From Cycas panzhihuaensis (lineage: Eukaryota; Plantae; Cycadophyta): DNA of 64,000 nucleotides. The stretch spans positions 216,325,741 through 216,389,740 of the forward strand of contig CM041465.1 in NCBI GenBank assembly GCA_023213395.1, read 5' to 3'. The notes beneath the pieces were generated by a model, which had not been told where the DNA came from, did no database searches, and was given only the letters and a program-made list of their open reading frames with translations. The position numbers were made by a program, and so were the translations under genes. Positions within the stretch are counted from its first letter, which is position 1, and each line of letters opens with the position of its first letter. This document shows, piece after piece, positions 1-64,000 of this stretch.

Positions 1-509
1 GATGGCGATGGCAAGACCAGATCTAGTGAGTAGATCATCTAAACCCAACCTCATTTCGTGCTTTGAAATTTACTACTTCTTGTGATTTTTTAGTGTAGTT
101 TTGGGCCTCCTAAAGGCAAAAAGCAATCTCCCGAAGTCCAAATTAGACCCAGAGAGAGGCGAGACCATGCATTAGGTCACCCTGGTCCCGGTGAGCCTAA
201 GAGTGGCTCACTTGGGCAAAAATTTAGGAAAATTTGGGTGTGAAATCCTCCCATTTTGGGGGGTGACACTTGTACCACAACAAAGATTGTGGTGTTGCGA
301 TCTTTGACGTGGGGGCCTGATCACAATGGGACCTAGGCCAAACTCCATAGTACCACGAAGTTTGGCGTGGTGCGAAGCCAGATCAAATAAAAAAATAAAA
401 TATAGCCCTAGGGGAACCCAAATCTTAATCAAATGAAGATGAGGGATAGTCTAGAGGGCAAAGAGGTGAGTGTAAGTAGGATTCTGACTTGTTTTGGGGT
501 ATTTTGTAG

Positions 510-2435
510 GTGATGATCATGGTGGATAACTACAAAAACATAGGCATGACGATGCTGAGTTTCATAGAGATGATATCCTACGAGGCCAGGCAGGTTTTGG
601 CTAGGTGTGGCCTACTAAAGATCACGAGGACACCATAGTACACATTAGACTAGAGGCTCCTAGTAGACATCATCTTGCATTAGGATAGATAGAGACATGT
701 GTTCTATCTCCCCCAGGTAGGAGACATGACAGTCACACAAGGGGATATTGGGAGGATCCTAGGAGTACCAGCAATAGGGAGGCCAGCATCACTAAGGGCA
801 ATGCCTAGTAATGAGGCATCACATAGGGAGGCAGCCACAGTTTTCACAGGCTTAAATAGATGGGAGAGGAGAGGTATCCCATTACAGAGCATGGTTATAT
901 CAGGGGTTCCTCGTGTGAGGAAACTGATTACTTTATGCATTCTGTTCCAGATATCCTAAAAACATAACTATCGAGACATTCCTAGTGGGTGGATGGATGT
1001 TGTACAGAGATGTAAGGCCAGGGAGAGTTTTGACTAGGCTACCCTTATAGCGACGAACTTAGTCGCCCAATTAGATGATATCTGGGTGGCAGGGAAGGGT
1101 GGTTTATCATATAACACATTACTACAGTATTGGTTTTTTGATCATTTTATAGCGGTGGCACCGGCAGGGGGACCACACCCCATTTTAGAGGGGGCTCCCA
1201 TGGTACACATGTGGTAGACCCGATTTAGGAGGACTAAGGACCAAGCACATATCTGTCACTCGGTGGAGGCTACATCATTGGGCATCCTTTCCATGGCAGA
1301 TTATGTATCAGATCCATATCGAGGGGTGAGGTGGGACAGCAATGAAAAGGTAAGCGTAATAGGAGTTACCCTAAGAGATGGCGGAGGTGGAGGTGATGGC
1401 GGTGACAGGGATGGCCTACCAAGAGCTATAGGAGAAGAGGTAGGCAGGTCCATCGGGGACTGCAAGAGGAGAGACGGGTCCATCAGGGACCGCAGGAGGA
1501 GAGGCGAGTCCTTCAAGAGCTACGGAGGAGACTAGGGGCCCATTGACATGAGCCCAAAGACTACAAATAGTAAGGAGATCCAATGAGGTAGCGACACCAG
1601 TAGAGGAGAGGAGAGATGCCCCAGTAGTTGAGGTGGTTGCCGAGGAGGTACTAGCAGATGGTGGAGTGCCCGGAGCGGAGGCTATCATCCAAGTTGAGGA
1701 GCCAACAACCGCACTAGGTGAGACACTACCTACTCCTATCATCTTTCAATTGTCAGATGTTTAGATGTTATTTGATTTTGTTTAGTGTGTATATAGACAT
1801 GTACTAATATGTGATGTGTTGGATTTATAGGTGTGGTAGAGATCCATAGGTTGGTAGAGGTGGTAGTCCATGAGATATTCCCCTGGGCCTACGCGAAGGG
1901 GTAACCTCCCATCTAGGAAGGAGATGAGCTTAGATCGACAAGTGAACATATAGCGGAATTTGCCCTATTAGTGAGGGTGAGAGATGTCTGGATTGCGGAG
2001 TCCCAAGAGTATGAGGCATGTGTGGGGCGAGTACAGGGGGAGTTGGATGAGACCAGGGTTAAGAGAGACGCCCTTCGAGGTTGAGTATAGGAACTGGAGG
2101 CTCTGGGAGGAGCTGGTGGGGATGTCAAGGGTTGCATTTGGATGGCAGTGATGGAGGAGCATCTCTGAGGGATGGAGGAGAGGCTCCAAGGAGTGGAGAG
2201 AGAGAAGGATCATATCCAGGTGCGATACGATCGACTAGTGGATGAGGTGGCATCAAGGTCGTTGAGGAGCAGGACCTACACCCACACGGCGACGACGACC
2301 CCTAGGAGGCCTCAAGATGAGGAGAGTGAGGCAGAGAGCTCCTGGAGGCACAGAAGGAACCTAGGAGGCATGTGGTCCCTAAGAGAGGGATCACATAGCC
2401 CAGGAGATGATACCCTAAGAGTGGGGCAGCAGTAG
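510..2435 (+). pseudogene. Antisense Plant Mobile Domain (PMD, aminotransferase-like) plus coiled-coil ORF carried by the Tat element; decayed, probably spliced
   Basis: The frame from 510 reads LD*RLLVDIILH*DR*RHVFYLPQVGDMTVTQGDIGRILGVPAIGRP...FD*ATLIATNL...LLQYWFFDHF. This matches PMD motifs (ERW.PETHTFHLP.GEMTITL.DV..LLGLP..G; W...L..LY; LLQ.W..ER). A GT-AG intron at 1718-1830 restores the frame into ORF 2172-2435. Confidence 0.8.
1447..1533 (+). repeat. 30-bp coding tandem repeat x3 (GPSGTARGET-like) in the PMD ORF
   Basis: ggtccatcggggactgcaagaggagagacg / ggtccatcagggaccgcaggaggagaggcg / agtccttcaagagctacggaggagact. Confidence 0.7.
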
Positions 2436-3199
2436 TAGAGTGTAGGAGTTTTGATTTGACAGGGGAAAGCACGAACCGTCAAGGAGTCATTATATATTAC
2501 CACATGATTGTACTCCTCCCTGCAAGGAATCTAGCTTCCCACGGATGGTGTACCATACCATTTGTACGATATGACACATGATGATTATTTATGTATATAG
2601 AGGGGGCCATTGCTACCCTATTTATTGTATGATGATGTGTACATTGCATATTGTGATGGATTAATATTGTTTGATGCTTTTAAATATATGTATATATGTA
2701 TGCATGTGAGTGTGCACAGATACATGAGAATATAGTTTATGATATTTTGAGTTAATTATTGTATGGTTAGAGTTATGATTTTATTTGAGCTACATACACT
2801 TCCTTCTATGTAGGGTCACATCCTAACAGGCATACACGTGATCACCTCAAATATAGGCAACAGACACATGTGAGGCTAGGGAGTGGGACGACATACATGT
2901 CCACATGGGGAGCATAGCGGAATATGCGAAGGAAGCACCAACAAAGGGGGAGTAGAGATACTCCGACGTGCCATCCTAATTGGAGCAGTACCTGTGTCAA
3001 AAGGGTGACGGGGATGACACCCAATTAGGAAGGTGACGCCTCCACGAGAAGGAGGCATGAGAGGTTCCACTAGAGGAACCCAAAGAGGACCAAGGAAGCC
3101 ACCTTAAGAGGTCATTCCACCTGTGACCAGGAGGAATGAGGACACACTCAAGATGGTAGTTTTTGCTCATTTTGGAGTGCGAAGGAGATAGTGAAGGGA

Positions 3200-6100
3200 T
3201 CATGCATAGAATTTCTTGAGGAATTTCCTGTTAATAGCTTTTTCAAATTTGAGGCCCTCTAGGGTGGCGATCCTATAAGCATTGTTATTGAGACTCTCGA
3301 GAACAACAAAGGGACCAACCCATTTAGGTCTGAATTTGGTCAAGCAGTCATGGAAGTATTCCATCTTGAGGACTTAGTCACTAGGATTCAAAGGACGGGA
3401 ATGAAGGTGTTTATTGTAGGTCCTTTGTGAGCGGGCCCTAGATGTGAGGTTCGCCTAGTAAGTGGTTAAACATCTCTCATCCAAAGCCTCAAGATCTAAG
3501 AGACAAGCGTGATGAACAGACTTCTCATCGATAAGACCTTGAAGAGAAACTCGTAGAGAGGGGATCTCCACTTCCAATGGGAGTACTGCCTTGGTCTTGT
3601 AGACTAGGGAGAAAAGTGTCATCCCCGTAGCCATACGGATAGAGGTGTGATACACCCATAGGGAAAAAGGGAGCTGATGGTTTTCTTTAGGATATTGATT
3701 GAGTTTTATTGAATGATTCAACCTAACCATTTGCTTAGGAGTAATAAGGAGAAGAGGTTTTATGAGAAATTTTGAATTTCTCATAAAGTTCATCCATCTC
3801 CTTATTACAAAAAGGAGTTCTGTTGTCTATAATCAAGACGTCAAGAATCCCAAAGTGGCAAATGATATGCTGGTAGACGAAGTTGGCTATCGTCTTGCCA
3901 GGAGTAGTGATCAAAGGGATTGCTTCTGCCCACTTCATAAAGTACTCCATGGCAGTCAAGATGAACTTGTGCTATGACGAAGAAGGCAGTGATATGGATC
4001 CAATAAGGTCCAACCCCCATTGGGAGAAGGACCAAGAAGATATAATGGGGTGAAGAGTCTCGAAAGGCACATCGGTGATGTTGGCATGCTCTTGGCATCA
4101 TCGACATCTCAGGTGTAGGCATGGGCATTCTTAAAGAGAGACGACCAATAATACCCCATTTGGAGGATCCTCTAGGCCATAGATTGGCCCCCAAAGTGGC
4201 ACCTACAAATGCCATGATAGCATTCGCAGGGTATCTGGTCCACTTCATCAGGAGTGATGGAGTAAAGAAGGATCCCATCAAAGGATATCCTGTACAATGC
4301 TTCATCCATAAGGAAGTATTGCCTAGCGGTGGTCTGAATGTGTGACCTAACCTTGTTACTAGATTCTGGGTAGTACTATTACTTAGCAAGGTACCACACA
4401 ATGTCACCATACCACTCACTATCAGTGAGTGGATGGGAAGGAGTGCCCTGAATAGTCAAGATAGACTCACTAGGGAGAGAATCATCAACGGGAGCATCGA
4501 ATGAGTTAGGAACGAGGGCATCTACAAGTTGTTCTACCACTACCATCCCCTTCTTTGATTTCCTATTGACGATTTGGAGATCAAATTCCTGAAGGAAGAT
4601 GGCCTAGTGACCAGTCCTACCTGTCAGGTTAAAACGTGTGAGTAAACAGCGTAAGGGATTAGATTGGAAAATCACCTTGGTAGTGTTTTCGAGCAAGTAG
4701 TACCTAAAGTTCTTGGTTGCGTGAACCAAAGAGAGGCATTCCTTCTCGGTGGGAGAATAGTTAAGTTTGGCAGCCACGAGGGTGCGGCTAATGAAGTAAA
4801 TAACTTTCTCAGTTCTTAAATCATCCTCCTGGGCCAGCATGGCGCCTAAGGACTCATCAGTCGCCTAGGTATATAGGATGAAAGACCTATCAAAGCAAGG
4901 GGACGCCAACATTGGAGCGGAAACAAGGGCTTCCTTAGTCCTTCAAAAGCTTATTGGGCCTTAGTTGACCAAACAAACAAGGCTCCCATCCTTAATAGGT
5001 TAGTAAGAGGTTTGGTGTTTATGGTGAAGTTCACCAAGAAACGCCTAAGGAATCCAAGCCTATCTAAAAATGACTTAATATGTCGTTGAGTTTTAGGCGG
5101 CGGCATGTCAAGGATTGCCTTGACTTTATCAGGGTCGATTTGAATTCCTTGTTTTGACACGAGGAAACCAAGGAGTTTGCTGGAAGTGAAGGTGAACACG
5201 TATTTGAGCGGATTGAGACTTACATGGTATTTGCAGCATCATGTGAAGATGACTCACAAATCTGAAGGGTGATGGGCTCTAACGTGTGAGAGACCCATCA
5301 TATCATCCATAAAGACCTCCAATGTTCTATTGATAAGGTCATGGAAGATGAAGTACATCACCCTTTGATAAGTGGTGCCTGCATTGTTCAATCCGAAGGG
5401 CATCGCCTTATAGGTGAAGGTACCCCACAGGGTAGTGAAGGCCATCTTATGATGGTCTTCGAGAGAGATTTAAATTTGATTATAACCGGAGAAATCGTCC
5501 ATCAAGAACATGACTTCAAAACTAGCAGTTTGATCGATAATCTGATTGATGAATGGAAGTGGAAAGTTATCTTTGGGATATTTATTATTGATATCACAGA
5601 AGTTAATGCATATCTAAATGGTCCCATTCTTTTTAGCAATGAGGACGATGTTAGATACCCATTTAGGGTAGTCAATGGAAGTGATTAGTCCTGCATCTAG
5701 GAGTTTCTCAACCTCCATTTTGACAGTGGCTGAGAGTTTAGGGTGTAGTGGGCATTGTTTCTAATGCACAGGACGAGTGCCAGGGACTGTGGTAAGGTTG
5801 TGGGTGACAATGGAGGGGTTGATTCCCTTCATGTCAGAATAGTCCCATGTAAAGACATCTTGGAACTCCTAGAACAAAAGGGAGTATTCCTTTATCTCAT
5901 CAGGAGAACATTCTACCCTTACCTTAATGACCTTGCCTGGGGTGAGGACTATGTCATGGGTTGCCCCCATGCACATGGCATTCCCTTCCCTCAAATGAAG
6001 AGGGGCAAGGTCAACAGTAGGAGACAAAATAAGAGATGGAATTGCATCAATGAGGGTGGACCCAATCACTAAGACCTTCTGGTGGCTAAGTCTATGGTGA

Positions 6101-9100
6101 CCAGAAGGAAGGTTAGGCGCGGAGCCCATTAAATGCTCAAGTAGAGCCTCATCGTTCTCAAAGTAGTCCACCCCGTTGATGACCTTACTTCGAATAGACG
6201 AGGCGTAAGAGGAAGTGGGAGTGATAGGACCACGGTGGTCAGTAGGTTCCCCAACATCCCCAAGAGACTCAACAGAGGAGTCGGGAAGGGGTCCCTCATA
6301 AGGAGGGAAAGAAGGTTCCCCAGATTCATCACCTGTGGGGGGTGATGAAGGGGAAGATTCAAGGATTAGAGGATTAATGCGAGCAATAACATACGATACA
6401 AGGGAGTGATCAGTCTCTCCAATAGGAGAGGTTCTAAGTTGGGACCTATAACAAGGACAGTGCCTTCTACTAGTGCGAAGAAGGGAAACAGGGTGAGGGA
6501 GGTCCTCATCCTCGCCATTAGACTTATTGTCACTAAATATGGTGAGGTACCCATAGCTCCCAACACCAATAAGAGCAAAACGGGTAAGGTTTGAAGAAGA
6601 GGATGCATGGTCTCCTTCTAAATGAGACAAATCAAGGATGCCAATAAAACAGGCAGAGGTATGGGTGGAAGGGCCTTTCTCATCCTTCACTCAACCATGG
6701 CTCGCTTAGTTAGTTTGACGGGATTGTTTAGTAGGTGGGAGTTTATGGGAAATAACCCTCATTCACCCATCGTAGACGAACTTGAGTTGCCCCCAACAGG
6801 TCAAGCACATGACTCCCATTTGATCAAGCTATGGATGACCTAAAAGGAGATTGTAGTCAACATCTATGTCGAGAACTACAATATTAGCGAGGACAGTTTT
6901 ATCCTTGAGAGTAAGGGGGATCGAAACGGATCCTAAAAGAGTCTTCTCGCTACCATCATAGCCTTGACATTGCCATGGAATAGGTTCCAAGGCAGAAATA
7001 CCAAGCTCTTGTATGACGCGTAAGGGTATGGCATTAATGAAAGAACCATTGTCGGCAACGGTCCTTTGCAAAATACAATAAGGTATATCAATGGTGATAG
7101 TAAAAGGGAAGTTCCATTGGTGCTCCCTTTTACTAGTAGGAGCAAGATCTTTAGGATCGAAAGAAATGGCGGGCTCATGACTTTGGGCAATACTCAAAGC
7201 GTGAATAGACACATCACCTAATCCTAAAGCTTCTAAAAAGAGTGTGCACTATTTAGGATAACTTCTTAAGACATCCATAATGGACATCCCAACGGCCATG
7301 GTATGAAGCTCATTGATGATAGAAAAGGACCTCCCTTTCACCATAGGTTGAGGAAGGGCTCTCCTAAAGTCATAGCAACCAGGGCGAACAAGGATAGTCT
7401 TAGGAAGAAAAGGGACTTCTGGAAGAGAGGTTTTCAGAAGAGGATCAGGATGTGGGATAGAGGAAGAGGTGTTGGTTGCCTCTTTGGCAGCTTGAGACTG
7501 AGTTAAAGCATATAGGGGGTAGCTTCAAGCATCTAGATCACCTTCTTTCCTTTGTTCTGGGATTGCGAAGGCGAAGGGGTACAATGATCGGGATAACATG
7601 AAGAAGAAAACGAACCTCGCACACCCTTCCCCTTACCGTGTGAAGGTCGGGGGTTTGAAGATCTTTCCCAGTTCCAGTTGTTCTTTTGTTAGGGGTTACG
7701 ATCCCATTCCCCATGCTTGGGATATGGATCTCTATGAACTGGTTGGCCAAGGTTAGGCCTTGAGGCCCATTTGGGAGAAGGGTCGCGTTGCAAGGCATCC
7801 TTAGGATATTGAACCTGGCAGCGTGAATCGTCATGGAAGCATTCCCCATGAACGGAACACCACTTCTTCTCAAGGGAGGAGTCAGATTTCCTCTCTTAAG
7901 AGGACTGGGTATTGCCGCCCTTGGGAGGAGGAGCTTGGGAGGTTTGTTGAATAGGTTTGTTGGATGTAGGTGATGAAGGAGCTTAAAGCTTAAGTTCCTT
8001 CATCGTACATTCAAATGAACGTATGGCAGAGGTAAGGGGGTCCAAGGTCTTCTTGGTTAAGTAGGAAGAAGACCTAGTAGGTTGTTGAGTTTTAGTTTCC
8101 TTAGTTGATGGAGGTGCCTCATGTTGCTGTGAGGACTTTAGGGGCTTCTTGAGTCCATCCTGGATCTCAATAGCCTCAAGTGCCAAGCACTGCGCTACGG
8201 TGAAGTCACATGTGGTTACTCCTATCTTAAGGACTTCCACATGAACTTTTGGGTGAAGTGCATTGACAAAGATGTCCCTCTTTAATTCATCAGGCAAAGT
8301 AGCCTTGGTGTAATGGAGGAGGTCATGGAATCTCTGTATAAAGTCACAATTCATCTCATCATGATCTTGTTTAAGCAAGAGGATAGATTTCATTCCGCTC
8401 TCAAATGGACGAGCAATGCCAAAATAATTGACGAACTCATCCACAAGTTGCTAGAATGAATGGATGGAGTGAGCGGGTAGGCAATAAAACCACTTGAGGG
8501 CATCGCCTTGAAGAGATCATGGAAACAGTTTCATTAGGATATGATCGTAGGCCCAGTAGTCTATGCATGCCATAGAGAAACTACGAACATACTTTGCTGG
8601 ATCCTGCAATGAAGTCCCATCGAATTTGGGAACTTTAGGTGGATGAGGCGGTAAGTTGGTCCTTAGCACCTCAATGAATAAAGGTGTTGATCTATAATCC
8701 ATAAAGGGACATGCCTTTTCCTGGATCATAGGATCGGCAAAAGATGAGGAAGGTAATGAGCAAGGAGCTGATGGGGGTAGAGGACCTATCCCTCCTTGAG
8801 GAAACACCCCTTATTGAAAAGGGACCTGAGGGAAGGGGCCTTGAAAAGGAGTTAGGCCTCCTTGGGAAGGCGCGATGTAAGGTGCTATGCAAGATGGTGG
8901 GAACAAGGGGTGAGGGACCAAATTCTGCCCATATAGGTCGCCCATAGGTGGCACAACCCCATATGGGTGTAAAGGGTCCACCCCATAAATAGGGAGGCGG
9001 TTCCCTTTACCATGCCTCCACGACTGATATGTATAGCCTGGAGGTACGTAAAAGGAAGACCCACTAGACTGAGTTTGAGGGCATTGTGAAGATGGGCCCC

Positions 9101-9750
9101 ACATGACTAGAAGTAGGGGCATAAGTAGGTCCCCTAGGTCTAATAGGAAATATGTATACTACGTTTAGAGGTGGCATATTTTTTTAAATAGGGAGAGGCA
9201 TGCTAAGGGAAGTAGTTGGGACCATAAGAGTTGGGACCACAAAGGGAAGTAGAGGATGCAACAGACGTCCCTAAGTTAGATGTGAGAATTAGACGGGACA
9301 GATGCGATGGGACAAACGGGTTACTTGTTGTAGGTGGGGTAGATGTGGATGAAGAAGGTGCTTCAACATGTAAGATGTCTTTGAACCATTTAGGATGTGG
9401 TTGAAAGTGAGCGGCACATAAGCACACATTGAGAGCTTCAACCATATCGGTGGGAGGGGTATCTGCCTGATTGTAAGAGGTAGATAGAACCTATAATGAA
9501 GCAGACCCCTCAGGACACTCCTCATAAGAATCACCACCTAGGTGATAGAACTCGAGAGAAGACGGAACCTCCACTCCGTGAGTGGAGAGACGGACATCAT
9601 GTGGGTGTTGTTGATCACCTGGATAATAGATAGGGTCGTCACCCTCTTGGGTGGACCCCAAGAAAGAGGTAGGAAACTCATGGGTGCTAGTGGCATTGGC
9701 ATGGTATGCCTAATTAGAAGAGTAACCTTCCATGGTCGAATGGGAATCTG
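3200..9750 (-). pseudogene. Tat gag-pol polyprotein (degenerate): gag ~7980-8800, protease ~6830-7210, RT ~4900-5800, RNase H ~4560-4900, integrase 3200-4420
   Basis: Translated fragments include PKVPKFDG (gag), VADNGSFINAIP and YNLLLGHP (protease), MPFGLNNAG and VFMDDM (RT), YFISRTL..AKLNYSPTEKECL (RH), and YFMKWAEAIP, IIDNR and AVLPLEVEIPSLR (INT). There are many stops and frameshifts; the gag start is approximate. Confidence 0.9.
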
Positions 9751-9976
9751 ACGACGAAAGGAGATGATATAAAGGATCTTCTAACAGTGGGGGAAGACCT
9801 CGTAGCCGATGTAAGAAGCATTACATATAAGACTCACCAATGTGTTAGAAGAAAGATAGAGAGGCAAAGGTAAGGTATGTGTTGGGGACTACCCAATAAA
9901 AGGGACAAAAGAAGAAAGCTACTAAGAGGTAGTAACACCAACAAGAAGAGAGAAAGACTAGCTCCCTTACTGGTAT

Positions 9977-9995
9977 GTCCCTAATATGGTCACCA
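9977..9995 (-). other. Degenerate primer-binding site of the Tat element
   Basis: Minus-strand TGGTGACCATATTAGGGAC lies 1 nt after the LTR end (...GATTCCA). It resembles the TGGCGACTCCRCTGGGGA-type PBS of Tat/Ogre elements after C>T and G>A decay. Confidence 0.6.
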
Positions 9996-9996
9996 A

Positions 9997-12919
9997 TGGA
10001 ATCGTGTCTACAGGATGGTCACTACACTTAGTAGGGATTAAGGTGGTCAACGACCAATACTGGAAAGTGAATAAGATCCTACAAGCAAAAGAGAACACCA
10101 CATAGGACATCTATGCACCAGAGCGCGAGTTCTAGACCCACAAACGGTGCCTAACTTCCCCGTAGTAGCTTTTGCTTTTGGTTTTGAGGGGTAGATACAT
10201 GTAGGGGTATCTCGGGTAACCCCAAATGATGAGGTCCTCCCATCCCTGGATGGCCGAAAGGGAGGTGGAGGCCTAACAAAGTAGATAGACCTAGTAGGAA
10301 AGATGTATGACAAGGGTATGATGTATAGGCAAACAGAATGGGGGCGCAATATAGCAGCAAGAACCTTTCCTATATCTACTAACTCAGGGTAGGCCTAGAG
10401 TAGGTAGGAGTGATGGCGAAGATGGGCCATGTATGAGGAAATGAAAGTGATATTGTGTGTGTGCTTTCAAAAAGAAAATATGACCAACACTCCCTCTCTC
10501 TTGTTTCCTTTTATAAACAAAAGTTTAAGGAAAGAAATGTTTCACATACAGTCAAATATACATGCTAAAGTGAATATGCAATTAAGGGAATGTTTGTGCT
10601 TCGGATGAGAAAAAGCAGGTGGTACGATTCCTAGAAAGTGCTCTTTCCTAAGACACCAGTCATGCAATATGTAGATGCCAGATGAATGCACATGAATTTC
10701 TTATTACCCTTTCTCTTTTGGTGTAGTTTATCATGCAAGCATATGTGCCGAACAAAAAAAAGGAAAAGGAAGAACCAAGTGAGAAGGGATGGTGCATACC
10801 TGGAAGGTCATGATGTTGGAAGAGGGCCTTCACCCAGGAGTCACATTTGTCTTCTTGTCCTCGCTCTATACATAGTCGACGTTGTGGTGAAGGTGTAATG
10901 GGGGCTTCCTTACCTTCCCCGTATAAAGAGAAATGAAATGGAAAGAGTAAATGACTGTGCAAGAGAGCAAGAAACCAAAGAAGACAATAAAGGAAATGAA
11001 AGAGGCAAGGGTCTAGTCGGATCAGAGTACTTCCTTCCCCTTGAAAATACTGCCACATAACTTGCACTCACAAAGACCTTTGCCCTCCCAAGAGGGCTAC
11101 CAAGAAACGAAACTAATATACATACAATAATATAATGACAAACTACTAAAAGATAATATGTTACATTAGTCAATTCTCTACAAAAGATAACTCTACAATA
11201 TCTTCCAAAAGAAAGCACCAAAACCTTCCAAGCAAGAAGGAGGTTAGACTTGGAATGGCCAACCCTCTGGTCTATGTACCTCCACACTACCTCAAAGTGT
11301 AAAGAGCAGCAAATAGGACAGACTATGGGTGAAATAATGAGAAGAGGACAGGTGATATAAAGTTTGTGGGTAGTTGTCGGTGTTGCAAACGTGTTATAGG
11401 GAGCAAGTTGTAATGTAGGTGGCAACAAGGCTAAGGATGAGTATTGGGCACTGTGTAGGGCTAATAGAAAGGCCCGAAATGAGGCGTGCTAGCCTGAGTC
11501 TAGCATAGCAAGTGCTACATATGTTGAAACTCAGTGCAAGCCCAATCCCAAAGGTCCCTGGGGCGTACCAAGAAAGGCATGGATGAGGGAGAGGAAGGAG
11601 GAGCAAGGTTTACCCTTGGAGAGTAGGCTTAGTGGGTACAGATCCTGCCTTACTCCCTCTACTCACACCTTATGGGTCCTCTCCCATAGCCTTCTTAGAG
11701 ATAGCCAAGAGAGGACAAGGGATACTGAGGTCACAGGCTAGAATAAATAGAAGAACTACACTTTCATATGGTAGAACACTAAAACATGAAGTGTATGTCA
11801 AAAAAGACTTGCCTATGTAAGCTAAACTTAAAGCAAAGGATGAGCAATGAAAAAGGGTACCTACTGGGATGAGATAAATACAGGTCTGCCCCTATGAACA
11901 GCAGAGAACAACAGGTTGAAGAAGCTTACAGGAAGTTTCTGAGTTGCAGGAGGTGAGAGCTCGTTGGAAACTGAAGGGTGCACGTGGAGGCCACTCCTGG
12001 GCATAAACCTTTGCTTGGAGACATTGATGGAGAGGATTACTACCTCGAAACAATGGTGCAACAAGCGGGTTCCAGGCTTATATGCCAGAAATGTAGGTAT
12101 GCCAGGTATTCTACAGAGTATCCATGTGAGAACTGAGAGCAGAGAAAAAGAGAAGTGTTGTTAAAGAGCCAAGAGAGGTAAAATGAGGTTCTTTTTGGGA
12201 TATATAACCATCCTAACCCTAATCGAGCGATTAGGGTTTGGGTAGGGCTGATTTGGTGACTTATCCATGTGGTAGTTTTGTAAAAAGGGTGAGAACTACC
12301 ATGGCAGATTTAAAAAATAGTGAGAAATAGTCACACTGTGGTAAACTTCGCAGTATTACGGCAAAGTTCACAGTACCGCTAAGTTTACAATGGTGTGAAA
12401 CCAGGGTGCAAAAATAAGGGTTCTGGAAACCCAAAACAGGGGTATCCTGGGCCTAGGAGGGATCGGCCCTCCTGTCTACATGGCTGGAGACAGTCTGAAG
12501 GAGTGAATCGACTAGACTAGGTAGGATATCATGAGCAGAGAGTCCTAGGAATACTAAAAATAAGTGAAAGAGCCTACCACTCCTAGGGAAACTAGGGGTC
12601 ATGGCAGCTAACCAAGGTGTGAGCGGATCACCCTAAAAGGTAGGGGCTTGAGATGATATGGAGGTAATGCGGAGGATTGTGAAGTGCCATGGGGTACATG
12701 ACTCATTGAGGAGTATATCTCATGAAGGGTCGTCATAGGCTAGAGACATACATGGTGCTCAAGCGAGATGCATAACCAATTGTAAAATAAGCTAATCAAA
12801 CCATGCAACTCAAATAATACTCTAATCCACATCTCTGAAGTGATCAAGATAAGAGAGAAAACATACATATGCTTACTTGAGTCGATCCATCCATACCCAT
12901 TCCCGGTAGTCAGGAAACA
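9997..12919 (-). repeat. 5' LTR of the Tat element (~2.9 kb)
   Basis: The minus strand starts TGTTTCCTGACTACCGGGAATGG and ends ...TAGTGACC...TTCCA. Both termini and internal blocks match 41736-44909 (+). Confidence 0.85.
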
Positions 12920-13110
12920 GTAGATAGATGTTATTTTTTCATAAGAGAGTCTTTTCATTGATGGTCTAGTGTGGGCCTATTATTTTACTATTATATCTCT
13001 TGATTAGCTTCCCAACTTATAATGTGCTCTTGATGGAGCTCATCTAGCCATGAAGGTCAAGTAATTAATAATGTTGCATAACCTTCTTCTTTCAGACTTC
13101 TAGAAGAGTA

Positions 13111-13494
13111 TGGTAGGATACCACTCATTAATGATAATTGCACACCAATATAATAAGCAAATAACTCCAAAAGAGCACTTGTATTGCAATATCCTTCGAG
13201 GGGGCAACCTCCCAATTACATGCAAATAACAATGATATTCAAGATACCATACTCTAAGGATTACACAAATATATATATATATGTCTCTATGCTTACTACT
13301 CAACCGCCTCCTTATGCATGTGGGATATTACATGAATATATATAGTACTCAATGACCACTACACAACCTTCTACTTATGCACGTGGATATTAAGAAAAGG
13401 GAAGAAGTAGAAGAAATAAAGATATAAGAGAGAGAAGAAGTACAAGATATAAGAGAATATAAGAGAAGGTAAGTTAGGGGTTGGATCCTTAACA
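13111..13494 (-). repeat. 3' LTR of the chromovirus
   Basis: TG...CA termini; ~97% identical to 18740-19120 (12 substitutions and 2 indels counted by eye); adjacent PPT at 13495-13509. Confidence 0.95.
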
Positions 13495-13532
13495 AAGTCC
13501 CCCCCTTAAAAAAGCTTTGCCCTCAAAGCTTA

Positions 13533-16500
13533 GTGATCTCAAGGTGCTCTAGGACAAATTGTTCATTTTCCTAGGTTGCATCTTCTTGTGGAAGTTGTTT
13601 CCATTTGATGAGATACTTAATGATTTGTCTGGATCATAGATGTCGAATTCTTTGGTTGATGATACGTTCTAGAATGAGTTGAAATTGCCCCTCCTCATTT
13701 AATATAGGTAATTCTGTTTGAACTTGTACTTGTTACCCAATTACCTTCTTGAGACATGAAACATGAAAGACATTATGGATCCTTGGTAGTGGTGGTAAGT
13801 CCAAGGTATATGCAACTTCACCAATCTTCTTGAGAATTTTGTAAGGCCCATAAAATTGAGGTTGTAACTTATGTTACCCATTTTATTTGAGAGATTCCTG
13901 CTTATACAGTTGCAACCGTAAGTATACCTAATCACATGGTTAAAATACTCGTTCACTTCGCCCTTTATCTGCCCATTGTTTCATCTGATTTTGTGCAAGG
14001 TTCAAATTTTCCTTGAGTAGCTTAAGAATCTGTGTTGTTTGTTGGATGTGGTCTTATTTGCTTGAACCTTAGAACTAATTATGGTATAGTTTTTAAGTGT
14101 GGGTGGTTCATAGCCATATAATGCTTGGAACGGAGTCATTCCTGCTGATGCATGATAGGTTGTATTATACCACCATTCTGCTAAAGGAAGCTAATGATGC
14201 CACTTTGCCCACCTTATCTGAAGCATAACACCGAAGGTATCCTTCAAGGCACTTATTAACCACCTAGGTTTATCCATCTGTTTGTGGATGGTAGGCTGAG
14301 CTCATTATCAGTTTAGTACCAAGTAGATGGAAGAGTTACATCCGAAGTTCTTTGGTAAACTTGGGATCCCAATCACTGACTATACATTTGGGCATGCCAT
14401 GCAACCTGTGTATATCCTTTAAAAAGACCTCAACAATTTTCTTTGCCTTAACCACCAGTATAGCATCTTTTCCTTCTAACTTGGTTAGACCCACGATGAA
14501 GTCTATAGAAATTTCTTCCCATCGTTGATTTAGAATGGGAAGGGGTTACAACAATCTTAGAGACTTGACTATTTCTGTCTTATGTCGTTGACAAATTTCA
14601 TGAGGAAACATATCTCTTTACAACTCCTTTTTGTCTCTTCCAAAAGAAAGATTGTTTTAAGCAGTGGTATGTTCGTAGGAACCCCGAGTGACCTGCTGTT
14701 GGAGAGGCATGTGCATCATGTAAAATTTACTCCTTAAGGCTAGAGTGAGGGCATATATATACTTGATTCTTATACCAAAGAATATTTGAAGACCATGTAT
14801 AATGGGTTGAATGCCCTACTCTAGCTTGAAGGTATTGAATGATCTGCTTTGTAAAGGAGTCCTCATCCCATTCTTGCTTGGCGATTGCTATCCAAGAGGG
14901 ATTGACTATCGTGATAGAATATAGTGTAGAGCCTTCTTCCTTACGAGATAAAGCATCATCAACTATATTATCCTTGCCTTTTTTATATATTATTTCAAAG
15001 TCAAAAGCTTGCATTTTGGTGACCCATTTTTGTTGTTCCTCGGATCTTTGTCCTTTGAGATAGGAAATATTTTAAGCTATCATGGTCTATTTTAATTTGG
15101 AAATGTGTTCCCAATAAATATTATCACCATTTCCTAACTGCATGAAGAATTGCTAACATCTCCTTCTCATAGGTGGACTTGACTTGTTCCTTGAGTGTAA
15201 GTCGATGACTTTCAAAGGCCAAAGGTTTTCCTTCTTGTACTAAGATTGCTCCAATGCCTTGCCCTGATGCATCACATTCAATGGTGAAGGTCTTTGTAAA
15301 GTCTGGTGTTGCGAGGGCGGTGTGGTAGTTAAAGCCAGCTTTAGGTGTTCAAATGCTTAAGAGGCCTTATCATTCCAATGAAAAGAATCCTTTTTTAACA
15401 AATTGATTAAAGGGGAAGCAATCCTTGCATAGCCTTGAACAAACTTTTGATAATATCCTGTGATTCCTAAGAATCCACGAAGGCCCTTGATGTTTTTAGG
15501 TTTAGGCCAGTTTGCGATAACTGCTATTTTCTTAGGATTCACCTTGACTCCTTCTTGAGAGATGATATGGCCCAAATATTCTATTTCTGTTTGCCCAAAT
15601 TGACATTTTGATTTTTTTGCATAAAGCTAGTTGTTTGCAAGCACCTATAATGCCTTATCAACATGCTGAAGATGGTCTTCCCACATATGACTGAAGATCA
15701 AAATGTCATAAAAAAAGACTAATATGAACTTCCTTAAGTAAGGCTGAAAGAGTTTATTCATGAGTCTTTGAAAGGTGGATGGAGCATTAGCCAAGCCAAA
15801 TGGCATGACTAAAAATTCATAGTGACCTTCATGTGTACGAAATGCAGTTTTATGAACATCCTCTGCTTTGATCCTAATTTGATGGTTTCCTGACTGTAAG
15901 CCTAATGATGTGAAGAACATTGCTCCATAGAGTTCATCCAAGAGTTTATCAATGACTGGTATAGGAAATTTATCCTTAATGGTTATCTTATTGAGCTCGC
16001 GGTAGTCTACACACATGCAAAATGAGCCATCATTTTTTCTTACTAAAATCACCGGGATAGAAAAAGTGCTTTTACTTTTCCTAATAATACCAACATTAAG
16101 GAGTTCTTGAACTAGCCATTCAATTTTATTCTTTTGCTGGTAGGGATACTGGTATGGTCGAATACAAGGAGGATTACTTCCAACTACCAAGTCAATGTTA
16201 TGATCTTGGTGACATACTGGGGGAAAACCTTGAGGAATATCCTGAAAGACCTGGTTATGGTGGTGAAGTACCAATTTTAAGTCATTTGGTATACCATCAT
16301 CTTGGAGAATGTCCCCTTCTATTAGAAGTTCTTGACCTTCTAGAGCATAACATTTGGCAATGATTCCTGTACCATCCTTTTTAATAAGCCTCTCCATACG
16401 GTGTGAGCTGATGATTTGGGTCAGTAGAGAAATGATCCCATTCAATTGATAGTCAACTCCTTTAGAAGTAAATCGAATAAAGAACTCTTGCATATTTAGT

Positions 16501-17829
16501 TGAATGGTCCCTAGTGGTTTGAGCCATTGTACCCCTAATACAACATCAACTCCTCTAATAGGAATGGCATACATAGAAGTGGAGAGGTGATAATCACCCA
16601 TTTGCAACTTGATATTATGACATTTTCCCCCACAAGCAAGTGTCCCTCCATTAGCCACCATAACTTAAAAATTTTTGATAGGATATGGAAAACAGTTGAG
16701 TTCTTCAACAAGTTTTCGATTAATGAAATTGTGGGTGCTCCCAGAATCTATGAGGACAACCACCTTCCTTTTCTTAATGTACCCAATAAGTTTGAGTGTC
16801 TGAGGGGCTACAATTCCAATTAGGGCATGCACAGATATAGTAGCAGTATCTTCTTCTTCCTCCTCAAGTAGGTCACAATCATTATTTTCTGGCTCTAATG
16901 AGGCTTCTTTTATTAGTTCCTCATCTTGAACATCCTCAATTATAAATAAGCGTCGTTCATGACACTTGTGGTCTTTATTCCACTTTTGGTTACAATGAAA
17001 ACATAACCCTTTCAATCACTTCTCATCCATCTCTTGGGAAGTCATTCGTCGTACACCAGGAACTTGAAATTGTGGTCGCTTTTCTGGAAATGTTCATTGG
17101 GGGGGTCGGGATGCCTTATTTTTTGCTTCAATATGTCAAGCAAATTAATAGTTGTAGAGATGTTATCAGGTTTTAAGAGTCGCAGCTCATGTCTGATGTC
17201 ATCTCGTAACCCACCAATGTATAACTCAAGTAATTTATCTCGACAAAAACCATCAACCCTTGTGGAGAGATGTTGGTATTCTGCTGTATAAACTGAAACA
17301 GTCCCCTCCTGTCTAACTTTAGCTAACTGGTTAAAGTGGTCCTGATCCTAGGTACTATCATATTAAGCTATAAGATCCTTGACAAAACCCTCCCAATGAT
17401 AACTAAGCCCACCAATTGTTTTCATGACCCATTGGTACCATTGGTAGGGTTCAGTTTCCATGTGTAGAGAAGCAAGAGGGATCTTCTTATCTGCTGGAAC
17501 TTGATGAAGAGAAAAGTATTGTTCCATTTGGGTGATCCAGGTACATACATGCCATTGAACTTCTTGATTTCTACCTTGGGAAGGAAGTTTAGACGAAAGC
17601 GCCTACCATCATTACCTTCATCTTCTTTAGTGAAGTGATCCCCACCTATGTGAGTAGTATCATCAAGGTCACTCTTTTCTTCCTTAAGAGGTTTCATGGA
17701 TGTGAGCTCTAGTATTACTACTTCAAATTTTTCATTGAAGTCATTTTGGATTTGTAATATATCTTCTCAAAGTTGTGAAACAGCATCATTGAGATCTTGA
17801 GTCCAACTTGGGTTCATCTTAGGGACCAT
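13533..17829 (-). pseudogene. Chromovirus gag-pol (gag, Zn knuckle, protease, RT, RNase H, integrase, chromodomain), frameshifted
   Basis: KGLCFHCNQKWNKDHKC; VLIDSGSTHNFI; CVDYRELNK..KDKFPIP; FLVMPFGLANAPSTFQ; LRGFLGITGYY; FDFEIIYKKGKDNIV.DALSR; KYLIKWKQLPQEDAT*E (chromodomain, ~13545-13690). Confidence 0.92.
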
Positions 17830-18725
17830 TAGTCCACAAGACCTAAGTTGAAATCCTGGTTGGTAAATGTGACTGAAAAGGATTTGACGGGGTGTTTATA
17901 GACTGTTATCCCTAATATTTTATAATGAGACAATATGGATTTTTTTTTTTTTGCGTTTTTACTTTTTTACATTTTTGCTTTTTACTTTTTTGTTTTTTTT
18001 AGGCACTGGTTGGATGATAGACTATGTGTGCATGAATTGATGATAAACTAGTTAGAGACACTCGATTTAATAAATAGATGATGACTGACTCTCTGATCGA
18101 CTAAGTGCGCACAACCCACTAATAGACTAACCAGGTACACTAGGTATGGGCTTGTCTGGTTTGTAGGCCCTCCGATATACTTGTCCCAGACGTAAATAGT
18201 ATCAACTTACAGAGGGAAACACTCTAGTCTGTAATTGTACTACCCCATCTCTAGGGTACGTGGAGAGTAACTTCCCGGGGCTAATTGCTTACCGATGCAC
18301 TATAAATTGCAGGCAATCAATAGGCTTCCTATGGTTACCTATACTAGGAAGGCCTATCTAGGGGGTCCTCCTATATACCTGCAGGTACATTGAGGCACAA
18401 TTTCGTAGCTAAGTTATGTCTAAGGCTTGATTCAGGAGTGTGATCTCCAGTCCTTCATGCAAGGGATAGAAAATCCACAATACACTTAGCCCAAAACGAT
18501 AGATCCTCGTGATATTTATAGACCCCCGTCATAGGGTCTCTATCTAAATGTAAAAGAGAACTGCCCAGTGGTAGTGTTAAGGTAGCTGCTCGATGGCAAT
18601 ATTATCTACCCCTAAAAAGTAAAGTAACTAAATGGAAATCAAATGAGAATAGGTACTAATAAGAAAAAAAATGGAAAAAATTGATTATTTAGTACCTTGA
18701 CTCTCCCATAAGGAATGGATCGACT

Positions 18726-18737
18726 GCTCTAATACCA
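18726..18737 (-). other. PBS (tRNA-iMet type)
   Basis: The reverse complement is TGGTATTAGAGC, versus canonical TGGTATCAGAGC, 2 nt from the LTR. Confidence 0.9.
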
Positions 18738-18739
18738 CT

Positions 18740-19120
18740 TAGTAGGATATCACTCCTTAATGATAATTACACACTAATATAATAAGCAAATAACTCCAAA
18801 AGAGTACTTGTATTGTAATACCCTTCGAGAGGGCAACCTCCCAATTACATGCAAATAACAATGATATTCAAGATACCATACTCTAAGGATTACACAAATA
18901 TATATATGTCTCTATGCTTACTACTCAACTGCCTCCTTATGCATGTGGGATATTACATGAATATATATAGTACTCAATGACCACTACACAACCTTCTACT
19001 TATGCATGTGGGATATTAAGAAAAGGGAAGAAGTAGAAGAAATAAAGATATAAGAGAGAGAAGAAGTACAAGATATAAGAGAATATAAGAGAAGGTAAGT
19101 TAGGGGTTGGATCCCTAACA
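18740..19120 (-). repeat. 5' LTR of the chromovirus
   Basis: Direct repeat of 13111-13494, followed on + by TSD GAGTA. Confidence 0.95.
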
Positions 19121-22100
19121 GAGTACATCTATAATTATGTTCTCCTTTTGTTATTTATAGGTGATTTTAAAATCATAATCTTGTATCTTATTAACCCATT
19201 TTTACTATTCTTTGAAAAGGCTTGGTTATGATAGGATGTATTTCAAATTCTATTGATCTATTTTTATTATGAATCTACTACTAAGAATTATTTCCATTTC
19301 ATTAAGACATATAGGATTGCAAGTATTTCTTTATAATATGTGTTTTTTTCTCTCTCTTAAGTTTAGTTTTCTACTTTCATATGCAATTGGTTTATTTTAT
19401 TAAATTAATACCATGCCAATTCTCATTCCTAAAGCATTATATTCTACTTTAAATGTTTGAAAAAAAATTTAGTAAGGTGATTATGGATCTTATGGTTATT
19501 ACACTCTTGAGATTATTAAAGCTTTATTCTACTATATCATTCCATTTGAATTTGCTATTTTTATATATGTCGATGGGTGGCATTATTTTTGTAGTATTAC
19601 TTTCATAAACTTCCTACAATATCTTGTTAGACCTAAAGTCCTTATAGTTTTGAGATGGAATTTTGTATGGGCTACTCAATAATGGTGTGGGCTTTAAATA
19701 GGTTTATCCAAACTCCTTCTTATGATATTATGTGGCTAAATTATTCTAATTTTTGTCTCCTATAATTACATTTAAATCTCTTTGTATAAAATTAGTTACC
19801 TTTTACTATATGTACAACCTTCTCTAGGTGTACCATGTGATCTTTCCAAGTTTTGTTGTACACCATTATATCATCAAAGAAAACCATGTTGAATAAACTT
19901 AAGGATGGAGTGAATACTTGATTCATCATTACTTGAAATAACTTTGTTATTTTCTACATTGATATGATGAATGATTGTGGTGAATTGATCCCTAATAGCC
20001 ATTATAATTAGTTGTGAATGTAGAATTGAATGAAGTTCTTTAAGTGGTAGAGGGAGAAAGCACCTAACACTTTTAGCCACTTGAGTTTTAATACAACATC
20101 AAAAATACTAATGCTAAACACATAGAAATCTATGTAGAATGGTACCTTACTAAAGTAGAGTTATTTGTGTTTTATTAGACCATCATATAGAATTGAATGA
20201 CCACCCAATATTATTCTGTTGAATGCCTTGGACTCTTTTATGCACAAGCCAAGTCTCTTTATAACACCCATGTTGATAAAGTTATACATGCTTCCAAGAT
20301 CTATAAGTATCGATGATCATTGCTTCCTAATATATCTATATATCTTTATCATGTCTAGATTCTAGATATTTGATATTATTGCCATAGATACTTTTGGATG
20401 TCCATCATCCAAGGTTGAATTATTTAGCATTTAGTTATACCACTTATTATCAAAGATGTCTATTAGTGTATCCTCTTGATTGTTATCCATTCAAATAGTA
20501 TATATATAGAAACTCTTATAGGTTATACCCTAATTAAATAATATATAATATCAAATTAGTTCAAGCACTATGAAATATCATAAGATGGATGGACAAATAT
20601 ATTAATAATCATTCCAATTATGCATTCAAAAGAGAAGCATAATAATATAGAAATTATTTTAAAATGAGATATATTTATTCTCAAGTTATAATTTTTTTAA
20701 TATAATACTACTCCAAGTTATAGCCCTCTTCAAGGGCAAGGGAACCTCTAAATGTTGTGTAACTAAATGCTTAAGCCAAACACATCCAAACATAATATGA
20801 TATGAGATTACATATATAAGTAGTTATAATACTAACCCCCTAAGAGACTTCTTCCATAAGATCTACTCAAGATTAGCTTCACTCATAATTACACAACATT
20901 AGCTTCATCTATAGTTACATCATTATTCATACACTTACAACTTGTGCCTCCTTGTATAATCACAGTTATTCTTAAGATGCCTAATGCTAGGTATGTAATA
21001 ATATACTTTTTTCTTTTATGAGAAGACAAGTCTTTATCTTCCTCCCACTTTTAATTATAGTCATAGTAGAGTCGTTGTGCTCTCTATCTTACTTTTCTTA
21101 GGTCTTCCCTCTTGCTAGTATATTTAATATTAAGGGCTATGTGGATGAGTGATTACTATATTGATAGACTATTCTTTAACTATTCGGTTGCATAAATGTT
21201 AGTGTCCTTTATTTTGTAATTTATTTGGCTTAATTTATTAACTAACCAAATATGGTCTAACATGTTAAATGGATAGCATTTTTCAGTGTGCTAAGGTTGA
21301 ATTATCATATATCCTCACAAATTTGGGCATGTAGATTGTTTATATAGAATGGTAGATCCTCCTTGGATTTGGTTTGTCCTTGCTTTGTAGTTTTTCAAAT
21401 ACTTTTGTATATTACTATACTAATCTATATTTGTGAAAATAATAGTCTAGCTAAGCATAATATGGATTGATCTAGATTTCTTTGGTTTCTTCTTTAAAAG
21501 TAACTCTAATTTTTTGAAAATTTCTATCGTAGGATGTTCTTGCTTCAAGTACATAGCCTATAGGTACATCAATCTCATTAAGTGCTTACTAGAAAATGTG
21601 ATTTCATCAGGGACATTGATAACTCCAAGTGTTTTAAAGAAGTTTGTGATCTTTATTAGCCATTCATTTACATCTATATCTCTGATTAGTAAGTAAGTTA
21701 GAAGTTTTACATTATGATGAATATTCTGTTGTTATTAATTGTCTAAATTTTTCCAGTCATTTGTTTCCTTTTGATGGTGATTGGTATCTTACTAGATAAT
21801 GTCTTTCTATATTATCTTGATCTCGTTAATAGTAGTTTCTAAGCTCCTTATCTTATCTTCTATTTTACTTATATAGTCTCCCAACTTAGTTGGGTAAACT
21901 TGAGGCATTTTTATCCTTTTCCTATACTCTACTATAGTGGGTTTTTTTGTTCTTAAGAGAAGCCAATACCCTTTATCATCACAGATGTAATTGCCTCATT
22001 GAGATACTTTATTAGTAGTTTGATGTTTGGAGGGTATTAAGCACCTTGACTACTAAAGTATATGTTCTATTTTGATCAAGCCTACTAACTACCTTAGTCA

Positions 22101-23869
22101 ATTAGTCAGCTCCAAGAGGGTACAAAGTTAATTTAGTTTTAACAACTACTAGGCCAAGTTTGTAAGAACAACTAGAATGGAATCAAGTTTACTATAAAAT
22201 AGAAGGTTAATTAAAGAAAGAAATGGAAAAAAAAATAAAAGAAATGCAATACTTTGAATTGAAAAGAGTAAATATTAAAGGAAAGAGTCTTTCAAAAATG
22301 TAACAAATTTATGAAAATGACTTTACTAAAGGTGGAAAAATGAATAGAGAATATTTTATAATATTTTATTTTAAATATTCCTTAAATTTTCTAATCTTAA
22401 ATTTTTAAAGAAACCTCACATAGAATAAAAATTCAGGTTGAGTGTCCTATTCAACATTTGTGTCCATTGTTGTGTGAGGCTTTGAATTAGTCTTGCATAC
22501 TCTTTATGAATCCTCCAAGTAGCATCAAAGTAGAGGTTTGAAGTGAGGGGGAGGGGAGGGTGTTTGAGACCTATATGATGGGATCATGCTAGGGGCACAC
22601 AAGATGTGGGGCCATTTAAGAATTGGGCTATCTTGCAAACTATAGATCAACTTGGAAACAAATAGACACTAATGCCAATAAATTTAAAGTTGATATCCTT
22701 AGTGGTATAATAGGATAAAGAGCATATATAAGCTAAGAAAACATGCTAAAGAGGAGAATTTACTAAGACTATTAAGGCAATAATAGAAATAAAAGTACTT
22801 AAAAGTCAAAGAAGAATGTGTTTTGGCTTTTGGCACACCACATAGGTAGAATGGGTAGAAGGGACTATTGGCTTTAAGAATGAAATGAGAGAAAGAATAA
22901 TGGTGCCAACAATGTCAAGATATTAAAAAAAAATGGTGCCAAGAATGTGCTCATCTTGATAAGCACCCATGATTATGAAAAATAATGGACATAAACCATT
23001 GCTCTAAAGTAATAAAAAACTACTTCAATACCACTTATAGCATACTCTTGGGATGGTAGTACATAAACTACTAAAAAATAGTTATTTGGTAAAAAATACT
23101 AATAATAATTTCATGAAAGAAAATATGAAACATGCTCCACCAGGGCACAACCTAAAGACTAGAAAACTTTAAATTAAAATGCTTAGATGATTCCTAGATA
23201 ACTCATAACATTCCTTTTATTTGGGCATTTTTGGGGCAGCCTATTTTGATACATGAAAATTAACCTAATTTATGGTAAGTTATCATGTAAATGGCTTAGT
23301 GTTGTGGCTTAGGTGCACAATAATTTTGGGGCCCTTTTGTTGCATTTATTTAGCATCAAATTTACATTTTGATACGTCAATTTTATAGATATAAAGAGTT
23401 AAGAACATGATTTATGTCGATATAATGCTTTATTGCTTATTTACACTTGGGTATGTTATATTTTCTTAATTTCTTATAAAGTCTTCATTTACATTTATTT
23501 TATTTTTCCTTTGACATGGATGTGAGGTATTCTTCTTACATTAGAAATCTCCCTAAACCACCTAGCTTATAAACCATCCTCTATAAACATTAGTGAACTT
23601 CCACTCCATCATCATGTTTCCCATAAGATGTTGCCATTCTTTTCAAGCAACATTTTCCTACTTATTTAGAAAATTTAGAGGGTTGTTGCCACTTTCATAT
23701 ATTCCACCCATCCTAATCGCTACGATGGTCATTCAGCCTATTTTCACCTCTTTATCGTTCTTCCAAGTAAAAAAAATTAAAACTTTTAACATTAATGCCT
23801 AAAAACCCTGTCAAGTTGGACTTGGCTTGGATAAGAGATTCTACCAAAATGACCAAAGGACGCCCGTAG

Positions 23870-24504
23870 GTTTCGTAGAGCCAAGAACGTGCAGGTAACG
23901 TGCGGGCTTTGTACACGTAAGAAGCGATTCCCCAAACGGTTCCCGTTGAAACTACGGAACCGTTTTTCCTGTGAATCCTGCCGCGCGCCGCGTGTTTAAT
24001 GCCGAGCGTCACCCCCCTTGCGTTCACGCTTATCACCCAATCGTTTTCGTCCACGTCGGATTCCACCACGCCCTCGACCGGATGCCTGTCGACAACGCCC
24101 GCGTCATTGAACATAACGTCTGCGTGTCCGTGGATTTTGACGGCCACGTCAACCGTTGGACTGACGACCCCTTTACTCACGTCACAAAGCACGTTTGTGG
24201 CCGAATTGACGCCAAGCGCTTCGCAGAGCTTCTTACCAGCGGATTCATCGGCGATATCTGCGAGTTTGACCTTCGCTCCGTGTTCTGCAGAGAGCCGAGC
24301 GGTGGCTTCTCCTACGCCTCTGGTCCCGCCTGTTACTACTGCAATTTGTCTTCCAATCTGCCAACAAGATGCGCCAGCGTTAAGTACAGCAGTAAGCAAT
24401 GAATCATAGAATCGGACAGTTTAGAGGAAGAACTCGTGTTACCCTTCTCTTAGCTCCGACGGTAGCATGCTCTGCAGCCGTGGTTTGGTTAGGGACTGTG
24501 ACAT
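23870..24504 (-). pseudogene. Short-chain dehydrogenase/reductase pseudogene (plant SDR group including SDR2a, TASSELSEED2 and ABA2-like enzymes); 2 exons, frameshifted and 3'-truncated
   Basis: ATG at 24504; GT-AG intron at 24358-24442 in phase 2 before LEDK (the usual RLEGKVA position). A 1-nt loss follows (AAA TTG CAG TAG). Motifs AVVTGGTRGVG, CDVS, MFNDAGV and VNARGVTLGIKHAAR..GSVVST are present. The catalytic YxxxK is degraded (SYVYKART) and the C-terminal part is absent. Confidence 0.88.
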
Positions 24505-24579
24505 GATGCAGATACGGTAGATCGGGGTTGAAATTTCAGAGCAAGAGCCGGATCGAACGAGGATACGCATACTGCTGCT

Positions 24580-24587
24580 TATTTATA
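24580..24587 (-). promoter_or_regulatory. TATA box of the SDR (pseudo)gene
   Basis: Minus-strand TATAAATA lies ~76 bp upstream of the ATG. Further upstream are GTGGGCCC (TCP/site II-like, ~24727) and CCACGT (~24870). Confidence 0.6.
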
Positions 24588-26833
24588 AAGCTTTTTAACA
24601 ATTTGACATTAATACCTTCTGATCATGGAAATTTTAACATAAATATAGCTGGGGCTAAAGCCCTGTCCAACCCCTTCTGGACTTTAAATGGATCATTCCT
24701 TGCTAAAAGCCCCGTTCGCCCGGTTGGTGGGCCCACCGAAAACGACGCATTTAATGGCAAACAGGAACCTCATTGGGAGTCTTTCCGATTTATTGACATT
24801 GAATGCAACTTTCCCGGGCAAACCCCGTCCCTTCCGTCAATGGGTTCGAAACAATGCGTTCAATGCATGCCACGTATGCATACTTTCCTCTTTCTTTCTT
24901 TCTTTTTTTTTTTTTTTTAAGTCCCAATCTCATCTGAATCAAGTATCCACAGATTAATGGAGGACCGGAGCAAAGCACCAATGAAGACGTAAGAGTACTT
25001 TTTAAAAGCTTCATCCTTTAATTATCGCTTAATGTGAATATTTAATGCATATCCATTTTAGAGTTGATCTTGATTCTTTGTGTCTTAAGTATTCTACTTT
25101 TTACTTTTCAAAGTTATATTTTAATTTATTTGTAAAGAGATTATTGTCTTTTTTAATGATTATAAAATCTTATCAATATGTTGAAGATGTTTTTCTTTTG
25201 TTTAGCTATATATTAAGATGTCATCAAAAAATATTAAGACAAATTTTCTTAGGTAAGGTCAAAAGATTTTGTTTATGAGCCTTTATAATGTGATCAATAC
25301 AGTAGTTAAGCTAAAAAGCATCATTCAGAATTCATAATGGTCTTCATAGGTGTGAAAAGTTATTTTATGAATATCGACAACTTTGATTCTAATTTGGTGA
25401 TACCTAGATTTTAAATCTATAGTAGCAAAAAGAGTTACTCCATTCAATTCATTTAATAATTTATCAATTACCAATATAGAGAATTTATTTTTAATGATAA
25501 TTTTATTTAATTCTTAATAATCCACACACATACAAAATGATTCATCCTTCTTTCTGACCAATATTACTAGTGCAAAAAAACTGCTTTTACTTTCTCTGAT
25601 AGTCCCAATTTCAAGAAATTCATTTACCAACTTTTTAATTTCATTAATCTACTAATAAGGATATCTATAAGGTTGGATATTAAGTGGATTACTACCAACA
25701 ATGAGTTCAATGACATGATCTTATTCCATTTCTAGAGGAAGCCTCTTGGGAATGTCTTTGATAACCCTGCTATGTTTGAATAACACTTCTTGTAATTCCA
25801 ATGTTACGTTATTGTCTTTAGAAAAATGTTCCTCCCCTAGTAACTTATACACTTCTAATGCATAACATCTGGTTATAAGTCATGTTTTTCATTTTCTTAA
25901 AAGCTTTTCCATCCTATATGAGCTGATGACCTGCAATGGAAGTGGGGTGTGGTAATTCCATTGAACTAGTATTATTGCCATCCTGAGTTCAAGTAAATAA
26001 ATAATTCCTCTATGTTAAGTTGAAAAATGCCTAATGCTTTTAGCCACTATGCTTCTAAAACCACATCGACCCCTCCCACTCGAATGACATACATTGAGGA
26101 AGTCAATTGATACCATTAGCAACCATAACTTGAAAATTATTAACTAGGTAAGAAAAATAATTTAATTCTTCTATAAGTTTCCTATTGATGAAATTATATG
26201 TGCTCCTTGAATCAATTAAGACAATTGCCCATTGTTTCTTGATATATCCTATAATCTTCAAGGTCTGTGGAGTTGTAATCCCTACTAAAGGATAGACAGA
26301 TATTATAGATATCTCAACTTCTTCAATGTCTAGTGGCTCTAGAACAACGCCATCTTCTATAATGGCTTCCTCTAAATCTTCTTCCTATATGTCATCAATG
26401 ATGAATAATCACTTTTCTAAATATTTGTTGTCTTTATTTCACTTCTCTTTGCATCAAAAATAAATATCCTTTAGCCTTTTCTCATCAATTTCTTTAGTTG
26501 TCATCCTTCGTGATGTAGGGTTGTATAGACTTCTTTTTTCTTTAGCCATCTTACTGTATTTCCGGGTAACCCTATTTTTAGCTTCAATTTGTCACATTGT
26601 TATCATGTGCAATTTATGTTGTATCTTCTTTTAAACCTCCAATATAGAGTTCAAGCATTCTTTTATTATTAAGATCATCGAATAGGGTGGCTAATTTTTT
26701 ATGTTCTATAGTGTATTTTGATATTGTTTCTTCTTATTTAAGTTTAGCCAATAGACTAAAGTAGTCATCATCCTAAATATTATTAAATTATACTGAAAGG
26801 TCCTCCACAAAGTTTTTCCACTTATACAATAAT

Positions 26834-27299
26834 TGAGTAAAGAATTAATAATAGATTTCATTAATTCATTAAGGATTCATTATATTATATCTATGTAATC
26901 TTTTATATATAATTTATATTGAGGGCTTTTTTATCATAAAAGAGTTAATTCACAACTTAATGTTCTGAACTTAGGTGTATGAGGGTTTATTTATTCTCAA
27001 TATTGAAATGGTATAAAGTTGATTTAATCATGCAAGGTGCCAATTGTCACCTTACATGATCTTACATTCAATATTCCTCTTTCTTATTGTAATTGCCTCT
27101 TTTATTCCTTATGTGAGGATGCTTCTATGTAATATTTTATTATGTAATACACTTTTGATGATGTGAATTAATACAAGTGATTTTACATTCGAGCCTTTGA
27201 GAAATTCATTGCTTCTCATGTGTGTTCATTAATTGGGTACTTTGAGGTGTGTATGAGTCTTGAACATGGGCTAAAATCAGGTAGATCTCTTTCCTATTA
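26834..27299 (+). repeat. 5' LTR of Copia A
   Basis: Diverged direct repeat of 33483-33933, followed by the PBS. Confidence 0.9.
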
Positions 27300-29146
27300 C
27301 TTGGTGTCAAAGCCAAGTTTCTAGCCAGCTTTCAATATATATCTTCTCAACCTCCTTTAGCGTAGTAGGTGCTATTAAATGCTATGCTATGTAGTTTTTT
27401 CATCACATTGTTAATCACTATTTTAAAAAATGAACTGTTATACTTGTATTAACCATCAAGGGATGAAATACTTACTGAATTGAATCTCTTGGTATTTGTT
27501 TTCTACATGAATAATGTAAATGTTTTCTTATTAAGACATTATGATTTGTAAACACCATTTATCCAAATATTGAAATACTTCATGGCTTTAATATATGATC
27601 AGTTAGTTGCATTTAAGCTATATTATGGTTGCTAAATAGTGTGGAAACCTCCATCAAACCTTTGTAGTCTCTATTACATCTCCACAACTTTGGTGAACGG
27701 CATTAAACTCTGTGTGATATGCAATTCTTTCCTAGCCATTGTCTTTGTATGATTTACCTTGTTTGCATCTCATTTATTGGTCTCTACATGGCTCTACCGG
27801 CCCATTTGGTCTCTTTAAGATGTCTATGTAGTTGCTCGTTTTAACTTCTATGTAGCTACATCTTTGTTATTTGGCTACCAACCCTCTCTGTATATATTCT
27901 CTTCTCGACTTCTTGGCTTTAGTAGCTTATCTGATCCATGAATAACCTACATGAATACATTGCTGCTTGTTTCATGCCTATATTGTTGATCTGTGTTACC
28001 ATTGGTATTATTGTGATTTGTTTAGGTTGTCATCTACATAACAACGCCTCTTTTTTGTATTACATTGCTTTGAGATTGATGATATAACTTGAAAGTTAGG
28101 TGTAGAAGACCAATAATAATCCAAGGGCAAACATAGAGGCAAATAATGAGATTTTTTTCTCAAATTTCATTGATTTGCTGCAAATTAAGGATTTGGATGG
28201 AGTTACTAATTTCATTTGCTTTCTGCTCACTATGGGACTACTGGAACTACGCTATATAACCATTCATTTTGATCATAGTAGAGTCATCTTCGTAATGGGG
28301 AAGACAAAGTGGAATTTCATAGCTTTTATAGAGAGAACCAATCCCTGTATCCAAACTATGTCATCGTTTTTTCAAAATCTCACAATTTAGTTTATTTTTT
28401 TATAAAGTTTAAAACCTTTAGGTTATTTAGATTAGCATATTCGCAGAATATTCTATATTTGATAAAAGGTCCCTAATATAAAGTTATTATTATTTTTTTT
28501 TTTAGCTTTTTAAGCATATTTTAAAATATATTTTAGGTAGTTTTTTAGTTTTTTAAAGATTTTTTTTCTCTCTATTTTTACTGTTTAAAACATAAAATTT
28601 AATCTTTTAATCACAAAAATCTTTAAAATTTAATAAAAAACATTAGAAAAGATAATACCTAACTAAACCACCTAGTTACTAGCCTTGTAAGGAGAATAAT
28701 TAGGAACCTAAAATTACCACTTTGTACACACTAGTAGTCTTTCTTAAACTTTATGGATATTAGAGAAGCCTATTAGTTATTAGATGTATTAAGTGGTAGG
28801 CTAAGGTATTATATCCAAAACCTTGGAGTTTGGAGACCAAGCTAGAACTAGAAGGGGTGAGCGCCTTGATTGTAAGTTTGCCCTTAGATAAAGATCAATC
28901 ATTCAAGTCATAAATTTGGTGTATGTAGGTTAACGGTATTAGGTGGGTAACTAAGTCTTCTATAACACTAGCGTGCTTTTGGGTATATTAAGTTCCTAAG
29001 CTGCCACTTATGAGCAAATACACCATTAGATAAAATTGTCTCAATTACTAGGGGCTATTAGGATTAGAGACACTGAGACATAGAACTTAGATTAACATAC
29101 ATTATTTAGCTAAGTAGGATACGTATCATACATTATGACACTTCAA

Positions 29147-32100
29147 ATGATTGCAACTAATAATATTAAACTTCATGGCAATGATAATTTCTTGGTTTAG
29201 AAGAATCAAGTCAATAACATATTGATAATAAATAAACTTTGGCATTATATTTCTAGAAAAAATCCTAAGCTAGTTCCTATTCAAGATCCTAATGATCCTA
29301 ACAACCTCATTCCTCATTATCTTGATGTTGTAGCTACCTTTAAAGAGTTTGATGGAGTTGCCCTTTCTTTTTTATGCCTGTCCTGTGAAGATAATATCGA
29401 CTAGAATATAAAATTTACCCCTACCTATATTGATGCTTAAAATATCACATGTACATTCTATGAGAGGAAGGACAATGTCAAGGTAGTAATGCTCAAAGCC
29501 CAACTTTACTCCATTCCATTTGCAAGATCTATAGTAACTCATTTGTCTTATAGATTAAGGTGATTAAAATCAGTTAACAATGATGAATTAGGCATGAGAT
29601 AACATTGACCTCATATCTTGCATAGTCAATATTTCGCCGCTTGGTTATAATTCCCTCATATCCAATATGTCACATGCAGATCGACTTGTCATTATTGATT
29701 TCAATACATTTGAGGGTCTACTAATTTAAGAGGAATATATTTAAAATCATTTAGGGAATCTAAGTACTTCATCTTCCACATCAACATTTATAGCCTGACA
29801 TAAAGGAAGACAACAACATCCATAATTAACATATCAATTTGGTTCAATGAATTTGAACCAACATCCATATCAACAGCTATATCAGTCACATCAACCTTGA
29901 CCACCTTATAATCCTTAGGTTGTTTGCCATTATTATGGAAGATATGAATATATAACACCTGATTACAAAAAAAAAGAAAGAGTTGACCTTTAACAACAAT
30001 AGTTTCATAACCACCCTACTATGCGGTATAATCAAAACAGTGGATGTGGAAATTATTAAGGATCACAAAGTCAAAACCAACCTAATTACCAGGGCCCAAG
30101 GAGACAAAATCAAAATTCTCCTTAAAGGAACCAATAGAATAAGAATTGTAACCAGAGATAGAATTAAGAAGGCTACATGATTGACTCTCAAAATCTTTTT
30201 TTTATTACTTTATTAACTCATCATTCTGATATTTTCTAGCTAATCGATTCAGGTGCCTCTCAATATATAACTAGTTTAGGAGAAATCCTCACAGATATAA
30301 GATTAATTTAAGATCAATATGTCACTTTTGGAAATGATGGTATTCTAGAGGTTATCAAGATTAGTAACGTACCTATCTTATTGAAGAATTTAGACACTTT
30401 TCATCATCTTAATAATATTTTCTATGTACCTGGCATGACATGTAACCTATTATTTGTTATCCAAATAAATTAAAAAAACTTTAATATTCTATTTAGCCAT
30501 CTTGGAAAATATTTAATTATAGATCTAAATGACAACCTAATTACCTTAGGATATGAAGATCATGGATTATACAGGCTTAATGATGTAACCAAACCATTGA
30601 TCTAGTCACATAAATTTGGCTCTGATTTCAATTCAACTTCCACTTCCGATCCTTCTAATTTAATATCATATTTAAATAATCAATTTACTTTAAAGGTTTT
30701 TGTTTCTCTTAGACTTTTAAAAGACTAATTATGGCATCAATGCCTAAGTCACTTGAATATGAACATCCTGTATCTACTTCATAAATTGAATACGGTGCAT
30801 AATATACTAAACATAAAGCACACTAAATATATTTGTAAGGCCTATGTTATGGGAAAGTATCATTGGGCTCCTTTTAGATTAAATGGAAGAGACTGGTGTA
30901 CTAAAGAATCTTTAAGCCTAGTACATTCAAACATCTGTGGGTCCATGTCCTAAGTATCCTTTGGATCCTGTCATTATTTCATCATATTTATTGATGATTA
31001 CTCTAGCAAAGTATGAGCATATTTCTTGAAGCAAAATTTAAAAGCCTTTGATAAATTCAAAGAGTTTAAGCATGGTGTTGAACTTGAATCTAGAAAGCCA
31101 CTAAAAATCCTTTGTTATGATAATGGAGGTGAATACACATCAAATGAGTTCAACCAATTCTGTAGGGTTAATGGCATCAAATGTTAGTTTTATGCCCCAT
31201 ACACACCTTAATAAAATCAAGTTGTTGAGAGAATGAATTGGACCCTAGTTAGTAAAGATAAAGCCATACTTGCTGCTGAGAATTTAGGACTTCAATTCAT
31301 GGCTAAATCCCTTCATACAATAACATATCTTACAAATATAAGTGTAATTAAGGTAGTGTTAAACATTACTCTTGAGGAGGCTTGGTCAGGTTAAAAGCTT
31401 ACTGTCTTACATTTATACACTTTTGGTTGTACAACATATATGCTCATACCAAAAGAATAGAGAAAAAAGCTAGATGATAAGAATAGGAAGTGTATCTTTA
31501 TTGGTTATCAACCTAACTATAAAGCACATAAATTGTATGATCCTGTCACCAAGCAAATGCATATATTTTAGGATGTCATTTTCTTAGAAGAGAACCAGAA
31601 TTTATATATCACATATATTTTATTCTTTGATGATTAATCTAATAAAGCTCTCGTTGTTCCTCCTACTCCATAAAATGTTTCTATAGAATAGATGCCCCTG
31701 CATCAATGTATACTCCTAGTACATCATCTACACCATCTATCTCTACCTCTACATCTATATCTACTCCTATCAATCCTTCAAAGGACATTCAAGATTAGGC
31801 TACTTTAAAGCAGCTACCCAAATGATACATGCAAATAATCTCTTCTACTCTTTCACCACTATAACAAGTAAAGAGACAATTAAAATATAGGTCATCCACT
31901 AACTTCACCTTAATGGTAGAAGTGATGTCAACTCCTAAACCATCCACTTTTAAAGAAGTTACTGCAGATCCAAATGACAGGCAATAATGACTGAAGAAAT
32001 GGATTCCATCCTACAAAATAATATTTGGGAGCTTATTAAGATGCTTGAAGGGAAAAACCCTATTAATTATAGATGGATTTATAAAATAAAATTTTATGTA

Positions 32101-33470
32101 GATGACTCCATTCAGTAATATAAAGCATGCTTGATTTCTAAAGGTTTCAAACAAGTTGAATGTATTGATTATGATGACATATTTGCACTTATTGGTAACA
32201 TGACCAATGTCAGGTTTATTTTGACACTTATAGCTCAATTCAATTAGTCTATTTACTAGATAGATATACAAAGTACCTTTTTGAATGGTGACTTATAAGA
32301 GAAAAATATATATAAATCAACCTCCTAACATTGTTGTTCAAGGAAAAGAATACCTAGTTTATAAATTGAAAAAGGCATTATATGGCCTTAAACAATCACC
32401 TCATACTTAGTGTGTGAAGATTGATGAATACTCTTAAAAATATGGACTCATTCGCTCATCTTTAAATCTAAATGTATATATCAATATTCAATATGGTTTT
32501 ATCACTCTAGTTATACTTTATGTTGATGATTTGTTAATAATTGGTAATGACACAGAGTGGATTACACATCTCTAAGGAGAATTGAACAACAACTTTGAGA
32601 TGATTGACCTCAGGTTGCTCTATTATTTTTTTTGCATGGAAGTCTGGTAAGAAGTCATGCCATATTTTCCTTTTATAGTCAAAATATGCAAAGAAGATTC
32701 TTTAAAAACTTAGGATGGATGAATAAAACCATCACCAACTTCTATAGGGACAGGTCTAATATTAGACATTGATGAGTATGGAAAACCTGTGGATTCTATG
32801 TTGTATAGGTAACTTGTAGGAAAATTAATTTATCTCATTCATACTTGACCTATTGTTACCTATGTCATTAGGATATATTCTATGTTCATAACACAACCCA
32901 AATTTTCACATTGAAAAATAAATAATGAGGATCTTGAGATATCTTCAAGGTACTCTCCAGTATGGACTTGATTACCTTCATGTGGATAATCCTTTACTGA
33001 TAGATTACATAGATATATATTAGGTTGGATGCAAGGGTAGTTGTAGATCGACCTTAGGATATTATTTTAACCTAGATTATACTTTAGTTTCATGGTGTTA
33101 TAAAAAGCAGCCTAATGTCACTTTATCTTTAATTGAAATTGAATATAAAGTTATTGTTAGTGCAAATGCTAAGGTTATCTAGCTTTAGAGGATTCTTGAA
33201 GTGTTTGGACTCAATCAGACACAAGCTATATCACTATTTTATGATAATCAAACTATTCTTGAATTGGCCAAGAATCTTATGTTCTAAACTAGAACTAAAT
33301 ACATTGAGGTTTGCCATCACTTCATTAAGGAGCATGTACAGGATGGTGAGATAGATTTGATATACAAGCCTATTGATGATTAGATAACAAATATCTTTAC
33401 AAAAGCACTCTCTCACGGTAAATTTAAAAGGTTTCAGCTTGGTCTTGGTGTCAAAATTAATAAACTCATC
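29147..33470 (+). pseudogene. Copia A gag-pol, heavily degraded
   Basis: Zn-knuckle remnant ~29920-29965; LIDSGASQ ~30240; LVHSNICGSM and FIDDYS (INT) ~30920-31005; DNGGEY ~31120; LYGLKQS ~32380; LYVDDL ~32520; RH ~33000-33450. Confidence 0.85.
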
Positions 33471-33482
33471 ATTAAGGGAAGG

Positions 33483-33933
33483 TGATAAAAGAATTAATGA
33501 TAGATTTTATTAATTTATTAAGGATTTATTGTATTATATTTATGTAATGTTTTGTACATAGTTTATATTGAGGGCTTCATTATCATAAAAGGGTTAAGTC
33601 ACAACTTAATGTTATGAACTTATATGTGTGGGGATTTATTTACTCTTAATATTAAAATATTATAAAGTTGATTTAGTCTTGTAAGGTGTCAATTATCACC
33701 TTACATGATCTTATGTTGAATATTCCTCTTTCTTATTATAACTACCTCTTTTGCTTCTTATGTGAGGCTTTTTCTATGTAATATACTTTTGATGATATGA
33801 ATTAATGAAAGTGATTTTATATTGGAGCTTTTAAGAAATTCATCACTTCCCGTATGTATTCATTAATCAACTACTTTGAGGTATGCATGAGTCTTGAACC
33901 TGGGCTAAAACCAAGTAGACCTCTCTCCTATCA
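33483..33933 (+). repeat. 3' LTR of Copia A
   Basis: TG...CA, preceded by the PPT and followed by TSD ATAAT. Confidence 0.9.
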
Positions 33934-35420
33934 ATAATCCTTTGGACTTTTTCTTTATCCATTGATACTACTTAAAGGGTTCTGATTCTGTATGTAAGGA
34001 AGCTAATATGATTTTTTTATTAGATGGCACTTGGTGAAAATTAAAAATTGTTCCATTTGGTTGATCTAGGTCTTACATCTTTTCCATTGATTTTTCTGAT
34101 TTCTAACTTATGGAGATAATTAGACCGTAGCCCTGCCAAGTCATAATGATTCCCTTCACTCCCTATCTTATCCTTCCCCTTCCAAGACCCCTCATTATTT
34201 TTTTGTAATGTCACTTGACTTATAATAACATTGAGGGTTTTGTCAATCTCTCCAATTTGGTTTTTAAATTTAGCTAGCCTAATGTCCATATGTCCTCAAC
34301 GGGACACCACAATATCATTGAGATGTTCACTTTTCTCTGGGTTGATCTTTGGGGCCATGGTTATAGGACCTAATCAGAGTTGAATGTTTACTTTATAAAA
34401 GGTATCTAGGATTAGGGTGTCCTTAGGTTATTTTCTGTAAAGTATAAGAGTTTTTTTACCCTTTTTTTTTTGTTTAAATTTGACAAGCTTATTTGATTTA
34501 CCCTAAATAACCACAACTAAGGTTTAGTCATTAGAGTCAGACTGATGAAGACCAATAACATAATACTTTCTAGGTCTATAATTATCTCGTCTATGGGCTC
34601 TCTTATATATTGATCTTGTTTGTAATAATGACTAACCCAATATTTCATAGCACTAACTACAGAGGATCGTTCATACTTGTAGCCTTACTACCTATCTTTG
34701 AGGTGTGTGGAGAGTAGTATTTTAGGGTTAATCAGTTATTGATGCACCATAGATGATAGAAAGCCAAGGATTAGCTAAGGATTTCTATCTAGTCTTCTCC
34801 TATCCTATATGGTCCTCCTATATACTTGTAGGGTTGTGGAGGCTCACTTTTATAACTAGGTTTTATCTGAGGTTTGCAATTAAGAGTGTAATCTCCTATG
34901 CTTCAGGCAAAGGTAGAAAAGCCACAATATACTATACCTAAAATGACAGATCCTTGTGATGTTTTAAGACCCCCAGCACAGGGTCTTTAGCCTAGACCAA
35001 CTAAACAAATTATGAACAACAAAGTAAACTACTACAAATTACCAAAGAGAAAATGACAAAGCTATAGAAATAAAATTATAAATACCTAGATGACACCTCC
35101 TAGATTGTTGTTCTAAATACCAATTGAAATGAATCTGAATTAAAGAGAGCAATCCAAAATGTACATGACAATATGAGAGCAAAAAATACACATAAGAGCA
35201 TAAGAACATCAATAGTCACTTGTATTGATGGGCCTCTTTGAGGGGGCAACCTCTAATACATAAGATCATAATACTTAAACTTGATGATCCCACTCATACA
35301 TTATATACATATATAGGGCTATTAAGACCACCCATTTCTTGAACTTATAAATATGGGATAATTACAAGAACAATAATGGAAGACTTGAGAAGAAGAGTGA
35401 TAAGGGTTAGGTTCTTAATA

Positions 35421-36439
35421 GTGTATATATATGTATATCAAATAATTGGAAAATAAATCAAAGTATCATTCTCTGTTGAGAAAACTTGAGTGTCCTTGTT
35501 ATTATTTTGTCACATTCTTGTGACCTTCTAGCATTCATCTTTCTAAATAACAACTACAACTAGTAGCAGATCACTGTAAGTGGTATTAAATTTATTCAAT
35601 ATTTGGGCACTACAATAAGAATCAGGAAACAATCTAATTATTATAATCACTCTACCTTCACTCATCCATTTTCCATTGCCATATTTTTTAGCATTTCCTA
35701 TATGCCCCTCCTTATCATTTCCACTTTACCCATCAACCTCAATAGACCCACCTTCACTCTACCGAACACCACACCTCCTAATTCTTAGCTATCATTGGCT
35801 TACTCCTTCTGTTAATCTCTTACCATCTATATTTCCTTCCTCCTTTCCCTTCATTTCCCTAAACCCTTACATCTCTTCATTTATATTTTCAAGTTATTCT
35901 CCTCCTGATGCTATCTCCTAATCCCTACTTACCTATCTACTTCTCCTTGCGTATTGTTCAAGTTTCCCTCTTGTCAATACTATATTCGAACCTCTACTCA
36001 CCTCTCCTTATTCCTCCTACTATATGACATGGATCTATACCATGTACATTGCTCTTGACTATTTTATTATTGCACATCCAATGTTGACTAACCTTACTTA
36101 GTGAACAAAAAAAAAAAAAAAACGAAACCCAATTTTATGGTTTAGTCAAAATGATAATATTTTTACTAAGAGAATATTCTTTCCCTTTCAAATTTAAAAC
36201 TCTCATGCAAAAATTAACATAAATTGTAACTTCCTTTAAATTATAAACTACATGATCTATAAGACCTCTCCATATCTACCTTAACTACTTCTCTAATTTA
36301 CTATTTTTTGATTCACGTGCATTAGAGAAAGAGGTCATTCATTTGCCTTATGTAAAATGAGTATACTCTTGCTATAATCATAATCAAATGACCTCCATTC
36401 CATATAGTGCCAAAGAAACTCATGATATTAGATGTTAAA

Positions 36440-36480
<41 letters not shown>

Positions 36481-37070
36481 GGTATGTATAATAGTAAAGT
36501 AAAATATAAGAAAAGATTAAGAATGACTACCAAGGAAAATATCAGCAACAATGTTAACATTTGCCTAAACTTATTGAATAATGTATTAAAAGGATTAATA
36601 ATAAATTATTAACCTTTATAGATTCTAATGCTAAAATATTGTATTTTCCATTAAATAATAATGACAACAATTTACTTCATTTAGTATAAAAATATCTTAT
36701 TATTCCTAATTTTAGAATGAAGGGATTAATGGACATAGATGAATGAATTACAAAGTTAACATTAGTAATTTGGAACATCTCTATTACTAATGAAAATAAC
36801 AAAACCCAATTTTCTACCAATCACTTATAAGGGCATATTTACATTTGAGTATAAAAATGGTACATAAGTTATAGGTTTGTATATCACACTAACCTTGTTA
36901 ATGACCTTTGTGAATATATCGAAGGCCCTAACTTGGTCTTATATAAGTCACAACTCTCTCACTACTTCTAACAAGATTCCTCTATAGAGTTCACTAAGGA
37001 GGTTGCCTAATGAAGAAGTTGTATAATTTGCTAGGGTAACATCCATCTTAATATTATCATTGAGGTTATA
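35421..37070 (+). mobile_element. Fragment (LTR end, PBS, leader, gag start) of the same gypsy family as 57400-61600
   Basis: Collinear similarity to 57400-59050 and to the LTR end at 61430-61600; PBS-like TGGTATTAAA at 35581. Confidence 0.8.
36443..36474. repeat. (TC)16 microsatellite
   Basis: Direct reading; absent from the paralogous position at ~58420. Confidence 0.95.
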
Positions 37071-40000
37071 ATTATTAGATAATATTCAATTTATAAGTTA
37101 GTGATGGAATTAATAGACAGAGGGAATAGAATGATAATGCATGAATGAGTTAACCATCAACCCATAAGAGTGGTGGTGTTGATGAACACCAAGGTCTTTG
37201 GACCCAATCAATATATAAGTAGGACATGAGCAGGATGTGGCATATTACTCAAAGTCTACTACTTACTAGCATTGACAAACACCAAAAATGATACCACCAA
37301 GATCTGAAAAAATGTAGCTAGGATCTAGAATAGAGCCAACATGACATCTCTGCTAATCTCAGGTTATCACTCCAATGTGGGTAATTAACCCAAGGTAGAT
37401 ATGAGCCCCAATATGGGCATTATTCCTATATTTCTCCTCCATAATTCCCATTTGGAGAGACTCTAAATTTATCTTTGAATTTAATAACTTTATCTTACCA
37501 AGTGCCTTTATGAATATATATATGCCACCTATTCTTTTATGTTGCAATAGACCAAGTCTAACTTGCCTTGTTATAATAATTCTCTAATGAAATGATGCTA
37601 TATTTTAATATGCTTTGTCATACCATGAAATATTGAATTCCTAATCATCTAATTATGCTTTGATTATCATAAAGTAATAGAGTGGGACTTATATGTTCTT
37701 CCTATAAATCTTGTAGCAACCTTCTAAGCTAAACTATTTCATATGCTCCTATAATGACTACTTTATACACTACTTCTGTAGTAGATAGAGATACTGTGGC
37801 TTGTTTTTTTGAATTCCATGCAACTACAACTAAACCCAAAATAAATATGTAATCAAAGATAAATTTCTTATCATCTATATAACTTGCCCAATCTGAGTCT
37901 GTATAGCCAACTAATTTATAGTCTTGTAATAACCTGTAATATAATCTATATTTGATTATACCTTTGAGATACCTAAAAATTCTCTTGGCTACTTGGCAAT
38001 GCTTTATCTTAAGCTTATGTATGAATCTAAAATCCACATTGACTACATACATGATATTTGGTCAAGTTGAAGTTAAGTAAATTATAGTTTCAATCAATTA
38101 CCTATAGAGTATGAAATCAACTAATTTTGATTTCTCAAACTTGGACAACTTCAACCTAACTTTTGCTATAGTTGCAAGTGGCTTACAATTACTTATTTTA
38201 AACTTGTGTAATAGGTCTAATGTGTATTTTCTTTGGGAGACAAATATCCCTTTTTCATCTTACTAAACTTCTATGCCTAAGAAATAATAGATTAGTCCCA
38301 AGTCTAGCATTTTAAATTCCTTGTACATATCATTTTTAAATCTTTGGGATAAATGTTCACTATTCTTAGTGTAAACTAAGTCATTAACATATAAACCCAC
38401 AATGAGTATAGAACTTCCTTCTAATTTGATATATAGATTTAGATCATATTGACTTCTTTAGAATCCCTTATCCTTAAAATATTTGTCAATCCTAGAGTAC
38501 TATGCTCTAGGTGCTTATTTAAGTCCATACAAGGTTTTTTTAAGTTTGTAGACCTTGTTTTCTTCTCCTTTCACTTCAAACCCTTTGGGTTGTTGGATAT
38601 ATATTTCTTCATTTACATAGCTATTTAAGAAAACATTTTATACATCCATTTGGTGAATTGTCCAACCTTACTATGCAACTAAGGCCATCATTAATTTGAC
38701 TATTTCTAATCTTGTAATAGGTGTAAATGTCTTGTTATAATTTATGCCCTTAATTTGAGCATAACCCTTAACAACCAACCTTACCTTATATTTATCAATA
38801 GACCCATCTAATTTATACTTGGTCTTAAAGACCCATTTAGTCATAATGATATTTTTACTAGGTGGTAGATCCATTAACTCCTACATATCATTTTTCATTA
38901 AGGCATTATACTCTTCTTTTATTGCTTTCTTCCATTCATCTTGAGTGTTATCCTCTTCAAAGTTATGAGGCTTATTAGACTCCATAACTTGAGTCATCAA
39001 ATAAAATTCACTCTTTGAGATCTTATAGTCCTTCTCTCAAACTTATTATCTAAAATATTTGAAGGGTTATGAGCTCTTTATACCCATTTAGAAACCTTTC
39101 AATTTAAAGTAAAGAGTCCTACTTCATTTGTATTAAGTACATTTACATCCTTAGAATTTGATTCTACCTCAACCATGATATATATATTTTTATCTTTTTC
39201 AATCATTTTTTCCTGATAAAATTTATTTTCTTTAAAGATGATATACTTGCTTATAATCATCCTTTTACCTTTTAGATCATAAAGGTTATAAGATCTAGAA
39301 GAGTCATTATATCTTATAAAGATATATTTGATGCTTTTATCACCTAACTTTATTCTCCTTTAATTTAGGATATGTACATAAGCTACGCACCAAAAAATCC
39401 TTAAGTGTTTGATGCTTGACTTATATCTTATCCAAGCTCCTTCTAGTATAACCTACCTAATAGCTTTAGTGACACACTTTTTCATTACATAGATAACTAT
39501 ATATATAGCTTCATCTCGATATTCATTTTCTAGATGCTTATTTATAAGCATACTTCTGGCCATTTCAATAATTATTATATTTTTTCTTTTAGTAACCCCA
39601 TTTTTCTATGGGATATAAGGATTGATGAGTTATTTTCTTATGCCATAATATTTGTAATAAGTCTTAAATCCATTTGAAATGAATTATCTCCTATTATTTA
39701 ATCTTAGGGTTAGAATTCTAAGTCCACTTTGCCTTTCCACCAAAGTTTTGAAGTCCATGAAACATTACAGAGTATCTAACTTGAATTTGATGAATTATAC
39801 CCATGTCATTCTTATAAAAGCATTAATAAATATCATAAAGAACTTAGCACCTCCAAGAGAGGGCATATCCATTGGCCCACATAAGTCTCTATATATTAAT
39901 TAGAGGAGCCCATTAGCTTTATAACATTCATTAGGAAATCCTTCTCTTTGTTGCTTTCCAAATATATATCCTCCGCATAGTTTCTTGCTAGGTTAAATAA

Positions 40001-40931
40001 TTGGTAGTCTAATTACTATATCCATTCTTTTCGTTAAGGCAAAAATATTGTAATTTACATGGATATGTCTTTTATACTATATTTCATTATTCACATTGGT
40101 TGATGCCTTTAAGGCATAATTATTTATTCAGGGTATGACTAGTTTGAATAATCAACCTCTAGTTATTTGTCCTTTGGATATAATTGGTTTGTTCCTTAAT
40201 TTATATTTGATGGTATATTTCCTATTATTAAAGATTACTTTGTATTTTTGTTCCATCATCTAACCCATTAAAAGTAAGCTCTTCTTAAGGGTTGGAATAT
40301 GTAATACATCAAAATTAGTTTGTATAGAGACATTTTATTTTCTAACAATTGCTTGAGTGGTGTTATCCCCAAACATAATTTTGCTTTTCTTGGGGTTATC
40401 TAATTCTTTAAACCACTCTTCCTTATGATTCATATGCATGGAATACCCTAAATTATTATACCAACTATCTTCTTTCTCATTAGCCATTAAACTTGAAAGA
40501 AATAATCTATCATCATGTTTTTCCTTAACAATTATGTTAATAGTTCCCCTTTGTAAACTTGATATTTTTGTAAAGCAATTATCCTCTAAATGACCATTTC
40601 TATGATAGCAAGAACATTGGATTATTCCTCTACCCCTTAGGCTTCTACCTCTTTGCCCTTGGTTTCTCCCCCTAGGACTTTGAACTCTATTTCCTGGCTA
40701 CTGGGAATGGACATGGATAACTTATCTTAGGTAAGTGTAGGTACGTGTTTATCCTCACTTTCATCAACTTTAAGACATTGTTGGATCATCGATAGATACA
40801 CATAGCATGTTGATTGATTGATTGCATGATCATTGTGCTTATCTTTCCTATGTACTCACATTTGCACATAACATTCTAAGTCTATGATGACTCGGGATAC
40901 ATATCCCATGGCATCTTATGATCCTCAGGCC

Positions 40932-41228
40932 ACTAATAACAAAGCTAAATACATGGTTGTTATTCAGGCCCTTTTTGATGTACTTCGTTTCTACCATAGT
41001 CATATTGTGCTCCTTTGTGACTCTCAAATCATTGTGTTGCAGCTCACCCAGGTTTACTAGGTATGATGCCTGTATTTAAGATCCCTTGCTTCGACTGTCA
41101 GGACTCTCCTATCATGTTTCTCCTCCATATACATTCAACACATTCTTCAAGACCTAAATGTTAAGGCAGACAGTCTTGTTCATTGTATCCTCAAGCATTG
41201 TCTCCCTCTTCTTGATGATCCTCCCTGA
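40932..41228 (+). pseudogene. Additional (archaeal/RNase HI-type, RVT_3-like) RNase H domain, N-terminally truncated
   Basis: One frame reads TNNKAKYMVVIQALFDVLRFYHSHIVLLCDSQIIVLQLTQVY*V*CLYLRSL...HILQDLNVKADSLV. This matches TNN.AEY.A....L...GDS.LVV.Q....Y.V...H.PRE.N..AD.LA; both internal stops are consistent with C>T changes. Confidence 0.85.
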
Positions 41229-41735
41229 GGAACCTATTAGGTTGCCTAATCACCTTGGTTTCAGGGTCATCCCATCCTTCATTCTGTAATTTGTTCGTAC
41301 CTCCTAAAGCTGACCACTGATGAGGTTAAACTATAGTAACCACCGGGTTTGTTTCTTCACTTTGCCCTTTGTACCACCTGTGGCACAAAGCCCCTGCATG
41401 TTGATCTTCACTTGTACATACTTTTTGTTATGTTATCTTAATTTCTGGTGTGCTATCTAGTTATGCTTATAACTGTCAGCACCTTGCACCTTGCGTAGGT
41501 GCGATGGGGGCATCCCCCTTATCTACCCTCTCTTTCATTAGATTTTAGGATGACGCATAAGCAACCCCTATGTTGTACTTCTCTTCTCCTTGTCCACGCA
41601 TTCCACCATGACACTTGACACTTCCTTGGATGATAACACCACTATATTTTAATGCATGATACTAACCTTTGTGTTAATAACATTCACCATCGCATCATGA
41701 TTCTAAGCAGCGAGGCTCTGTTGCTAAGGAGGCAA

Positions 41736-44700
41736 GGTTTCCCAATTACTAGGAATGGACATGGATGACTCATCTAAGGTAAGTGTAGGTACATATCTAT
41801 CCTCACTTTCATTGGATTTAGGACGCTATTAGATCATCGATTAATGCACATTACGTGTTGATTAGTTGATTGTATGATCACTGTGATTATCTTTCCTATG
41901 TACTCACATTTGCACATAATATTCTAAGCCTATGACAACTCAGGATACGTATCCCATGGCATCTTACGACCCTCTACCATATCTCCATAATACCTCAAAG
42001 TACTCTTAGTTCCCGTAGCCCTATCCTTTATCACTCCTTAGCATGATGTGACCCCTATCAACTTATTTAGGCCTGGTCGTCATCTTTATTCACCACTTAT
42101 CCTTTTTTTGGGCCTTGTTACCACCTTTTTCTCATCCACCGTGGTATCTCTAGGTCCTAAAACACCCTAGACCCTTCAATAATGCATCATTTTTGCCCTT
42201 TCGGTGTCTAGAATCCCCTTTTTGGGAGCCTTCTAGGACCCCCTTTTTATTTTCCCCTGGTTTTGAGTGCACTGCTGTAAATTCCATGGTACCAATGCAA
42301 ACTTTGTGGTACTGCAAAGTTTGTTATGGTGCGACTATTCAAATTTATTTTTTTGTCTAGCCATAGCTAATTTCACATTAAATATGAAATTGACACATGG
42401 TGTCGAGCTGTTTCGTGCTTAGGGTGAGCCCTAATCACCTATTAGGCTAGAGTTAGATTTAAAAACCCAAAATTTACCTCATTCCTCCTTATCTCTAAAA
42501 CAAATTTCTGAAAGGAAGGTTCTCTCTAATTATACCTATCTTATAGTCCTGCCATCTTCTTCCTTATGGTAAAACCACGAGTTACAAGGTAGCAACAACG
42601 AGCTTTCAGGATAGATCTTCTCTATGAATGCTCCACCAAGTCTTAAGCATCAAGTTTGTTACAGATTATGCTCCCTCCTTGCACCATTGTAGGGGTTCTT
42701 CACCAATCCTCCAAGAGGAACCTCTTCCCCAACCAACATATAAGGTATATCTGCCTTAGATCTATTTTTACCAGGTGTTCTTCTAGGCCTGCATATTCTT
42801 CTTCTCCTTTTTCTATTGATGTGTGAAGCCACCCATTATTTCTTCATTCCAGGAAGCAAACCCTCCCTTTTACTGGCTTGTTCTATTCCATCTTGAGGTT
42901 TCCCTCAGGTCCACTCAAGGAGGTGGAGAGAAAAGTGACCAACGAAGAGAGAAAGAAGTTTCAAGGAGGGTTTCGTATCCTTTCTCTATCTCCTCAAGGG
43001 TGGCCCCCACTCTTCGCTCTTTTTCTTCTCCCAATACCTCCTTTGTTCACTCAGAAACCTTTGGGATAGGGAACCTTGTTGATTGCAGTGTTAGCAACAC
43101 CTTGCTCCACCTACAACTAGCCATCATAGCCCCATAAAATTTAGTTTTTAGCAGCAGCTATTTTGATTCATATAACCTTAGCCTTACTTTTGTAAATCTT
43201 GTAAAAGTTGCACATCGCAACTTTTGCAACTCTTACAACTTTTATAACTTTTTTGCAACACTTTTTCATATACAAAATTTGTTGCCCTCTTTACTGTTAG
43301 ATGATCTTGGCTTCTTTCTTGATCAGCAACTTGAGTGCTTGGGTGTGTGGAGACATCTCATTGGAGGGTTATCCATTCTGAGGCTACCCTTCTTTCTTCC
43401 TTTCTCCCCCCTTTCCCATAATTATTGGAACACATAGTATGCATAATAAGTAAAACTAACATTCTTTATGGTGCTTATTGAAGGATATTTGCACAATGTT
43501 CCTTTCCTTTATTCTTTTTCCTTTTAATAAGCATATGCATATATATGTTCACTCCCATATACGTTGAGTGCCCCTTGGGAAAGGGTAAACCATTTTTTGT
43601 GTAGGTTTTGCTCCTTTTGGAGTAACCGAGGGTCTTCATGAAAGGTATGCATATCTCGTTTGTTATCATTGCATTATTTTGAAACTTTATTGTAAGCAAT
43701 TCTTTCTCTTTTCCTTTGGTTCTTTTTGTATTTGGACATTGGGGAAGGTAAGGAAGCCTTGTTGCTATTCCTCTCACAATATCAATTGCAACAAGGAGTG
43801 TTGGGTGGATGAGTGTAGATTGCATATAAAGTGAAAGGGCCTCTATACTGACCATTTGGTTTCCAAGTGTATCCCTTTTATCCTATCATTTCACTCATTC
43901 CTTTCCTCCCTTACTCCTAAAAGAATAAAAAAAAGAACAAAAGAAAAGATAGTCTTGTACTTCATTGTTCATTGCTTGACTTGTTTGATCATATAGGGGG
44001 AAGGGTAATTACTTTGCACAAGAAGGTGTTGATCCCCACTAGTTGCATCTTTACCCTTCTCTCTTGGCTCAAACTCTTGCATTCTCTAGAGTTTGAGTAC
44101 GAAAGGTTGTGAGTTCCTCTACTCCCAACTTATCCTCTTTCCCACGTGCTATTGGGTTAACCTACATTAGTCCTTGCACCCTCTTCCTATAATTCCTACC
44201 TGCTTGTTTCTTTTGGTGCTTATAAAAGACAAAGAGAGGGAGGATAGGATTTAGAGAGAGAGAGTTGTTGTCTTCCTTTGTTTTTCTTCATTTTTATTCA
44301 AGTGCAAACTAGGGACTATAATGACTTATATTACCATACCACTTCATTATATAACAAAAATAAAGAAACAAAATGCATTACCTTGCCCCTACATCTAGTT
44401 ATCTGTTCAAGTGTAGGCACCTTAGGGACATTCCCCCGTAAGGTCTTGCTCTTCCCTTTCAATGAAGCCTCACTTTGCCTTGCCTCTATTTAGGAGTTGG
44501 CTCATTTTCAACCCAACTTCCTCATCTCATCCACATTACTAGTCACCTGTTACTTGCTCGTAGGTACTCTCTCCTTCCGTTAGGAACTACCCCTTCTATT
44601 CCCTCTTCCTAAGAAGGGTGTCCCCCCATCTCGATCCTCCTTCCTCAACCATCCAGGATACGAGGGTCCTTTTGAGGCTACTTAGCAAACCAAGGGAGTA

Positions 44701-44909
44701 TCCCTTTGTCTGCTATGGAATCAAGAAGGTGCTTACCTTAAGGGGAGGCTTGTATGCCATTTATGGGTCCTCAAACCTACATTTTGACACATAGATGCCC
44801 TTTGTGGGTAATCCTCTCCTTTTCCCTCAAAGATATTTTAGCCTTCAATTGTTGATTATATAGGCTTGAGCCCCCTTGCATCTAGTGACCCCCTAGAGGT
44901 GCACTTCCA
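41736..44909 (+). repeat. 3' LTR of the deleted Tat element
   Basis: Preceded by purine-rich AAGGAGGCAA; termini and internal blocks match the reverse complement of 9997-12919. Confidence 0.85.
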
Positions 44910-47900
44910 ACCTCTTCCTCTTCCTTGAGGTCCATAATTTTGGCCTTGACCTTAGCCTTAAAAGTACCTTTGATCTTAAAATTATTTTTACCCTTGATAG
45001 AATTAATTTGGGCCTTATCCTTGATAGTTGGTTTGATCTTATACTGAATAGCCTTGACCTTGATAATATCCTTTCCTTTGGAATTGATTTCTAGGTTCAC
45101 CTCTCCCTTTAGGGGATTAACCTTTATCCTTAGAACTTCATCCTTAATATATAGGTCTAATTTTTGCTTTAGTGATAAAAGAATAATCAAGGGATTTACT
45201 TCCTCCAATTTTGTCTTCTACAACTAGTAACATAGCAATTAACTGATCTATCTTGAGGGTGCTAAGGTCCTTAGAAACTTCTATGTTAGTGTCCACCATC
45301 TCAAACTGCTTGATGTTACTTACACACATTAAGATTTTCTTAAGTACTCTTTGTTCACTAATCACCTCTCCTAAGTCCCTCATCTAATTGATTAAGCCTT
45401 AGATCTTTATAATAAAATCATTAACTCCTTTATGAGTAGTCATCCTTAGGTTCTCAGATTTACTCCTTAAAGTCTAAAGCTTTGATATTATTATTCCTTT
45501 GTATGTTGTCTTTAGTACATCCATTGTCTCCTTCGATGTGGCTACTTCATTGATCCTTGGGAAGATATGATCCTCTAAAGCATAAAAGATGAATGTAAAT
45601 CCCTTGGTTGTTTCTCTCTTCATTTTGCTTAAAACTTTTCTTCTCATCCTCCATGGCATTTTCAATAAGTAATCCATAACCTGTTTCAACAAGCTCCCAC
45701 ATATCTTTGGTAATAAAGATGAGCATCATATGCCTATTCCAATTAAGAAAATTTATGCCATCAAACTTAGGTACCATAACATTACCAATATTTGATGCCA
45801 TAATAAAAAGTTACCTTGAAAAAATAACTTTTTGAAATGTAAAGTGCTTAAAATAAAGTGTAATCAAAGCACTAAAAAAGGCAATAAAAGGGGCACTTAA
45901 AGGCAATAAGATTTATCCTACATTAACTCTAAGACTTAGACAAATGTTCTAATTGGGACTCAACCACCTCATACATAAATCTTTGTATTAATGAAAGCTT
46001 AAAAACTAAAATTTGGCTAGTTTATATAAGGGACATCATACAGGAAGCCTAAAACTAGTGTAAATTTTGAGCATAAAATGGATATATTATATGACTTTAA
46101 TTTTTTTTTAAAGTTTTAACCACTCAATAGAGGACCCAAAAAGATATAATGTGGCTAAGATATGCATTAAAATATCTAAGGAAAAAAATAGTCTTTTAAT
46201 ATATGAGGCTCAAAAAAATTTTACATCAATTTGAACCATTAAAAAACATATTAAATGGAAATGAAATATGGTAGTATGACCACTCATTTATTTGGGTAGA
46301 AATGTACTTTATCTTGAAGTTGAAAATAAAAGTTATGGCTGTTAGAGCAAAGACAAGTCCTAATTTTGAAACAACATCTTTGAAAATAACTTAGCCCCTT
46401 TTAAATAGTGCTCTTTTGGTCATCTTGACTACTAAATATGACCTGCTAGTTGTACGATCAGGAGGGCTATAATTAGAGATCTCACTAGACTTCACACTCT
46501 AATAAAAAATTAAAAATTAAAAATAGAATAATGTGCCTGCACATTAATTTTGTTCTAATATAATACTGGATCCTCCTAATTCACTTATTTATAAATTTTT
46601 ACACAACTAAAGAAATGTATTCATAATATGTTAATACACATAATATGTTAATCAAAGTGCTAATAAATCTAGAAGTCATAAGGATTAGATAGAAGTTCCA
46701 ACTAAAAGATAGTGAACATAGTGATGCAATAGTCTGCATCTATAATCTTACTTCGATGAAGTGATAAGAGATGAGCAACATGCCATTGATTACATAACAC
46801 GGAGTTGCAATAACAACAAAAGAAGATCTTATGGATAAATAGACGCAAATACACTGAGACTCTATAATGAGTAATCTGCACCTTGTTTTATGATGTCTAT
46901 GAATATTACATATGTATTTCTAATTTTAGATGATGGATGTAATAAATAACAGAATAAAACATAAATATTTGATTATAAATTACATGAAATAAAAGAGTGT
47001 AAATATTTATGCATAAAACATTAAGTTTCAATATTAATTCTCAACCACAAAATATGAAGAGAAATAAGAAATTTGGGCTGCAATAGAAATATAGATCTAA
47101 TAGCCATGCATGATGCAAAATACGAAACATAAATGTTAAGCAAGACATAAATATATATGGCCTATGTAGAAAGAGAAGGAAGAGGAGTCTAAATGAATAT
47201 GGCTATTATGGAATGGTTGACCACATATGATAGTCAACAATAGATCAAAGTTATAGGATGCCAAATCACCCAGGTGCAAGAAATGCATCTATTAAAGCCA
47301 AGACACAATGAGTAATGATTAAAGATACAAATGTAAATGGGACAAAGTTTGCTTTAAATGCAAATGGTCATTTAGAATGGGGCACCACTAAGAAGCTTTG
47401 GGAAAATCTAAATAGAATAGGCTTGAAGTAGACAATGACTGTGATGCATTATCATTTATACTCTTAAGAGGTAGATATAGAATGTAGATTAATAAAACAT
47501 AGATGCAGATAAATATGAGTTAAATGAATTTTAGATGATTATCGTTACCTTGGGCGAGGATATTCCTAACTTAAATGTAAATGCAAACAAAGCATTGACT
47601 CAATGATTAATACCATGTAAATATACAAAAGTGTGTGTAATATAGTAGGGTAATTATATCATATGACAAGTTGACAATTATTCATATGCATTAAACTATA
47701 GATATTAGATAGATATAGCTAAGTGGAAACCAAACCCACATCAAGATTTAGACAATCAATTAACCTTTACTAGGCAAAGGCTTCATTATCTATATGATAA
47801 GTGATAACTCAAAGATTTCAAATGTAAATCCTTATGACTCTAGCCTTGGGCCATAATATAGATGAATAAAATAGTGATATGATTTGTTTATCATAGGTAT

Positions 47901-50007
47901 CACTCTTAATAAATCAAGAATACAATCAAATACTTCAAAAAATAAACAAGCACAATAACTAGAAATGAAAGTTGCTAGATTGAATGAGCAAAATATTGAA
48001 TGGTAAAATAAAGATACCAATAGTGTGTGCAATAAACTTCTCATAAATTCCTTCATAGCTCTGGTTGAAACTCCTTGATAACTCATCCAACTTATCTTTG
48101 AATGATGGATTTATAAATAGGGAAGATGGATCTACATGATTGAATGAATTTATGATACTAAATGATGGGATTAGGGGATAGAGGGAATAAAATGATAATG
48201 CATGAATGAGTTAACCATCAACCTGTAAGAGTGGTGGTCTTAATGAATACCAAGGTTTTTAGATCCCATGAATAAATAGGCAGGACATGAGTGTGATATG
48301 GCATACCACTCAAAGTCCATTGCTAACTAATGTTAATAAATACTAGAAAGGATGTTGCCAAGATTTGACAAAGTGTAGCTAGGATCTGATATAGAGTCAC
48401 TATGAAATCTTTGCTAATCTTAGGTTATCATCCCAATGTAGGTAATCAACCCAAGATAGATATAAGCCCCAATAGGTATTATTCTAATAGTTATAAGATT
48501 AATGTTTACCCTTCTTATGTATACTAAAGGATTGTAGTGGATACACTTCTTCATGTATTAGTCATTGGTTGAATATGTGGTTCCTAGCATATAATTAGAC
48601 ACTTATATAGTGGCATCTACTATAAACATATGTATTATTTTATAATATAAATAAGAGATGATCATTTCCCTTAAAGAGTTTATGTTATATTATATTACAT
48701 GTTTCACATTTTTGTCTCGTATGTTATTAGCATATTCTTGATATGTTTCATATTATGTAATGGTATCAAATTATGTAATTTTAACTAGTATTGGAGCTAT
48801 AGTCTAACCTATGGAAGGCTATAAGACTATGAGTTATCCATGTGCCTATTTTATTTATTTAGAATTTATTTTAAGTGTGCTTATTGTGATGAGTGAGGGT
48901 GATTATCTTGTTGAGTAAGATGTATTACTACAGATTGGTGGGAAAGTTGTCAAGTTATACTTTTATAGAGCACTTGAAAAGCATGTTGATGCAGGCACTT
49001 AAAAGGAATGTTGGCTAGAGAAGTGCTTAAATAACATGTTGATACGTATGCCTAAATAGCATATTAGTGCTTATATTGTCAAAAATCTAATTAGAGGATA
49101 AGTGGTTATGGTTATTCAAACATAAATCTCATGATAAATTATCATGTGAAGTATAAATTCATTTATTAAATTATAATAATCTTATATATGTGTTAGGTAA
49201 TACACATATAGGTGTCGGTTATATGCTCATGAATGAAATTTTTAAAGAAGGATTAATCAGCCCGTTGAAGTTATTTTTATCGTGAAAAGAACCATTATTT
49301 TACCCTATGTTTTGTGGCATGAAGGCCAAGTTCTAAGAGGGTCTTGTAACAAATCTATTCATGTATATAGTATATGTTAAGCATAGTAGTTGTTTGAATG
49401 TTTGGCTTGTGTTATTATTAGTTTGTGGCCATTCTATTGAGGAAACAAGCACTTTTCATCGTGTCATTATTTCAAAAGGAAATTATAGATCTATTGCCAA
49501 GAATCCTAGCCTAAAAAGGAGTTTGTTATTTGAGTAACTATAGGGCATAATTATTAAGGGTTTTGTTATTTGTTATTGGTGCAAATTGGTTGCTAGTGGG
49601 TACACACATTAGGTTTTCTCTTTGCTGATTGATTGAAACCCTTGTTATAGATAGATAAAAAGTTTAGTAATTATGTTTAATGTTTTGAGTAATTTTCTCA
49701 TATTTTCCTACTACCATTAGGCTATCATATATTTATACTATAGATGTGATGATATTTTCATAGGTTATAGTCTCTATTTATGAGAAATTTGATTGTGGGC
49801 TTTATTTTGGCATTAGCACATCTCCATGATTAATGGTATTTTCCCTATCCTTTTTGGCATGGTTTTCACCATATTTGTGTATGTAGGGACTATTATATGG
49901 CGAGGAATGTAAATATGATATCTAATCTAGCATTAGAAACTCTATTTAGGAGAAAACATGATTTAAAGTTTGTAAATACACATCATTGTTACCATGCATC
50001 TACTACC

Positions 50008-53000
50008 TAAAAGAATGTAGGGGGTTTAGAGAGAGTAGAGAATGCATGAATAGGCTAAACTAGAGTTTGATATAGTGGTAGTGTTAATAAATACCAAGGT
50101 CTTTGGACCCCATGAATTTATAGGTGGGAATTAAGTGGGAAGCTCTCAATGTTTACCATCGACTTGGCATTGAGAAATACTAATATATTTGTTATAGACA
50201 TTTGACAAGTCGATTAGGTGTGGTAGTGGTGCCAACATGATCTCTACATTACCCTAGGCTGATATAAGTTGATGTGAGCCCTAATGGGTATTATTCCAAT
50301 ATTTCTCCCCCATAATGCACATTTGGGAAGACTTTAAATTTGTTAAACTTTATCCTTTTAAGTTCCTTAGTGAATATATCTACCACTTAATCTTTTGTGT
50401 TGCAATAGACTAATTCAATCTTATCTTACTGAACTAATTATTTGATGAAGTGATAATGTGTTTTGATGTGCTTCATCCTGCTATGAAACATTGGATTCTA
50501 ATTTATCTGAGTAGTATTTTAATTATCACAAAGCATCTATGTAGGACCAACCCATTCTTCTTATAAATCTTGGAGCAATATTCTCAACCCAACTATCTCA
50601 CAAGCTCCTATTACAACTACCTTATACTCTACCTCTACAGTTGATGGAGAAACTATGGCATATTTCTTTAAATAACATGCAATTGCTATTGAACCCAAAT
50701 TGAATGTAAAACCAAAGGTAGATTTCTTATCATCTATGCATCCTGCCCAGTCTGAGACTATATAAATAATTAACCTGTAGTCCCATGATGATTTGTAATG
50801 AAGTCTGTATCTAATCATTCCTTTTAAATACCTAAAATTCCTTTTTACTACTTGCTAATATGTTACCTTAGGCTCATGCATACATCTACAAACTACATTG
50901 ATGGTGTATATGATATCTGGTTGGGTTGAAGTTAAGAAATCAAACCTCCAATCAATTGCCTATAAATTGTAGGATCAACTAATTTTGAATCTTCAAATTT
51001 AGATAACTTCATCCCAACTTCTACTGGTGTTAAAAGTGGCTTGTAACTACTCATGTTAAACTTGTGTACTAAATCTAGTATATATTTCCTTTAGGAAATA
51101 AATATTCCATTTTTATCTTGCCATACTTCTAAGCCTAAGAAGTAATGCATTAGTCCCAAATCAATCATTTCAAACTCCTTACATATATCTTCTTTGAATT
51201 TTTAAGATAAATGAACGTCATTCCCAATATATATAAGATCATCAATATACGAGCCCATAATAAGTATTGAGATTCCCTCTATCTTGATATATAAGTTAGG
51301 ATTCGACTAACTCTTTTAGAATCTTTTATCTCTAAAATACTTATCAATCTTAGAGTACCATACTCTAAGTGCTTGTTTAAGTCCATACAAGGTCTTCTTA
51401 AGTTTATAGATCTTGTGTTCTTCCTCCTTTACTTTAAAACCTTTGGGTTGATGGATGTATATTTCTTCTTTTATATAACCATTTAAGAAAACATACTTAA
51501 CATCTATTTGTTGAACTATCCAACCTTATTGTGCTACTAAAGTTATCATCAAATGAACTATCTCAAGTCTTGTAACATGCACAAAAGTTTTATTATAGCC
51601 TATGCCTTCAAGTTGGGTATAGCCTTTGGTAACTAATATTTCTTTATACTTTATTAATTATTCTATTTGATCTATATTTGGTCTCATATAAATACTTGGT
51701 TTCAATTGCATTCTTACCTGGCAACAGATCTTCTAATTCTTAAGTATCATTTTTTACTAAGGCATTATGCTCATCTTTCATAGCTACTCTTTATTCATCT
51801 TGTGTATTAGTCTCTTCGAAGTTATGGCACTTATTTGACTCCATCACTTGATTCATCAAAGCAAAACTTACCCTTTGAGATCTAGTAGTTCTTCTCTCAA
51901 AGTTATTGTCCAAAATTTTTGAAGGGTCATCTGCCCTTTGAACCCATTTAGGAACCCTTTAATTTGATGTAGAGGATCCTGCTTTAATTAGACTTAGTAT
52001 ATTTAAAGCCTTAGAATTTGGTTCCATTTCAATCATGATGTTTTTTCCTTTAGCTTTTTCAATAACTTCATCTTAATAAATTTTATCCTCTTTGAAGATG
52101 ACATCCCTACTTATAATCATGTTCTTATCTTTTAGACCATATAGTTTATAATATCTAGAAGTATCACTATATCCTATAAAGATATACTTAGTGCTCTTAT
52201 CATCTAACTTGGTCCTTTTTTGTTTTAGAACATGTGCATAAGCTAAGCATCTAAAAATTCTTAAGTGTTTTATGCTTAGTTTGTAACCTGTCTAAGCATC
52301 TTTTGGTGTGACCCACCTAACCACCTTAGTGATACTCTTGTTCAATATATAAACTGCCATGTGCATAACTTCTACCTAAAATTCATGTCTGAGGTGCTTA
52401 TCCTTAAGCATACTTCTTACTATTTCAACAATGGTTCTATTCTTTCTTTCTTCAATTCCATTTTATTATGGAGTATAAGGATTAGTGAGTTGATTCCTTA
52501 TCCTATAATAGTTGCAATGTGAATGAACTCATTTGAGATGAATTCTCCCCCATTATCTAACCTTAAGATAAGAATTATAAAACCACTTTATTTCTCAATC
52601 AAAGTTTTAAAGTCAATAAAACATTAAAGAGCATCTGATTTAAACTTGATGAAATAGACCTAATTTATTCTACTAAAGTCATCAATGAAAGTCATAAAAT
52701 ACCTAAAACAACCTAGTGAAAGAACATCCATTGGACCATATAGATTTATATAGATAAATTAAAGGGGCCCTTTGGCCCTATAACTTTTATTTAAAAAAAA
52801 TTCCTTTATTATTTTCCAAGTATGCAACTTTCATGAAGTTCTTTATTTGTTTTTATAGTAGGGAGTCTGATCACCATATCCATTCTTTTCATCAAAGATA
52901 AGCTATTATAAATTATATGGATAAGTCTTTTATGCTATATTTCATAATCAACATTTATTGAAGCCTTTAAAGCATACAAATCTAATGGAGGAATGACTAG

Positions 53001-56000
53001 TTTAACTAATCTATCACTAGTCATTTAACTTTTTGCCACAATTACCTTATTCCTTAATTTATCCTTGATAGCACATTCTCTATTATCAAAGATTACTTTA
53101 TACTTTTGATCCATCATCTAACCCATAAAAAGTAGATTCTTTTTTAAGGCTAGAACATGTAGAATATAATTTATACTTCTAGTTTCTTCTAAATTAGTTA
53201 TTATAGAAACATTACATTTTCTAATTGTTGCATGTGTGGTGTTATCCCCAAACATAATTCTACTTTTCTTAGAATTATCTATCTCCTTGAACCATTCTTC
53301 TTTGTGTGTGATGTGTGTTGAACATATTAAATTGATGTACTAATTATCCTCTTCTTTACTGGCCATTAGACTTGAGAGAAATAATCTATTATCATGCCTT
53401 TCTTTTATTGTTATCTTAGTTGTCCCCCTTTGTGTGCTTACATTTTTGGCAAAATAATTTTCTTCTAAGTGACCAAGTCTATGGCAAAAGGAACATTGAG
53501 TGGTTCCTCTTCCTCTTGAACTTCTTCCTCTTTGACTTTGGTTTCTACCTCTAAAAGTTCCTCTTACTCTTCTAAAATTTTGGCCTTAGCCTTAAAATTA
53601 CCTTTGATTTTACCCTTGAAAACCTTGTTCAGGGCCTTGTCCTTAAAAATTTTCTTGTCTTTAGAAGTTACGTTATCTTGAGAAGTCACCCTGATAATTT
53701 TGGAAGCTTTGGCCTTAGTTTCTTGGTTGTCCTATTCCTCTAAAGGATTTATCTCTATCCTTAGAACCTTGTCCTTGAAAATTTTGCCTAATTCTAGCCT
53801 TAATGGTAAAGACATATTTAAGGAATTCATTAGCCCCTTTCTTCTCCTCAATAATTAAGAGAATAGCACTTAATTAATCAATCTTAAGTGTGCTAATGTA
53901 TTTTAAAATTTTAATACTTATTGCCACTATTTAAAACCTTTTAATTTCTCCTACACACTTTAGAATTTTTTCAATAATCATTTATTCACTTATCATTTCA
54001 CCTATAAATCTTATTTGATTGACTAAGTTTTGAACCTTAGTGATGAATTCATTGACTCCTTCTCTGATTGTCATCCTTAAATTTTTAAACTTACTCCTTA
54101 GAATTTATAACTTTAAAGATGTCACTTCTTCATATGTTGTTTTGAGGGTGTCCTAAGCCTCCTTAGACATTATAGCTTTACTGACTCTAGGAAATATATA
54201 ATTCTCTAGTGCACAAAAGATAAGTGCAAGTACTTCATCATACCTCTTGACATTTTCCTTGTAGTTTTTCTTTTCATCCTTCATGGTTATTTCGTCGATC
54301 TCTTTATAACCTATATTGATAAGATCCCACATATCCTTTACAATAAAAATAGGTTTTATTCACCTATTCTAATTAAGAATGTTGTTTCTATTAAACTTAG
54401 GCACAATTGCATTTCTAATATTTGTTGTCATTGTAAAGAAGATTACTTTGAACAATAGACTTTCAAAAAATATAGAGCACTTAAAAGTAAATGGAATCAA
54501 ATGGCATAAAAAAGAGTAATGAAAGGACACTCAACAACCATAAGAAATGACATACTTCATCTCTGGGACTAGTACAAATATCCTAATAGGGATTCTAACC
54601 ACCTCAAGAAGCAATAATTTTTATTAATGAGATGCTACAATATGATTTTTCACTAGTTTATATAAGGGTCATTTACAGGAAGCCCTTCAGTAGTGCCACT
54701 TTAGACAATAAAAATAATACATAAAATGATTTCAAAAAATGTTTATAACTTTACAACTCAGTAGATAATAAGAAATGAAGTTCAAATACTTTAGACATGA
54801 CTTAACTCTAATATCGAATGATAAAGTTATGTATTAAAAACTTAAAAAAAAAAAATTAATCTTTTAACTTTAAATACTAAAAAATGCATTGCCTCAATTT
54901 CACTCATTAAAAAGTCAATCAAACTAAATATGAAGGTGGTCATGTGACCACTCATTTTGATTAAGTGATAATGGACTTTGATTTGATACTAACATAACGA
55001 ATTTCTGACTTTGTTGGTGAAAATTATAGTGCCCAAAGTAGAGGTGGGTCCTACTTTTTAACAGTTGTCCTGAAAAGTTCACTTGGCCCCCTTTGTAAAA
55101 ATTAATCTTGATCACTTTATTTATTGCATGTGACTTACCATGGCTAGTATCAGGTGTTTACCTTATCAATAGCTCAAATGTAGGGCCAATAGAAATAATT
55201 AACACTCTTTAAAAGAGTATGCAATCGCCCAAAAATAAGCATACAAATTAGTGAAAAAAGGCATACAAATAATTTTCTCAAAGTACACTTGCAAATATAT
55301 ATATGAATGTCAAATATTTGGATTACAATCAATTATTACATGTAGGGAACAAGTGCACATATGTGGGAAAGAAAAAAGGATACAATAATGTTTTGAAGTC
55401 CCATAATGAATGGTACAAATAAAATAAAGATTCAAATGATGATTATTAAAATTCTAAATTTTAGAACTTTAGAAAAAATATTAAAAATGTGTAAATGAGA
55501 AGGTCATAGCCATAGACACAACTGTACAAAGATGTAGCCAGTCATAGACAATGATGATGTAGTCTTAGATGATTTGGTAAATACAATTGTAAATGATTTA
55601 GCTAGTAAAGGAGTGAAGACACGATAGGTGCAAATAATATGTGTGTGTGTGTGTGTGTGTATACACCTGTGTAGAGGCTACTTACAATTGTAGTTCAAAA
55701 AATATGAGAGCATAGTAATGCAGATACATAAGGAGGGATGACCTCATCTCCAATTGGGAGAACACATATGTCTAGATACAAGAATATTATGGAGAGTACA
55801 CAAGACAAAAATTAGAGGCTATTTAAAAGAAAGATGCTAAAATGATATAGAGGTAGGACTCACAAGATGTAAATGTAGGTACAATAAGTTGATGGGACAC
55901 AAATATGCAAGGATGAGGATGCAAATATACTATAGAAGTAACTGGTAGTGGAGGTAGCTTGCTAGATATTCTATATTCTCTTATTGGGACACAAATGGTC

Positions 56001-56714
56001 AAATAAGGGTGTAAAAACAAGGCAAGGAAGAGCAAATAATTCTCCACACAATACAAGACCAACTATCTATTAAGAAAGATAGGCTGGGAATAAGTTAGGC
56101 TTCATAATGATGAGATCTCCTTCACTAGAATTGAGTGAAACTCTTAGGCATGAAATGGGAATAAACACTTTTTAATAGAACCTCAATAAATAAAAATAAA
56201 TGAATGATAATATTTAAAAAATCTTATGAAAGTAAATAATGAAATATTAATTAATAGCTCAAAAGTATCGATGGTATGCACAATAAAACCTCCTCACAAG
56301 ACTTCTTAAACATGGCTCTAAGCTTGGCTCTTTATTCAAAGACTTCTATAATAAGATAATACTCCAACAATGCTCTAGAATCTTATGCAACTCACTTTGA
56401 TACCAAACATTAGTGGCTTTGATACTAAATGAAGGAATGTAAGGGGTTTAGAGGGAGCATAGAATGCACAAATAGGATAAACTAGAATCTGATATAGTGG
56501 CAGTGTTAATGAACACCAAGGTCTTTGAAACCCATGAATTTATAGGTGGGAATTGAGCAAGAAACACTCAACGTCTATCATTGGCTTGGAATTAAGAAAT
56601 GCTTGTATATTTATTACAAACATCTGATAAATTGGTTAGGTGCAGTTAGTGGTGTTAACATGATCTCCATTAAACCCTAGGTCGATATAAGTCATAATGG
56701 ACATTATTCTAACA
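50008..56714 (-). mobile_element. Full-length Ty1/copia element C (6.7 kb), related to Copia B
   Basis: LTRs at 50008-50301 and 56430-56714; TSD CTACC/CTACT; PPT GGGGGAGAAA; PBS at 56416-56427. RH has SDWAGCIDDKKSTFG, the gag ATG is at ~54431, and the element is collinear with Copia B. Confidence 0.92.
55640..55660. repeat. (TG)10 microsatellite in the Copia C leader
   Basis: Direct reading. Confidence 0.95.
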
Positions 56715-57399
56715 CTACTATTTTAGGCAATATAATGTGATTTAAAATTTGATATTTTATATGTTCTAATATTTAAAGTCACATTAAACTTATTTTAAAT
56801 CTATTTTGGAGTCCTTAAAGCCCTAAGTGAGGTCACATGGTACTTTTTTTGTGACAAAGAGCTAACTTGAATTAGGCTAAATTTCTTTCTTTTTTATTTT
56901 TATTTCTTTTATTTTTTCATCTTTATAAAGATCTTTGCTCATAAAATATTAAATATCTCCCTCATATAAACATGGGTTTTAATTTCATTAGGTGTATTAG
57001 AGAGTTGACTCACATAGCTTCATAATGACTAGTCATATATTATGTTTTAAAGATTTTTCATGGTAGTTTTTAAGGCTTAAAGTTCTAACTTTGGTTTAAC
57101 AAGTTAATTTTTATATTATAATTAGAACTTGTGCCTAGAGAAAGAAGAGTTGTATCATATGTTTATGCTCAAACTCTTTAATAAATTATCTAAGTTTAAT
57201 CCATATTTTAGTAGATGGAGTTGTGGATGTTTAGCTTAGTTTCCTTCTTGATTTATCAAAATAAAGGTAAATAAGCATAATTAAGAGCATGTAAAAGTTG
57301 TTTTGTAGGTAAATATCAGTGAACCATATAAGTAAGGGTTATTCTAGAAGACTAGTAGATATAATAATTAGTTATCCATGTGCTATGGTAGATGTTTGG

Positions 57400-60300
57400 A
57401 TTTTATATGTATGTTTTCTAAATCATTAGAAAACATATCAAAGATTAATTAAAATACTATTCTTTGTTGAGAAAACTTGGTTTTCCTTGATTTTCTTATT
57501 ATTATTTTATTGTGTTATGATGACCTTCTAGCATTTATCTTTTTGAATAACAACTATAACTAGTAGTAGATCATAAGAAGTTGTATTAGATTTATTCAAT
57601 CTTTAGGCATTGAAATAAGAATAGGTAAGAATCTAATTATTATAATCATTCTACCTTCAATGGTCTATTTTTCATTATCACCTCTTTTAACATTGCTTAA
57701 AAGCTCCTCCCCACCATTCACACTCTTATTATCAACCTCAATAAACCCACCTTTACTCTACTAGTCATCACATCTCCTAATTCTCAATTAGTGCTATCTT
57801 CCTCCTTACATTCATCTATTATCATCTACATTTCCTTCCTCCTTTCCTTTCCTTTCCCCAAACCCTCACATCTCTTCATTTGTATTTTTGAGTTATTCTC
57901 CTCCTAATGTTATTTCTTAATCCCTACTTAATTATCTATATCTCATTATCCATCGTTTGAGACATCATCCTCTCGACACCATATTCAAATCCCTACTCAC
58001 CTCTCCTTCTTCCTGCTACTATATTACATGGCCCTATCCTGTATACATCATCCTTAACTATTTTGTCACTACATCTACAACGTTGACTAATCCCACCTAG
58101 TGAACCACAAAAATAAAAAGTTGCCTAATTTTACGGTTTTATCAAAATGATGATATCATTTTCAAATTTAAAAATCTCCCACAAAAATTAACACAAATTA
58201 CCACTTCCTTTAAATTCTAAATCACATGTTATACAAGACCCCTCCTCACCTACCTCAACTTCTACTTTGATTTACTAATTTTTTAATTCTTGTTCATCAA
58301 AGAAAGAGCTTATTCATTTGCCTTATGTGAAATAAATACACTCTTGCTAAAATCATAATCACTCGATCTCTACTCTACATGTACTTACTAAAGAAACTCG
58401 TGATATTAGAGGTTAGAGCCCCAATTCAAAATAAAAAGGCTAGTAAAGTAGACTATAAGAAAAGACCAAGAATGGCTACCAAAGAAGACATCAACAACAA
58501 CCTCAACATTCATCTAAACTTTCTTGAAGAATCCAATAAACAAATTGATAATAAATTATTGACTCTTATAGATTCTAAAGCTAAAATACCACATCTCCCA
58601 TTCAATGAAAGCGACAATAATGGACCAATTTAGTATAAAAAGTTATCTTATCATTTCTGACTTTAGCATCAAGGGACCAATGGATATAAATGAATGGATT
58701 GCAAAGTTGACAATAGCAATTTGAGACATCTTATCACGAATGAAAATGAGAAAACTAGATTTTCTATCAATCATTTGGAGGGGTATATTTACATATGAGT
58801 ATACAAATCGTACAAAGGTCATAGGTTTGCATTATGCATTGACTTTGTCAATGACCTCTATAAATGTATTGAAGGCCCTAACTTGGCCCCACATAAGCTA
58901 CAGTTCCCTCACTGCTTCCAACATGATTCCTTTATAGAGTTCATTAAATATTTTGAGAAACTTCATCTCAAAATAGATGCGCCCAATAAAAAAGTTGCAC
59001 AATTTAACTAGGTCAACCTCCATTTTGATATTGGCATTCAGGATATAATGCTTTAATCAAGCTTCCCTCACTGCTTCCAACATGATTCCTTTATAGAGTT
59101 CATTAAATATTTTGAGAAACTTCATCTCAAAATAGATGCGCCCAATAAAAAAGTTGCACAATTTAACTAGGTCAACCTCCATTTTGATATTGGCATTTAG
59201 GATATAATGCTTCAATCAAGCTCATTAGTTGATGTCATCACTTTGGCAACACAGGAAGAAACCAAACTTAAAATTTAGGCACCCCACTATATTTTACCAG
59301 CCTAATGGCTTGCCTTTAGCCCTTGGCCTAAGAAGAGTGATAATTACTTTTTGTGTACAGACAATTGGTTTTTGAGTTATAAAAATATGTGTTCAAAATG
59401 GTAGTGACCTATGTAGTTGAGTAAGAATTCAATGATGAAAATTGAAACATTATTAATGACTAATAATGCATTGAATAAATGTAACCAATATCTCTTTAGG
59501 ATGGGCATTTAACTATTTCACTAGTGACCATATTAGGTTTCCAACAACTTAATACTATCAAATTATGTGGATTTTTATGAAAGGGAAAAGTCATTACTCT
59601 AATAGACCTAGGTAGCATACATAACTTCATTGACATAAATTTCACCCTAAGATTAGGTTTTTTTATTAACAAGACCAAGACCTTTCTTATATTAATGCCC
59701 AAATAATGACATATTATATGTGATAGTGAAATTCCATACCAACAACTTTAAACTAGGACCCTTATATTTTTAACTATATATTGTGCCTTCTCCATTGGCA
59801 CTATGGATGTTGTAGTAGGTGTTGAATGGCTCGAGGAGTTAGGCAACTATAGACTAAACCACAAGGAAATTTTCATATAATTCCAATGGAACAAGAAGAT
59901 TTACTAATTGTTAGGAATTACTCTATTGAAATCTAAGATTATTCCAACCACGAAGTTGAATAAGCTTTTTAGCAAAAGGCATGCTAGTTTTATTATCCAT
60001 CTATACTCCATAGAGGCTTAGACTAGATGAGGAAAAACTATAAGAGGACCAACAATAGGAGCTTCAAAATCTCCTTCAGTGGCATCGTAAAGTCTTCTAG
60101 TTGATTCCTATAGTACGTTCACTAGATCATGGAATGAAATCTGTCAACTAACTATATAGGTTTTCTCAAATAATTATTAGCAACCAAGATCTAAAGTTCA
60201 TTGAAACCTATTTGCACTATTTTATGGGGGATAAATAGTCTTGATGGTATACCTAATAGAATACTATTACAATGCTTCTTATTATGCCATAATAAAATGT

Positions 60301-61600
60301 CTGCATTCCTCACCCTATACAAGTATCCTCTGCTAGCTACTCATAAAATTTTCCATTCTTCATCCAAAGCCCTAGAAGTAGAGAAACTTTAGTAGTAGAC
60401 TGACAATATCTTATTATCCCTCAAAGATAATCTTAAATATATTCATAATTAAATGAAGAAACAAGTAGATCAACATCAATTTGAACACCAATTTGCCAAA
60501 GGTGATTAGGTTTTTATTTAATTACAACCTTATGAGTAATCTTCACTTAAGCATTTGGGCAAACAAAAAGTTATCTAAAGGTTTTATAATCCATTTAAGG
60601 TTTTAAAATTCATTGGTTCTCTTTCTTATACCCTTGCCATTTATGGTGCCAAAATCCATAATATCTTGTATATCTTTAGCCTCAAGTTGAAGGTTGGGTC
60701 ACATGTCACTCTAAAAATAAAACTTTTAGTTTTTAACGGATGAAGGCCAACTAGTCATCAATCTCTAAGACATCTTGGATACTTATAGCAAATAATTTCA
60801 TACAAAGACTAATAAAGCATACTTGATTAAATAGAAGGGTTTGCTAAAGGATGATGTAATAGGGAAACATGAAGTCATTCTACTATAGTTTATGAACCTT
60901 CCTATACTTTAAGGGAAAAGTATTTAAAAAATATGAGGATATATTATGACTCTCCCAATCCATGCTAATAAGTTAAACTAATAGGACCAAAATTGTAATA
61001 ATTTAAATAAATACCCAAATAGCATTAGGTGCTAAAGGATGGGAAACATCAATAGTTATACCACATAACTGCCTCAACCATGGGGCCTAACTACTAGAAC
61101 TCTAACATATCACGTGGGACCTAATTAACAGTGTTAGGTAATTGTTAGTAAGATATTTACCACATGGCATTTATCTATGAGGGATCACCTACCCTCATTA
61201 TATGGCAATCATGCAAGGGGGCTCCTTTTATATTTGTAGGGCCTTATACTGCATTTAAAGGTACTACAGTACCATCTTTTATTATCTTAACATATACCCA
61301 ACTAATTGGTGATTAATAATAAATTTATCTATCAATTTCTTTATTTGAATCCTCTTTGATCAATTATATGGTAATATTTATAATAATATATAGGGAAAGT
61401 TTATCATACATTGTGTAAACTCATGTATATATATATGTTTTTAGAATCACTAGAAAGCATATTAACGAATAATCAAAGTATTATTCTCTATTAAGAAGAC
61501 TCAAGTTTCACTAGTTTCCTGTTATTATTTTCTTGTACTCTTATGACCTTCTAGCATTCATTTTCCCAAATAACTACTATAATTAGTAGCAAATCATAGA
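57400..61600 (+). mobile_element. Chromovirus-type gypsy element lacking RT and RNase H (gag, PR, INT C-terminus, chromodomain)
   Basis: The LTR end at ~57400-57577 is repeated at ~61430-61600, with PBS-like TTGTATTAGA. Motifs: MATKEDIN (gag), LIDLGSIHNFID ~59600, DVVVGVEWLEELG ~59810, INT C-terminus 60200-60700, YLIK*KGFAK chromodomain ~60820. The 3' LTR starts at ~60942. Confidence 0.75.
58904..59221 (+). repeat. 159-bp tandem duplication (2 copies, 2 mismatches)
   Basis: ttccctcactgcttccaacatg...aatcaagc at 58904-59062 and 59063-59221. Confidence 0.95.
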
Positions 61601-62134
61601 TAGAGGAGACACTGTCTATCCCAAGTCACAACATAGCAAAGTGGATCCATGAGCAACTACATTAAACTATTGAATAAGGCATGAAATGGTAGCACTATTT
61701 GATCACTACTTACTTGAAATATAATATGTATATGTAGGCTATATGTATGTGGGTATTTTATTAGTAATTTAATTAGTAGTGTATTTTTCATTAATTATTC
61801 CTTGATACACAACTTTGGTTTGGACATCCATTGGGACATTGGGTGGATTTAAGGCACCTTCCAAATGTTTATTCCTCAACCAAGGGTCTTTTAGTAATAT
61901 TTCAAGGTTATTATTAATTTACAAAGAGTAGATCTACTCTACAAGTCACTAAAAACCCTTAGATTTGAGTTCAAATAATCATGGGAGTCGAAAACCCTTC
62001 ATGTGGGCTGTGTAGGCCATGATAATGCTATGGAAATAAATAGTTAATAAAATATATTTATTGTATTATTTAAGCTTTTATTTTTTTTACTGTATCTGAT
62101 GTTGATGGGTTCTAGTTAGTGAATCTATCGTTAC

Positions 62135-62602
62135 TATTACATGGCTAATCTTGCAACCAATCAATATAGAGAAATATGAAGAGACATGAAATAAATAAGA
62201 TAAAGAAGAAAGAAGGGTTCTAAAGAACATCATATCATATCATATCATCCTTATCATCATTATAATAGAGTGGCGTATATATAACCCTCACCCCTTCATT
62301 ATTATATTCCTACCTTTATGTCCACCAATCCTCTTAATCCCCATATAATGGAGGGTCAAAACCCTCTCTAAAGGGTTATGACCCTCTATCATATGGGGAT
62401 TAAGAGGATTGGTGGACATAAAGGTAGGAATATAATAATGAGAGGGTGAGTGTTATATATACGCCACTTTATTGTAATGATGATAAGGATGATATGATAT
62501 GATATGATGTTCTTTAGAACCCTTCTTTCTTCTTTATCTTATTTATTCCATGTCTCTTTATATTTCTCTATATTGATTGGTTACATGATTAGCCATATAA
62601 TA
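62135..62602. repeat. 468-bp near-perfect palindrome (2 x 234 bp, essentially no spacer) occupying a 5' LTR position
   Basis: 62135-62368 is the reverse complement of 62369-62602, with ~15 mismatches and no indels; it is followed by AG and TGGTATCAGAGC. Confidence 0.95.
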
Positions 62603-62604
62603 AG

Positions 62605-62616
62605 TGGTATCAGAGC
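62605..62616 (+). other. Perfect tRNA-iMet PBS
   Basis: TGGTATCAGAGC, 2 nt after the palindrome end. Confidence 0.92.
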
Positions 62617-64000
62617 TAAGGAAAGGGCAATTTTTTTTCTTATTTCATCTTTATTTATTGCAAGTATTGAAGACATAACCCTATTGGAAGATTGGAAGTC
62701 CTATTGAAGGGTTTATAGGGCTAAATATCCTACATATAGTTAAGAGTAAATACCCTAGTAAGAATTTTTTCACCATGCTACTAAGTATTTAGTGTTCATG
62801 CAAGGAGTAGTTCTATAATGTGAAGATCCCTCAACTTGCATGTGTATAAAATTATTGTGAGATTCTATTATGTTGCACCTATTAAGCTACTATTTAATCA
62901 TTAACATTAACTACTTGAGAGATTAGTATGCTAACCACTAGAGATTGCATCATTCCATGTGAAGATGTCATATCTGTTAGAACTCTTTTTAGAGATCTGT
63001 CTATGCCACTTACAATCATTACCTGAGGGAAATTCATTGACCTTGAAGAAGCCAAGCATCATTTTTATATCTTTTATATATAAAATCTATCCCATGGAAA
63101 GCCCTCACTACAACATCTTCACTAATTCACCATTTCTTGTTTATGAATAAGGGTTTTGTCAAGGAACAAGTCAGTGATCCATTCTCCTATGTGTGATCGT
63201 ATATTAATCCACCTATATTTCTGATAATGATGGTATCCATTATGGTTTTTCTCCTACATTGATTGCTTATAGAACATTTGTAATGCCTACTTCTCAACGC
63301 ACCACATCACAAGAACACCAAGCTATACCTATTCTAAACATGTCCTTAGAGCTCTTGCCTCAAATCTGTGGGCTTATGAGCACCTATGGAGGAATTAACT
63401 TAACTACATTGTGATATGAAAACTACCCTATGAAGAAGTTTTTACTCACTAAGTGCTTAAGAGAATTATTCTATCAGAATAGTATAAAGTCCACACTATC
63501 ATAAGAGTACAAAGTCTATTGAAATAATAGAAAGGAATTTTGGCCAAAGATTTCATGGAGTAGAGATGTTGACGTTAACGCTATTGAAGGAAAGTCATGA
63601 GAATGATCGCTCCTCCTATTCACTGTACATTGACACCTTGTATAATTTCTCTAAGCCAACGATAACCTTAAGCCAGTGATCGAGCTCACTTGGATCTCAT
63701 TTAAAGAACATAGAATAGTAGCTCAAAGATTATGGGCATAGAAACCCTAATGGTAGCGGCTACTTAGGGTAATTTAAGAAAAATATTTTATTATTTTTAC
63801 AATACTAAAATTTAATTGGAATTGAGTCTCATATCTGCTAGCCCCCTCTCTAGCTTAGCGACTACCACATGGAACATTCAAGGTGACCTAGTTTTTAAAA
63901 GGGAGTTTAATAAAATTTTTATACCTATTCTCACTATTTCATCTATATCTCTTTTATACAAATTTGGAATTCAGTTATGTCAAATCTATTGGGTTTCTTA

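Follow-up and report, generated by a model that had tools for sequence, protein, structure and literature searches.

In HIV-1, minus-strand strong-stop DNA can prime its own extension at a hairpin in R, a TAR-dependent and well-established side reaction that nucleocapsid normally suppresses (PMC4668388 and PMC3098202, which cite Guo et al. 1997 and Driscoll and Hughes 2000). The Mu killer locus of maize, as summarized in PMC11624286 from Slotkin et al. 2005, is a natural inverted duplication of the 5' part of a transposon. For EVD of Arabidopsis, LTR hairpins arising from head-to-head, tail-to-tail or nested arrangements have been proposed as a trigger of silencing, and were sought without success (PMC11624286). 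In maize, the LTRs of Sirevirus elements each hold several palindromes of ~17 nt, which are GC-rich, lie in U3 and are conserved across thousands of copies (PMC4728375).

Here we describe a palindrome of 468 bp in a stretch of DNA from Cycas panzhihuaensis (hereafter the window, which is the whole 64-kb stretch that was analysed). Our favoured reading, of moderate confidence, is that reverse transcription went astray on a single occasion and that its product was integrated ~2-4 My ago. If this is so, it would resemble the HIV-1 reaction in several respects: the intermediate would be complementary to R-U5 and have the tRNA junction at its 5' end, its 3' end would fold on the R hairpin, and the predicted product would be an inverted R-U5 followed by R-U5. 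The HIV-1 case, however, is an in vitro or abortive event in an animal retrovirus, whereas the palindrome described here would be a completed, integrated, heritable plant copy whose mechanism we infer from its anatomy. Like Mu killer, it would be a natural inverted duplication of the 5' part of a transposon that, if transcribed, could give a hairpin RNA able to silence its family in trans. By contrast, and going by the summary in PMC11624286, Mu killer derives from a DNA transposon by DNA rearrangement, owes its transcription to a promoter in the flank and has been proven genetically to act, whereas our locus is known from its sequence.

The LTR hairpins sought for EVD and the palindrome described here both place two LTR sequences in opposite orientation, and both could give rise to LTR-directed small RNAs, but the EVD hairpins are pairs of whole LTRs set kilobases apart by nested insertion, whereas here there is no spacer, the boundary lies at the LTR end, and each arm is probably only part of an LTR. 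The Sirevirus palindromes also make LTR sequence able to fold into hairpins, and in Sirevirus this has been linked to small-RNA targeting (PMC4728375). In contrast to them, the palindrome here is single, has arms of 234 nt, is AT-rich (31% GC) and has been seen once. A further parallel is the 5' inversion of L1 by twin priming, which is likewise a one-off inverted structure at a 5' end made by abnormal priming of reverse transcription; L1, however, is a non-LTR element that relies on target-primed synthesis, and the result is an inversion rather than an inverted duplication. The palindrome joins known kinds of sequence, namely aberrant retroelement copies and transposon-derived inverted duplications.

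An earlier note on this DNA had reported two arms of 234 bp with ~15 mismatches, mostly transitions, and no indels. A base-by-base mirror comparison around 62368/62369 reproduced this description: the arms (62135-62368 and 62369-62602) are non-complementary at 15 positions, comprising 11 transitions and 4 transversions, and differ by no indels. Beyond 62135 and 62602, almost all mirrored positions mismatch and the symmetry collapses. A repeat search returned arms of 231 nt that are 94% complementary and separated by a 6-nt spacer (Table 1), and it found the palindrome to be the sole long inverted repeat within the 64-kb window. The self-complementary TATATATA is found in each arm, ~87 nt away from the centre. 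At its inner end the right arm reads TAAAGGG..., which does not match, in inverted form, the ...ATAATA at its outer end. The earlier note had also proposed that the sequence be folded. As RNA, the palindrome forms one hairpin at -363 kcal/mol, as compared with -108 +/- 6 kcal/mol for shuffles (z = -43.7). In a DNA fold, a 3'-terminal hairpin forms at the centre with its 3' end paired; because every palindrome would have such a small central hairpin, we do not treat it as independent evidence.

Table 1. Features of the palindrome, its flanks and the control element, in window coordinates.
Feature	Position	Strand	Description
Host flank GTTAC	62130-62134	.	Candidate half of a 5-bp target-site duplication, with the partner beyond the window
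Left arm	62135-62365	-	Inverted copy of the 231-234 nt preceding the primer-binding site
Left arm, outer end			U5-type terminus with primer site absent beyond it (mirror comparison)
6-bp stem AACCCT/AGGGTT	62360-62365 and 62372-62377		Flanks the central 6-nt loop
Non-palindromic centre CTCTAA	62366-62371	.	Proposed snap-back point
Right arm	62372-62602	+	3' portion of the 5' LTR, normally oriented (proposed as R-U5); ends ...ATAATA
AG dinucleotide	62603-62604	+	Between LTR end and primer-binding site
Primer-binding site TGGTATCAGAGC	62605-62616	+	Sole exact match in the window
Downstream sequence	62617-64000	+	Runs off the window; no coding sign
Intact LTR retrotransposon, 6,010 bp	13111-19120 (with flanks 13106-19125)	-	Internal control
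Control LTRs	13111-13494 and 18740-19120		95-98% alike; termini TGTTAGG...CCTACCA
Control pol ORF	15645-16661	-	RVT_1-type

The sequence TGGTATCAGAGC pairs with the 3'-terminal bases of the initiator tRNA-Met of plants and is the standard plant primer-binding site for this tRNA. It lies 2 nt past the end of the symmetry, which is within the 0-5 nt between LTR end and primer site that characterizes an LTR retrotransposon. Primer-site matches with up to one mismatch would be expected by chance ~0.2 times in the window. The order given in the earlier note, in which the end of the symmetry is followed after 2 nt by an initiator tRNA-Met primer site, is what we found, with AG as the two nucleotides and an exact primer site behind them. 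The window also contains an intact LTR retrotransposon that serves as an internal control; it is flanked by a target duplication of 5 bp (TACTC) and possesses a polypurine tract. Its 5' LTR end is followed by AG (18738-18739) and then by the primer site TGGTATTAGAGC. Judged by sequence features, 62602/62603 is a genuine LTR/primer-site junction, because the intact control element has this same layout of LTR end, AG and primer site. The retrotransposon context that had been claimed for the palindrome stands on these two observations, the exact primer site at 2 nt and the layout shared with an intact element of the window. An initiator-Met primer site is no proof of copia, because the control element that carries the same site has an RVT_1-type pol; such a site is not specific to Ty1/copia, and a copia assignment of the palindrome element is unproven. 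Members of Ty1/copia are recognized by an RVT_2-type pol in which integrase precedes reverse transcriptase, and the window holds no pol belonging to the palindrome element.

The left arm shows no such junction. Consistent with what had been noted before, the mirror comparison found no copy of the primer site in the left flank. A decayed mirrored primer site was considered and rejected, as only 4 of 12 positions match, which is far more decay than the 6% seen between the arms. The two outer ends themselves read TA...TA at mirrored positions, rather than the TG...CA of a typical LTR terminus. Integrases normally need TG...CA termini, and non-canonical LTR ends exist as a minority. The suggestion that the ends are decayed TG...CA is the less likely one, since both ends read TA at mirrored positions and decay would require two parallel mutations; the ends were therefore likelier already TA when the palindrome formed. 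Two other placements of the LTR limits, a start at TGTTGATGGG (62100) and an end at CCA (62596), were also rejected, as in each case the terminal inverted match was absent and the spacer too long. GTTAC, for which we sought a target-site duplication partner, is absent from 62617-64000. Straight after the primer site lies a 10-nt purine run, AAGGAAAGGG (62618-62627), which is polypurine-tract-like and has no LTR-like sequence after it. One T inserted in this run would lengthen the tRNA match by four bases.

The sequence that follows the primer site extends for 1.38 kb before the window ends, and all three of its frames are full of stops. When the 10 ORFs after the primer site were searched against Pfam at E<=1, no gag or pol was found in this available 1.38 kb; nine of the ten had no Pfam family at that threshold, and the remaining one (62504-62707) gave a weak match to YMF19_C (E 0.016), which was below the cut-off and was rejected as a chance-level, unrelated match. 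The stretch from 62617 to 64000 could belong to a non-autonomous or decayed element, as its leader or its interior, or it could be unrelated DNA. No arm-like or 3' LTR sequence was detected in it. In the 64-kb window as a whole, no second copy of the palindrome or of an arm was found by blastn with words of 7, 9 and 11 or by local alignment. A protein word search with a 67-aa ORF that runs across LTR, primer site and leader returned no candidate, a 25-mer from the arm had no match in viral contigs, and a pattern made of the LTR end and primer site had none in metagenome contigs. When a 20-mer of the arm was compared with metagenome contigs, the sole match (CXWL01015368.1, 7233-7252) fell within a bacterial coding region, and we set it aside as an unrelated chance match.

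The window is AT-rich plant DNA (35% G+C) packed with nested LTR retrotransposons. At 58904-59222, a 159-bp unit is duplicated in tandem in perfect register with 99% identity; this duplication is part of a large LTR-like repeat, which occurs at 35450-36997 as well. The segment at 61428-61598, 0.5-0.7 kb to the left of the palindrome, is 77-82% like the start of the large repeat (57404-57575 and 35489-35573). The palindrome-bearing element probably sits in or beside an older, decayed LTR. Elsewhere in the window, an ORF on the minus strand (23752-24399) encodes a short-chain dehydrogenase domain (adh_short, E 1.7e-16) and is apparently the exon of a host gene amid the retrotransposons.

The differences between the arms carry a record of their history. 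All 11 transitions fall at CHH cytosines, and the G/C state at these sites is found in the left arm seven times and in the right arm four times. In an RNA of the + strand, the transitions yield 5 G:U and 6 A:C pairs, and pairing within the hairpin is therefore not under selection on either strand. Because there are no indels among the 13-15 substitutions and the decay looks neutral, the arms were probably identical at formation and have since decayed independently and neutrally. The Jukes-Cantor distance between them is ~0.059. Plant substitution rates in common use range from 1.3e-8 to 7e-9 per site per year, which together with this distance places the age of the palindrome at roughly 2-4 My. 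The palindrome is real and old and is not an assembly artefact, as the earlier note had maintained; the arms are 6% divergent, with mostly transitions and a neutral-looking pattern of decay.

Minus-strand strong-stop DNA is the complement of R-U5, and its 5' end is joined to the tRNA primer. In the self-priming reading that we favour, such a DNA would have failed to make the usual jump to the RNA's 3' end. Its own 3' end would have snapped back on a small terminal hairpin at the start of R (AACCCT, a 6-nt loop and AGGGTT) and primed synthesis on itself. Extension would then have copied R-U5 in sense, followed by the 3' end of the tRNA, thereby recreating the primer-binding site. The self-primed molecule could act like plus-strand strong-stop DNA, with its primer-site tail annealing to a full-length minus strand that had been synthesized on the co-packaged RNA, after which synthesis would be completed. 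In the linear DNA produced in this way, the normal 5' LTR would be replaced by an inverted R-U5, the loop, R-U5 and the primer site, in this order. It would have two U5 ends, and integrase would process both of them, trimming 2 nt from each. A copy of this kind would lack U3 and so would have no promoter of its own; it would have been dead on arrival and would have decayed neutrally ever since. Under the normal rules by which reverse transcription regenerates LTRs, a 5' LTR of this make-up cannot be inherited by further copies.

Self-priming would account for the anatomy at several points. The symmetry would stop 2 nt before the primer site because integrase trims 2 nt per end, and the mirrored primer site would be missing because the tRNA primer at the left end is RNA and is removed. 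The boundary of the left arm would be base-exact at the LTR end because the 5' end of minus-strand DNA lies at that junction. A non-palindromic 6-nt loop between 6-bp stems is the form that a snap-back would be expected to leave, whereas replication of a hairpin-capped break would give a perfect centre. Finally, the inner end of the right arm has no inverted match to its outer end, which suggests that the arm is unlike a complete LTR such as that of the control element. The earlier note had left two readings side by side, a family in which the complete LTR forms a hairpin and a one-off in which the 3' part of an LTR was duplicated by folding back; no second copy came to light for the former, and the latter fits the anatomy better.

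Some observations count against the favoured reading. The TA...TA termini differ from the TG...CA that integrases normally need. There is no gag in the 1.38 kb after the primer site, and a full element downstream is only assumed. The equation of the arm with R-U5, and of the centre with the start of transcription, would have to be drawn from a single copy, and the presence of TATATATA in each arm means that the arm could hold a promoter and so exceed R-U5. To our knowledge, integrated self-primed products have been documented in vitro and not as genomic copies.

Alternatively, the whole LTR could be a 468-bp palindrome as a family trait, present at both ends of every member. The termini would then be trivially inverted, and TATA motifs would face both ways. 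We consider this unlikely. The outer ends of the palindrome do behave as LTR ends, with a primer site 2 nt past the right one and none past the left, so the boundaries suit this reading no less than the favoured one, and the self-complementary TATATATA in each arm is also consistent with a family of this form. However, we know of no LTR family with a fully palindromic LTR, and no second copy was found in the window, in viral or metagenome contigs or by the protein word search. U3 and R-U5 differ in their job, so a lasting family should turn asymmetric, whereas the lack of indels and the neutral-looking mismatches imply that the palindrome must predate the insertion only shortly. Each transcript of such a family would moreover carry, or pair into, long double-stranded RNA, which would attract silencing. 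No described LTR family of such form was found; the nearest is Sirevirus, with its short palindromes (PMC4728375). The palindrome does not resemble a Sirevirus-type LTR, in that it has no short repeated palindromes but one long AT-rich one.

A smaller chance still attaches to two head-to-head insertions of one family, in which an inverted solo LTR would have an element at its U3 end, or the reverse. Nested and clustered insertions are common in the window, and plant LTR hairpins have been discussed as possible products of LTR pairs lying head to head (PMC11624286). For this arrangement to produce the present structure, however, integration must have struck within ~6 nt of an LTR terminus. Nor does the left arm have a target-site duplication (GTTAC on its left, CTCTA/TAAAG at the centre), and at their inner ends the arms do not show the inverted terminal match expected of a complete LTR.

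A fold-back at the DNA level after integration, in which break repair or a replication template switch inverted and duplicated part of an ordinary 5' LTR, is in our judgement very improbable. Snap-back repair typically leaves a centre like this one, in which a spacer separates the halves of a short inverted repeat, but the outer boundaries of such an event should be arbitrary, and here they are base-exact at the LTR end, a coincidence that we estimate at ~1 in 100. Least credible of all are an assembly artefact and a fold-back or MITE-type DNA transposon whose terminal inverted repeats would measure 231 bp and whose adjacent primer motif would be due to chance; to such a transposon the palindrome is similar in shape alone. 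The flanks GTTAC and AGTGG are unmatched and form no target-site duplication, the right flank is the primer site, chance is very unlikely to have put an exact 12-mer primer site at the canonical distance of 2 nt, and palindromes made by assembly are near-perfect, whereas these arms are 6% different, mostly by transitions.

Were transcription to enter the locus from outside, the product would be a hairpin RNA of 234 bp directed against the leader of its own family. The bidirectional promoter, self-encoded siRNA or proto-MIRNA suggested in the earlier note would be hypothetical. A search of Rfam returned no match at the gathering score. Eight unrelated miRNA families appeared at E<=1, with 36-50 bits as compared with gathering scores of 63-171, and we rejected them as generic matches to a hairpin shape. 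A hammerhead ribozyme, which would be the criterion for a retrozyme, had no Rfam match even at E<=1.

As a single, old and decayed copy, the palindrome is a curiosity and not a functional element. If the family-trait reading were true for a family that is active or was so until recently, each copy would hold two cruciform-prone, two-way promoters, and each transcript would have a long built-in hairpin. If the favoured reading of self-primed reverse transcription is true, the locus would be a genomic fossil of a side reaction known mainly from retroviral test-tube work, and it would mean that, in a plant, strong-stop DNA that has primed itself can go on to be completed, to integrate and to be inherited. 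The locus would in addition be a natural example, without a spacer, of the "LTR hairpin" that has been proposed as a first trigger of small-RNA silencing of LTR families (PMC11624286). A genome-wide tally of R-U5 palindromes would gauge the rate at which reverse transcription fails in this way, and would reveal whether such copies mark the families that were silenced later.
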